Notes under the pieces: generated by a model
Database searches by the model: none
Told to the model about the DNA's origin: nothing
The model's input: the letters and a program-made list of their open reading frames with translations, nothing else
In this document: positions 1 through 64,000 of the stretch, in pieces
Layout of the letters: every line of letters starts with the position of its first letter
Position numbering within the stretch: position 1 is the stretch's first letter
Translations under genes and position numbers: made by a program
Assembly: GCA_964016885.1 (NCBI GenBank)
Contig: OZ024742.1
Coordinates: forward strand, 12,834,001 to 12,898,000
Reading direction: 5' to 3'
Length of the DNA: 64,000 bases
DNA from: Eledone cirrhosa
Lineage: Eukaryota

Positions 1-581
1 TCATCAACAAGAAAACAGCCGTACGTACAAAATTACACAACAATGGAACCTCTACATTGTCACGTAACCTGTTAGAAATAGCAACAACTTACCTCTTAAT
101 AAAGAACAAGGTATTTTATGAGGTACTCGTTTCACTGAACAGGAGTAAATGATGAGATGGTCACGTCTGGAATGCCTTTTATCATAGGTCTCATCAATCA
201 AGACTGTTCCGGCACTAAACACCAACAGGAATCCTATCAATCGTTACTTGATCTGCTATAAATTACAAACAAATGACTCTAAAAAATAAGTTCATTGTTT
301 AAAGTTTAGTAAAATGTATTTCAGTCTTCTTGAGTCATTCCTCTTTCGAAGGTGAAGAATTCAGTTTGCTTTTTCTAATGGCTAGAATATATGCAGCTCG
401 CCACACCTGCATACTTGCAGACATCTCTGCTAACTGGAACAGTTGTGTCAACTTATTGTCGAATTAATAGTTGATTATTTGTGAAGCCACTGGTATTCAT
501 GACACCGAGGTCATCTAATTAAACTGATGATCATCGCATGAGCTACTATGAGACAAACAGGATTGTTATCGAGGATTACTC

Positions 582-1928
582 CTCTAGATCTGGCCTGTTC
601 TGCTAGACTATCTTATGATAGCCATATCAGAGACTCTAGATCTGACCTGTTCTGCTAGACTATCTTATGACAGCCATATCAGAGACTCTAGATCTGGCCT
701 GTTCTGCTAGACTATCTTATGACAGCCATATCAGAGACTCTAGATCTGACCTGTTCTGCTAGACTATCTTATGACAGCCATATCAGAGACTCTAGATCTG
801 GCCTGTTCTGCTAGACTATCTTATGACAGCCATATCAGAGACTCTAGATCTGGCCTGTTCTGCTAGACTATCTTATGACAGCCATATCAGAGACTCTAGA
901 TCTGACCTGTTCTGCTAGACTATCTTATGACAGCCATATCAGAGACTCTAGATCTGGCCTGTTCTGCTAGACTATCTTATGACAGCCATATCAGAGACTC
1001 TAGATCTGACCTGTTCTGCTAGACTATCTTATGACAGCCATATCAGAGACTCTAGATCTGACCTGTTCTGCTAGACTATCTTATGACAGCCATATCAGAG
1101 ACTCTAGATCTGACCTGTTCTGCTAGACTATCTTATGACAGCCATATCAGAGACTCTAGATCTGACCTGTTCTGCTAGACTATCTTATGACAGCCATATC
1201 AGAGACTCTAGATCTGGCCTGTTCTGCTAGACTATCTTATGACAGCCATATCAGAGACTCTAGATCTGACCTGTTCTGCTAGACTATCTTATGACAGCCA
1301 TATCAGAGACTCTAGATCTGGCCTGTTCTGCTAGACTATCTTATGACAGCCATATCAGAGACTCTAGATCTGACCTGTTCTGCTAGACTATCTTATGATA
1401 GCCATATCAGAGACTCTAGATCTGACCTGTTCTGCTAGACTATCTTATGATAGCCATATCAGAGACTCTAGATCTGACCTGTTCTATTAGACTATCCTAT
1501 GACAGCCATATCAGAGACTCTAGATCTGGCTTGTTCTGCTAGACTATCCTATGATAGCCATATCAGAGACTCTAGATCTGACCTGTTCTATTAGACTATC
1601 CTATGACAGCCATATCAGAGACTTTAGATCAGACCTGTTCTGCTAGACTATCCTATGATAGCCATATCAGAGACTTTAGATCTGACCTGTTCTGCTAGAC
1701 TATCCTATGGCAGCCATATCAGGGACTCTAGATGAGATCTGATTTGCTAGACTATCCTATGACAGCCGTACCAGAGACTCTATATATGACCTGTTCTGTT
1801 AGACTATGACAGCCATATCAGGGACTCTAGATGAGACCTGCTCTGCTAGACTATCTTATGATAGTCTTATCAAAGACTCTAGATATGACCTGTTCTGTTA
1901 GACTATCTTATGATAGTCATATCAGAGG
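582..1928. repeat. 52-bp minisatellite, ~26 copies (CTCTAGATCTG[G/A]CCTGTTCTGCTAGACTATCTTATGACAGCCATATCAGAGA)
   Basis: Units start at 582, 634, 686... (period 52). Near-identical until ~1480, increasingly diverged toward 1928. Confidence 0.97.
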
Positions 1929-2226
1929 CACCTCATGTAGGATGTGGCTTTTCACCACACAGGTCTCTCTTATTTCAGTCTTGAACGAGAATTATTTGGC
2001 ATTGCAATGAGAGTAAGAGAAAGTGTTAAATATTGAAATTATGGAGATATGTGTGTGGTACAAGGAACTGTGGTCGGATTACAACTGATATTTCCTTTCC
2101 AGCCAACGGGAAATTAATACATGACAAGATAGGTTGTTTCTGAGATATCTCTAAAATAATTATTAGATTGTACTTTTCTATTAAAATTACAGTCCAGTGA
2201 GTAATAACCCTTTCTGATTTAGACAC

Positions 2227-2426
2227 AAAGTTCATAGTCTGGAAAGATTATAGGCTGACCAAGATACTCTCATAGAATGACCCAATGAGGTTTATTTTTT
2301 AACATAATCCCCGGAAAGAAACGATGCCGTTATTAAGAAGAAGAGTTGAAATTAATACATGCAAGATTTCACAGCTCTAGCATCACTGCTTCATATCAGC
2401 CTATGAACTTTTCAGCTTACTCTTGT
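2227..2426 (-). mobile_element. Mariner-like MITE, single internal unit (same family as 3831-4334, inverted)
   Basis: Reverse complement of the internal unit at 3854-4000. Ends in AGCCTATGAACTTTTCAGC, matching the TIR; the left TIR is degenerate. Confidence 0.8.
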
Positions 2427-2508
2427 TCGGCGCGTCTTTGGCATTTAAACATGGTGGGGCCCGATTCTCTCTAGGTTTGAACACAGAGGATTTCTCCCAG
2501 AGAAAGAG

Positions 2509-2590
2509 AGAAAGAGAGAAAGAGAGAGTGATAGAGAGAGAGGGGGAGGGGATGAGAATGAGAGAGAGAGAACGAGAAAATGAGAAAAAG
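2509..2590. repeat. Degenerate (AG)n microsatellite
   Basis: Purine-rich AGAG runs; explains the overlapping low-complexity ORFs. Confidence 0.9.
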
Positions 2591-2624
2591 AAATACAGAA
2601 CAAGAATCGACCAGGTGACCTGTA

Positions 2625-2758
2625 CCATATCTAACGACCTCGAAAGGATGAAAGTCAAAGTTGACCTCCACGAGTTTTCAACTCAGACCATAGAAGGCCG
2701 GAACGAGTTGCACAAAGTATTCTATCAGACTTTCAAACTATTCTGCCAATATGCCACT
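2625..2758 (-). mobile_element. tRNA-derived SINE, family A, diverged
   Basis: CGACCTCGAAAGGATGAAAGTCAAAGTTGACCTC...AACTCAGACC is the reverse complement of the SINE body at 48969 and 60886. Confidence 0.8.
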
Positions 2759-2974
2759 TCAAAAACATATTACTGAGTGAAATGTTAGATGGGAGACGTT
2801 AAGGTAACTGCTAAGTAAGTTACAAAGACCACACCATCGCCAATCTTCAGCTTTGCAATCAGAACTGACAGATGGTTTTCTCCAACTTGATGCTAGCAGC
2901 AAAGAAGAAAATAGGAAATTAAAGGTGGAAAGGGTCTTCCTACCACTTGAAGGGAAAATACATAGTGGAGAAAA

Positions 2975-3400
2975 CTTTCTCTTTTCATTATTCTTTCAAA
3001 CACTCTTTCTTTCAAATATCCCTTCATTTTTTCTCTCCATTTTTCATATTATCTTTCCGTCTTATACAATTCTTTTCATCTTATACTTTTCTTTATTCTG
3101 TCATGTACGATTCGTTTTTTTCTTCTTTTCTTTTCTCTCTTCCTTTTTTTTATAACTATTTCTTATTATTTGTTTTCACATTTCATTCCATCATTCCACC
3201 GTCTCCCAGTTCATTGCTTCGTTTACAAACCATTCCTTATATTTTCACTGTTGCGGTCATATTTCATTATCTCATTTTTACTTAGTCTTTCTTTTATTTC
3301 TTTCTCCATTAATGTGCTTTTGTATTCTTATTATTTATCATTTTTTTTTTCTCTATTTTTTTCTCTATTTTTTTCTCTCCTCTATCCCATTTTTTCTATA
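2975..3400. repeat. Pyrimidine (T/C)-rich low-complexity tract
   Basis: Long degenerate TTTC/TTTTTTTCTC runs, with a short 15-bp tandem near 3340-3380. Confidence 0.8.
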
Positions 3401-3830
3401 AACGTCAATAATATTCACCAGTCTAAGATTAATGATGCTAATTGAAAACAAAATGATAATAAAAGACATAAAACCTCTGTCTAACAGTGACCATGTAAAA
3501 ACAAATCTCCTGCTAGCAACCAGCGGGAAGAGAACAATATTTTGCCACCAAGCTGCTCCACAAATGAATTTTGTTTGGATCACTTGGTGCACTTTTCTAA
3601 ATCATTTTCATACTTTGATGTCAAATTAACATTTATTGCTTGGATATTTTGTCAGTTAATACAACTTCTTTGCTGTATATAATAACTGCCATTCCATGAA
3701 GTCGATGAACAATTTAGAATATGCAAGTATAGCCGTGAGGTTAAGACTTTCCTTTCGCAAATAAATAGTTCCGAGTACGATCAAAATATGTGTACTGTCA
3801 GCTTATACTAGATTAAACTGCATAAATGAT

Positions 3831-4334
3831 TACGAGGGTCGGTTGAAAATTCATAGGCTGTCTATGAAGGAGTGATGCTAAAGCTGTGAAATCTTGTATG
3901 CATTAATTTCAACTCTTCTTATTAATAACTGCATTGTTTCTTTCCAGGAACTATGTTGAAAAATAAGCCTCATTTGGTCATTCTATGAGAATATCTTGGT
4001 AATAGGTTGACTATGAAGAAGTGATGCTAGAGCAGTAAAATCTTGCATGAGTTAATTTCAACTCTTCTTATTAATAGCTGCACTGTTTCTTTCCAGGAAC
4101 TATGTTGAAAAATAAACTTCATTTGGTATTTGGTCATTCCATGAGAGTATTATGGTAATAGGCTGACTATGAAGGAGTGATGCTAGTGCTGTAAAATCTT
4201 GCATGCATTAATTTCAACTCTTCTTATTGATAACTGCATTGTTTCTTTCCATCGACTGTTGAAAAATAAACCTCATTTGGTCATTCCATAAGAGTATCTT
4301 GGTAAGCCTATGAACTTTTCGGCCCACCCCCGTG
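3831..4334 (+). mobile_element. Mariner-like MITE with three tandem ~150-bp internal units
   Basis: Left end TACGAGGGTCGGTTGAAAATTCATAGGCT; right end AGCCTATGAACTTTTCGGCCCACCCCCGTG (imperfect TIRs, TA start). Internal units begin at ~3854, 4003 and 4159. Confidence 0.85.
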
Positions 4335-4743
4335 TGTCACCAAAGTAGCTAGATAGAAGTACAGTTGAAACAAAGTACATTATCAATGGAATTATACTGA
4401 ATAGTGCCATTAAAGATTTAGAGAGAGTGAGTATAAGAACATTTCCCCAAGTTACAGCGAAGCAAACCTTTCGCCATTCAACGTCATAACCACATATGTA
4501 TGTTTAAGGACGTTGTAGTATCAACTTTTTGACATTTCACAAACATAGCTATTAAGAATTTTTCTGTACCTTCCTTTAGAACAGAATAACTAACTCTTAA
4601 CATCCTGTACCACATTACACTACATTAGCTAGGCATTCTTGAAAACTATCAAGCTACACTATCACTGCAAAACCTTAAGTATTAAAGCCGTTACTTAAAT
4701 ACTGCAAATATTCACAAAATCATTTTAATTAACAAATATATTT

Positions 4744-4830
<87 letters not shown>
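4744..4830. repeat. (TA)n microsatellite
   Basis: Direct reading; a second (TA)n lies at ~5082-5121. Confidence 0.97.
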
Positions 4831-4834
<4 letters not shown>

Positions 4835-5077
4835 AGTGAACAACACAAAATATAACTACTCCATTACCAAAGGTTTATGGATCCCAGACAATATTAATAT
4901 ATGTCTGGATCGGTCATCAGACAGGAATGTCATGGATAAAAAATATGGATAAAAAATATTTCATAATTTTTATCCATGACATCTCTGCCTGATGACCGAT
5001 CCAGACATATATTAATATTGTCTGGGATCCATAAACCTTTGGTAATGGAGTAGTTATATGTTGTGTTGTTCACTTTC

Positions 5078-5078
<1 letters not shown>
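4831..5078. mobile_element. ~250-bp fold-back palindrome between (TA)n tracts; probable truncated/inverted Penelope-type pLTR with a degenerate hammerhead motif
   Basis: AGAAAGTGAACAACAC...CATGGATAAAAAAT is mirrored by ATTTTTTATCCATG...GTGTTGTTCACTTTCT. The right arm has CTGATGA, a hairpin, then TAAACC-TTT-GGTA. Confidence 0.75.
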
Positions 5079-5121
<43 letters not shown>

Positions 5122-5124
<3 letters not shown>

Positions 5125-5156
5125 GTTTCTGAATTTGTTTAGCAAGATTCTTTATC
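5122..5156 (-). mobile_element. 35-nt exact copy of the Penelope element 3' terminus
   Basis: TTCGTTTCTGAATTTGTTTAGCAAGATTCTTTATC is the reverse complement of 60642-60676 (35/35). Confidence 0.85.
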
Positions 5157-5264
5157 AAGATTCTTTATTCCATTCATGAATGGAATAGCAACTTTCTAAT
5201 TAAATAGCTCTGTTCTATACACAGAGCACTCTTTTTTCCTTTGCTTTTCCTTCGGAATTACCTA

Positions 5265-5443
<179 letters not shown>

Positions 5444-5543
5444 TTAAGATTAGTGCTCTGAAATCTTTTGCTGGACCGGCAATCGCTCTGTATAATCAGC
5501 TCCTGATTATTACTGGAATTCTATAAGAATTCAGGTTCTATAA

Positions 5544-5634
5544 TTTTCGGCAAAAGCAGGGGAGTACGTGGCTCTGATGAACGCCAACCAGCATGAAACA
5601 GACTGTCAGCTTCTCTCTCATCTTTCGCCGAAAA
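5544..5634 (+). ncRNA. Type I hammerhead ribozyme motif
   Basis: GGCT, CTGATGA (5574-80), stem II ACGC-CAACCA-GCAT (one mismatch), GAAA (5595-98), stem III ACAG-A-CTGT, GTC cleavage triplet (5605-07), AGCT. Outer helix TTTTCGGC/GCCGAAAA. Confidence 0.8.
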
Positions 5635-5944
5635 GAAGTAAGTGACATAGTTACTGCCTTAAAACTGATAGCGTATGGTCTTCTACTCTTCTAAATGTTT
5701 GTAATTAAACATATGGTATATTGGCAAATATACTATACATACATTCATATATATATATATATATATAGTATTGAAGTAAACGAGGTATCGTTTAAGGTAA
5801 TCCAAGTAGAAGTTATGAGTAATCTGTACAGTGGATGATTCTAACCTGCAGTGTTGTTTGACCCAACAACATGTTTACTTGGTTGTGGTGTTAAGATGGC
5901 CGATTTCGGACAGTTCCTAGGTAAGCAGTTCCTGGAGTATTAAT

Positions 5945-6032
5945 AATGAAGAATAACACGGATAAGTTATACAGTAGGGTTTATTCCAAGCGTTAAGCCT
6001 TACTGTATAGCCTGTCTCTGTTATTCTTCATT
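5945..6032 (+). other. ~39-bp-arm hairpin rich in G-U pairs, abutting (TA)n
   Basis: AATGAAGAATAACACGGATAAGTTATACAGTAGGGTTTA pairs with TAAGCCTTACTGTATAGCCTGTCTCTGTTATTCTTCATT. Confidence 0.65.
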
Positions 6033-6049
6033 CTTTCATTATATATATA

Positions 6050-6080
<31 letters not shown>

Positions 6081-6617
6081 CTTATATATATATATATACT
6101 TATATATATATGAGTGTATGTGTGTACATACATACACACATCAATTCATCAATAATCTGAAATCCCATCAGACAATTAATACATTTATAACTATGGAGTT
6201 GCCACAAACACGAATATATTCAGAGTCTGTTACTAAATCGTTGGGAAATCTTGCTTCAATGAACTGTTGCTTTTTCCGATGTTGTATTTTTTTTGCTTCG
6301 TTTTTGTAGTTGTTTTTCTTTGATTTTCGTATTACGATCGAGAATCCTTCGTCTACAGAGACTTGAGATCAATGAAAATTTCTAATGCCTATTATGTTGT
6401 CTATTATTGTAATATGATGATGATAATAAATATCTTAATATATCTGAATTATGTCCTCATTTATTTCACAACGAAAAAGTTCAGAAAAGAATATTATGTT
6501 TTATCAAGCGGAATAAAACAACAATTTTCTTTTTTATCTTGGTAATAACTGTTTTTTAGATATCGTTGGAAAGTATACTGAAAGTACAAAGTACAAACAT
6601 CTCTCTATTTTCTTTGT

Positions 6618-6643
6618 TTATATATATGTGTGAGAGAGAGAGA

Positions 6644-6674
<31 letters not shown>

Positions 6675-6790
6675 TGAGGGGGGGGGGGTATGTGTGTGTG
6701 TGAGAGAGAGAGAGAATGTATATATATATATATATATAGATATATATACATACATATATACATACATATATATATTCATATTTTTCTTTT
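6618..6790. repeat. Compound TA/TG/AG/G-run microsatellite
   Basis: The block (TA)n(TG)n(AG)n AAT (TA)n occurs twice, separated by a G11 run. Confidence 0.85.
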
Positions 6791-7089
6791 TAACATACAT
6801 TTTATTAGTTTGCTCACCTTAGGCTGGATAGTATTTAAATGCGCATAAAATGACGCGCTTAAATGCTTCTGTGAATTAAATAAACAGAATGGAACTGTTA
6901 AAGTCTTGTAGAACATGACTGTGTGATTTTTTTACTTGTGAGTTGAGAAAATGCGAGAGATATTGTGTGTGTCTGTGTGTGAGACAGCTCACACCTACAA
7001 AGGATTTAGCTGGCCTCCTCCAAGGTATATCTCGTATCTCGTTGGGGTTGTCTTGGGTGATTTAATGATAGGGACCCCAGTCCTATCAT

Positions 7090-7234
7090 TTCATTTTGAC
7101 AGCTGAGTAAACTGGAGCAACGTGAAATAAAGTGTCTTGCTCAAGGAAACAACACATCACCCGGTCCGAGAATTGAATTCACAACCTTACGATTGCAAGC
7201 CCAATGCTCTAACCACTAAGCCATACGCCTTCAC
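7090..7234 (-). mobile_element. tRNA-derived SINE, family B (CORE/V-like body)
   Basis: Minus strand reads TGGCTTAGTGGTTAGAGC (A box), GAATTCAATTCTC (degenerate B box), then CCTTGAGCAAGACACTTTATTTCACGTTGCTCCAG. Confidence 0.8.
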
Positions 7235-7543
7235 ATGAGATATTGGAACTAGACATGTCTCTGGTTCTGTTTCATTTATTTTTTCTGTTTTATATTTTTT
7301 TTATTTTTGGTGCGTGTGTGCGGAAGTGGGTTCTGAAATGATTCAGTGTGGTCGGAAACATTCATTATAACACATCAAACACACTAATCCTCATTCTCAG
7401 AGAATATATTGCAGTACCCACGATATCTTGTGATGTTTTTATGATTACGGTAGGAAGGGAGAAAGATATTCTAGGATCGGAGATATGGCACGTATACTAC
7501 AGAGGGTCATTTCGTTAAAGACTTCCACAAACTAAACGTTTGT

Positions 7544-10500
7544 AATATGTCTGCCAACTTAACTATGTTTAATAAATTAATAGTATGTCTGACAGCTTAA
7601 CTATCATTACTAAATTAAAAATATGTCTGCCACCTTAACTATGTTTACTAAATTAATAATATTTCTGTCACCTTAACTATGTTTTCTAAATTAATAATAT
7701 GTCTGCCACCTTAACTATGTTTACTAAATTAATAATATGTCTGCCACCTTAACTATGTTTACTAAATTAATAGTATGTCTGCCACCTTAACGATGTTTAC
7801 TAAATTAATAGTATGTCTGTCACATTAACTGTGTTTACTAAATTAATAATATGTCTGCCACCTTAACTATGTGTGCTAAATTAATAATATGTCTGCCACC
7901 TTAACTATGTTTACTAAATTAAAAATAAGTCTTCAACCTTAATTACGTTTTCTAAATTAATAATATGTCGGTCAACTTAACTATGTTTAATAAATTAATA
8001 GTATGTCTGTCACATTAACTATGATTTCTAAATTAATATGTCTGTCACCTTAACTATGTTTTCTAAATTAATGAGATGTCAATCACCTTAAATATGTTTA
8101 CTAAATTAAAAATATGTCTGCACCTTAACTATGTTTACTAAATTAATAATATGTCTGTCACCTTAACTATGTTTTCTAAATGAAATAATATGTCTGCCAC
8201 CTTAACTATGTTTACTAAATTAATAGTATGTCTGCCACCTTAACTATGTTTTCTAAATTAATAATATGTCTGTCACCTTAATAATGTTTTCTAAATTAAT
8301 AATATGTCTGCCACCTTAACTATGTTTCCGAAATTAAGAGTATGTCTGCCACCTTAACTATGTTTACTAAGTTAATAGTATTTCTGTCACCTTAACTATG
8401 TTTACTAAATTAAAAATATGACTTCCATTTTAACTATGTTTTCTAAATTAATAATATGTCGGTCACCTTAGCTATGTTAAATAAATTAATAGTATGTCTG
8501 GCACCTTAAATATGTTTACTAAATTAATAATATGTCTGCCACCTTAACTATGTTTTCTAAATTAATAATATGTCTGCCACCTTAACTATGTTTACTAAAT
8601 TAATAATATGTCGGTCAATTTAACTATGTTTACTAAATTAATAGTATGACTTCCATTTTAACTATGTTTTCTAAATTAATAATATGTCGGTCATCTTAAC
8701 TATGTTTAATAAATTAATAGTATGTCTGTCACCTTAAATATGTTTACTAAATTAATAATATGTATGTCACCTTAACTATGTTTACTAAATTAATAATATG
8801 TCTGTCACCTTAATAATGTTTTCTAAATTAATAATATGTCTGCCATCTTAACTATGTTTACTAAATTAATAATATGTCTGTCACCTTAACTATATTTACT
8901 AAATTAATAACATGTCTGTCACCTTATCTATGTTTTCTAATTTAATAATATGTCTGCCATTTTAACTATGTTTACTAAATTAATAATATGTCTGTCACAT
9001 TAACTATGTTTACTAAATAATTAGTATGTCTGTCACCGTAACTATGTTTACTAAATTAATAATATGTCTGTTACCTTAATAATGTTTTCTAAATTAATAA
9101 TATGTCTGCCACCTTAGCTATGTTTTCTAAATTAATAATATGTCGGTCAACTTAACTTTGTTTAATAAATTAATAGTATGTCTGTCAACTTAACTATGTT
9201 TACTAAATTAATAATATGTCTGTCACCTTAACTATGTTTACTAAATTAATAATATGTCTGTCACCTTAACTATGTTTTCTAAATAAATAATATGTCTGCC
9301 ATCTTAACTATGTTTACTAAATTAATAATATGTCTGTCACCTTAACTATATTTACTAAATTAATAATATGTCAGTCACCTTAACTATGTTTTCTAAATTA
9401 ATAATATGTCTGCCATTTTAACTATGTTTACTAAATTAATAATATGTCTGTCACCTTAACTATGTTTACTAAATAATTAGTATGTCTGTCACCGTAACTA
9501 TGTTTACTAAATCAATAATATGTCTGTCACCTTAACTATGTTTTCTAAAGTAATAATATGTCGGTCAACTTAAATATGTTTAATAAATTAATAATATGCC
9601 TGTCACCTTAACTATGTTTTCTAAATTAATAATATGCCTGTCACCTTAACTATGTTTACTAAATTAATAATATGTCTGTCAGCTTAACTATGTTTACTAA
9701 ATTAATAATATGTCTGTCACCTTAACTATGTTTTCTAAATTAATAATATGTCTGCTACCTTAAAGATGTTTACTAAATTAATAGTATGTCTGCCACCTTA
9801 ACTATGTTTACTAAATTAATAGTATTCTGTCAGCTTAACTATGTTTACTAAATTAAAAATATGTCTTCCACTTTAACTGTGTTTTCTAAATTAATAATAT
9901 GTCGGTCAACTTAACTATGTTTAATAAATTAATAGTTTGTCTGTCACCTTAACTATGTTTACTAAATTAATAATATGTCTGCCAACTTAACTGTTTTCTA
10001 AATTAATAATATGTCTACCACCTTAACTATGTTTTCTAAATTAATAATATGTCGGTCAACTTAACTATGTTTAATAAATTAATAGTATGTCTGTCACCTT
10101 AACTAAGTTTACTAAATTAATAATATGTCTGTGACCTTAACTATGTTTACTAAATTAATAATATGTCTGTCACCTTAATAATGTTTTCTAAATTAATGAT
10201 AGGTCTGCCATCTTCACTATGTTTACTAAATTAATAATATGTCGTTTAACTTAACTATGTTTAATAAATTAATAATATCTCTGTCACCTTAACTATGTTT
10301 ACTAAATTAAAAATATGTCTGCCACCTAACTATGTTTACTAAATTAATAATATGTCTGTCACCTTAACTATGTTTTCTAAATTAATAATATGTCTGCCAC
10401 CTTAAATATGTTTACTAAATTAATACTATGTCTGCCACCTTAACTATGTTTTCTAATTTAATAATATGTCTGTCACCTTAATAATGTTTTCTAAATTAAT

Positions 10501-13500
10501 AATATGTCTGCCACCTTAACTATGTTTACTAAATTAATAGTATGTCGGCCACCTTAACTATGTTTACTAAATTAATAATATGTCTGCCACCTTAACTATG
10601 TTTACTAAATTAAAAAAATGACTTCCACCTTAACTATGTTTTCTAAATTAATAATATGTCGGTCAACTTAACTATGTTTAATAAATTAATAGTATATCTG
10701 TCACCTTAACTATGTTTACTAAATTAATAATATGTATGTCACCTTAACTATGTTTACTAAATTAATAATATGTGTGTCACCTTAATAATGTTTTCTAAAT
10801 TAATAATATTTCGGTCAACTTAACTATGTTTAATTAATTAATAATATCTCTGTCACCTTAACTATGTTCACTAAATTTAAAATATGTCTGCCACCTAACT
10901 ATGTTTGCTAAATTAATAATATGTCTGTCACCTTAACTATGTTTTCTAAGTTAATAATATGTCTGCCACCTTAACTATGTGTACTAAATTAATAGTATGT
11001 CTGTCACCTTAACTATGTTTACTAAATTAATAATATGTCTGTCACCTTAACTATGTTTACTAAATTAATAATATGTCTGCCACCTTAACTATGTTTTCTA
11101 AATTAATAATATGCCTGCCACCTTAACTATGTTTTCTAAATTAATAATATGTCGGTCAACTTAAATATGTTTAATAAATTAATAGTATGTCTGTCACCTT
11201 AACAATGTTTACTAAATTAATAATATGTCTGTCACCTTAACAATGTTTTCTAAAGTAAAAATATGTCGGTCAACTTAAATATGTTTAATAAATTAATAAT
11301 ATGTCTGTCACCTTAACTATGTTTACTAAATTAAAAATATGACTTCCACCTTAACTATGTTTTCTAAAGTAATAATATGTCTGTCAGCTTGACTATGTTT
11401 ACTAAATTAATAATATGTCTGTCACCTTAACTATGCTTTCTAAATTAATAATATATCTGCTACCTTAAAGATGTTTACTAAATTAATAGTATGTCTGCCA
11501 CCTTAACTATGTTTACTAAATTAATAGTATGTCTGTCACCTTAACTATGTTTACTAAATTAAAAATATGTCTTCCACTTTAACTGTGTTTTCTAAATTAA
11601 TAATATGTCGGTCGACTTAACTATGTTTAATAAATTAATAGTATGTCTGCCACTTAACTATGTTTACTAAATTAATAATATGTCTGCCAACTTAACTATG
11701 TTTTCTAAATTAATAATATGTCTACCACCTTAACTATGTTTTCTAAATTAATAATATGTCGGTCAATTTAACTATGTTTACTAAATTAATAGTATGTCTG
11801 TCACCTTAACTATGTTTACTAAATTAAAAATATGACTTCCATTTTAACTATGTTTTCTAAATTAATAATATGTCGGTCATCTTAACTATGTTTAATAAAT
11901 TAATAGTATGTCTGTCACCTTAAATATGTTTACTAAATTAATAATATGTATGTCACCTTAACTATGTTTACTAAATTAATAATATGTCTGTCACCTTAAT
12001 AATGTTTTCTAAATTAATAATATGTCTGCCATCTTAACTATGTTTACTAAATTAATAATATGTCTGTCACCTTAACTATATTTACTAAATTAATAACATG
12101 TCTGTCACCTTAACTATGTTTTCTAAATTAATAATATGTCTGCCATTTTAACTATGTTTACTAAATTAATAATATGTCTGTCACATTAACTATGTTTACT
12201 AAATAATTAGTATGTCTGTCACCGTAACTATGTTTACTAAATTAATAATATGTCTGTTACCTTAATATTGTTTTCTAAATTAATAATATGTCTGCCACCT
12301 TAACTATGTTTTCTAAATTAATAATATGTCGGTCGACTTAACTATGTTTAATAAATTAATAGTATGTCTGCCACTTAACTATGTTTACTAAATTAATAAT
12401 ATGTCTGCCAACTTAACTATGTTTTCTAAATTAATAATATGTCTACCACCTTAACTATGTTTTCTAAATTAATAATATGTCGGTCAATTTAACTATGTTT
12501 ACTAAATTAATAGTATGTCTGTCACCTTAACTATGTTTACTAAATTAATAGTATGTCGGCCACCTTAACTATGTTTACTAAATTAATAATATGTCTGCCA
12601 CCTTAACTATGTTTACTAAATTAAAAAAATGACTTCCACCTTAACTATGTTTTCTAAATTAATAATATGTCGGTCAACTTAACTATGTTTAATAAATTAA
12701 TAGTATATCTGTCACCTTAACTATGTTTACTAAATTAATAATATGTCTGTCACCTTAACTATGTTTACTAAATTAATAATATGTGTGTCACCTTAATAAT
12801 GTTTTCTAAATTAATAATATTTCGATCAACTTAACTATGTTTAATTAATTAATAATATCTCTGTCACATTAACTATGTTCACTAAATTTAAAATATGTCT
12901 GCCACCTAACTATGTTTGCTAAATTAATAATATGTCTGTCACCTTAACTATGTTTTCTAAGTTAATAATATGTCTGCCACCTTAACTATGTGTACTAAAT
13001 TAATAGTATGTCTGTCACCTTAACTATGTTTACTAAATTAATAATATGTCTGTCACCTTAACTATGTTTACTAAATTAATAATATGTCTGCCACCTTAAC
13101 TATGTTTTCTAAATTAATAATATGCCTGCCACCTTAACTATGTTTTCTAAATTAATAATATGTCGGTCAACTTAAATATGTTTAATAAATTAATAGTATG
13201 TCTGTCACCTTAACTATGTTTACTAAATTAATAATATGTCTGTCACCTTAACTATGTTTTCTAAAGTAATAATATGTCGGTCAACTTAAATATGTTTAAT
13301 AAATTAATAATATGTCTGTCACCTTAACTATGTTTACTAAATAATTAGTATGTCTGTCACCGTAACTATGTTTACTAAATTAATAATATGTCTGCCACCT
13401 TAACTATGTTTTCTAAATTAATAATATGCCTGCCACCTTAACTATGTTTTCTAAATTAATAATATGTCGGTCAACTTAACTATGTTTAATAAATTAATAG

Positions 13501-16500
13501 TATGTCTGTCAACTTAACTATGTTTACTAAATTAATAATATGTCTGTCACCTTAACTATGTTTACTAAATTAATAATATGTCTGTCAGGTTAACTATGTT
13601 TACTAAATTAATAATATGTCTGTCACCTTAACTATGTTTTCTAAATTAATAATATGTCTGCTACCTTAAAGATGTTTACTAAATTAATAGAATGTCTGCC
13701 ACCTTAACTATGTTTACTAAATTAATAGTATGTCTGTCAGCTTAACTATGTTTACTAAATTACAAATATGTCTTCCACTTTAACTGTGTTTTCTAAATTA
13801 ATAATATGTCGGTCAACTTAACTATGTTTAATAAATTAATAGTTTGTCTGTCACCTTAACTATGTTAACTAAATTAATAATATGTCTGCCAACTTAACTG
13901 TTTTCTAAATTAATAATATGTCTACCAACTTAACTATGTTTTCTAAATTAATAATATGTCGGTCAACTTAACTATGTTTAATAAATTAATAGTATGTCTG
14001 TCACCTTAACTAAGTTTACTAAATTAATAATATGTCTGTCACCTTAACTATGTTTACTAAATTAATAATATGTCTGTCACCTTAATAATGTTTTCTAAAT
14101 TAATGATATGTCTGCCATCTTCACTATGTTTACTAAATTAATAATATGTCGGTTAACTTAACTATGTTTAATAAATTAATAATATCTCTGTCACCTTAAC
14201 TATGTTTACTAAACTAAAAATATGTCTGCCACCTAACTATGTTTACTAAATTAATAATATGTCTGTCACCTTAACTATGTTTTCTAAATTAATAATATGT
14301 CTGCCACCTTAAATATGTTTACTAAATTAATAATATGTCTGCCACCTTAACTATGTTTTCTAATTTAATAATATGTCTGTCACCTTAATAATGTTTTCTA
14401 AATTAATAATATGTCTGCCACCTTAACTATGTTTACTAAATTAATAGTATGTCGGCCACCTTAACTATGTTTACTAAATTAATAATATGTCTGCCACCTT
14501 AACTATGTTTACTAAATTAAAAAAATGACCTCCACCTTAACTATGTTTTCTAAATTAATAATATGTCGGTCAACTTAACTATGTTTAATAAATTAATAGT
14601 ATATCTGTCACCTTAACTATGTTTACTAAATTAATAATATGTCTGTCACCTTAACTATGTTTACTAAATTAATAATATGTGTGTCACCTTAATAATGTTT
14701 TCTAAATTAATAATATTTCGGTCAACTTAACTATGTTTAATTAATTAATAATATCTCTGTCACCTTAACTATGTTCACTAAATTTAAAATATGTCTGCCA
14801 CCTAACTATGTTTGCTAAATTAATAATATGTCTGTCACCTTAACTATGTTTTCTAAGTTAATAATATGTCTGCCACCTTAACTATGTGTACTAAATTAAT
14901 AGTATGTCTGTCACCTTAACTATGTTTACTAAATTAATAATATGTCGGTCAACTTAAATATGTTTAATAAATTAATAGTATGTCTGTCACCTTAACTATG
15001 TTTACTAAATTAATAATATGTCTGTCACCTTAACTATGTTTTCTAAAGTAATAATATGTCGGTCAACTTAAATATGTTTAATAAATTAATAATATGTCTG
15101 TCACCTTAACTATGTTTACTAAATTAAAAATATGACTTCCACCTTAACTATGTTTTCTAAAGTAATAATATGTCGGTCAATTTAAATATGTTTAATAAAT
15201 TAATAATATGCCTGTCACCTTAACTATGTTTACTAAATTAATAATATGTCTGTCAGCTTGACTATGTTTACTAAATTAATAATATGTCTGTCACCTTAAC
15301 TATGCTTTCTAAATTAATAATATATCTGCTACCTTAAAGATGTTTACTAAATTAATAGTATGTCTGCCACCTTAACTATGTTTACTAAATTAATAGTATG
15401 TCTGTCACCTTAACTATGTTTACTAAATTAAAAATATGTCTTCCACTTTAACTGTGTTTTCTAAATTAATAATATGTCGTTCGACTTAACTATGTTTAAT
15501 AAATTAATAGTATGTCTGCCACTTAACTATGTTTACTAAATTAATAATATGTCTGCCAACTTAACTATGTTTTCTAAATTAATAATATGTCTACCACCTT
15601 AACTATGTTTTCTAAATTAATAATATGTCGGTCAACTTAACTATGTTTAATAAATTAATAGTATGTCTGTCACCTTAACTAAGTTTACTAAATTAATAAT
15701 ATGTCTGTCACCTCAACTATGTTTACTAAATTAATAATATGTCTGTCACCTTAACTATGGCTTCTAAATTAATGATATGTCTGCCATCTTAACTATGTTT
15801 ACTAAATTAATAATATGTCTGTCACCTTAACTATTTTTACTAAATTAATAATATGTCTGTCACCTTAACTATGTTTTCTAAATTAATAATATGTCGGTCA
15901 ACTTAACTATGTTTAATAAATGAATAATATCTCTGTCACCTTAACTATGTTTTCTAAATTAATAATATGTCTGTCACCTTAATAATGTTTTCTAAATTAA
16001 TAATATGTCTGCCAACTTAACTATGTTTACTAAATTAATAATATGTCTCTCACCTTAACTATGTTTACTAAATTAATAATATGTCTGTCACCTTAACTAT
16101 GTTTTCTAAATTAATAATATGTCGGCTACCTTAATCATGTTTACTAAATTAATAGTATGTCTGTCACCTTAACTATATTTACTAAATTAATAGTATGTCT
16201 GTCAACTTAACTATGTTTACTAAATTAATATTATGTCTGTCACCTTAACTATGTTTACTAAATTAATAATATTTCTGTCACCTTAACTAAGTTTACTAAA
16301 TTAATAATATGTCTGTCACCTTAACTATGTTTACTAAATTAATAATATGTCTGTCACCTTAATAATGTTTTCTAAATTAATTATATGTCTGCCATCTTAA
16401 CTATGTTTACTAAATTAATAATATGTCTGTCACCTTAACTATGTTTACTAAATTAATAATATGTTTGTCACCTTAACTATGTTTTCTAAATTAATAATAT

Positions 16501-19500
16501 GTCGGTCAACCTGACTATGTTCAATAAATTAATAAGATCTCTGTCACCTTAACTATGTTTTCTAAATTAATACTATGTCTGTCAACTTAATAATGTTTTC
16601 TAAATTAATAATATGTCTGCCACCTTAACTATGTTTACTAAATTAATAGTATGTCGGCCACATTAACTATGTTTACTAAATTAATAATATGTCTGCCACC
16701 TTAACTATGTTTACTAAATTAAAAATATGACTTCCACCTTAACTATGTTTTCTAAATTAATAATATGTCAGTCAAGTTAACTATGTTTAATAAATTAATA
16801 GTATGTCTGTCACCTTAACTATGTTTACTAAATTAATAATATGTGTGTCACCTTATTAATGTTTTCTAAATCAATAATATGTCGGTCAACTTAACTATGT
16901 TTAATTAATTAATAATGTCTCTGTCACCTTAACTATGTTTACTAAATTAATAGTATGTCTGTCACCTTAACTATGTTTACTAAATTAAAAATATGTCTTC
17001 CAGTTTAACTATGTTTTCTAAATTTAATAATATGTCGGTCAGCTTAACTATGTTTAATAAATTAATAGTATATCTGTCACCTTAACTATGTTTACTAAAT
17101 TAATAATATGTCTGTCACCTTAACTATGTTTACTAAATTAATAATATGTCTGCCACCTTAACTATGTTTACTAAATTAATAATATGTCTGCCAGATTAAC
17201 TATGTTTACTAAATTAAAAATATGACTTCCACCTTAACTATGTTTTCTAAATTAATAATATGTCGGTCAACTTAACTATGTTTAATAAATTAATAGTATG
17301 TCTGTCACCTTAACTATGTTTACTAAATTAATAATATGTCTGTCACCTTAACTATGTTTACTAAATTAATAATATATGTGTCACCTTAATAATGTTTTCT
17401 AAATTAATAATATGTCGGTCAACTTAACTATGTTTAATTAATTAATAATATCTCTGTCACCATAACTATGTTTACTAAATTAAAAATATGTCTGCCACCT
17501 AACTATGTTTACTAAATTAATAATATGTCTGTCACGTTAACTATGTTTTCTAAATTAATAATATGTCTGCCACCTTAACTATGTTTACTAAATTAATAGT
17601 ATGTCGGCCACCTTAACTATGTTTACTAAATTAATAGTATGTCTGTCACCTTAACTATGTTTACTAAATTAAAAATATGACTTCCACCTTAACTATGTTT
17701 TCTAAATTAATAATATGTCGGTCAACTTAACTATGTTTCATAAAATAATAGTATGTCTGTCACCTTAACTATGTTTACTAAATTAATAATATGTCTGCCA
17801 CCTTAACTATGTTTACTAAATTAATAATATGTCTGCCACCTTAACTATGTTTAGTAAATTTAAAATATGACTTCCACCTTAACTATGTTTTCTAAATTAA
17901 TAATATGTCGGTCAACTTAACTATGTTTAATAAATTAATCGTATGTCTGTCACCTTAACTATGTTTACTAAATTAATAATATGTCTGTCACCTTAACTAT
18001 GTTTTCTAAATTAATAATATGTCGGCTACCTTAATCATGTTTACTAAATTAATAGTATGTCTGTCACCTTAACTATGTTTACTAAATTAATAGTATGTCT
18101 GTTACCTTAACTATGTTTACTAAATTAATAATATGTCTGCCACCTTAACTATGTTTTCTTAATTAATAATATGTCGGTCAACTTAACTATGTTTAATAAA
18201 TTAATAATATTCTGTCACCTTAAATATGTTTACTAAATTAAAAATATGTCTGCCACCTAACTATGTTTACTAAATTAATAATATGTCTGTCACCTTAACT
18301 ATGTTTTCTAAATTAATAATGTCTGCTACCTTAACTATGTTTACTAAATTAATACTATGTCTGCCGCCTTAACTATGTTTTCTAAATTAATAATATCTCT
18401 GTCACCTTAATAATGTTTTCTAAATTAATAATATGTCTGCCACCTTAATAATGCTTTCTAAATTTAATAATATGTCGGTCAACTTAACTATGTTTAATAA
18501 ATTAATAGTATATCTGTCACCTTAACTATGTTTACTAAAATTAAAAATATGTCTGTCACCTTAACTATGTTTACTAAATTAATAATATGTCTGCCACCTT
18601 ACCTATGTTTACTAAATTAATAATATGTCTGCCACCTTAACTATGTTTACTAAATTAAAAATATGACTTCCACTTTAACTGTTTTCTAAATTAATAATAT
18701 GTCGGTCAACTTAACTATGTTTAATAAATTAATAGTATGTCTATCACCTTAACTATGTTTACTAAATTAATAATATGTCTGTCATCTTAACTATGTTTAC
18801 TAAATTAATAATATGTGTCACCTTAATAATGTTTTCTAAATTAATAATATGTCGGTCAACTTAACTATGTTTAATAAATTAATAGTATGAATTAATTATG
18901 TTTACAAAATTAATAATATGTCTGCCAACTTAACTATGTTTTCTAAATTAATAATATGTCTACCACCTTAACTATGTTTTCTAAATTAATAATATGTCGG
19001 TCAACTTAACTATGTTTAATAAATTAATAGTATGTCTCTCACCTTAACTAAGTTTACTAAATTAATAATATGTCTGTCACCTTAACTATGTTTACTAAAT
19101 TAATAATATGTCTGTCACCTTAATAATGTTTTCTAAATTAATGATATGTCTGCCACCTTAACTATGTTTACTAAATTAATAATATGTCTGTCACGTTAAC
19201 TATGTTTTCTAAATTAATAATATGTCTGTCACCTTAACTATGTTTTCTTAATTAATAATATGTCGGTCAACTTAACTATGTTTACTAAATTAATAATATC
19301 TCTGTCACCTTAACTATGTTTTCTAAATTAATAATATGTCTGTCACCTTAATAATCTTTTGTAAATTAATAATATGTCTGCCACCTTAACTATGTTTACT
19401 AAATTAATAATATGTCTGTCACCTTAACTATGTTTACTAAATTAATAATATATGTGTCACCTTAATAATGTTTTCTAAATTAATAATATGTCGGTCAACT

Positions 19501-22500
19501 TAACTATGTTTAATTAATTAATAATATCTCTGTCACCATAACTATGTTTACTAAATTAAAAATATGTCCGCCACCTAACTATGTTTACTAAATTAATAAT
19601 ATGTCTGTCACGTTAACTATGTTTTGTAAATTAATAATATGTCTGCCACCTTAACTATGTTTACTAAATTAATAGTATGTCGGCCACCTTAACTATGTTT
19701 ACTAAATTAATAGTATGTCTGTCACCTTAACTATGTTTACTAAATTAAAAATATGACTTCCACCTTAACTATGTTTTCTAAATTAATAATATGTCGGTCA
19801 ACTTAACTATGTTTAATAAATTAATAGTATGTCTGTCACCTTAACTATGTTTACTAAATTAATAATATGTCTGCCACCTTAACTATGTTTACTAAATTAT
19901 TAATATGTCTGCCACCTTAACTATGTTTAGTAAATTTAAAATATGACTTCCACCTTAACTATGTTTTCTAAATTAATAATATGTCGGTCAACTTAACTAT
20001 GTTTAATAAATTAATAGTATGTCTGTCACCTTAACTATGTTTACTAAATTAATAATATGTCTGTCACCTTAACTATGTTTTCTAAATTAATAATAAATCT
20101 GTCAACTTAACTATGATTTCTTAATTAATAATATGTCTGTCACCTTAACAATGTTTACTAAATTAATAATATGTCTGTCACCTTAACTATGTTTTCTAAA
20201 TTAATAATATGTCGGCTACCTTAATCATGTTTACTAAATTAATAGTATGTCTGTCACCTTAACTATGTTTACTAAATTAATAGTATGTCTGTCACCTTAA
20301 CTATGTTTACTAAATTAATAATATGTCTGCCACCTTAACTATGTTTTCTAAATTAATAATATGTCGGTCAACTTAACTATGTTTAATAAATTAATAATAT
20401 TCTGTCACCTTAAATATGTTTGCTAAATTAAAAATATGTCTGCCACCTAACTATGTTTACTAAATTAATAATATGTCTGTCACCTTAACTATGTTTTCTA
20501 AATTAATAATGTCTGCCACCTTAACTATGTTTACTAAATTAATACTATGTCTGCCGCCTTAACTATGTTTTCTAAATTAATAATATGTCTGTCACCTTAA
20601 TAATGTTTTCTAAATTAATAATATGTCTGCCACCTTAATAATGCTTTCTAAATTTAATAATATGTCGGTCAACTTAACTATGTTTAATAAATTAATAGTA
20701 TATCTGTCACCTTAACTATGTTTACTGATTTAAAAATAGGTCTGTCACCTTAACTATGTTTACTAAATTAATAATATGTCTGCCACCTTAACTATGTTTA
20801 CTAAATTAATAGTCTGTCTGTCACCTTAACTATGTTTACTAAATTAAAAATATGTCTTCCAATTTAACTATGTTTTCTAAATGTAATAATATGTCAGTCA
20901 ACTTAACTATGTTTAATAAATTAATAGTATATCTGTCACCTTAACTATGTTTACTAAATTAAAAATATGTCTGCCACCTTAACTATGTTTACTAAATTAA
21001 TAATATGTCTGCCACCTTAACTATGTTTACTAAATTAAAAATATGACTTCCACTTTAACTGTTTTCTAAATTAATAATATGTCGGTCAACTTAACTATGT
21101 TTAATAAATTAATAGTATGTCTATCACCTTAACTATGTTTACTAAATTAATAATATGTCTGTCATCTTAACTATGTTTACTAAATTAATAATATGTGTCA
21201 CCTTAATAATGTTTTCTAAATTAATAATATGTCGGTCAACTTAACTATGTTTAATAAATTAATAGTATAAATTAATTATGTTTACAAAATTAATAATATG
21301 TCTGCCAACTTAACTATGTTTTCTAAATTAATAATATGTCTACCACCTTAACTATGTTTTCTAAATTAATAATATGTCGGTCAACTTAACTATGTTTAAT
21401 AAATTAATAGTATGTCTCTCACCTTAACTAAGTTTACTAAATTAATAATATGTCTGTCACCTTAACTATGTTTACTAAATTAATAATATGTCTGTCACCT
21501 TAATAATGTTTTCTAAATTAATGATATGTCTGCCACCTTAACTATGTTTACTAAATTAATAATATGTCTGTCACGTTAACTATGTTTTCTAAATTAATAA
21601 TATGTCTGTCACCTTAACTATGTTTTCTTAATTAATAATATGTCGGTCAACTTAACTATGTTTACTAAATTAATAATATCTCTGTCACCTTAACTATGTT
21701 TTCTAAATTAATAATATGTCTGTCACCTTAATAATCTTTTGTAAATTAATAATATGTCTGCCACCTTAACTATGTTTACTAAATTAATAATATGTCTGTC
21801 ACTTTAACTATGTTTACTAAATTAATAATATATGTGTCACCTTAATAATGTTTTCTAAATTAATAATATGTCGGTCAACTTAACTATGTTTAATTAATTA
21901 ATAATATCTCTGTCACCATAACTATGTTTACTAAATTAAAAATATGTCCGCCACCTAACTATGTTTACTAAATTAATAATATGTCTGTCACGTTAACTAT
22001 GTTTTCTAAATTAATAATATGTCTGCCACCTTAACTATGTTTACTAAATTAAGAGTATGTCGGCCACCTTAACTATGTTTACTAAATTAATAGTATGTCT
22101 GTCACCTTAACTATGTTTACTAAATTAAAAATATGACTTCCACCTTAACTATGTTTTCTAAATTAATAATATGTCGGTCAACTTAACTATGTTTAATAAA
22201 TTAATAGTATGTCTGTCACCTTAACTATGTTTACTAAATTAATAATATGTCTGCCACCTTAACTATGTTTACTAAATTAATAATACGTCTGCCACCTTAA
22301 CTATGTTTAGTAAATTTAAAATATGACTTCCACCTTAACTATGTTTTCTAAATTAATAATATGTCGGTCAACTTAACTATGTTTAATAAATTAATAGTAT
22401 GTCTGTCACCTTAACTATGTTTACTAAATTAATAATATGTCTGTCACCTTAACTATGTTTTCTAAATTAATAATAAATCTGTCAACTTAACTATGATTTC

Positions 22501-25500
22501 TTAATTAATAATATGTCTGTCACCTTAACAATGTTTACTAAATTAATAATATGTCTGTCACCTTAACTATGTTTTCTAAATTAATAATATGTCGGCTACC
22601 TTAATCATGTTTACTAAATTAATAGTATGTCTGTTACCTTAACTATGTTTACTAAATTAATAGTATGTCTGTCACCTTAACTATGTTTACTAAATTAATA
22701 ATATGTCTGCCACCTTAACTATGTTTTCTAAATTAATAATATGTCGGTCAACTTAACTATGTTTAATAAATTAATAATATTCTGTCACCTTAAATATGTT
22801 TACTAAATTAAAAATATGTCTGCCACCTAACTATGTTTACTAAATTAATAATATGTCTGTCACCTTAACTATGTTTTCTAAATTAATAATGTCTGCCACC
22901 TTAACTATGTTTACTAAATTAATACTATGTCTGCCGCCTTAACTATGTTTTCTAAATTAATAATATGTCTGTCACCTTAATAATGTTTTCTAAATTAATA
23001 ATATGTCTGCCACCTTAATAATGCTTTCTAAATTTAATAATATGTCGGTCAACTTAACTATGTTTAATAAATTAATAGTATATCTGTCACCTTAACTATG
23101 TTTACTAAATTAAAAATAGGTCTGTCACCTTAACTATGTTTACTAAATTAATAATATGTCTGCCACCTTAACTATGTTTACTAAATTAATAGTCTGTCTG
23201 TCACCTTAACTATGTTTACTAAATTAAAAATATGTCTTCCAATTTAACTATGTTTTCTAAATTTAATAATATGTCAGTCAACTTAACTATGTTTAATAAA
23301 TTAATAGTATATCTGTCACCTTAACTATGTTTACTAAATTAAAAATATGTCTGTCACCTTAACTATGTTTACTAAATTAATAATATGTCTGCCACCTTAA
23401 CTATGTTTACTAAATTAATAATATGTCTGCCACCTTAACTATGTTTACTAAATTAAAAATATGACTTCCACTTTAACTGTTTTCTAAATTAATAATATGT
23501 CGGTCAACTTAACTATGTTTAATAAATTAATAGTATGTCTGTCATCTTAACTATGTTTATTAAATTAATAATATGTCTGTCATCTTAACTATGTTTACTA
23601 AATTAATAATATATGTCACCTTAATAATGTTTTCTAAATTAATAATATGTCGGTCAACTTAACTATGTTTAATAAATTAATAGTATAAATTAACTATGTT
23701 TACAAAATTAATAATATGTCTGCCAACTTAACTATGTTTTCTAAATTAATAATATGTCTACCACCTTAACTATGTTTTCTAAATTAATAATATGTCGGTC
23801 AACTTAACTATGTTTAATAAATTAATAGTATGTCTGTCACCTTAACTAAGTTTACTAAATTAATAATATGTCTGTCACCTTAACTATGTTTACTAAATGA
23901 ATAATATGTCTGTCACCTTAATAATGTTTTCTAAATTAATGATATGTCTGCCACCTTAACTATGTTTACTAAATTAATAATATGTCTGTCACATTAACTA
24001 TGTTTTCTAAATTAATAATATGTCTGTCACCTTAACTATGTTTTCTTAATTAATAATATGTCGGTCAACTTAACTATGTTTACTAAATTAATAATATCTC
24101 TGTCACCTTAACTATGTTTTCTAAATTAATAATATGTCTGTCACCTTAATAATCTCTTCTAAATTAATAATATGTCTGGCACCTTATCTATGTTTACTAA
24201 ATTAATAGTATGTCGGCCACCTTAACTATGTTTACTAAATTAATAGTATGTCTGTCACCTTAACTAAGTTTACTAAATTAATAATATGTCTGTCACCTTA
24301 ATAATGTTTTCTAAATTAATAATATGTCTGCCACCTTAATAATGCTTTCTAAATTTAATAATATGTCGGTCAACTTAACTATGTTTAATAAATTAATAGT
24401 ATATCTGTCACCTTAACTATGTTTACTAAATTAAAAATAGGTCTGTCACCTTAACTATGTTTACTAAATTAATAATATGTCTGCCACCTTAACTATGTTT
24501 ACTAAATTAATATGTCTGCCACCTTAACTATGTTTACTAAACTAAAAATATGACTTCCACTTTAACTATGTTTTCTAAATTAATAATATGTCGGTCAACT
24601 TAACTATGTTTAATAAATTAATAGTATGTCTGTCACCTTAACTATGTTTAATAAATTAATAGTATGTCTGTCACCTTAACTATGTTTACTAAATTAATAA
24701 TATGTGTGTCACCTTAATAATGTTTTCTAAATTAATAATATGTCGGTCAACATTACTATGTTTAATTAATAAAATAATATCTCTGTCACCTTAACTATGT
24801 TTACTAAATTAAAAATATGTCTGCCACCTTATCTATGTTTACTAAATTAATAGTATGTCGGCCACCTTAACTATGTTTACTAAATTAATAGTCTGTCTGT
24901 CACCTTAACTATGTTTACTAAATTAAAAATATGTCTTCCAATTTAACTATGTTTTCTAAATTTAATAATATGTCAGTCAACTTAACTATGTTTAATAAAT
25001 TAATAGTATATCTGTCACCTTAACTATGTTTACTAAATTAAAAATATGTCTGTCACCTTAACTATGTTTACTAAATTAATAATATGTCTGCCACCTTAAC
25101 TATGTTTACTAAATTAATAATATGTCTGCCACCTTAACTTTGTTTACTAAATTAAAAATATGACTTCCACTTTAACTGTTTTCTAAATTAATAATATGTC
25201 GGTCAACTTAACTATGTTTAATAAATTAATAGTATGTCTGTCACCTTAACTATGTTTACTAAATTAATAATATGTCTGTCACCTTAACTATGTTTACTAA
25301 ATTAATAATATGTGTCACCTTAATAATGTTTTCTAAATTAATAATATGTCGGTCAACTTAACTATGTTTAATAAATTAATAGTATAAATTAACTATGTTT
25401 ACAAAATTAATAATATGTCTGCCAACTTAACTATGTTTTCTAAATTAATAATATGTCTACCACCTTAACTATGTTTTCTAAATTAATAATATGTCGGTCA

Positions 25501-28500
25501 ACTTAACTATGTTTAATAAATTAATAGTATGTCTGTCACCTTAACTAAGTTTACTAAATTAATAATATGTCTGTCACCTTAACTATGTTTTCTAAATTAA
25601 TAATATGTTTGTCACCTTAATAATCTTTTCTAAATTAATAATATGTCTGCCACCTTAACTATGTTTACTAAATTAATAGTATGTCGGCCACCTTAACTAT
25701 GTTTACTAAATTAATAGTATGTCTGTCACCTTATCTAAGTTTACTAAATTAATAATATGTCTGTCACCTTAACTATGTTTACTAAATTAATAATATGTGT
25801 GTCACCTTAATAATGTTTTCTAAATTAATAATATGTCGGTCAACTTAACTATGTTTAATTAATTAATAATATCTCTGTCACCTTAACTATGTTTACTAAA
25901 TTAAAAATATGTCTGCCACCTAACTATGTTTACTAATTTAATAATATGTCTGTCACCTTAACTATGTTTTCTAAATTAATAATATGTCTGCCACCTTAAC
26001 TATGTTTACTAAATTAATACTATGTCTGCCACCTTAACTATGTTTTCTAAATTAATAATATGTCTGTCACCTTCATAATGTTTTCTAAATTAATACTATG
26101 TCTGCCACCTTAACTATGTTTACTAAATTAATAGTATGTCGGCCACCTTAACTATGTTTACTAAATTAATAGTATGTCTGTCACCTTAACTAAGTTTACT
26201 AAATTAATAATATGTCTGTCACCTTAACTATGTTTACTAAATTAATAATATGTCTGTCACCTTAATAATGTTTTCTAAATTAATGATATGTCTGCCATCT
26301 TAACTATGTTTACTAAATTAATAATATGTCTGTCACATTAACTATGTTTTCTAAATTAATAATATGTCTGTCACCTTAACTATGTTTTCTTATTTAATAA
26401 TATGTCGGTCAACTTAACTATGTTTAATAAATTAATAATATCTCTGTCACCTTAACTATGTTTTCTAAATTAGTAATATGTCTGTGACCTTAATAATGTT
26501 TTCTAAATTAATAATATGTCTGCCACCTTAACTATGTTTACTAGATTAATAATATGTCGGCCACCTTAACTATGTTTACTAAATTAATATGTCGGTCAAC
26601 TTAACTATGTTTAATAAATTAATAGTATGTCTGTCACCTTAACTATGTTTACTAAATTAATAATATGTCTGTCACCTTAACTATGTTTACTAAATTAATA
26701 ATATGTGTGTCACCTTAATAATGCTTTCTAAATTACTAATATGTCAGTCAACCTAACTATGTTTAATTAATTAATAATATGTCTGTCACCTTAACTATGT
26801 TTACTAAATTAATAGTATGTCGGCCACCTTAACTATGTTTACTAAATTAATAGTATGTCTGTCACCTTAACTATGTTTACTAAATTAAAAATATGTCTTC
26901 CAATTTAACTGTTTTCTAAATTTAATAATATGTCGGTCAACTTAACTATGTTTAATAAATTAATAGTATATCTGTCACCTTAACTTTGTTTACTAAATTA
27001 ATAATATATCTGTCACCTTAACTATGTTTACTAAATTAATAATATGTCTGCCACCTTAACTATGTTTACTAAATTAATAATATGTCTGCCAGCTTTACTA
27101 TGTTTACTAAATTAAAAATATGACTTCCACCTTAACTATGTTTTCTAAATGAATAATATGTCGATCAACTTAACTATGCTTAATAAATTAATAGTATGTC
27201 TGTCACCTTAACTATGTTTACTAAATTAATAATATGTCTGTCACCTTAACTATGTTTACTAAATTAATAATATGTGTGTCACCTTAATAATGTTTTCTAA
27301 ATTAATAATATGTCGGTCAACTTAACTATGTTTAATTAATTAATAATATCTGTGTCACCTTAACTATGTTTACTAAATTAAAAATATGTCTGCCACCTAA
27401 CTATGTTTACTAAATTAATAATATGTCTGTCACATTAACTATGTTTTCTAAATTAATAATATGTCTGCCAACTAACTATGTTTACTAAATTAATAATATG
27501 TCTGTCACCTTAACTATGTTTACTAAATAAATAATATGTCTGTCACCTAACTATGTTTACTAAATTAATAATATGTTTGCCACCTTAACTTTTTTTCTAA
27601 ATAAATAAAATGTCTGTCACCTTAACTATGTTTACTAAATTAATAATATGTCTGTCACCTTAACTATGTTTACTAAATTAATAATATGTCTGCCACCTTA
27701 ACTATGTTTACTAAATTAATAATATGTCTGTCACTTTAACTATGTTTACTAAGTTAATAATATGTCTGTCACCTTCACTATGTTTACTAAATTAATAATA
27801 TGTCTGTCACTTTAACTATGTTTTCTAAATTAATAATATGTCTGTCACCTTAACTATGTTTACTAAATAAATAATATGACTGCCACCTTAACTATGTTTA
27901 CTAAATTAATAATATGTTTGCCACCTCAACTTTTTTTCTAAATAAATAAAATGTCTGTCACCTTAACTATGTGTACTAAATTAATAATATGTCTGCCACC
28001 TTAGCTATGTTTACTAAATTAATAATATGTCTGTCAACTTAATAATGTTTTCTAAATTAATAATATGTCTGCCACCTTAACTGTGTGTACTAAATTAATA
28101 ATATGTCTGCCACCTTAACTATGTTTACTAAATTAATAATATCTCTGCCACCTAAACTTTGTTTTCTAAATTAATAATATGTCTGCAATCTTAACTATGT
28201 TTACTAAATTAATAATACGTCTCTCACATTAATAATGTTTTCTAAATTAATAATATGTCTGCCACCTTAACTATGTTTACTAAATTAATAATATGTCTGC
28301 CACCTTAACTATGTTTACTAAATTAAAAATATGTCTTCCACCTTAACTATGTTTACTAAATTAATAATATGTCTGCCATCTTAACTATGTTTACTAAATT
28401 AATAATATGCCTGCCACCTTAACTATGTTTACTAAATTAATAATATGTCTGTCACCTTAACTATGTTTTCTAAATTAATAATATGTCTGCCACCTTAACT

Positions 28501-31500
28501 ATGTGTACTATATTAATAATATGTCTGCCATCTTAACTATGTTTACTAAATTAAGAATATGGCTGCTACCTAAACTATGTTTTCTAAATTAATAATATGT
28601 CTCACACCTTAACTATGTTTATTAAAATAATAGAATGTCTGTCACCTTAACTATGTTTACTAAATCAATAATATGTCTGTCACCTTAATTATGTTTACTA
28701 AATTAATAATATGTCTGCTAACTTAACTATGTTTACTAAATTAATAATATGTCTGTCACCTTAACTATGTTTACTAAATTAATAATATGTATGCCACTTA
28801 ACTGTGTTTACTAAATTAATAATATGTCTCTCACCTTAACCATGTTTACTAAATTAATAGTATGTCTGCCACCTTAACTATGTTTTCTAAATTAATAATA
28901 TGTCTCTCACCTTAACTATGTTTATTAAAATAATAGTATGTCTGTCACCCTAACTATGTTTTCTAAATTAATAATATGTCTGTCACTTTAACTACGTTTA
29001 CTAAATTAATAATATGTCTGTCACCTTAACTATGTTTACTAAATTAATAATATGTCTGCCACCTTAACTATGTTTACTAAATTAATAATATGTCTGTCAC
29101 CCTAACTATGTTTTCTAAATTAATAATATGTCTGTCACTTTAACTACGTTTACTAAATTAATAATATGTCTGTCACCTTAACTATGTTTTCTAAATTAAT
29201 AATATGTCTGTCACCTTAACTATGTTTACTAAATTAATAATATGTCTGTCACCTTAACTATGTTTACTAAATCAATAATATGTCTGTCACCTTAATTATG
29301 TTTACTAAATTAATAATATGTCTGCCACCTTAACTATGTTTACTAAATTAATAATATGTCTGTCACCTTAACTATGTTTACTAAATTAATAATATGTATG
29401 CCACCTTAACTGTGTTTACTAAATTAATAATATGTCTCTCACCTTAACTATGTTTACTAAATTAATAGTTTGTCTGCCACCTTAACTATGTTTTCTAAAT
29501 TAATAATATATCTCTCACCTTAACTATGTTTATGAAATTAATAGTATGTCTGTCACCCTAACTATGTTTTCTAAATTAATATGTCTGTCACTTTAACTAT
29601 GTTTTCTAAATTATTAATATGTCCGTCACCTTTACTATGTTTACTAAATTAATAATATGACTACCACCTTAACTATGTTTACTAAATTAATAGTATGTCT
29701 GTCACCTTAACTTTTTTTTCTAAATAATTAATATGTCTGTCACCTTAACAATGTTTACTAAATTAATAATATGTCTGCAACTTAACTGTGTTTACCAAAT
29801 TAATAATATGTCTCTCACCTTAATTATGTTTTCTAAATTAATAATATGTCGGTCACCTTGACTATGTTTACTAAATTAATAATATTTATGTCACCTAACT
29901 ATGTTTACTAAATCAATAATATGTCTGTCACCTTAATTATGTTTACTAAATTAATAATATGTCTGCCACCTTAACTATGTTTACTAAATTAATAATATGT
30001 CTGCCACCTTAACTATGTTTATTAAATTAATAATATGTCTGCCACCTTAACTATGTTTACTAAATTATTAGTATGTCTACGACGTTAACTATGTTTAGTA
30101 AATTAATAATATGTCTGCCACCTTAACTATGTTTTCCAAATTTAATAATGTCTGTCACCTTAATTATGTTTACTAAATTAATAATATGCCTGCCACCTTA
30201 ACTATGTTTACTAAATTAATAATATGTCTGCCACCTTAACTATGTTTACTAAATTAATAATATGTCTGCCACCTTAACTATGTTTACTAAATTAATAATA
30301 TGTCTGTCAGCTTAACTATGTTTATTAAATTAATAATATGTCTTCCACCTTAACTATGTTTATTAAATTAATAATATGTCTGCCACCTTAACTATGTTTA
30401 CTAAATTAATAATATGTCTGTCAGCTTAACTATGTTTATTAAATTAATAATATGTCTGCCACCTTAATTATGTTTACTAAATTAATAATATGTCTGCCAC
30501 CTTAACTATGTTTACTAAATTAATAATATGTCTGTCACCTTAACTATGTTTACTAAATCAATAATATGTCTGTCAACTTAATTATGTTTACTAAATTAAT
30601 AATATGTCTGCCACCTTTACTATGTTTACTAAATTAATAATATGTCTGTCACCTTAACTCTGTTTACTAAATTAATAATTTGTATGCCACCTTAACTGTG
30701 TTTACTAAATTAATAATATGTCTCTCACCTTAACTATGTTTACTAAATTAATAGTTTGTCTGCCACCTTAACTATGTTTTCTAAATTAATAATATATCTC
30801 TCACCTTAACTATGTTTATTAAATTAATAGTATGTCTGTCACCCTAACTATGTTTTCTAAATTAATATGTCTGTCACTTTAACTATGTTTTCTAAATTAT
30901 TAATATGTCTGTCACCTTAACTATATTTACTAAATTAATAATATGACTGCCACCTTAACTATGTTTACTAAATTAATAGTATGTCTGCCACCTTAACTTT
31001 TTTTTCTAAATAAATAATATGTCTGTCACCTTAACTATGTTTACTAAATTAATAATATGTCTGCAATTTAACTGTGTTTACTAAATTAATAATATGTCTC
31101 TCACCTTAATTATGTTTTCTAAATTAATAATATGTCGATCACCTTGACTGTGTTTACTAAATTAATAATATGCCTGCCACCTTAACTATGTTTTCTAAAT
31201 TAATAATATGTCTGTTACCTTAACTATGTTTACTAAATTAATAATATGTCTGCCACCTTAACTATGTTTAGTAAGTTAATAATATGTCTATCACCTTAAC
31301 TATGTTTACTAAATTAATAATATGTCTGCCACCTTAACTATGTTTACTAAATTAAGAATATGTCTGCCACCTTAACTATGTTTTCTAAATTAATAATGTC
31401 CGCCACCTTAACTATGTTTACTAAATTAATAATATGTCTGTCACCTAACTATGTTTACTAAATCAATATGTCTGTCACCTTAATTATGTTTACTAAATTA

Positions 31501-34500
31501 ATAATATGTCTGCCACCTTAACTATGTTTACTAAATTAATAATATGCCTGCCTCCTTAACTATGTTTACTAAATTAGTAGTATGTCTGCCACCTTAACTA
31601 TGTTTACTAAATTAATAATATGTCTGTCACCTTAACTATGATTACTAAATTAATAATATGTCTGCCACCTTAACTATGTTTACTAAATTAATAATATGTC
31701 TGCCACCTTAACTATGTTTACTAAATTAATAATATGTCTGCCACCTTAACTGTGTTTACTAAATTATTAGTATGTCTGCCACGTTAACTATGTTTAGTAA
31801 ATTAATATTATATCTGCCACCTTAACTATGTTTTCCAAATTAATAATGTCTGGCACTTTAAATATGTTTACTAAATTAATAATATGTCTGCCACCTTAAC
31901 TATGTTTACTAAATTAATAATATGTCTGCCACCTTAACTATGTTTTCTAAATTAATAATAGGTCTGCCACCTTAACTATGTTTTCTCAATTAATAATATG
32001 TCTGTCACCTAACTATGTTTACTAAATTAATAGTTTGTCTGTGACCTTAACTATGTTTTCTAAATTAATAATATATCTGTCACCTTAACGATGTTTATTA
32101 AATTAATAGTATGTCTGTCACCTTAACTTTATTTTCTAAATAAATAATATGTCTGTTACCTTAACTATTTTTTACTAAATTAATAATATGTCTGTCACCT
32201 TAACTATGTTTACTAAATTAATAATATGTCTGTCAGCTTAACTATGTTTATTAAATTAATAATATGTCTGCCACCTTAACTATGTTTACTAAATTAATAA
32301 TATGTGTGCCACGTTAACTATGTTTACTAAATTGAAAATATGTCTGCCACCTTAACTACGTTTACTAAATTAATAATATCTCGGTCACCTTAACTATGTT
32401 TACTAAATTAATAATATGCCTGCCACCTTAAATATGTTTACTAAATTAGTAGTATGTCTGCCACCTTTACTTTATTTTCTAAATAAATAATAGGTCTCCC
32501 ACCTTAATTATGTTTTCTAAATTAATAATATGTCGGTCACCTTAACTATGTTTACTAAATTAATAATATGCCTGCCACCTTAACTATGTTTACTAAATTA
32601 ATAATATGTCTGTCACCTTAACTATGTTTACTAAATTAATAATATGTCTGCCACCTTAACTATGTTTACTAAATTAATAATAAGTCTGCCACCTTAACTA
32701 TGTTTACTAAATTAATAATATGTCTGTCACCTTAACTATGTTTACTAAATCAATAATATGTCTGTCACCTTAATTATGTTTACTAAATTATTAATATGTC
32801 TGCTACCTTAACTATGTTTACTAAATTAATAATATGTATGCCACCTTAACTGTGTTTACTAAATTAATAATATGTCTCTCACCTTAACTATGTTTACTAA
32901 ATTAATAGTATGTCTGCCACCTTAACTATGTTTTCTAAATTAATAATATGTCTCTCACCTTAACTATTTTTATTAAAATGATAGTATGTCTGTCACCCTA
33001 ACTATGTTTTCTAAATTAATAATATCTGTCACTTTAACTACGTTTACTAAATTAATAATATATCTGTCACCTTAACTATGTTTACTAAATTAATAATATG
33101 TCTGCCACCTTAACTATGTTTACTAAATTAATAATATGTCTGCCACCTTAACTATGTTTTCTAAATGAATAATATGTCTGCCACCTTAACTATGTTTTAT
33201 AAATTAATAATAGGTCTGCCACCTTAACTATGTTTTCTCAATTAATAATATGTCTATCACCTTAACTATTTTTACTAAATTAATAGTTTGTCTGTGACCT
33301 TAACTATGTTTTCTAAATTAATAATATATCTGTCACCTTAACGATGTTTATTAAATTAATAGTATGTCTGTCACCTTAACTTTATTTTCTAAATAAATAA
33401 TATCTCTGTTACCTTAACTATGTTTATTAATTAATAATATGTCTGTCACCTTAACTATGTTTTCTTAATTAATAATATGTCGGTCAACTTAACTATATTT
33501 ACTAAATTAATAATATTTCTGTCACCTTAACTATGTTCACTAAATTAATAATATGTGTGCCACCTTATCTATATTTACTAAATTAATAATATGTCTGTCG
33601 CCTTAACTATGTTTACTAAATTAATAATATGTCTCTCACCTTAACTATGTTTACTAAATTAATAATATGTCTGCCACCTTAACTATGTTTACTAAATTAA
33701 TATGTCTGCCACCTTAACTATGTTTTCTAAATTAATAATAGGTCTGCCAACTTATCTATGTTTACTAAATTAATAATATGTCTGTCACCTTAAATATGTT
33801 TACTAAATTAATAATATGTCTGTCACCTTAACTATGTTTACTAACCTAATAGTATGTCTTTCACCTTAACTATGTTTTCTAAATTATAATATGTCTGTCA
33901 CCTCAACTATGTTTACTAAATTAATAATATGTCTGTCACCTTAACTATGTTTTCTTAATAAATAATATGTCGGTCAACTTAACTATATTTACTAAATTAA
34001 TAATATGTCTGCCACCTTAACTATGTTTTCTAAATTAATAATAGGTCTACCACCTTAACTATGTTTTCTCAATTAATAATATGTCTGTCACCTTAACTAT
34101 GTTTACTAAATTAATAATTTGTATGCCACCTTAACTGTGTTTACTAAATTAATAATATGTCTCTCACCTTAACTATGTTTACTAAATTAATAGTTTGTCT
34201 GCCACCTTAACTATATTTTCTAAATTAATAATATATCTCTCACCTTAACTATGTTTATTAAATTAATAGTATGTCTGTCACCCTAACTATGTTTTCTAAA
34301 TTAATATGTCTGTCACTTTAACTATGTTTTCTAAATTATTAATATGTCTGCCACCTTAACTTTTTTTTCTAAATAAATAATATGTCTGTCACCTTAACTA
34401 TGTTTACTAAATTAATAATATGTCTGCAACTTAACTGTGTTTACTAAATTAATAATATGTCTCTCACCTTAATTATGTTTTCTAAATTAATAATGTCTGC

Positions 34501-37500
34501 CACCTTAACTATGTTTACTAAATTAATAATATGCCTCCCCTCCTTAACTATGTTTACTAAATTAATAATATGTCTGCCACCTTAACTATGTTTAGTAAGT
34601 TAATAATATGTCTATCACCTTAACTATGTTTACTAAATTAATAATATGTCTGCCACCTTAACTATGTTTACTAAATTAAGAATATGTCTGCCACCTTAAC
34701 TATGTTTTCTAAATTAATAATGTCTGCCACCTTAACTATGTTTACTAAATTAATAATATGTCTGTCACCTAACTATGTTTACTAAATCAATAATATGTAT
34801 GTCACCTTAATTATGTTTACTAAATTAATAATATGTCTGCCACCTTAACTATGTTTACTAATTTAATAATATGCCTCCCCTCCTTAACTATGTTTACTAA
34901 ATTAGTAGTATGTCTGCCACCTTAACTATGTTTACTAAATTAATAATATGTCTGTCACCTTAACTATGATTACTAAATTAATAATATGTCTGCCACCTTA
35001 ACTATGTTTACTAAATTAATAATATGTCTGCCACCTTAACTATGTTTACTAAATTAATAATATGTCTGCCACCTTAACTGTGTTTACTAAATTATTAGTA
35101 TGTCTGCCACGTTAACTATGTTTAGTAAATTAATAATATATCTGCCACCGTAACTTTGTTTTCCAAATTAATAATGTCTGTCACTTTAAATATGTTTACT
35201 AAATTAATAATATGTCTGCCACCTTAACTATGTTTACTAAATTAATAATATATCTGCCACCTTAACTATGTTTTCTAAATTAATAATAGGTCTGCCACCT
35301 TAACTATGTTTACTCAATTAATAATATGTCTGTCACCTAACTATGTTTACTAAATTAATAGTTTGTCTGTGACCTTAACTATGTTTTCTAAATTAATAAT
35401 ATATCTGTCACCTTAACGATGTTTATTAAATTAATAGTATGTCTGTCACCTTAACTTTATTTTCTAAATAAATAATATGTCTGTTACCTTAACTATGTTT
35501 ACTAAATTAATAATATGTCTGTCACCTTAACTATGTTTACTAAATTTATAATATGTCTGTCACCTTAACTATGTTTACTAAATTAATAATATGTCTGTCA
35601 GCTTAACTATGTTTATTAAATTAATAATATGTCTGCCACCTTAACTATGTTTACTAAATTAATAATATGTCTGCCACGTTAACTATGTTTACTAAATTGA
35701 AAATATGTCTGCCACCTTAACTACGTTTACTAAATTAATAATATCTCGGTCACCTTAACTATGTTTACTAAATTAATAATATGCCTGCCACCTTAAATAT
35801 GTTTACTAAATTAGTAGTATGTCTGCCACCTTAACTTTATTTTCTAAATAAATAATATGTCTGTTACCTTAACTATGTTTACTAAATTTATATGTCTGTC
35901 ACCTAACTATGTTCACTAAATTAATAATATGTCTGTCAGCTTAACTATGTTTACTAAATTAATAATATATCTGCCACCTTAACTGTGTTTACTTAATTTA
36001 TAATAGGTCTCCCACCTTAATTATGTTTTCTAAATTAATAATATGTCGGTCACCTTAACTATGTTTACTAAATTAATAATATGCCTGCCACCTTAACTAT
36101 GTTTACTAAATTAATAATATGTCTGTCACCTTAACTGTGTTTACTAAATTAATAATATGTCTCTCACCTTAACTATGTTTACTAAATTAATAGTATGTCT
36201 GCCACCTTAACTATGTTTTCTAAATTAATAATATGTCTCTCACCTTAACTATGTTTATTAAAATAATAGTATGTCTGTCACCCTAACTATGTTTTCTAAA
36301 TTAATAATATGTCTGTCACTTTAACTACGTTTACTAAATTAATAATATGTCTGTCACCTTAACTATGTTTACTAAATTAATAATATGTCTGCCACCTTAA
36401 CTATGTTTACTAAATTAATAATATGTCTGCCACCTTAACTATGTTTTCTAAATGAATAATATGTCTGCCACCTTAACTATGTTTTCTAAATTAATAATAG
36501 GTCTGCCACCTTACCTATGTTTTCTCAATTAATAATATGTCTGTCACCTTAACTATTTTTACTAAATTAATAGTTTGTCTGTGACCTTAACTATGTTTTC
36601 TAAATTAATAATATATCTGTCAACTTAACGATGTTTATTAAATTAATAGTATGTCTGTCACCTTAACTTTATTTTCTAAATAAATAATATCTCTGTTACC
36701 TTAACTATGTTTATTAATTAATAATATGTCTGTCACCTTAACTATGTTTTCTTAATTAATAATATGTCGGTCAACTTAACTATATTTACTAAATTAATAA
36801 TATTTCTGTCACTTTAACTATGTTTACTAAATTAATAATATGTCTGTCACCTTAACTATGTTTTCTAAATTAATAATATGTCTGTCACCTTAACTATGTT
36901 TACTAAATTAATTATATGTCTGTCACCTTAACTATGTTCACTAAATTAATAATATATCTGCCACCTTATCTATGTTTACTAAATTAATAATATGTCTGTC
37001 ACCTTAACTATGTTTACTAAATTAATAATATGTCTCTCACCTTAACTATGTTTACTAAATTAATAATATGTCTGCCACCTTAACTATGTTTACTAAATTA
37101 ATATGTCTGCCACCTTAACTATGTTTTCTGAATTAATAATAGGTCTGCCACCTTAACTATGTTTACTAAATTAATAATATGTCCGACACCTTAACTATGT
37201 TTTCTAAATTAATAATATGTCTGTCACCTTAACTATGTTTACTAAATTAATAATATGTCTGTCACCTTAACTATGTTTACTAACTTAATAGTATGTCTTT
37301 CACCTTAACTATGTTTTCTAAATTATAATATGTCTGTCACCTCAACTATGTTTACTAAATTAATAATATGTCTGTCAACTTAACTATGTTTTCTTAATAA
37401 ATAATATGTCGGTCAACTTAACTATATTTACTAAATTAATAATATGTCTGCCACCTTAACTATGTTTTCTAAATTAATAATAGGTCTACCACCTTAACTA

Positions 37501-40500
37501 TGTTTACTAAATTAATAATATGTCTGTCACCTTAACTATGATTACTAAATTAATAATATGTCTGCCACCTTAACTATGTTTACTAAATTAATAATATGTC
37601 TGCCACCTTAACTATGTTTACTAAATTAATAATATGTCTGCCACCTTAACTGTGTTTACTAAATTATTAGTATGTCTGCCACGTTAACTATGTTTAGTAA
37701 ATTAATAATATATCTGCCACCGTAACTTTGTTTTCCAAATTAATAATGTCTGTCACTTTAAATATGTTTACTAAATTAATAATATGTCTGCCACCTTAAC
37801 TATGTTTACTAAATTAATAATATATCTGCCACCTTAACTATGTTTTCTAAATTAATAATAGGTCTGCCACCTTAACTATGTTTACTCAATTAATAATATG
37901 TCTGTCACCTAACTATGTTTACTAAATTAATAGTTTGTCTGTGACCTTAACTATGTTTTCTAAATTAATAATATATCTGTCACCTTAACGATGTTTATTA
38001 AATTAATAGTATGTCTGTCACCTTAACTTTATTTTCTAAATAAATAATATGTCTGTTACCTTAACTATGTTTACTAAATTAATAATATGTCTGTCACCTT
38101 AACTATGTTTACTAAATTTATAATATGTCTGTCACCTTAACTATGTTTACTAAATTAATAATATGTCTGTCAGCTTAACTATGTTTATTAAATTAATAAT
38201 ATGTCTGCCACCTTAACTATGTTTACTAAATTAATAATATGTCTGCCACGTTAACTATGTTTACTAAATTGAAAATATGTCTGCCACCTTAACTACGTTT
38301 ACTAAATTAATAATATCTCGGTCACCTTAACTATGTTTACTAAATTAATAATATGCCTGCCACCTTAAATATGTTTACTAAATTAGTAGTATGTCTGCCA
38401 CCTTAACTTTATTTTCTAAATAAATAATATGTCTGTTACCTTAACTATGTTTACTAAATTTATATGTCTGTCACCTAACTATGTTCACTAAATTAATAAT
38501 ATGTCTGTCAGCTTAACTATGTTTACTAAATTAATAATATATCTGCCACCTTAACTGTGTTTACTTAATTTATAATAGGTCTCCCACCTTAATTATGTTT
38601 TCTAAATTAATAATATGTCGGTCACCTTAACTATGTTTACTAAATTAATAATATGCCTGCCACCTTAACTATGTTTACTAAATTAATAATATGTCTGTCA
38701 CCTTAACTGTGTTTACTAAATTAATAATATGTCTCTCACCTTAACTATGTTTACTAAATTAATAGTATGTCTGCCACCTTAACTATGTTTTCTAAATTAA
38801 TAATATGTCTCTCACCTTAACTATGTTTATTAAAATAATAGTATGTCTGTCACCCTAACTATGTTTTCTAAATTAATAATATGTCTGTCACTTTAACTAC
38901 GTTTACTAAATTAATAATATGTCTGTCACCTTAACTATGTTTACTAAATTAATAATATGTCTGCCACCTTAACTATGTTTACTAAATTAATAATATGTCT
39001 GCCACCTTAACTATGTTTTCTAAATGAATAATATGTCTGCCACCTTAACTATGTTTTCTAAATTAATAATAGGTCTGCCACCTTACCTATGTTTTCTCAA
39101 TTAATAATATGTCTGTCACCTTAACTATTTTTACTAAATTAATAGTTTGTCTGTGACCTTAACTATGTTTTCTAAATTAATAATATATCTGTCAACTTAA
39201 CGATGTTTATTAAATTAATAGTATGTCTGTCACCTTAACTTTATTTTCTAAATAAATAATATCTCTGTTACCTTAACTATGTTTATTAATTAATAATATG
39301 TCTGTCACCTTAACTATGTTTTCTTAATTAATAATATGTCGGTCAACTTAACTATATTTACTAAATTAATAATATTTCTGTCACTTTAACTATGTTTACT
39401 AAATTAATAATATGTCTGTCACCTTAACTATGTTTTCTAAATTAATAATATGTCTGTCACCTTAACTATGTTTACTAAATTAATTATATGTCTGTCACCT
39501 TAACTATGTTCACTAAATTAATAATATATCTGCCACCTTATCTATGTTTACTAAATTAATAATATGTCTGTCACCTTAACTATGTTTACTAAATTAATAA
39601 TATGTCTCTCACCTTAACTATGTTTACTAAATTAATAATATGTCTGCCACCTTAACTATGTTTACTAAATTAATATGTCTGCCACCTTAACTATGTTTTC
39701 TAAATTAATAATAGGTCTGCCACCTTAACTATGTTTACTAAATTAATAATATGTCCGACACCTTAACTATGTTTTCTAAATTAATAATATGTCTGTCACC
39801 TTAACTATGTTTACTAAATTAATAATATGTCTGTCACCTTAACTATGTTTACTAACTTAATAGTATGTCTTTCACCTTAACTATGTTTTCTAAATTATAA
39901 TATGTCTGTCACCTCAACTATGTTTACTAAATTAATAATATGTCTGTCAACTTAACTATGTTTTCTTAATAAATAATATGTCGGTCAACTTAACTATATT
40001 TACTAAATTAATAATATGTCTGCCACCTTAACTATGTTTTCTAAATTAATAATAGGTCTACCACCTTAACTATGTTTTCTCAATTAATAATATGTCTGTC
40101 ACCTTAACTATGTTTACTAAATTAATAGTTTGTCTGTGACCTTAACTATGTTTTCTAAATTAATAATATATCTGTCACCTTAACGATGTTTATTAAATTA
40201 ATAGTATGTCTGTCACCTTAACTTTATTTTCTAAATAAATAATATGTCTGTTACCTTAACTATGTTTACTAAATTAATAATATGTCTGTCACCTTAACTA
40301 TGTTTACTAAATTTATAATATGTCTGTCACCTTAACTATGTTTACTAAATTAATAATATGTCTGTCAGCTTAACTATATTTACTAAATTAATAATATGTC
40401 TGCCACCTTAACTATGTTTACTAAATTAATAATATGTCAGCCACCTTAACTATGTTTACTAAATTAAAAATATGTCTGCCACCTTAACTACGTTTACTAA

Positions 40501-43500
40501 ATTAATAATATCTCGGTCACCTTAACTATGTTTACTAAATTAATAATATTCCTGCCACCTTAACTATGTTTACTAAATTAGTAGTATGTCTGCCACCTTA
40601 AATTTATTTTCTAAATAAATAATACGTCTGTTACCTTAACTATGTTTACTAAATTTATATGTCTGTCACCTTAACTATGTTTACTAAATTAATACTATGT
40701 CTGTCAGCTTAACTATGTTTACTAAATTAATAATATGTCTGCCACCTTAAATATGTTTACTAAATTAATAATATGTCTGTCACCTTAACTCTGTTTACTA
40801 AATTAATAATATGTCTGCCACCTTAACTATGTTTACTAAATTATTAGTATGTCAGCCACCTTAACTATGTTTAGTAAATTAATAATATATCTGCCACCTT
40901 AACTATATTTTCCAAATTAATAATGTCTGTCACCTTAACTATGTTTACTAAATTAATAATATATCTGCCATCTTAACTATGTTTACTAAATTAATAATAT
41001 GTCTGCCACCTTAACTATGTTTTCTAAATTAATAATAGGTCTGCCACCTTAACTATGTTTTCTCAATTAATAATATGTCTGTCACCTTAAATATTTTTAC
41101 TAAATTAATAGTTTGTCTGTGACCTTAACTATGTTTTCTAAATTAATAATATATCTGTCACCTTAACGATGTTTATTAAATTAATAGTATGTCTGTGACC
41201 TTAACTTTATTTTCTAAATAAATAATATGTCTGTTACCTTAACTATGTTTATTAATTAATAATATGTCTGTCACCTTAACTATGTTTTCTTAATTAATAA
41301 TATGTCGGTCAACTTAACTATATTTACTAAATTAATAATATTTCTGTCACCTTAACTATGTTTACTAAATTAATAATATGTCTGTCACCTTAACTATGTT
41401 TTCTAAATTAATAATATGTCTGTCACCTTAACTATGTTTACTAAATTAATTATATGTCTGTCACCTTAACTATGTTCACTAAATTAATAATATGTCTGCC
41501 ACCTTATCTATGTTTACTAAATTAATAATATGTCTGTCACCTTAACTATGTTTACTAAATTAATATTATGTCTCTCCCCTTAACTATGTTTACTAAATTA
41601 ATAATATGTCTGCCACCTTAACTATGTTTACTAAATTAATATGTCTGCCACCTTAACTATGTTTTCTAAATAAATAATAGGTCTGCCACCTTAACTATGT
41701 TTACTAAATTAATAATATGTCCGCCACCTTAACTATGTTTTCTAAATTAATAATATGTCTGTCACCTTAACTATGTTTACTAAATTAATAATATGTATGT
41801 CACCTTAACTATGTTTACTAATTTAATAGTATGTCTTTCACCTTAACTATGTTTTCTAAATTATAATATGTCTGTCACCTCAACTATGTTTACTAAATTA
41901 ATAATATGTCTGTCACCTTAACTATGTTTTCTTAATAAATAATATGTCGGTCAACTTAACTATATTTACTAAATTAATAATATTTCTGTCACCTTAACTA
42001 TGTTTTCTAAATTAATAATATGTCTGTCACCTTAACTATGTTTACTAAATTACTAATATGCCTGTCACCACAACAATGTTTACTAAATTACTAATATGTC
42101 TGTCAACTTAACTATATTTACTAAATTAATAATATTTCTGTCACCTTAACTATGTTTACTAAATTAATAATATGTCTCTCACCTTAACTATGTTTATTAA
42201 ATTAATAGTATGTCTGTCACCTTAACTATGTTTACTAAATTAATAATATGTATGTCACCTTAACTATGTTTACTAATTTAATAGTATGTCTTTCACCTTA
42301 ACTATGTTTTCTAAATTATAATATGTCTGTCACTTCAACTATGTTTACTAAATTAATAATATGTCTGTCACCTTAACTATGTTTACTAAATCAATAATAT
42401 GTCTGTCACCTTAATTATGTTTACTAAATTAATAATATGTCTGCTACCTTAACTATGTTTACTAAATTAATAATATGTATGCCACCTAACTGTGTTTACT
42501 AAATTAATAATATGTCTCTCACCTTAACTATGTTTACTAAATTAATAGTATGTCTGCCACCTTAACTATGTTTTCTAAATTAATAATATGTCTCTCACCT
42601 TAACTATGTTTATTAAAATAATAGTATGTCTGTCACCCTAACTATGTTTTCTAAATTAATAATATGTCTGTCACTTTAACTACGTTTACTAAATTAATAA
42701 TATGTCTGTCACCTTAACTATGTTTACTAAATTAATAATATGTCTGCCACCTTAACTATGTTTACTACATTAATAATATGTCTGCCACCTTAACTATGAT
42801 TTCTAAATGAATAATATGTCTGCCACCTTAACTATGTTTTCTAAATTAATAATATGTCTGTCACCTTAACTATGTTTACTAAATCAATAATATGTCTGTC
42901 ACCTTAATTATGTTTACTAAATTAATAATATGTCTGCTACCTTAACTATGTTTACTAAATTAATAATATGTATGCCACCTTAACTGTGTTTACTAAATTA
43001 ATAATATGTCTCTCACCTTAACTATGTTTACTAAATTAATAGTATGTCTGCCACCTTAACTATGTTTTCTAAATTATAATATGTCTGTCACCTCAACTAT
43101 GTTTACTAAATTAATAATATGTCTGTCACCTTAACTATGTTTTCTTAATAAATAATATGTCGGTCAACTTAACTATATTTACTAAATTAATAATATGTCT
43201 GTCACCTTAACTATGTTTACTAAATTACTAATTTGTCTGTCACCACAACTATGTTTACTAAATTACTAATATGTCTGTCACCTTAACTATGTTTTCTTAA
43301 TTAATAATATGTCGGTCAACTTAACTATATTTACTAAATTAATAATATTTCTGTCACCTTAACTATGTTTTCTAAATTAATAATATGTCTCTCACCTTAA
43401 CTATGTTTATTAAATTAATAGTATGTCTGTCACCTTAACTATGTTTACTAAATTAATAATATGTATGTCACCTTAACTATGTTTACTAATTTAATAGTAT

Positions 43501-46500
43501 GTCTTTCACCTTAACTATGTTTTCTAAATTATAATATGTCTGTCACCTCAACTATGTTTACTAAATTAATAATATGTCTGTCACCTTAACTATGTTTACT
43601 AAATCAATAATATGTCTGTCACCTTAATTATGTTTACTAAATTAATAATATGTCTGCTACCTTAACTATGTTTACTAAATTAATAATATGTATGCCACCT
43701 TAACTGTGTTTACTAAATTAATAATATGTCTCTCACCTTAACTATGTTTACTAAATTAATAGTATGTCTGCCACCTTAACTATGTTTTCTAAATTAATAA
43801 TATGTCTCTCACCTTAACTATGTTTATTAAAATAATAGTATGTCTGTCACCCTAACTATGTTTTCTAAATTAATAATATGTCTGTCACTTTAACTACGTT
43901 TACTAAATTAATAATATGTCTGTCACCTTAACTATGTTTACTAAATTAATAATATGTCTGCCACCTTAACTATGTTTACTAAATTAATAATATGTCTGCC
44001 ACCTTAACTATGTTTTCTAAATGAATAATATGTCTGCCACCTTAACTATGTTTTCTAAATTAATAATAGGTCTGCCACCTTACCTATGTTTTCTCAATTA
44101 ATAATATGTCTGTCACCTTAACTATTTTTACTAAATTAATAGTTTGTCTGTGACCTTAACTATGTTTTCTAAATTAATAATATATCTGTCAACTTAACGA
44201 TGTTTATTAAATTAATAGTATGTCTGTCACCTTAACTTTATTTTCTAAATAAATAATATCTCTGTTACCTTAACTATGTTTATTAATTAATAATATGTCT
44301 GTCACCTTAACTATGTTTTCTTAATTAATAATATGTCGGTCAACTTAACTATATTTACTAAATTAATAATATTTCTGTCACTTTAACTATGTTTACTAAA
44401 TTAATAATATGTCTGTCACCTTAACTATGTTTTCTAAATTAATAATATGTCTGTCACCTTAACTATGTTTACTAAATTAATTATATGTCTGTCACCTTAA
44501 CTATGTTCACTAAATTAATAATATATCTGCCACCTTATCTATGTTTACTAAATTAATAATATGTCTGTCACCTTAACTATGTTTACTAAATTAATAATAT
44601 GTCTCTCACCTTAACTATGTTTACTAAATTAATAATATGTCTGCCACCTTAACTATGTTTACTAAATTAATATGTCTGCCACCTTAACTATGTTTTCTAA
44701 ATTAATAATAGGTCTGCCACCTTAACTATGTTTACTAAATTAATAATATGTCCGACACCTTAACTATGTTTTCTAAATTAATAATATGTCTGTCACCTTA
44801 ACTATGTTTACTAAATTAATAATATGTCTGTCACCTTAACTATGTTTACTAACTTAATAGTATGTCTTTCACCTTAACTATGTTTTCTAAATTATAATAT
44901 GTCTGTCACCTCAACTATGTTTACTAAATTAATAATATGTCTGTCACCTTAACTATGTTTTCTTAATAAATAATATGTCGGTCAACTTAACTATATTTAC
45001 TAAATTAATAATATGTCTGTCACCTTAACTATGTTTACTAAATTTATAATATGTCTGTCACCTTAACTATGTTTACTAAATTAATAATATGTCTGTCAGC
45101 TTAACTATATTTACTAAATTAATAATATGTCTGCCACCTTAACTATGTTTACTAAATTAATAATATGTCAGCCACCTTAACTATGTTTACTAAATTAAAA
45201 ATATGTCTGCCACCTTAACTACGTTTACTAAATTAATAATATCTCGGTCACCTTAACTATGTTTACTAAATTAATAATATTCCTGCCACCTTAACTATGT
45301 TTACTAAATTAGTAGTATGTCTGCCACCTTAACTTTATTTTCTAAATAAATAATACGTCTGTTACCTTAACTATGTTTACTAAATTTATATGTCTGTCAC
45401 CTTAACTATGTTTACTAAATTAATACTATGTCTGTCAGCTTAACTATGTTTACTAAATTAATAATATGTCTGCCACCTTAAATATGTTTACTAAATTAAT
45501 AATATGTCTGTCACCTTAACTCTGTTTACTAAATTAATAATATGTCTGCCACCTTAACTATGTTTACTAAATTATTAGTATGTCAGCCACCTTAACTATG
45601 TTTAGTAAATTAATAATATATCTGCCACCTTAACTATATTTTCCAAATTAATAATGTCTGTCACCTTAACTATGTTTACTAAATTAATAATATATCTGCC
45701 ATCTTAACTATGTTTACTAAATTAATAATATGTCTGCCACCTTAACTATGTTTTCTAAATTAATAATAGGTCTGCCACCTTAACTATGTTTTCTCAATTA
45801 ATAATATGTCTGTCACCTTAAATATTTTTACTAAATTAATAGTTTGTCTGTGACCTTAACTATGTTTTCTAAATTAATAATATATCTGTCACCTTAACGA
45901 TGTTTATTAAATTAATAGTATGTCTGTGACCTTAACTTTATTTTCTAAATAAATAATATGTCTGTTACCTTAACTATGTTTATTAATTAATAATATGTCT
46001 GTCACCTTAACTATGTTTTATTAATTAATAATATGTCGGTCAACTTAACTATATTTACTAAATTAATAATATTTCTGTCACCTTAACTATGTTTACTAAA
46101 TTAATAATATGTCTGTCACCTTAACTATGTTTTCTAAATTAATAATATGTCTGTCACCTTAACTATGTTTACTAAATTAATTATATGTCTGTCACCTTAA
46201 CTATGTTCACTAAATTAATAATATGTCTGCCACCTTATCTATGTTTACTAAATTAATAATATGTCTGTCACATTAACTATGTTTACTAAATTAATATTAT
46301 GTCTCTCCCCTTAACTATGTTTACTAAATTAATAATATGTCTGCCACCTTAACTATGTTTACTAAATTAATATGTCTGCCACCTTAACTATGTTTTCTAA
46401 ATAAATAATAGGTCTGCCACCTTAACTATGTTTACTAAATTAATAATATGTCCGCCACCTTAACTATGTTTTCTAAATTAATAATATGTCTGTCACCTTA

Positions 46501-48880
46501 ACTATGTTTACTAAATTAATAATATGTATGTCACCTTAACTATGTTTACTAATTTAATAGTATGTCTTTCACCTTAACTATGTTTTCTAAATTATAATAT
46601 GTCTGTCACCTCAACTATGTTTACTAAATTAATAATATGTCTGTCACCTTAACTATGTTTTCTTAATAAATAATATGTCGGTCAACTTAACTATATTTAC
46701 TAAATTAATAATATGTCTGTCACCTTAACTATGTTTACTAAATTACTAATTTGTCTGTCACCACAACTATGTTTACTAAATTACTAATATGTCTGTCACC
46801 TTAACTATGTTTTCTTAATTAATAATATGTCGGTCAACTTAACTATATTTACTAAATTAATAATATTTCTGTCACCTTAACTATGTTTTCTAAATTAATA
46901 ATATGTCTGTCACCTTAACTATGTTTACTAAATTAATAATATGTCTCTCACCTTAACTATGTTTATTAAATTAATAGTATGTCTGTCACCTTAATAATGT
47001 TTTCTAAATTAATAATATGTCTGCCACCTTAACTATGTTTACTAAATTAATAGTATGTCTTTCACCTTAACTATGTTTTCTAAATTATAATATGTCTGCC
47101 ACCTTAACTATGTTTTCTAAATTAATAATAGGTCTGCCACCTTAACTATGTTTTCTCAATTAATAATATGTCTGTCACCTTAAATATTTTTACTAAATTA
47201 ATAGTTTGTCTGTGACCTTAATTATGTTTTCTAAATTAATAATATATCTGTCACCTTAACGATGTTTATTAAATTAATAGTATGTCTGTGACCTTAACTT
47301 TATTTTCTAAATAAATAATATGTCTGTTACCTTAACTATGTTTATTAATTAATAATATGTCTGTCACCTTAACTATGTTTTCTTAATTAATAATATGTCG
47401 GTCAACTTAACTATATTTACTAAATTAATAATATTTCTGTCACCTTAACTATGTTTACTAAATTAATAATATGTCTGTCACCTTAACTATGTTTTCTAAA
47501 TTAATAATATGTCTGTCACCTTAACTATGTTTACTAAATTAATTATATGTCTGTCACCTTAACTATGTTCACTAAATTAATAATATGTCTGCCACCTTAT
47601 CTATGTTTACTAAATTAATAATATGTCTGTCACCTTAACTATGTTTACTAAATTAATATTATGTCTCTCCCCTTAACTATGTTTACTAAATTAATAATAT
47701 GTCTGCCACCTTAACTATGTTTACTAAATTAATATGTCTGCCACCTTAACTATGTTTTCTAAATTAATAATAGGTCTGCCACCTTAACTATGTTTACTAA
47801 ATTAATAATATGTCTGTCACCTTAACTATGTGTTCTAAATTAATAATATGTCTGTCACCTTAACTATGTTTACTAAATTAATAATAGGTCTGTCACCTTA
47901 ACTATGTTTACTAACTTAATAGTATGTCTTTCACCTTAACTATGTTTTCTAAATTATAATATGTCTGTCACCTCAACTATGTTTACTAAATTAATAATAT
48001 GTCTGTCACCTTAACTATGTTTTCTTAATAAATAATATGTCGGTCAACTTAACTATATTTACTAAATTAATAATATTTCTGTCACCTTAACTATGTTTTC
48101 TAAATTAATAATATGTCTGTCACCTTAACTATGTTTACTAAATTACTAATTTGTCTGTCACCACAACTATGTTTACTAAATTACTAATATGTCTGTCACC
48201 TTAACTATGTTTTCTTAATTAATAATATGTCTGTCACCACAACTATGTTTACTAAATTACTAATATGTCTGTCACCTTAACTATGTTTACTAAATTAATA
48301 ATATGTCTCTCACCTTAACTATGTTTACTTAATTAATAATATGTCTGTCACCTTCACTATGTTTAATAATTAATACTATGTCTGTCACCTTAATAATGTT
48401 TTCTAAATTAATAATATGTCTGCCACCTTAACTATGTTTACTAAATTAATAATATGTCTGTCACTTTAACTATGTTTACTAAATTAATAGTATGTCTTTC
48501 ACCTTAACTATGTTTTCTAAATTATAATATGTCTGTCACCTTAACTATGTTTACTAAATTAATAATATGTCTGTCACCTTGACTATGTTTTCTAAATTAA
48601 TAATATGTCTGTCATCTTAACTATGTTTACTAAATTACTAATATGTCTGTCACCTTAACTATGTTTACTAAATACTAATATGTCTCTCACCTTAACTATG
48701 TTTACTAAATTAATAATATGTCTGTCACCTTAACTATGTTTACTAAATTAATAATATGTCTATCACCTTAATTATGTTTACTAAATTAATAATATTTCTG
48801 TCACCTTAACTATGTTTACTAAATTAATAATATGTCTGTCACCTTAACTATGTTTATTAAATTTATAGTATGTCTATCAC
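7544..48880. repeat. 41.3-kb satellite array, 38-bp monomer AATATGTCTG[T/C]CACCTTAACTATGTTT[A/T]CTAAATTAAT, roughly 1,090 copies
   Basis: Period 38 (7544, 7582...). Head-to-tail with no inversion or insertion seen; recurring diagnostic variants. Confidence 0.99.
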
Positions 48881-48968
48881 ACAAATAAATTTTACCATCG
48901 AGTTTTGCAACACCAGATCTTCTTTTTCTCATGTTTACTCTTATGTTATTTTAGATAGTTAAATAACT

Positions 48969-49148
48969 GGTGGATTGGCAGTATCGGTAGAGGGTCGGAC
49001 GCCATGCTTTCCAGCATAGTTACGTCCCTTTACGATCTGAGTTCAAATCCCGCCGAGGTTGACTTTGCCTTTCATCCTTACGGGGTCGATAAAATAAAGT
49101 ACCAGTAATGAACTGGGTATTTGCTGGCCTTGTGCCTAAAGTAGAAAC
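48969..49148 (+). mobile_element. tRNA-derived SINE, family A, full-length
   Basis: A box TGGCAGTATCGG, B box GAGTTCAAATCC, body GACTTTGCCTTTCATCCTTACGGGGTCGATAAAATAAAGTACCAGT, tail GCTGGCCTTGTGCCTAAAGTAGAAAC. From memory the body resembles the Meta/Sauria-SINE domain. Confidence 0.9.
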
Positions 49149-49417
49149 AGTTATTTTATGAAGAGTTGCACCCTCACTAATCTCCTTGGACTCTAGTTTT
49201 GTTGTGAGTGTAGAGGGTGGTCATATTTATGTTGAATATTCTTCTTCTTTCTTTGGTCCTGTGGCTCTTGGAGAGGTCGTAGTGGTGCTGCAGTAATATA
49301 CAGCATTTCTATGACATTAGAAAATATTGCGGCACCCATCTCCTCTTCATATCTGAATACAGAAGATATGTTCCTGAGAAGGTTAGAGAAGGGAAGCGAG
49401 AAAGAGATGTAAAGGAA

Positions 49418-49690
49418 TAATCGACCCCAGTATGGTACTTATTTTTATCGACCTCGAATGGGTGAAAGGCACAGTTAATCTATGTTGGATATATTTATTT
49501 CTAATTTGACAACAAAGCTCGGGGGAAGGGTAAAGTTGATTAATTCAAGCACAATACCGACCGATGCTTTATTTTATCGACCTGGGAAGGATGAGAGGCT
49601 AACTTAAACTCAACGGGATTTGAACTCTTTATGTAAACATCCACTAAATACGACAATGGCATTTTATCTGACGCCCTACCAATTCTGGCA
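49418..49690 (-). mobile_element. Two diverged family-A SINE fragments in tandem (~49418-49482 and ~49530-49690)
   Basis: TTTATCGACC...GAAAGGC motif occurs twice; GGGATTTGAACTC is a reverse B box. Confidence 0.75.
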
Positions 49691-50085
49691 ATACATTACC
49701 TTTATGTTAGATATAATATTAAAAGTCTTTGATTACTGTCTTTTTTCGTTTTTGATTGTTTTGTTTTTGTTTGTTTTTAGACATAACTATCTGGTTTTCA
49801 ATATAAAAGGTTTTATAAGCAAATGTCTACACAGAGCGGGCACTGTCACGATAATCCGTCTTACAATCATGAAGAAGTCTGACTGAAAGAATTACTGACA
49901 TCTCAGATACTGGCGTGATAATATATTTCTAATCGTTGAAAGATATCTCTTCTACTCAAATAAATGGCAAAACTCTTACATTTTCACTGCTCAAAGTTTA
50001 CCAATGTCTTCTGAAATTAAGATTATATTTCTTCATGTTATTTATTTATTTATCTATATATTGGTCGTTTATTTGTTTGTTTTCA

Positions 50086-50258
50086 GTGGTTTGCCAGAGT
50101 CGTTAGAGTGTCGGATAACACGTGTTGTGAGACATTTCTCCTGGTCTTTATATTCCGGGTTCAAATCCAGCCGAGGTCAACTTTGTCTTTTATGTTTCCG
50201 GTGTCGATTAAATAAAGAACCATTAACCAGTCAATTACTGGAATCGATATAATTGACC
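50086..50258 (+). mobile_element. Diverged family-A SINE
   Basis: GGTTCAAATCCAGCCGAGGTCAACTTTG...GTCGATTAAATAAAG. Confidence 0.8.
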
Positions 50259-50269
50259 TAATCCCTAAC

Positions 50270-50378
50270 ACGAATTTGATCTCAGTGTGATTTGAACTAA
50301 GAAGGTACGAGTTAAGAGCCGGAACAAATACTGCTGTGCCCTTGTCCGACGCTCTCACGACTCTTCTATTCCACCGCC
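50270..50378 (-). mobile_element. Family-A SINE tRNA-like head fragment
   Basis: GATTTGAACT (reverse B box) ...GTCCGACGCTCT...CCACCGCC (reverse of the head). Confidence 0.65.
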
Positions 50379-51008
50379 TCTATCAATGGTTAATTATAGT
50401 CATTGATGTCACCGCTCGACAGTCTTTGTATCTGTCTGTTTCGTGGAAATAGAGACTTTTCTCTGATGAATGTTAAATACAACACAGACAATTTTCTGTT
50501 TCATCTTTTTTTTTCTAAATCAAGTGCGAACTAGAACATTTTTCTCATTGGAGTCTAATGATGTCACACGTCTCCCATGTCTGTGGGTTGGTGCATATGT
50601 AATTGTAACAGCTGCAGTAGAGACACTTGCTTACATATCTAAAGCTTCTTTGAATTTTGATATAGATTTCAACTTTAGATTTTTACATTTACCTTCCTTC
50701 TTCTGATTACTGAATACTGAAGCTGACACTCGGTACTCAGAAGGGAGGTACCTGTAATAGCCTAAAATTGAAATCGATATTAAAGTTCGAAGAAGAAGGG
50801 GAAGGAGAAAAGAGGATTTCAACTTTAACATTTACATTACTATATATTTACTACTATATTTTTGCAGTAAGCACTTTATTTCACATAATTATCTCACATA
50901 ATACTGAATCTATGAGATTTTGATATTATGTATTTTGAGAACAATACCTTAACGCCAGTATGAACAGTTGGTTACAGCCACTTTAAACAGAAAGAGGTGA
51001 GAGAATTC

Positions 51009-51045
51009 TGGCCGGATATGGCCGGTTTGAATGCTAAAGGGTTAA
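51009..51045. mobile_element. Possible piggyBac-type MITE terminus
   Basis: Ends GCTAAAGGG-TTAA, i.e. TTAA|CCC on the minus strand. A partner end was not found. Confidence 0.35.
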
Positions 51046-51062
51046 GCAAGGGTAAAATTGAG

Positions 51063-51145
51063 TAAATCAACTGGTACTTTATTTATCGATCACAAGAAGG
51101 ATGAAAATCAAAGTTGAACAGGAAGGGATTTGAACTCAGAATGTA
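51063..51145 (-). mobile_element. Family-A SINE fragment
   Basis: CTGGTACTTTATTTATCGA...GGATGAAAATCAAAGTTGA...GGGATTTGAACTCAGA. Confidence 0.75.
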
Positions 51146-51238
51146 ATGTCACAATGAAATTTTAATTGTAATATCATTACTCGCAGTATGGCAGGATGGT
51201 TTCATCTATTTCCTGGTAACAAACTACCAACTGGCCAT

Positions 51239-51350
51239 TAGGGTGTCTCAAATAAATGTATACATACTTTGATTACCTGTATAGGCAATATTTATTAAAA
51301 TGCTGTTGAGGTGTGTATACATTTTTTTATGGGGGGAGGGACACCCTGTA
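51239..51350. mobile_element. Tc1/mariner-type mini MITE (~110 bp)
   Basis: AGGGTGTCTCAAATAAATGTATACATAC mirrored by GTGTGTATACATTTTTTT...GACACCCTGTA. CAGGGTGTC-type TIR with a TA end. Confidence 0.7.
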
Positions 51351-51496
51351 TATACATTTCTTTAGCAAAGTTGAGTCCTAACAATTTTGGCAGTTGGTTT
51401 ATTTGGAGAAATCAATTACAATAAACAGTTTTGTATTTCATGTTTGTCAAGATCTGGTACGAAAGATAATCATTTTCAGATTGGATTTTAATACAC

Positions 51497-52800
51497 TCAT
51501 ATATCTACATGTCATATATCTACATGTCTATCATATATCTACATGTTGTCATCTATCTAGATGTTGTCATATATCTACATGTCTATCATATATCTATATG
51601 TCTATCATATATCTACATGTCTACCATTTATCTACATGTCTACCATATATCTACATGTCTATCATATATCTAAATGTTATCATTTATCTACATGTCTATC
51701 ATATATCTACATGTTGTCATATATCTACATGTTATCATATATCTACATGTTATCAAATATCTACATATCTGTCATGTATTATCTACAAGTCTATCATATA
51801 TCTACATGTCTACAATATATCTACATGTCTATCATATATCTATATGTCTATCATATATCTACATGTCCAGCATTTATCTACATGTCTACCATATATCTAC
51901 ATGTCTATCATATATCTACATGTCTATCATATATCTACATGTTATCATATATCTACATGTTATCATATTTCTACATGTTACCATACATCTACATGTTATC
52001 ATATATCTAAATGTGGTCATATCTCTACATGTTATCATATATCTACATGTTATCATATATCTACATGTTATCATTTATCTACACGTCTATCATATATCTA
52101 CATGTTATCATATATCTACATGTTATCATATATCTACATGTTGTCATATATCTACATGTTATCATCTATCTATATGTCTACCATATATCTACATGTCTAT
52201 CATATATTTATATGTTTATCATATATCTACATGTTGTCATATATCTACATGTTATCATATATCTACATGTCTATCATGTAGGATCTACAAGTCTATCATA
52301 TATCTACATGTCTACATATATCTACAAATCTATCATTTATCTACATCTTATCATATATCTATATGTTTATCATATATCTACATGTCTATCATATATCTAC
52401 ATGTTATCATATATCTACATGTTATCATGTATCTACATGTCTATCATATATCTACATGTTATCATATATCTACATGTTATCATGTATCTACATGTTATCA
52501 TATATCTACATGTCTATCATATATCTACATGTCTACCATATATCTACATGTCTATTATATATCTACATGTCTATCATATATCTACATGTTATCATATATC
52601 TACATGTTATCATATATCTTAATGTTGTCATATCTCTACATGTTATCATATATCTACATGTTATCATATATCTACATGCTATCATTTATCTACATGTCTA
52701 TCATATATCTACATGTTATCATTTATCTACATGTTATCATATATCTACATGTTGTCATATATCTACATGTCTATCATATATCTACATGTCTATAATATAC
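51497..52800. repeat. 18/19-bp minisatellite ATCATATATCTACATGT[C]T, ~70 copies
   Basis: Interspersed 18- and 19-bp units; accounts for all the I/Y/H/C-rich ORFs here. Confidence 0.96.
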
Positions 52801-52809
52801 CCACATGAG

Positions 52810-53000
52810 GGGTGTTCTGTTTGTTGTGAGTTATGTGGTTGTTGTGTGTAGTTGGTTGTATGTTGTATGGTTGTTATGTGTTATGAGTTTTGTGGTTATG
52901 TGATTGTTGTGTGTTTCTTGTTGTTAGTTTTGTGGTTTTTCAGTTGTTTGTTGTATGTTGTTTGTTGTGAGTTGTGTGGTTGTTATGTGTAGTTAGATGT
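52810..53000. repeat. Degenerate GT/TTG-rich simple repeat
   Basis: Almost only G and T on the + strand. Confidence 0.85.
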
Positions 53001-53859
53001 TTGAATCCAGAAATATCTTAGAGCATCATTGACAGCTACAACTTTGGTAATTCCACCAAAGAATAACCTTTACAAATATTACAGAAATCTACTGTACATG
53101 ACCTTGGAAGGAATATATCGTTGACAAGGAAACCAATGGCAACTACAGAGGTCAGAGTTATCTCCCTTCCCAACCTGACACATCTCCATACAAGACATCT
53201 AAAAATACAGCTGTCACATACAGAAATAATGTTTGTAAATATGGTAGAAAGAATCTCTAAATGTCTACAATATAACAGTAATGGTATTAACCAGAAAGTT
53301 GGGGTAGAAATAGATTTGATTATTCTTCACAACGTTTATAATTAAAACAAAAAACAAAATTATTACAACCAGAACTCCCACCTCTATCATCCATCATTAC
53401 ACATTATATTCAAGTCAGACAAGAGAAAACCTTTTATAACAGGTGTGATCTTATAACATACATAAAATATATAGAAAGAACACTGTATCTATATATGAAA
53501 TATATAGTTATTAGAAATGACATTTGTAAACCAATAGAGATTGATCCTACAGAAGAAATGAAGGCTTCCAAAATAGTTAACAACATGAAGGACATTAATA
53601 TAATAAACATATCAACATAGATACAATTGTATCGTAGAGTCAGTAAAATAGATTTATACAAATCCAGACACATATCGTACAAGGCAACATTAAAAACTAT
53701 AACTCAAATGACACCACAGAAATAGCCAACGTGTTAAAAACTAGAGATAACTTAAAGTACACAGCACTAAAAGCTTATACAACCAAAATAGAACTCAGGA
53801 TCAAACATTTGAACAAAGAAATTTGACAGTATATGTTACATTTATTATTAGTTAATTCC

Positions 53860-53990
53860 GTTACGACCATTTACGGTCTGAGTTCAAATCCCACCGAGGT
53901 CGGCTTTGCCTTTCATCATTACGGGGTCGATAAAATAAAGTACCAGTAATGTACTGAGATAATTGCTGGCCTTGTGCCAAAAGTAGAAGC
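53860..53990 (+). mobile_element. 5'-truncated family-A SINE
   Basis: B box, body and tail match 48969-49148. Confidence 0.88.
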
Positions 53991-54157
53991 AATCATTAGT
54001 TAATTCTATTCCTCTCTGTCTAAACTGTTGGAAAATGCTGAATAATCTAGCAAGCTGGATTCCGTTCCTGTCACAAACTATCATATATATGATGTCTAAA
54101 TGTGGTTATCATTCGGTTCACACAGCATTTCAATGTAGTTTCTTTATTATTATTTGC

Positions 54158-54295
54158 TAGCATAGTTACGTCCCTTTACAGTCTCAGTTCAAATCCCGCC
54201 GAGGTTAACTTTGCCTTTCATCCTTAGGGGGTCGATAAAATAAAGTACCAGTAATGTACTGGGTAATTGCTGGCCTTGTGCTTAATGTAGAAAAA
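54158..54295 (+). mobile_element. 5'-truncated family-A SINE
   Basis: AGCATAGTTACGTCCCTTTAC...GTTCAAATCCCGCCGAGG...GCTGGCCTTGTGC. Confidence 0.88.
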
Positions 54296-54426
54296 ATTAT
54301 TTGCTATAGAAGTTTCACTTGGATAGGAAGGTGAGGGTGGAGAGAGAAGTGCTGCTCCCCAGTACATTTGCTGAAAGGTGGGTAAATGTGGCGAGAATAG
54401 ACCGTTTGAGTGGGCCTACTCTGGTC

Positions 54427-54446
54427 ACTACTACTACTACTACTAT

Positions 54447-54491
<45 letters not shown>

Positions 54492-54732
54492 CGTTACTAG
54501 TACTAGTACTACTATTACTACTACTACTACCAGTACAACTACCGCTACTACTACTACAACTATTACTACTACTACTACTACTACCGCTACTACTACTACA
54601 AATATTACTACTACTACTACCGCTACTACTACTATAACCGCTACTACTATAACTACCACTACTACTACTACTGCTACTAATACTACCATCACTGCTACTA
54701 CTACCACTACTACTACTACCGCTACTACTTCA

Positions 54733-54773
<41 letters not shown>

Positions 54774-54900
54774 CGCTACTACTACTACTACTGTTACTAC
54801 TACTACAACGACCACTACTACTACTACTACTACTATTATTACTACTACCATTACTACTACCGCTACTACTACTACTACTACTACTACTGCTACTACCGCA

Positions 54901-54965
<65 letters not shown>

Positions 54966-54992
54966 TACTACTATCACTACTACCTCTACCAC
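54427..54992. repeat. (ACT)n trinucleotide microsatellite, interrupted
   Basis: ~190 triplets; generates the poly-Thr, poly-Val and poly-Leu ORFs. Confidence 0.95.
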
Positions 54993-55058
54993 ACTATATT
55001 TCTTCTATTACTATAGGGTTGTTTTCAGAGAGGGTCACAGTGACCTGACGATCAACAG

Positions 55059-57250
55059 AACAACTGTTTCATTTCACCAACAGATGAACAACTGTTTCAT
55101 TTCACCAACAGATGAACAACTGTTTCATTTCACCAACAGATGAACAACTGTTTCTTTTCACCAATAGATGAACAACTGTTTCATTTCCCCAACAGATGAA
55201 CAACTGTTTCATTTCACCAACAGATGAACAACTGTTTCATTTTACCAATAGATGAACAACTGTTTCATTTCACCAACAGATGAACAACTGTTTCATTTCA
55301 CCAACAGATGAACAACTGTTTTTTTTTCACCAACAGATGAACAACAGTTTCATTTCACCAATAGATGAACAACTGTTTCATTTCACCAACAGATGAACAA
55401 CTGTTTCATTTCACCAACAGATAAACAACTGTTTCATTTCACCAACAGATGATATATATAATTTCACCAACAGATGAACAACTGTTCCATTTCACCAACA
55501 GATGAACAACTGTTTCATTTCACCAACAGATTAACAACTGTTTCATTTTACCAACAGATGAACAACTGTTTCATTTCACCAACATATGAACAATTATTTC
55601 ATTTTACCAACAGATGAACAACTGTTTCATTTCACCAACAGATGAAAAACTGATTCATTTCACCAACAGATGAACAACTGCTTCATTTCACCAACAGATG
55701 AACAACTGTTACATTTCACCAACAGATGAACAACTGTTTCTTTTCACCAACAGATGAACAACTGTTTCATTTCACCAACAGATGAACAACTGTTTCATTT
55801 CACCAACAGATGAACAACTGTTCCATCTCACCAACAGATGAACAACTATTTCTTTTCACCAACAGATGAACAACTGTTTCATTTCACTAACAGATGAACA
55901 ACTGTTTCATTTTACCAACAGATGATATATATAATTTCACCAACAGATGAACGACTGTTCCATTTCACCAACAGATGAACAACTGTTTCATTTTACCAAC
56001 AGATGATATATATAATTTCACCAACAGATGAACGACTGTTCCATTTCACCAACAGATGAACAACTGTTTCATTTCACCAACAGATTAACAACTGTTTCAT
56101 TTTACCAACAGATGAACAACTGTTTCATTTCACCAACATATGATATATATAATTTCACCAACAGATGAACAACTGTTTCATTTCACCAACAGATGAACAA
56201 CTGTTTCATTTTACCAACAGATGAAATATATAATTTCACCAACAGATGAACAACTGTTCCATTTCACCAACAGATGATCAACTGTTTTATTTTACCAACA
56301 TATTAACAACTGTTTCATTTTACCAACAGATGAACAATTGTTTCATTTCACCAATAGATGAACAACTGTTTCATTTTACCAACAGATGAACAATTGTTTC
56401 ATTTCACCAACAGATGAACAATTATTTCATTTCACCAACAGATGAACAACTGTTTCATTTCACCAACAGATGAACAACTGTTTCATTTCACCAACAGATG
56501 AACAACTGTTTCATTTCACCAACAGATAAACAACTGTTTCATTTCACCAACAGATGAACAACTGTTTCATTTCACCAACAGATGAACAACTGTTTCATTT
56601 CACCAACAGATGAACAACTGTTTCATTTCACCAACAGATGAACAACTGTTTCATTTCACCAACAGATGAACACCTGTTCCATTTCACCAACAGATGCATA
56701 ACTGTTTCTTTTCACCAACAGATGAACAACTGTTTCATTTCACCAAGAGATGAACAACTGTTTCTTTTCACCAATAGATGAACAACTGTTTCATTTCCCC
56801 AACAGATGAACAACTGTTTCATTTCACCAACAGATGAACAACTGTTTCATTTTACCAATAGACGAACAACTGTTTCATTTCACCAACAGATGAACAACTG
56901 TTTCATTTTACCAACAGATGAAATATATAATTTCACCAACAGATGAACAACTGTTCCATTTCACCAACAGATGAACAACTGTTTCATTTCACCAACAGAT
57001 GAACAATCGTTTCATTTCACCAACAGATGAACAACTGTTTCATTTTACCAAAAGATGAACAACTGTTTCATTTCACCAACAGATGAACAACTGTTTCATT
57101 TTACCAATAGATGATATATATAATTTCACCAACAGATTAACAACTGTTCCATTTCACCAACAGATGAACAACTGTTTCATTTCACCAACAGATGAATAAT
57201 TGTTTCATTTCACCAACAGATGAACAACTGTTTCATTTCACCAACAGATG
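55059..57250. repeat. 28-bp minisatellite AACAACTGTTTCATTTCACCAACAGATG, ~78 copies
   Basis: Period 28 (55059, 55087...). A recurrent short variant carries ATATATATA. Confidence 0.97.
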
Positions 57251-57409
57251 GAAATATGGAGATGGCAGAAGTACACGATAATATACGAGTATACACCTGG
57301 CCACGTGATCCGCTAAAGAAACACCACACACACACACATATACAGACTTATACAAACGTATATTGGCCTTGTTTATCTCTCTTCCTCTCCCAGTCAAAAT
57401 TATTAGAAA

Positions 57410-57436
57410 AACACACACACACATACACACACACAT

Positions 57437-57502
<66 letters not shown>
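57410..57502. repeat. (CA)n-(TA)n microsatellite
   Basis: Direct reading. Confidence 0.95.
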
Positions 57503-57506
<4 letters not shown>

Positions 57507-57709
57507 ATTAGGTAGTAACATATGCTTATGCCTTATTTGACTAAATAGAATTAGTCTGTTAGTTGAGGTTTTAAAAATACCTCTGAAAGGAAAAAAGGAT
57601 GAGTATTTACGTACCATAACACCAACACACCACCCATGCTTCCTTCCATTCAATTAGAAGCTATATAGCCATAACAGGTATATATATGTATATATCATTT
57701 TCAAATTCA

Positions 57710-57985
57710 CAGCTTGATACGTTCTAACAAAGATGTTTCAGAAAGATCCTGGGCATTAGTTGACAAGACAACATCACAAACGAAAATATGCTTCGAAGAA
57801 CCAATGTTAGACACATGAGTCTTGTCATTAAGAGCAGAAGAATGTAGCTGGCAAGGCATGTCCTATGAGTGGGGGACAATATATAAGCAAGAATTGCAAT
57901 GTCATATTTGCCTGCTAGTGGGAAAAGACCAAAGGGTAGGCCTAAGAAGATTTGGAGATCCACTCAAAAAGATGATCTGCGTAGG
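57710..57985 (+). pseudogene. RTE-type LINE ORF C-terminal remnant
   Basis: Manual translation: QLDTF*QRCFRKILGIS*QDNITNENMLRRTN...KSRRM*LARHVL*...GKRPKGRPKKIWRSTQKDDL. This is the typical post-RT RTE region, with several stops. Confidence 0.85.
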
Positions 57986-58171
57986 TGTGGCAGAAATTGG
58001 TTTCAAGTACCAGCCCTATGATATGACAAAAACATTACTATGAAATATTGTTATACTTTGGGAGGGTCATGTTGCCAATAAGAAACACACGCACCAGTTG
58101 CTTTCACTTCAATTTATTATAATAAATTTATAAATTTAGGAATTTATAAATTTATAAATTTATAAATTTCT

Positions 58172-60212
58172 GGTTACACCACTGAGGTAACACCACAGGA
58201 GCATGAGGATAGAGAAAAAGCCCTCAATGCCCATATGGTGATGTGGACGAATATAATGCAGCCCAACAAAAGGACTGCCAACAACTTCCAGGCCTGGAAC
58301 AATGACGTGCCGGCGTTGTATGGGCTTCGAAAAGACCATAAAACGGGCAGTGACCCTGTCACGGGACCACCAACATGACCAGTCTGTGGAGCTAACATTG
58401 CTAGTAACTACAGACTGTCCTACTTCCTCTCCCTGATCATACGCCCCATCATTGAAATGTCCCCAGATGTATGTGACAGCACGGAGGACCTCCTCAGCAG
58501 AATCGGCGAGAGTAACCGATCTAGGGACCTAACAAACTGCATAATAGGTAGTATGGATGTTGTGTCCCTGTATCCATCTATTGACGTGGATTTTGCTGTG
58601 GAGAAATGCGTAGAAATGATCAGTGAGAGCAATGTTGAGTTCCGTGGGATTGATACCAGTGAGCTGGGACTCCTACTTAAACTTACCTACCTATAGTAAT
58701 AATTACCTAGACACATATGACCTTAGCAACTTGTGCCCTACAAGACCAGCAAGAGGCAGACCACCTACCATTACCTCAATGGCCAAGAAAACCCATACAG
58801 ATAGATGGAACGGGTGGACCAGAGCCATACTGACACCCGAAAACCACGATGAACTGAAGAAAATGATTACACATGCGGTAGGGACCAGCATAAAACTAAC
58901 CCTTAAGGAACATATGTTCAAATTTAATGGAAAAACATATGCCCAAGAGGAAGGAGCAGCCATTGGTGTTAGCATTGCAGGCGACATAGCTAACTTATTC
59001 ATGGTATGGTGGGACAGTAGACTTAAACTTAAACTTAAAGAACAATTAGAAGACGCCTTAACCCTGATAATGTACTCCCGCTACGTGATGATATAAACAT
59101 CGTAGTTAAGACACCCCCACTAGAGAACAGTCAGGAACTAGAGAAAAACATAATGGAAAGCATCCAGAAAATAGCTAACTCCATCCACCAGAGTATTAGA
59201 GTTACTATAGACTACCCAAGTAAACACCCCAACCATCGATTACCTGTACTAGACACAGAGCTCTGGTTAGATACCATTAATAACAAAAAAACAAATCCTC
59301 CATTCCCATTATGCCAAACCCATGACTTCCAAACATCTCATCCACCGAAACTCGGCTGTTTTGGACCATACCAAAATCAACATACTGATTGCGGATTTGG
59401 TACGGGTGATGAGAAGCGTGTCCTGCATATGCAACCCCGAAGAACTAGAGAGACACATACAACACTTCATCCACCGTATGCAGTTCTCTGGTTACAATCA
59501 GAGAGATAAAATCAGAGTGTATAGAGGAGCCAGAACCAAATGGGAAAAAATGGTAAATAATGACACAAATGGAACCTGCCCCTTGTATAGGAGCAAATTT
59601 TGGAATAGAATAGAAAGAACTAGGAATAAGGCTAATAGAATAAACTCATGGTATGATAGCAATAAATACCAGAGTGTAATGTTCATCGATACAACCCCTA
59701 GAGGTGAATTAGCTTACAAATTTAGAAGAGCCCTAGATAAACATAAACTCAATATTAAGATAGTAGAAAGACCAGGTACCTCCGTAAAAACACTTATTAG
59801 CAAGACATACCCTTTTCAAAGACGCCTCTGTATAGATAAGAAATGTATAACCTGTAAAATAAGCCCCCATATTAACTGTAAAACTAGAAATGTAGTGTAT
59901 AGCATAAGATGTACTGAAGGACAATGTAGAAACAAAAATATAGTGTACATAGGTGAGACAGCTCGTAGTGTAGGGGAACGGATAAATGAACACTGGCGAG
60001 ACCTTCAATATAGTAAAGAATCATCTGTACTCTACCAACATGCTAAAATAGAACATAAGGGTAAATTAGAGAACATAGAAATAAAAATAGAATCTACACA
60101 CAGAAAAGACGCAATGTTTAGACAAATCACAGAGGCAATAAACATAAAAGAATTACAACCAAAATTAAATAGAAAATATGAGCGGAACAGCAACATCACA
60201 ACTTACAATTAA
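58172..60212 (+). pseudogene. Disrupted PLE reverse transcriptase / GIY-YIG endonuclease ORF
   Basis: Motifs LYGLRKDHK, T*PVC, SMDVVSLYPSI, QEEGAAIG, RY(V)DD, LPVLD, HYAKPM, Cys-rich linker CIDKKCITC, NVVYSIRC...VYIGET...R..EH...E...LN. One stop (58376) and three frameshifts (~58690, ~59086, ~59290). Confidence 0.93.
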
Positions 60213-60308
60213 GGACAAAATGAAAACACACACGCACAGAGAACAAACAACCGACCGGTAACATGTAAATAAACAAATAAATAAACGAATATAAACACAC
60301 ACAGACAC

Positions 60309-60368
60309 CCGGATGTGGCGCATGCGCAGACTGAGCACACAACACACACACACAGAAACAAAATGGCG
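60309..60368 (+). promoter_or_regulatory. ETS + NRF1 + YY1 motif cluster in the PLE 3' non-coding region (candidate pLTR promoter)
   Basis: CCGGATGT 60309-16, GCGCATGCGC 60318-27, CAAAATGGCG 60359-68. Confidence 0.5.
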
Positions 60369-60415
60369 TAGGACAGAACAAAGGAGAGGCACAAAAACAA
60401 AGAAAAGAATCCCCA

Positions 60416-60458
60416 GTCACTGAAGAGGTCATAGAATGTGTGACGAAAGAACTTTGAC
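60416..60458 (+). ncRNA. Minimal hammerhead-like motif in the PLE pLTR
   Basis: GTCA-CTGAAGA-G-GTCA(loop)TGAC-GAAA-GAAC-TT-TGAC. Stem II has an extra G and stem III is minimal. Confidence 0.6.
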
Positions 60459-60846
60459 AATATATAAACAACTATCTGGTTGTGGAACCAACCAACCAAC
60501 CAAAAATTTATAAATTTATAAATTCCTAAATTTATAAATTTATTATAATAAATTGAAGTGAAAGCAACTGGTGCGTGTGTTTCTTATTGGCAACATGACC
60601 CTCCCAAAGTATAACAATATCGGTTTCAACACACGATTTCAGATAAAGAATCTTGCTAAACAAATTCAGAAACGAAATTACTATGAAAGTTAACATAATA
60701 TATTACAGTATTATCAAATATCAACCCAGACATAAAAAAAAACTTCGATCTGCGATAAACATAACATGTAGATAAATTGTAGAGTATATAGAAATAGATA
60801 TGTGTTTTGGTAGATTGGGGAGAAATTATAACTATTGAGGGGAGGG

Positions 60847-61309
60847 GCTCTGGGTTCCTCTCGTACTCAACGTTATATTATATTAGGGCGGTGGATAGGC
60901 AGTATCGGTAGAGGGTCGGACGCCATGCTTTGCAACAAAGAGTTACGGCCCTTTATGGTCTGAGTTCAAATCCCGCCGAGGTTAACTTTGCCTTTCATCC
61001 TTATGGGGTCGATAAAATAAAGTACCAGTAATACAGTGGGATAATTGCTGGCCTTGTGCCAAAAGTAGAAACGATTATTAGTATAGTATGGCGGTTAACA
61101 GCAACTTCCTTTACATTTTCTTTAATATTGCAACATTAAAAGAATATATCCTTCTGAAAGAATCGCGATCAAAGTATTTGTAATGTTATTTCTGTATATA
61201 TTTAAAACATATTTGTTATGTTATTCTACGGTAAATTTATTTATATGCTGTGTATAATAAAAACTCTACTTTCTATATATAACATTGATTTATGAGAGGA
61301 ACCCAGAGC
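60847..61309. mobile_element. Putative TIR element (MITE) containing a nested SINE
   Basis: GCTCTGGGTTCCTCTCGTACTCAACGTTATAT mirrored by ATATAACATTGATTTATGAGAGGAACCCAGAGC (18/19 terminal match). No clear TSD. Confidence 0.55.
60886..61075 (+). mobile_element. Full-length family-A SINE
   Basis: GGCGGTGGATAGGCAGTATCGGTAGAG head, B box, body and tail. Confidence 0.9.
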
Positions 61310-61790
61310 GATAGTGACTTAGCTTAACTTAACTAGCACTATGTTATTTGTTTATTGGGTCCCTGATTGACAGATCTCTATAATTAGTATCTTTAACGTA
61401 ACTGGTTTTTCTAATACGGTACTTCACCGGCCAATTATGCGGACTCTACTTATTTAATTAAATTTTAAACATTTTTAAGCATTCAATTTTAATTTTGATT
61501 TTAATTTTGATATTAATTTTGATTTTAATTTTCAATTCCTAAAATTAACCCTAGCTTTAACTTCTAAACAATTTTAACATATGTTCTTAAATTTCCGCTC
61601 GTCCGTCATATACTTCCCGTAAGTGTATAGACATTAGCTTGACCCAGGCAGCTTACCATTGTCTGTAACACGATATTCTTCACCCCTTCTCTGGCCTGTT
61701 GTCCGAAGGTTATTAGAGTTGAGAGGTAGTAGAAATTCGCCCAGTAGGCTATACTTTCCCCTACCCGCTTAGCTAACTAACAGGCAACAT

Positions 61791-61944
61791 AATTGTTTCT
61801 ACTTTTGGCACAAGGCCAGCAATTAGCCCAGTGTATTACTGGTACTTTATTTTATCGACCCCATAAGGATGAAAGGCAAAGTTAACCTCGGTGGGATTTG
61901 AACTCAGACCATAAAGGACCGTAACTGGTCTGAGTTCAAATCCC
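61791..61944 (-). mobile_element. 5'-truncated family-A SINE ending in an 18-bp fold-back
   Basis: Reverse tail, body and B box; 61893-61910 is perfectly inverted at 61927-61944. Confidence 0.85.
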
Positions 61945-62216
61945 AGATAAAATGATTCATTCAGAGACGGCGAGGCATATTAAAAACATGCTGCCTCGTT
62001 CGCCTCTGAGTCAAAAACAAAAACATAAATACATTTTTTCTTCTGTTTTTTCTTTGCTTGTTTCCATAAAGTTTACCTTCCTTCTATTACACAATTTACA
62101 CCTGGAGATGTCACCGGGTTCTTACATAACCTGGCCACTAAAATGTGCATAGTGTTTGCAGGAATAAATATTTAAGGAAATTCAACGTTTTTGGCCTTCT
62201 GTAATTTCACTTTATA

Positions 62217-62223
<7 letters not shown>

Positions 62224-62277
<54 letters not shown>
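62224..62277. repeat. (TG)n microsatellite
   Basis: Direct reading. Confidence 0.97.
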
Positions 62278-62280
<3 letters not shown>

Positions 62281-62400
62281 ATTTTAATCCCAAACCAGTT
62301 TATATAGCGGAATTTTGTTTATGTAATCACAGCTGAAAGTTTTAATTCTTTATCGAGGAGCCTCGATTACAAAACAATAATTGAAGACTATATAAATATA

Positions 62401-62760
62401 GGGTGGAAGGTTGGCAGAATCAGTAGAGAGTCGATCACTGTGCTACCCGGCATAGAGATACGGCCCTTTACGGTATCAGTTCAAATCCTGCCGAGGTTAA
62501 CTTTGCCTTTCATCATTACGTTTGCGATAAAATAAAGTATCTGTCACTCACTGGGGTCGACTTTCCCCTCCCCTAAAAAATTGCTGGCCTTGTGCCTAAG
62601 TCAGAAACCATTTCCAGCATAGAGTTACATCCCTTTACGGTCCGAGTTCAAATCCAGCCGAGTTTAACTTTGCCTTTAATCCTTATGGGGTCGATAAAAT
62701 AAAGTACCAGTAATGCACTGGAATAATTGCTGGCCTTGTGCCAAAAGTAGAAACAATTAT
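62401..62760 (+). mobile_element. Tandem pair of family-A SINEs (full-length ~62401-62610, truncated ~62611-62760)
   Basis: Two B boxes, bodies and tails head-to-tail with no spacer. Confidence 0.85.
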
Positions 62761-62957
62761 TAGGAACTGAAATAGCATTAGATTAATAGCTGTATAATAT
62801 AAATGGCGATATTCCGTTGGTTTAGTTTGTAGATTAAATGTGTTGAACCTACAGTAATTAATATAAAATATCTTTCGATGCATTCCTTCTTGGCTAGTGT
62901 AAAAGGTAATAACACGTATATTTACAATTAGTGTCTACGCAGTTAAGAGTATGCGTT

Positions 62958-62998
<41 letters not shown>

Positions 62999-63188
62999 TG
63001 TGTCTTCGCAGCTAAGAGTAAACGTTTGTATATACAGTATATATATCAGGTAAGTATGCTTTGAAACAGCGAGCGACATTGAAACTAGAAATAAGAAACT
63101 TTCGCCGTATTTTTGACTAAAGATATTTTAGTCTGATAGTGGGGTTTAGAACCCTCAAACAAATGGAAAAATACGGTGGAATTTCTAA

Positions 63189-63288
<100 letters not shown>

Positions 63289-63485
63289 TTTACAAGACTT
63301 GTAAACATCTAAGTTCCGAGATTAATAGACGTAATGGCATGTGAATGGTAAGGTTTGAATAAATTTAAATATACATTCACACCTAAAATATTTTGTTAAT
63401 AGAAAATGTAAGATAAATTATATACACACTCCATAAAAGTAAATTAAATATTTACTTAGGGGCAAACACTACGTGTATTTAGGTT

Positions 63486-63521
<36 letters not shown>

Positions 63522-63525
<4 letters not shown>

Positions 63526-63783
63526 GGCTCCTGGCAAGGACCTTCCCTCGCCGGGTTCCTCTTAACTATATACATACATATGTATATATATATATATAGG
63601 AAAATGTTAGACCCCGATGGCAGAGCTCAAGCCATGTCGACGGTTATTTCTGGACAGAAATAGCCGTCGAAACGGCTTGAGTTCTGCCGTCGGGGTCTAA
63701 CATTTTCCTATATATATATATACATATGTATGTATATAGTTAAGAGGAACCCGGTGAGGGAAGGTCCCCGCCAGGAGCCCAAG
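63522..63783. mobile_element. 262-bp fold-back palindrome centred on a hammerhead stem II; probable truncated/inverted PLE-type pLTR
   Basis: CTTGGGCTCCTGGC...CTG-GA-CAG...GCCAGGAGCCCAAG. The right arm reads stem II, GAAA, stem III ACGGC/GCCGT, C, GGGGTC. Confidence 0.8.
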
Positions 63784-64000
63784 ACGCATCATATGGCACT
63801 ACAACTCCTCTACACTCCAACGAAGACACTGGTCCTTACTACATACCTCATAGATTCTAGGACCACAGAAGAAAAGGAAGAGGAAGGGAAGAGGGTGGTG
63901 GGTCTAGGGTGCGGCGGTGTTGTGGTTGCAACCCGCGGACAAAACTGCAAAAGCATTTCAGCGGGCAATGGCCAGCGACACCCGCTGCAACAGCCACCCC

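What the first reader, a model, noticed from the sequence alone, without database searches (positions are those of the whole stretch)
5544..5634. Stand-alone, near-canonical type I hammerhead ribozyme next to a microsatellite
Seen: all core nucleotides (CUGAUGA, GAAA, GUC). Stem III ACAG-A-CUGU has a 1-nt loop and is near-palindromic. An extended stem I is closed by UUUUCGGC/GCCGAAAA and GGGGAG/CUCUCU-type pairing. There is no ORF nearby; it lies ~100 bp from a (CA)n(TA)n tract. Known: metazoan PLE and retrozyme hammerheads have short palindromic stem III and can cleave as dimers. Inference: a solo pLTR or non-LTR retrozyme of a family different from the 58-kb element.
Basis: partly seen in the sequence, partly recalled or inferred. 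Interest (0 to 1): 0.75.

Follow-up and report, generated by a model that had tools for sequence, protein, structure and literature searches.

The report
Decayed hammerhead retrozyme copy in microsatellite
The hammerhead self-cutting RNA motif is really there, but it belongs to one worn, single copy of a 316-base non-coding repeat sitting inside a TA microsatellite, likely a dead copy of a 'retrozyme' (a known parasite of Penelope-like jumping genes), so the locus itself is ordinary.

Summary
Window 5574-5607 (+) has every hammerhead core nucleotide, a 4-bp stem II with one C-A mismatch, a near-palindromic stem III and a long stem I; cleavage would fall after C5607.

It is not stand-alone. It lies in a ~315-bp insertion (5442-5756) of a 316-nt repeat, family A: 156 exact copies of the commonest 34-nt ribozyme in the 3.0-Gb genome and 2,712 first-look candidates. 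The insertion sits inside the (CA)n(TA)n tract. It has a 23-nt inverted tail fragment, then 0.92 unit.

Across 79 family A copies, 3' ends are fixed next to (TA)n, 5' ends vary, 35 exceed one unit, and 15 pairs lie head-to-head. This is the insertion signature published for Penelope-like elements.

Two sister families (A2, 320 nt; B, 310 nt, 4,225 exact ribozymes in near-identical tandem arrays) keep the fold through compensatory changes, including C3-G8 to U3-A8 in the core.

Rfam does not call it (16 bits against a cut-off of 52). No RNA data were available, so cleavage and circular RNA remain untested.

Verdict: a new member of a known kind (animal non-LTR retrozyme). The window copy is mutated, has one ribozyme, and is predicted inert.

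The parts
5286..5431 (.). (CA)n microsatellite upstream of the insertion
   Evidence: Tandem Repeats Finder: period 2, 73 copies; sequence.
5431..5445 (.). Short (TA)n stretch, the upstream remnant of the target microsatellite
   Evidence: Read directly. It abuts the inverted fragment.
5442..5464 (-). Inverted 23-nt fragment of the unit's 3' end. It is the reverse complement of ..ATTTCAGAGCAC(C>T)AATC(C>T)TAATA, with its 3' end facing the upstream (TA)n.
   Evidence: Compared with the 3' ends of other copies in the alignment; sequence. The same head-to-head arrangement occurs in 15 of 58 family A loci.
5466..5756 (+). Direct copy of the 316-nt family A unit, from unit position 209 round to 175 (0.92 unit). 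It is 5'-truncated and ends at ..CATTCATA followed by (TA)n.
   Evidence: BLAST on a tetramer of the unit: L001 1467-1757, 90.7% identity. L001 is window position minus 3999. It differs from the column majority at 20 of 283 columns: 12 substitutions and an 8-nt insertion.
5544..5634 (+). Hammerhead domain, comprising the outer helix, the internal loops of stem I, the catalytic core, stem II and stem III
   Evidence: HH9 model 16.1 bits at 5556-5627. Covariation of all helices across the sister families.
5574..5607 (+). Catalytic core from C3 to C17. The predicted cleavage is between C5607 and A5608.
   Evidence: Pattern match. One difference (A5593) from the commonest 34-nt form, which occurs 156 times exactly in the genome.
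5552..5552 (+). G>A change at a CpG site that puts an A-C mismatch into the outer helix of stem I
   Evidence: majority G, context GCGAA. This position is polymorphic in the family (GA, GG, AG, AA).
5593..5593 (+). G>A change at a CpG site that creates the stem II C-A mismatch (position 11.2)
   Evidence: majority G, context GCGTG. 7 of 35 aligned copies carry A here.
5679..5686 (+). 8-nt insertion (TCTTCTAC) private to this copy
   Evidence: Alignment of 36 copies; difference list.
5757..5767 (.). Downstream (TA)n, the other side of the target microsatellite
   Evidence: Tandem Repeats Finder merges it with the unit's TA-rich end as 5728-5767.

Best explanation
Window 5442-5756 is one 5'-truncated, mutated copy of a 316-nt non-coding repeat (family A) that carries a type I hammerhead motif and lies inside a (CA)n(TA)n microsatellite. 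It was likely inserted by reverse transcription using the enzymes of a Penelope-like element, and this copy on its own is predicted to be inert.

Shown here:
- the motif and its fold;
- the repeat family and its unit length;
- fixed 3' ends next to (TA)n, variable 5' ends, copies longer than one unit, and head-to-head inverted partners;
- two sister families that keep the hammerhead and a 13-15-bp outer helix through compensatory base changes;
- many Penelope-like elements with open RT plus GIY-YIG frames in the same genome.

Inferred life cycle of the family:
1. Tandem copies are transcribed.
2. Hammerheads of neighbouring units pair through their palindromic stem III and cut after GUC.
3. 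The unit-length RNA is closed into a circle by a tRNA ligase.
4. A Penelope-like RT/endonuclease cuts both strands of a TA-rich target.
5. It starts copying inside the RNA at its UA-rich segment (unit positions ~175 or ~202) and runs round the template. This leaves partial multimers and inverted pairs.

The window copy has a single ribozyme, so it cannot release a unit-length RNA. It also has mismatches in stem II and in the outer helix.
For: Motif:
- All core letters are present; there is one pattern match in the window.

Family size:
- 2,712 first-look candidates; 40 were scored and gave 42 matches, of which 40 are 93-96% identical, one is the window itself and one is 83%.
- 156 exact copies of the 34-nt ribozyme, reversed control 0.
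- Unit length 316 nt, from two ribozymes in L028.

Insertion signature, 79 copies in 58 loci:
- 3' end at unit ~175 in 41, at ~196-208 in 23, elsewhere in 15.
- (TA)3 within 14 nt downstream in 49.
- 5' starts spread over the whole unit.
- 35 copies are longer than 316 nt and continue into the same unit.
- 15 head-to-head pairs.

Sister families:
- B: 4,225 exact ribozymes; arrays of 0.8 to 12 or more units, 99.5-100% identical to a unit from another locus; 7 of 8 fetched loci are head-to-head with their outer ends in (TA)n.
- A2: 745 matches with at most 1 mismatch.

Covariation on 87 sequences:
- 93.8% of cells are paired, against 36.9-55.0% when partners are slid.
- 17 of 33 pairs have changes on both sides.
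- 210 such cells, against 63.5 in shuffles.
- The C3-G8 pair reads CG in 65 rows, UA in 21 and other in 1.

Other evidence:
- Circular folds have z-scores of -6.4 (A), -5.7 (A2) and -3.8 (B).
- Penelope-like elements: 10,597 GIY-YIG candidates, and all 150 scored passed the cut-off; RT plus C-terminal GIY-YIG frames of 515-1,096 aa.

Literature:
- Features of animal non-LTR retrozymes (PMC7229834, Results read).
- Tandem/inverted Penelope-like insertions and the (TA)n bias (PMC8557442, passages).
- A Penelope-like protein cuts and extends both DNA strands, prefers AT-rich DNA and starts reverse transcription inside the RNA (PMC11167929, first part of the main text).
- U3-A8 core covariation and dimeric action (PMC4209133, passages).
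Against: - No Rfam hammerhead model reaches its cut-off. The window copy scores 16.1 bits, the least-changed family A copies 25.1-25.8, A2 24.5, against 52. Family B gave no hammerhead hit at E up to 10.
- There is no evidence of transcription, cleavage or circles; no RNA run was listed.
- Nearest-neighbour folding of the 93-nt domain prefers another pairing (-43.9 kcal/mol) over the hammerhead shape (-31.7). The method cannot score tertiary contacts.
- Only 2 of 79 family A copies hold two ribozymes, so few family A loci could release a unit-length RNA.
- No Penelope-like element sharing sequence with the unit was found among 22 sampled loci.
- The covariation comes from about three lineages plus one sub-lineage, not from many independent events. 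Family B rows are misaligned by 3 columns in stem III and the proximal part of stem I. Many rows were picked by exact-match patterns covering the core.
Confidence: 0.85

Rival explanations
1. The copy is a solo pLTR or 5'-truncated tail of an autonomous Penelope-like element, not a separate non-autonomous element.
For: Penelope-like tails carry hammerheads, insert in tandem-plus-inverted form and favour (TA)n (PMC8557442; PMC4209133). Other hammerhead-bearing 3' ends next to (TA)n exist in this genome downstream of RT/EN frames. An earlier follow-up on another genome reached this verdict for a similar-looking case (e1-7908855).
Against: All 35 of 79 copies longer than one unit continue into the same 316-nt unit, not into unique or coding sequence. 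Sister family B forms arrays of up to 12 or more units with a 310-nt period. Only 7 of 104 retrozyme loci hold Penelope-like coding fragments within ~3 kb, and none is contiguous with a unit. The 22 sampled Penelope-like loci share no sequence with the unit apart from inserted copies.
Confidence: 0.06
2. The family spreads at the DNA level and the hammerhead is a passenger. Possible routes are satellite amplification or extrachromosomal circular DNA re-inserted at fragile (TA)n sites.
For: No RNA intermediate was observed here. (TA)n tracts are fragile and palindromic. The arrays look like satellites.
Against: Compensatory changes keep RNA helices and the C3-G8 tertiary pair between families, which points to selection on an RNA. 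Fixed 3' ends with variable 5' ends, plus both-strand priming, match the biochemistry of a Penelope-like RT/EN (PMC11167929). Arrays at eight loci are 99.5-100% identical, which leaves little time for separate local amplification.
Confidence: 0.05
3. This particular copy has been taken over by the host, for example to cut a transcript that runs through it.
For: All core nucleotides are intact. Conserved intronic hammerheads exist in amniotes, and the closest Rfam model is HH9.
Against: The copy differs from the family majority at 12 substitutions and has an 8-nt insertion. The changes include ones that weaken stem II and the outer helix: hammerhead-shaped energy is -24.6 against -31.7 kcal/mol. 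No gene was recognised around it. No relatives' genomes were available to test conservation of the locus.
Confidence: 0.02
4. The motif is a chance match, or the repeat is an ordinary pol III SINE.
For: 7 of 100 shuffles of the window give one pattern match. Rfam scores are below cut-off.
Against: 156 exact genomic copies against 0 for the control. Covariation with sister families. No tRNA was found by ARAGORN in 5000-6200, and there was no tRNA, 5S or 7SL hit in 5400-5800 at E up to 10.
Confidence: 0.01

Closest known systems
Animal non-LTR retrozymes (Cervera & de la Pena 2020, PMC7229834; Li, Clavereau & Pollet 2026 preprint, 10.64898/2026.07.22.740005)
   Same: A small non-coding unit within the published 150-450 bp range, with low GC (0.39) and a type I hammerhead. 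It shows tandem or partial-tandem copies, a highly self-paired predicted circle, thousands of copies, and co-occurrence with Penelope-like elements.
   Different: Family A is mostly dispersed, at 0.1-1.8 units per insertion; only 2 of 79 copies hold two ribozymes. Insertions are aimed at (TA)n and often come as head-to-head inverted pairs. I did not find this described in the passages of those two papers that I searched for 'inverted', 'microsatellite' and 'TSD'. Expression and circles are untested here.
Newt satellite 2 and axolotl retrozyme hammerheads (HHR_Amex1/2), which act as dimers (PMC7229834)
   Same: Units of ~330 bp. Helix III is too short to close on its own and is (near-)palindromic, so it can pair between two copies. 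Family B also has the U-U mismatch at the base of helix II that is described for HHR_Amex2.
   Different: The sequences are unrelated as far as tested. Stem III here is ACAG-A-CUGU, an 8-bp intermolecular helix with a central A-A mismatch (duplex -6.9 kcal/mol). Sister family A2 has a perfect 12-nt palindrome (-20.1 kcal/mol).
Minimal hammerheads in the pLTRs of Penelope-like elements (Cervera & de la Pena 2014, PMC4209133; Craig et al. 2021, PMC8557442; Frangieh et al. 2024, PMC11167929)
   Same: Tandem-plus-inverted insertion form, a TA-rich target, 3' ends set inside the template, palindromic helix III, and U3-A8 core covariation (seen here in family A2).
   Different: There is no RT/EN frame in or next to the unit. 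The hammerhead here is of the 'canonical' type, with a 4-bp helix II, loops placed for tertiary contact and a long stem I. It lacks the long helix II and bulged base of the minimal variants, which also occur elsewhere in this genome.
Rfam Hammerhead_HH9 (RF02275), clan CL00010
   Same: It is the best-scoring model. It shares CUGAUGA, GAAAC and GUC, the UAC in the 5' strand of stem I, and a CAA..A loop 2 (alignment).
   Different: Scores are 16.1 bits (window copy) to 25.8 bits (best family copy) against a gathering score of 52. HH9 is a conserved single-copy intronic ribozyme of amniotes, not a repeat.

Membership tests
Hammerhead ribozyme (type I) | Conserved core C3 U4 G5 A6 N7 G8 A9, G12 A13 A14, the A15.1-U16.1 pair, and H17 not G | tested here: met
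   All are present at 5574-5580, 5595-5598, 5606 and 5607. The same holds in 156 exact family copies. Family A2 has the known U3-A8 variant (PMC4209133).
Hammerhead ribozyme (type I) | Three helices around the core, supported by covariation | tested here: met
   93.8% of cells are paired against 36.9-55.0% when slid. 17 of 33 pairs have changes on both sides, in helices I and II and in C3-G8. Stem III shows none. Caveats: about three lineages, and the structure was drawn from family A.
Hammerhead ribozyme (type I) | Score at or above the Rfam gathering threshold of a hammerhead model | tested here: not met
   0 gathering hits in the window. HH9 scores 16.1 bits and 21.9-25.8 bits for other copies, against 52.
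Hammerhead ribozyme (type I) | Self-cleavage 3' of position 17 | not testable with these tools
   This needs in vitro transcription of monomer and dimer constructs.
Animal non-LTR retrozyme | Non-coding unit of about 150-450 bp with a type I hammerhead, low GC and no LTRs | tested here: met
   Unit of 316 nt, GC 0.39. No Pfam-bearing frame nearby. The only terminal repeats come from partial tandem copies. PBS and PPT were not looked for specifically.
Animal non-LTR retrozyme | Occurs as tandem repeats (dimers to multimers) | tested here: inconclusive
   The window copy is 0.92 unit with one ribozyme. In family A, 35 of 79 copies exceed one unit but only 2 hold two ribozymes. Sister families B (up to 12 or more units) and A2 (320-nt period) are clearly tandem.
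Animal non-LTR retrozyme | Highly self-paired predicted circular RNA | tested here: met
   Circular MFE -91.1 kcal/mol, z -6.4 against 100 dinucleotide shuffles.
Animal non-LTR retrozyme | Expressed as unit-length linear and circular RNA | not testable with these tools
   No RNA run was listed for this sequence. The four runs that were laid are contigs of unknown kind and say nothing on RNA ends.
Animal non-LTR retrozyme | Co-occurrence with autonomous Penelope-like elements | tested here: met
   10,597 GIY-YIG candidates, 150 of 150 scored over the cut-off. RT plus GIY-YIG open frames. One degraded copy lies in the window at 58.3-60.2 kb.
Solo pLTR / tail of a Penelope-like element | Longer copies continue upstream into the element's RT/EN coding region | tested here: not met
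   Longer copies re-enter the same unit. 7 of 104 loci have coding fragments within ~3 kb, and none is contiguous.
pol III SINE (tRNA, 5S or 7SL head) | A recognisable small-RNA-derived head | tested here: not met
   ARAGORN found 0 genes in 5000-6200. There was no tRNA, 5S or 7SL hit at E up to 10 in 5400-5800.

The most novel reading that the evidence does not exclude
Sister family B shows how retrozyme tandem arrays are born. Each array pair would be made in a single insertion event: rolling-circle reverse transcription of a circular (or multimeric) ribozyme RNA, primed from both strands of a Penelope-cut (TA)n site. This would leave two head-to-head arrays whose outer ends sit at fixed template positions. 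With arrays 99.5-100% identical between loci, this genome would hold a currently active animal retrozyme. It would be a natural system to test that mechanism, in contrast to the 'local satellite amplification' model.
Probability: 0.45. Interest if true: 0.6.

Novelty: new member of a known kind. Interest (0 to 1): 0.3.

Why it matters
For the locus itself, very little. It is a worn single copy of a known type of mobile element.

For the field, the family context is useful in three ways.
- It gives three related retrozyme families in one genome whose hammerheads covary, including the C3-G8 to U3-A8 swap in the catalytic core. That is sequence-level evidence that the ribozyme is under selection in these elements.
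- The insertion footprints tie animal retrozymes to the both-strand, internally initiated reverse transcription shown in vitro for a Penelope-like protein. The footprints are (TA)n targets, fixed 3' ends, variable 5' ends and head-to-head arrays.
- Rfam's hammerhead models miss all three families at their curated cut-offs.

Tried and rejected
- **Rfam gathering search of the window:** nothing found.
- **RNA evidence:** The look-up of sequencing runs listed no RNA holder. The four listed runs (X1-X4, kind unknown, Logan contigs, one study) were laid on L002:1300-1860. They gave thousands of short repeat fragments but no usable information on RNA starts, ends or circles.
- **DNA search of the genome with one family B unit:** no match, not even to itself. 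The tool skips very common words, so this is not evidence of rarity. A pattern search then found 4,225 matches.
- **Search for an autonomous partner:**
  - BLAST of units A and B against 22 Penelope-like loci (12 and 10 with long frames) found only inserted retrozyme copies in L076 and L088 and short weak matches.
  - Four blocks conserved between the families were absent from those loci except in inserted copies.
  - Another hammerhead type with a similar stem I/III, found in L093 and L094, has no flank similarity to the unit: local alignment scores 26 and 35 against a shuffled maximum of 29.
- **Identifying the animal's phylum:** the ESM Atlas look-up with a Penelope-like protein gave mixed taxa (Mollusca, Chordata, Arthropoda), so I name no taxon.
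- **Earlier findings of this scan:** none by place or by sequence.
- **Pfam on six long frames of the window:** no families.
- **Thermodynamic monomer and dimer folding of the 93-nt domain:** did not recover the hammerhead shape as the MFE. I treat this as uninformative on activity.

Full report
**1. The observation**

- CUGAUGA is at 5574-5580.
- Stem II is 4 bp, ACGC/GCAU, with a C5582-A5593 mismatch and loop CAACCA.
- GAA is at 5595-5597.
- Stem III is ACAG-A-CUGU at 5598-5606, followed by C17 at 5607.
- Stem I is built from GGCU/AGCU, an internal loop (UACGU against UCU), GGGAG/CUCUC, and an outer helix UUUUCGGCAAAAG/CUUUCGCCGAAAA.

The simple pattern occurs once in the window. Shuffles give 0.07 on average, and 7 of 100 shuffles have a match. 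My looser scan, which also checked structure, found no other site. The 91-nt stretch folds at -27.7 kcal/mol, z = -2.25. On these numbers alone the motif is only moderately unlikely. The family evidence below is what makes it real.

**2. Rfam**

No family reaches its gathering score anywhere in the window. With permissive settings the best hammerhead model is HH9 (RF02275), at 16.1 bits against a cut-off of 52. E is 0.34 on 401 nt and 0.093 on 111 nt. Less-decayed copies elsewhere score 25.1 and 25.8 bits, family A2 24.5 and another family A copy 21.9. Family B gives no hammerhead hit at E up to 10.

**3. The motif belongs to a high-copy repeat**

A search of the window's own genome (3.0 Gb, 1,796 contigs) with 5500-5660 gave 2,712 first-look candidates. 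Forty were scored and gave 42 matches: the window itself, 40 at 93-96% identity and one at 83%.

Aligning the loci showed that homology spans window 5466-5767. It also showed that most copies are preceded by the 3' part of the same unit. Two ribozymes 316 nt apart in L028 give the unit length. The commonest 34-nt ribozyme occurs exactly 156 times in the genome (94 + 62), against 0 for the reversed control.

I mapped 79 copies from 58 loci on a tetramer of the unit. I dropped L034, which overlaps L033, and L053, which is the same place as L002. The results:
- 3' ends fall at unit ~175 in 41 copies, at ~196-208 in 23 and elsewhere in 15.
- 49 of 79 have (TA)3 within 14 nt downstream.
- 5' starts are spread over the whole unit.
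- Lengths are 40-565 nt, median 298; 35 copies exceed one unit.
- There are 15 head-to-head inverted pairs in 15 loci.
- Ribozymes per copy: one in 63, two in 2, none in 14.

**4. Anatomy of the window copy**

The order along the window is as follows:
1. (CA)n at 5286-5431.
2. A short (TA)n.
3. A 23-nt inverted fragment of the unit's 3' end (5442-5464, minus strand).
4. One base.
5. A direct copy from unit position 209 round to 175 (5466-5756).
6. (TA)n to 5767.

The ribozyme is therefore inside an insertion into the microsatellite, not beside it. No target-site duplication can be read, because both flanks are TA repeats.

The copy differs from the column majority at 20 of 283 columns: 12 substitutions and a private 8-nt insertion at 5679-5686. 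At least three substitutions are at CpG sites. These include G>A at 5593 (the stem II mismatch) and G>A at 5552 (an A-C mismatch in the outer helix). Forced into the hammerhead shape, the domain scores -24.6 kcal/mol, against -31.7 for a least-changed copy.

No tRNA and no small-RNA family lies in it. The only frames of 80 aa or more nearby are CA-repeat artefacts and one 119-aa frame without a Pfam match.

**5. Sister families and covariation**

While mapping, I found a 310-nt tandem array (family B) next to a family A copy in L031. It is 69% identical to unit A over 303 aligned columns and has its own hammerhead.
- Its 32-nt ribozyme occurs exactly 4,225 times.
- In eight loci the arrays are 0.8 to 12 or more units long and 99.5-100% identical to the L031 unit.
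- In 7 of the 8 loci two arrays meet head-to-head, with outer ends at unit 170 or 194-201 followed by (TA)n.
- In the listing, 9 of the first 10 loci on contig C1 show the order 'minus array, then plus array', and none shows the reverse.

A third family (A2, 320-nt period, ~81% identical to A) turned up in L088. A 30-nt pattern from it matches 745 times with at most one mismatch. All 25 distinct sampled A2 copies have U at position 3 and A at position 8 of the core.

On a MAFFT alignment of 62 A, 21 A2 and 4 B domains, I counted pairs for my hammerhead structure with C3-G8 added as an extra pair.
- 93.8% of cells are paired, against 36.9-55.0% when partners are slid by 1-3 columns.
- 17 of 33 pairs have changes on both sides.
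- 210 such cells, against 63.5 ± 5.9 in shuffles (0 of 500 reach it).
- The covariation score is 0.268, against 0.062-0.092 for the slid versions.
- Examples: outer helix 8-93 is GC in 56 rows and AU in 19; 14-87 is AU 55 and CG 20; stem II 42-53 is CG 53 and UA 26; stem I 32-72 is CG 72, UG 4 and UA 10; C3-G8 is CG 65, UA 21 and other 1.

Caveats:
- The changes trace to about three lineages plus one family A sub-lineage.
- Rows L031-L060 and the A2 rows were picked by exact patterns covering the core.
- The four B rows are shifted by three columns in stem III and the proximal part of stem I.
- Stem III shows no change on both sides.
- The structure was drawn from family A.

**6. Folding of the whole unit**

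As circles, the three units fold at -91.1 (A), -84.1 (A2) and -67.8 (B) kcal/mol. The z-scores against 100 dinucleotide shuffles each are -6.4, -5.7 and -3.8, and 59-65% of bases are paired. This matches the 'highly self-paired' circles described for retrozymes (PMC7229834).

Stem III cannot close on a 1-nt loop. Between two copies it gives an 8-bp helix with an A-A mismatch (-6.9 kcal/mol). Family A2's 12-nt palindrome gives -20.1 and family B's ACGCGU -7.5. This fits the dimeric mode described for animal type I hammerheads (PMC4209133; PMC7229834), but it is not shown here.

**7. Penelope-like elements**

- The GIY-YIG model finds 10,597 first-look candidates, and all 150 that were scored pass the cut-off.
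- Ten fetched loci hold open frames of 502-1,096 aa. These fall into at least four groups that are 41-55% identical to each other.
- Four frames were scanned with Pfam. Three show RVT_1 followed by a C-terminal GIY-YIG. The longest shows RVT_1 only in Pfam, although one search placed a GIY-YIG match in its frame.
- Several end next to (TA)n, and one group carries a minimal hammerhead about 150-200 nt from its 3' end.
- Window 58.3-60.2 kb is a degraded element of this kind, 25-35% identical to the sampled proteins. It is unrelated in DNA sequence to the 5.5-kb copy.
- No sampled element shares sequence with units A or B, so the partner is not identified.

**8. Mechanism**

Shown here: the motif, the family, the insertion footprints, the covariation and the presence of candidate enzymes.

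Taken from papers:
- Animal retrozyme RNAs self-cleave and are circularised by RtcB-type ligase (PMC7229834, Results).
- Penelope-like elements insert as tandem/inverted structures, with a (TA)n bias in some clades (PMC8557442, passages).
- A purified Penelope-like protein cuts and extends both strands, prefers AT-rich DNA and begins reverse transcription inside the RNA (PMC11167929, first part of the main text).

Inferred: this family uses that route. Its internal start points would be at the UA-rich segment of the unit, and its template would be circular or multimeric, which explains copies longer than one unit.

For the window copy I predict no activity as a source element. It has one ribozyme, weakened helices, and sits at about the median of the 36 aligned copies in differences from the majority.

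**9. Rivals**

- *Solo pLTR or element tail.* This is contradicted by the re-entry of longer copies into the same unit and by the lack of adjacent coding sequence. An earlier agent's verdict of that kind on another genome prompted this test.
- *DNA-level spread.* It cannot be excluded without RNA data, but it does not explain selection on RNA pairs.
- *Host take-over of this copy.* The decay of the copy speaks against it.
- *Chance motif or pol III SINE.* These are excluded.

**10. Comparison and verdict**

Every feature has precedent: type I hammerhead repeats of 150-450 bp, dimer-prone helix III, U3-A8 covariation, the Penelope link, and tandem/inverted (TA)n insertions.

In the two retrozyme papers I searched for the words 'inverted', 'microsatellite' and 'TSD/target site' and found no description of (TA)n-targeted head-to-head retrozyme arrays. 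A full-text search on Penelope-like/hammerhead/twin priming/rolling-circle reverse transcription returned no paper holding either of the last two phrases. Supplements were not opened and may bear on this.

The finding is a correct catch of a new member of a known kind. The locus is ordinary. The sister families are the more interesting by-product.

Noticed in passing
L097-L103, L031:1-887, L074:9006-9921 (G000 contig C1, several loci): Family B is a 310-nt hammerhead unit in arrays of 0.8 to 12 or more units, 99.5-100% identical between loci. 7 of 8 fetched loci are two head-to-head arrays with their outer ends in (TA)n. The genome holds 4,225 exact ribozyme copies. It looks recently or currently active.
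   Followed up: partly
L088:331-706 and L104-L128: Family A2 has a 320-nt period. All 25 sampled copies carry U3-A8 in place of C3-G8 in the catalytic core, a CAAAAA loop 2 and a perfect 12-nt palindromic stem III. 745 genome matches with at most 1 mismatch.
   Followed up: partly
L032, L049, L051, L058 (and L040, L046, L055): A sub-lineage of family A changed stem I pair 2.2-1.2 from C-G to U-A (6 rows). Three further rows have the U-G intermediate. This is a stepwise compensatory change.
   Followed up: partly
window 58295-60176 (+): A degraded Penelope-like element. It has RT-like and GIY-YIG-like stretches 25-35% identical to sampled genomic Penelope-like proteins.
   Followed up: partly
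window 51497-52807, 54427-54983, 55058-57250: Three long tandem arrays: an 18-nt unit x 70.8 copies, (ACT)n x 186, and a 28-nt unit x 79. They account for the long open frames there that have no Pfam match.
   Followed up: no
many held loci, e.g. L011:1821, L045:818, L039 (minus strand), L097:6892, L093 (minus strand), L050:1025: At least ten further hammerhead types occur in ~0.5 Mb of sampled sequence. Several lie 100-200 nt from a 3' end that abuts (TA)n. Some have a stem III made of AUAUAUAU, and some have an unpaired base at the 5' end of a long helix II, as published for minimal Penelope hammerheads.
   Followed up: no
L009:1411-1852 (-): One family A copy begins at unit position 35, the first base after the predicted cleavage site. 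That is what a template cut by the ribozyme would give. It is a single case.
   Followed up: no
G000: A DNA search with one family B unit returned no match, not even to itself, because very common words are skipped. Repeat abundance can therefore hide a family from that search mode.
   Followed up: yes

Follow-up and report, generated by a model that had tools for sequence, protein, structure and literature searches.

A palindrome in Eledone cirrhosa as a probable head-to-head insertion of an abundant Penelope-like element, with arms ending near a predicted transcript start inside a hammerhead ribozyme

Penelope-like elements (PLEs) with a C-terminal endonuclease (EN+) include the Hydra clade, to which Hydra-1_Obim belongs (Craig et al., 2021, PMC8557442). 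The Penelope element of Drosophila virilis has an internal promoter within its pLTR (PMC2377424), and the palindromic junctions found between inverted pLTRs were earlier ascribed to self-priming on an antisense template (PMC3846280). Hammerhead ribozymes with a U3-A8 core are known from PLEs of Schistosoma, among which the Cercyon elements display motif pairs on opposite strands, 100-700 bp apart (Cervera and de la Pena, 2014, PMC4209133). For PAc, a Poseidon element of Anolis, both target strands are cut and extended in vitro, two internal start sites bound the tail, and the template is predominantly uncleaved RNA (Frangieh et al., 2024, PMC11167929). How PLEs make their inverted ends and tail, and which role the hammerhead plays, are described as unresolved (PMC8557442, PMC11167929), and the element family reported here bears on both questions.

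The locus lies in a window, by which we mean the whole 64-kb stretch of Eledone cirrhosa DNA that was analysed, and consists of a palindrome occurring once in that window. Complementarity between its arms (63522-63652 and 63655-63783) extends to 121 of 129 aligned positions, interrupted by a single 2-nt gap in a TA run, and two nucleotides, GA, at 63653-54, form the centre; the fold reaches -229 kcal/mol (z = -33.5), and none of 200 shuffles was equally stable. The ~130-bp arms and 2-nt centre were thus correctly described in the first-pass annotation of this DNA, and the right-arm motifs were found where it had placed them, namely GAAA (63669-72), ACGGC-9nt-GCCGT (63672-90), the cleavage triplet with C17 at 63691, and the 3' strand of stem I, GGGGT (63692-96). 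Since the arms differ by 8 substitutions, we infer that the palindrome is not an assembly artefact from read fold-back. Contigs of four runs were compared with the window; none spans the locus, and they show the presence of the family only. Throughout, element positions are numbered with +1 as the A of AGTCC (which would be 63651), a right-arm window position being the element position plus 63650. On this scale, the element part of the palindrome comprises 63596-63711 only, the outer 73-75 nt of each arm being target microsatellite and flank, and at the junction the left arm stands at +2 and the right arm at +5, with one C common to both. The parts are the following:

63489 to 63522, no strand: (CA)n tract, the join point of the inverted copy, with at most 1 nt in common (C 63522)
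63522 to 63595, minus strand: inverted copy of the right-hand flank (non-element DNA and TA-rich target), with 3 substitutions and one 2-nt gap relative to the original
63596 to 63655, minus strand: left element arm, from +61 back to +2, with a mutated GAAA core and 5 substitutions relative to the right arm
63655 to 63711, plus strand: right element arm, from +5 to +61 (the 3' end T1), with C 63655 common to both arms
63658 to 63668, plus strand: 3' strand of hammerhead stem II, its native 5' partner missing in the window copy
63669 to 63691, plus strand: GAAA core, stem III with a 9-nt loop, and GUC, with the cut predicted after 63691 (+41/+42)
63692 to 63696, plus strand: 3' strand of stem I
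63712 to 63783, plus strand: TA-rich target and mirrored flank segment, with no match among the fetched loci

The inverted copy ends at the (CA)n tract, as had been noted at first reading. The window copy has the inversion and lacks the tail, and the 5' half of the hammerhead core is missing from both arms, so that this copy is predicted to be inactive in cis, with no self-cleavage.

Other repeats were observed in the same window. A 41-kb satellite array (7543-48880) comprises ~1,092 copies of a 38-nt unit with 87% matches and a strong strand skew, and further tandem arrays lie at 582-1927, 51497-52807, 54427-54983 and 55058-57250, with units of 52, 18, 3 and 28 nt, respectively. Copies of a SINE-like repeat of ~150 nt occupy 60929-61081, 61789-61926, 62444-62596 and 62611-62763, two of them forming an inverted pair (138 nt, 96%, spacing 710 nt). 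A dispersed repeat with 2,143 candidates of 79-85% identity covers 63853-64000 and positions 2190-2390 of locus L001; further along it, a peptide ending in ..QRISLTILRGNA presumably resembles the restriction-like nuclease end of non-LTR elements.

The element forming the palindrome belongs to a large family. Exact matches in the 3.0-Gb genome (G000) number 52,327 for a 25-mer from the right arm and 40,769 for a 23-mer from the downstream tail, versus none for the reversed controls, while the 111-nt palindrome centre gave 3,973 first-look candidates, all 40 of the scored places being matches. Copies extending upstream accounted for 1,353 matches, and the 30 examined run via a 3' UTR into an RT-endonuclease ORF. 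Locus L173 presents a whole insertion, consisting of (TA)n, an inverted truncated copy, a partial tandem, an intact ORF of 719 aa, the 3' UTR, the hammerhead and again (TA)n; nearly all insertion ends of the family abut (TA)n. This single ORF encodes an RT followed by a C-terminal GIY-YIG endonuclease, with the motifs RWR (37, of the RWK type), DKT (117), YRDD (348), CNCPDRSIC (a CxCX5C linker, 572) and VIY..YIG (591); CCHH is absent from the ORF, and no cysteine pair lies within the GIY-YIG core. Its Atlas neighbours at 0.96-0.99 belong to clusters with HTH_animal, GIY-YIG and RVT_1 in some members, and Pfam and PDB sequence searches with the ORF returned nothing significant. As assigned by its motifs, the family is a very abundant PLE of Hydra-clade type. 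The Penelope-like origin and inverted 5' end proposed at the outset are therefore borne out, with an RT ORF upstream in long copies such as L173, and the features of a PLE insertion unit were all found, i.e., the partial tandem, the inverted 5'-truncated copy (both in L173) and the one-sided tail (91 of 98 pairs combining the two 3' ends, see below). As inverted truncated ends and a one-sided tail have already been described for PLEs, a single palindrome of this kind is ordinary.

Within L173, where a natural long-copy hammerhead occupies 2895-3008, two tandem 3' UTR copies (1780-2948 and 5340-6066) differ by an internal deletion of ~440 nt. A sister family (L253-L282; 4,315 matches, 30 examined) displays the same design of 3' ends and the same 5' pile-up as described below, and its one long copy, L269, carries a two-sided change in stem II. 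Other repeats with hammerhead-like CTGANGA cores occur in the left flanks of L031, L040, L044, L054 and L057 and in the flanks of L013 and L016, where they adjoin the palindrome's element or stand head-to-head with it, which suggests several more PLE families in this genome.

The long copies carry the 5' hammerhead half that the window copy lacks and fold as whole hammerheads; the half hammerhead recognized in the right arm indeed corresponds to their 3' half. The expected CTGANGA upstream of stem II was correct as to the existence of a 5' half and wrong as to its letters: CUGANGA occurs in 0 of 39 long copies and UUGANAA in 29. The absence of CTGANGA upstream, named in the annotation as a ground for refutation, thus holds to the letter, although solely because the core is a U3-A8 variant. 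Position 7 of UUGANAA is free (A 10, U 7, C 6, G 6), and the 3-8 pair is kept as U-A. In unconstrained folds, the three-way junction was formed by four of four natural long copies, with z values from -0.4 to -2.3, little above shuffles; in 11 aligned copies, 92.8% of cells were paired versus 30-53% with slid partners, and covariation (2 two-sided changes in these 11 copies) was not above shuffles. Rfam yielded no hammerhead in the window or in one long copy, and only AT-rich microRNA-like matches below threshold. According to these fold models, the long copies form a whole type I hammerhead of the U3-A8 variant, for which self-cleavage is predicted. A pattern search for CTGANGA gave 63 matches, of which the 30 examined were junction or flank coincidences and not intact ribozymes of this PLE family. 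In L036, L041, L043 and L045, loci selected by the search pattern, the left arms share two changes that create CTGAAGA, and the right arms do not.

The same folds locate the palindrome junction relative to stem II. In each of the four folded long copies, native stem II forms a long hairpin with a 5' strand of different sequence and an apex at about -10 to -3, upstream of +1. The window junction (+2/+5) lies at the edge of an internal loop on the 3' side of this hairpin, the native loop being 5-15 nt upstream of it. Hence the first-pass annotation erred in placing the fold-back point exactly at the stem II loop, and the 15-bp "stem II" seen in the window is, as modelled, the palindrome (i.e., the inverted copy) itself and not the native helix.

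The ends of copies were compared in a sample of the first 100 tail matches and 89 core-match contexts of contig C1 (first 17 Mb), exact matches only. Two fixed 3' ends were recognized, T1 at +61 and T2 at +140, separated by a tail of 79 nt that is present in the T2 arm and absent from the T1 arm; 91 of the 100 tail arms ended exactly at +140, and 61 of 75 partners exactly at +61. Among 98 head-to-head pairs, 91 were T1+T2, one was T2+T2, six were fragmented or otherwise unclassed, and none was T1+T1. At the 5' side, 52 of the 100 tail-anchored arms ended in the 15-nt zone from -5 to +9 and none from -6 to -40, the remainder being one at -61, eight beyond -200 and 39 spread over +10 to +99 (pile-up versus uniform, p about 3e-21). 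Because BLAST ends are accurate to about 3 nt, exact extension was done on 211 arms, in which the commonest 5' end was +2 (26 arms), with 0, +1, +4, +5 and +7 also frequent, so that the stop is a zone ~10 nt wide and not a single base. The arms thus end mainly in a zone around +1 and not at the stem II loop. The +1 site reads TTAGTC or TCAGTC in all subfamilies and TTAGTT in the sister family, with the pile-up at the same place. We take TTAGT/TCAGT to resemble the insect initiator, and a downstream-promoter-element match near +28 to +33 to be too weak for use.

The commonest junctions between arms are overlaps of 1-5 nt or blunt joins, and one pair clearly joins two subfamilies. In the twin priming of LINE-1, two priming events lead to an inversion junction with a short overlap; there, each of the two pieces derives from a different part of one RNA, whereas the Eledone arms usually overlap and start from two fixed sites. 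With these observations, the palindrome is probably a short non-coding head-to-head PLE insertion, whose arms would end at a likely capped transcript start inside the hammerhead. The enzyme would cut both strands of (TA)n, priming one cDNA at T1 and another at T2; the transcript would start at +1, inside the ribozyme, and the cDNAs would run off after 60 or 140 nt; finally, their ends would anneal via overlaps of 0-5 nt and copy each other, in the manner of twin priming. The half hammerhead would follow from such a start, since the 5' end of the transcript would hold the 3' half of the ribozyme only.

A second, minor stop was observed at the predicted ribozyme cut. In one subfamily, an A precedes +42 in 51 junctions (one of them an insertion in native context) and +47, the sole control position, in 12; about four of the latter are point changes, which leaves 50 versus about 8. 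In 13 of the 51, +42 is the end point of both arms, which are separated by a single A, and the six of these that were fetched have different flanks. At L294 (G000:C2:263516320-263516770), an intact upstream half runs to GUC and is followed by 7 extra bases ending in A5 and then by +42, which may represent a tailed cleavage product joined to a downstream piece. From these junctions, the chance that cut RNA is sometimes copied, i.e., that cleavage lies behind the +42 stop, appears a little better than even; alternatively, synthesis may stall at the foot of stem III, in favour of which ends are somewhat frequent across +35 to +43 as well.

The window copy itself departs from the common pattern, as both of its arms end at T1 and its mirror runs 73 nt into the flank, up to (CA)n. 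T1+T1 copies with a mirrored flank are rare: none occurred among the 98 pairs of the unbiased sample, and one among 69 listed pairs, classed by eye; the latter, L024, combines a T2 arm with a flank-mirroring T1 hairpin like that of the window. The best fit for the window copy is DNA snap-back, favoured by the extension of the mirror 73 nt into the flank: a T1 cDNA stopped at +2 probably snapped back to leave a hairpin-capped end, which, once opened at a point ~73 nt inside the flank, would have become joined to (CA)n. We infer an off-centre opening of this kind from the succession of mirrored flank, arm ending at +2, arm starting at +5, and flank. The fold point of this copy is set by the +1 stop together with the 1-nt overlap. 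Hairpins of flanking or foreign DNA also abut the element just 5' of +1 at L032, L046, L053 and L130, which indicates that DNA snap-back synthesis occurs elsewhere in this PLE family. An unlikely, although conceivable, alternative is that the window copy began as an ordinary T1+T2 insertion, and that a later cruciform break with hairpin-end repair replaced its T2 tail with the mirrored flank; this would suit the rarity of T1+T1 copies with mirrored flanks and should give the same final sequence. Against it, divergence is similar in the core arms (5 differences in ~57 nt) and in the unique flank arms (3 in ~45 nt), in keeping with a single event, and L024 keeps its T2 arm beside the mirrored unit; both points favour snap-back at the time of insertion.

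Concerning the family as a whole, the pile-up at +1 to +9 might reflect a structural stall of the RT in the folded hammerhead (stem II region), with joining still by twin priming, an explanation that we consider quite improbable. The zone does sit on the 3' strand of native stem II near its apex, its width of ~10 nt would be in keeping with a stall, and the sister family shows the same spacing, an identity that cannot separate a stall from a transcript start. A stall should, however, give graded ends upstream, where the interval from -6 to -40 is empty, and should act on each arm alone, whereas the arms pass +1 together: they did so in 7 of 8 unbiased pairs and in 14 of 17 when selected loci were included, versus 8% expected under independent stalling, in a count classed by eye that omits partners outside the fetched range or stopping before +1. 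In the other 3 of the 17, one arm stands at +1 and the other beyond it. A stall also leaves unexplained a G specific to +1. With T excluded, the first 100 of 7,589 rows had 57 G, 33 C (9 of them native) and 10 A before +1, whereas for the control position +4, G numbered 11 in the first 100 of 1,749 rows (both read by eye; p 4e-12). Likewise, G preceded 11 of 13 exact +1 ends in the fetched sample and 37 of 101 ends elsewhere, and several junctions display an extra G on both arms. The copying of a cap by reverse transcription leaves an extra G. Copies joined straight to (TA)n have no G excess (8 G, 10 C, 1 A, the rest T, in 100 of 570), and many of the G junctions are also readable as templated by the partner arm. 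Considering the upstream cliff, the arms passing together and the extra G, the end of the template is the likely cause of the pile-up.

The first-pass annotation had proposed that the ribozyme's own stem II hairpin served as a self-primer. Such an origin, either on stem II or on an antisense template (PMC3846280), with one strand folding back into both arms, is highly improbable for the family. It would agree with the 55 of 91 T1+T2 pairs whose 5' ends lie within 9 nt of each other, with the subfamily word being identical in both arms of 43 of 50 pairs (most of the 7 differences being single changes), with the flank-DNA hairpins beside +1 and with the snap-back-like window copy. However, the apparent stem II is the inverted copy, and a template beginning at +1 would lack the native 5' strand, so that the stem II hairpin could not form on it. 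Further, the T1 arm extends 10 nt or more beyond the T2 arm on the 5' side in 29 of the 91 pairs (the reverse in 7), and 11 pairs have arms without any common sequence; a single fold-back of either polarity cannot make pairs with such arm-private sequence unless deletions followed, and it gives no reason for a second arm ending exactly at T1. Later deletions of palindrome centres, which could partly account for one-sided arms, are also a point against the paired-priming model. Finally, that the palindrome is a MITE or another DNA-transposon-like unit moving whole is hardly credible, for although copies are many and the inverted arms short, the junctions vary among copies, the arms are unequal (T1/T2) with no fixed centre and the sequence passes without interruption into the 3' UTR of an RT-endonuclease ORF, a diversity of junctions that refutes this reading, in accordance with the original view of the locus.

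What appears to be new here, deduced from the junction statistics of one genome, comprises the probable start inside the hammerhead, the counts pointing to paired priming and the stop at the cut site. These counts predict that transcripts begin with a cap inside the ribozyme, that priming occurs in pairs at two sites, and that cleaved RNA is used to some extent. Taken as one scheme, to which we would give somewhat less than an even chance, transcription would start in the element's own hammerhead, two RTs would prime at two fixed sites with their run-offs joined head-to-head, and the +42 copies would record in vivo cleavage by a U3-A8 ribozyme and copying of the cut RNA; with such a start, the 5' end of the transcript could not cut itself, and the 3' copy could. 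An inverted partner accompanies about 75 of 100 tail-bearing arms; extrapolated to the 40,769 exact tail matches, this proportion corresponds to some 30,000 or more short inverted repeats, which might yield double-stranded RNA if read through. Our search of the open-access literature, with part of a retrozyme preprint (10.64898/2026.07.22.740005), found no report of a PLE start inside a hammerhead or of an extra G or cap, of twin priming with PLEs or counts favouring paired priming over self-priming, of PLE copies stopping at the cut site, of octopus editing with Penelope, or of C3U/G8A.

Compared with the Hydra clade, the Eledone family has the same single ORF with RWR, DKT, YRDD, a CxCX5C linker and a VIY..YIG nuclease without CCHH, the same unit of ~3.1 kb with (TA)n targets and a hammerhead near the 3' end, and the same inverted 5'-truncated copy, partial tandem and one-sided tail, as found in L173 (PMC8557442). 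It differs in its ribozyme, also from that of Hydra-1_Obim: the Hydra hammerheads given in File S2 of that paper have CUGANGA cores and short stems III, whereas in the Eledone family the core is UUGANAA, stem II is long and in two parts, and stem III consists of 5 bp with a 9-nt loop; the tail is 79 nt versus 30-40 nt (PMC8557442). With the Penelope elements of Adineta vaga (PMC3846280) and D. virilis (PMC2377424), it has in common the head-to-head inverted pLTR, the palindromic junction and the optional tail. In the D. virilis element, both the start and the intron precede the hammerhead (PMC4209133, PMC2377424), in contrast to the start proposed here inside the hammerhead, and the Eledone counts favour two separately primed cDNAs over the antisense self-priming suggested previously (PMC3846280). 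The core covariation U3-A8 is the same as in the Cercyon PLEs of Schistosoma, whose hammerheads are, however, minimal and without a stable stem III, while the Eledone ribozyme has a full stem III and a predicted monomer fold (Cervera and de la Pena, 2014, PMC4209133). Regarding PAc, a member of a different clade, reads ending at the ribozyme cut were not found in that study, whereas the Eledone copies display the minor stop at +42; on the other hand, paired priming from both cut strands, as observed for PAc in vitro, would fit the arm counts of the Eledone family (Frangieh et al., 2024, PMC11167929).
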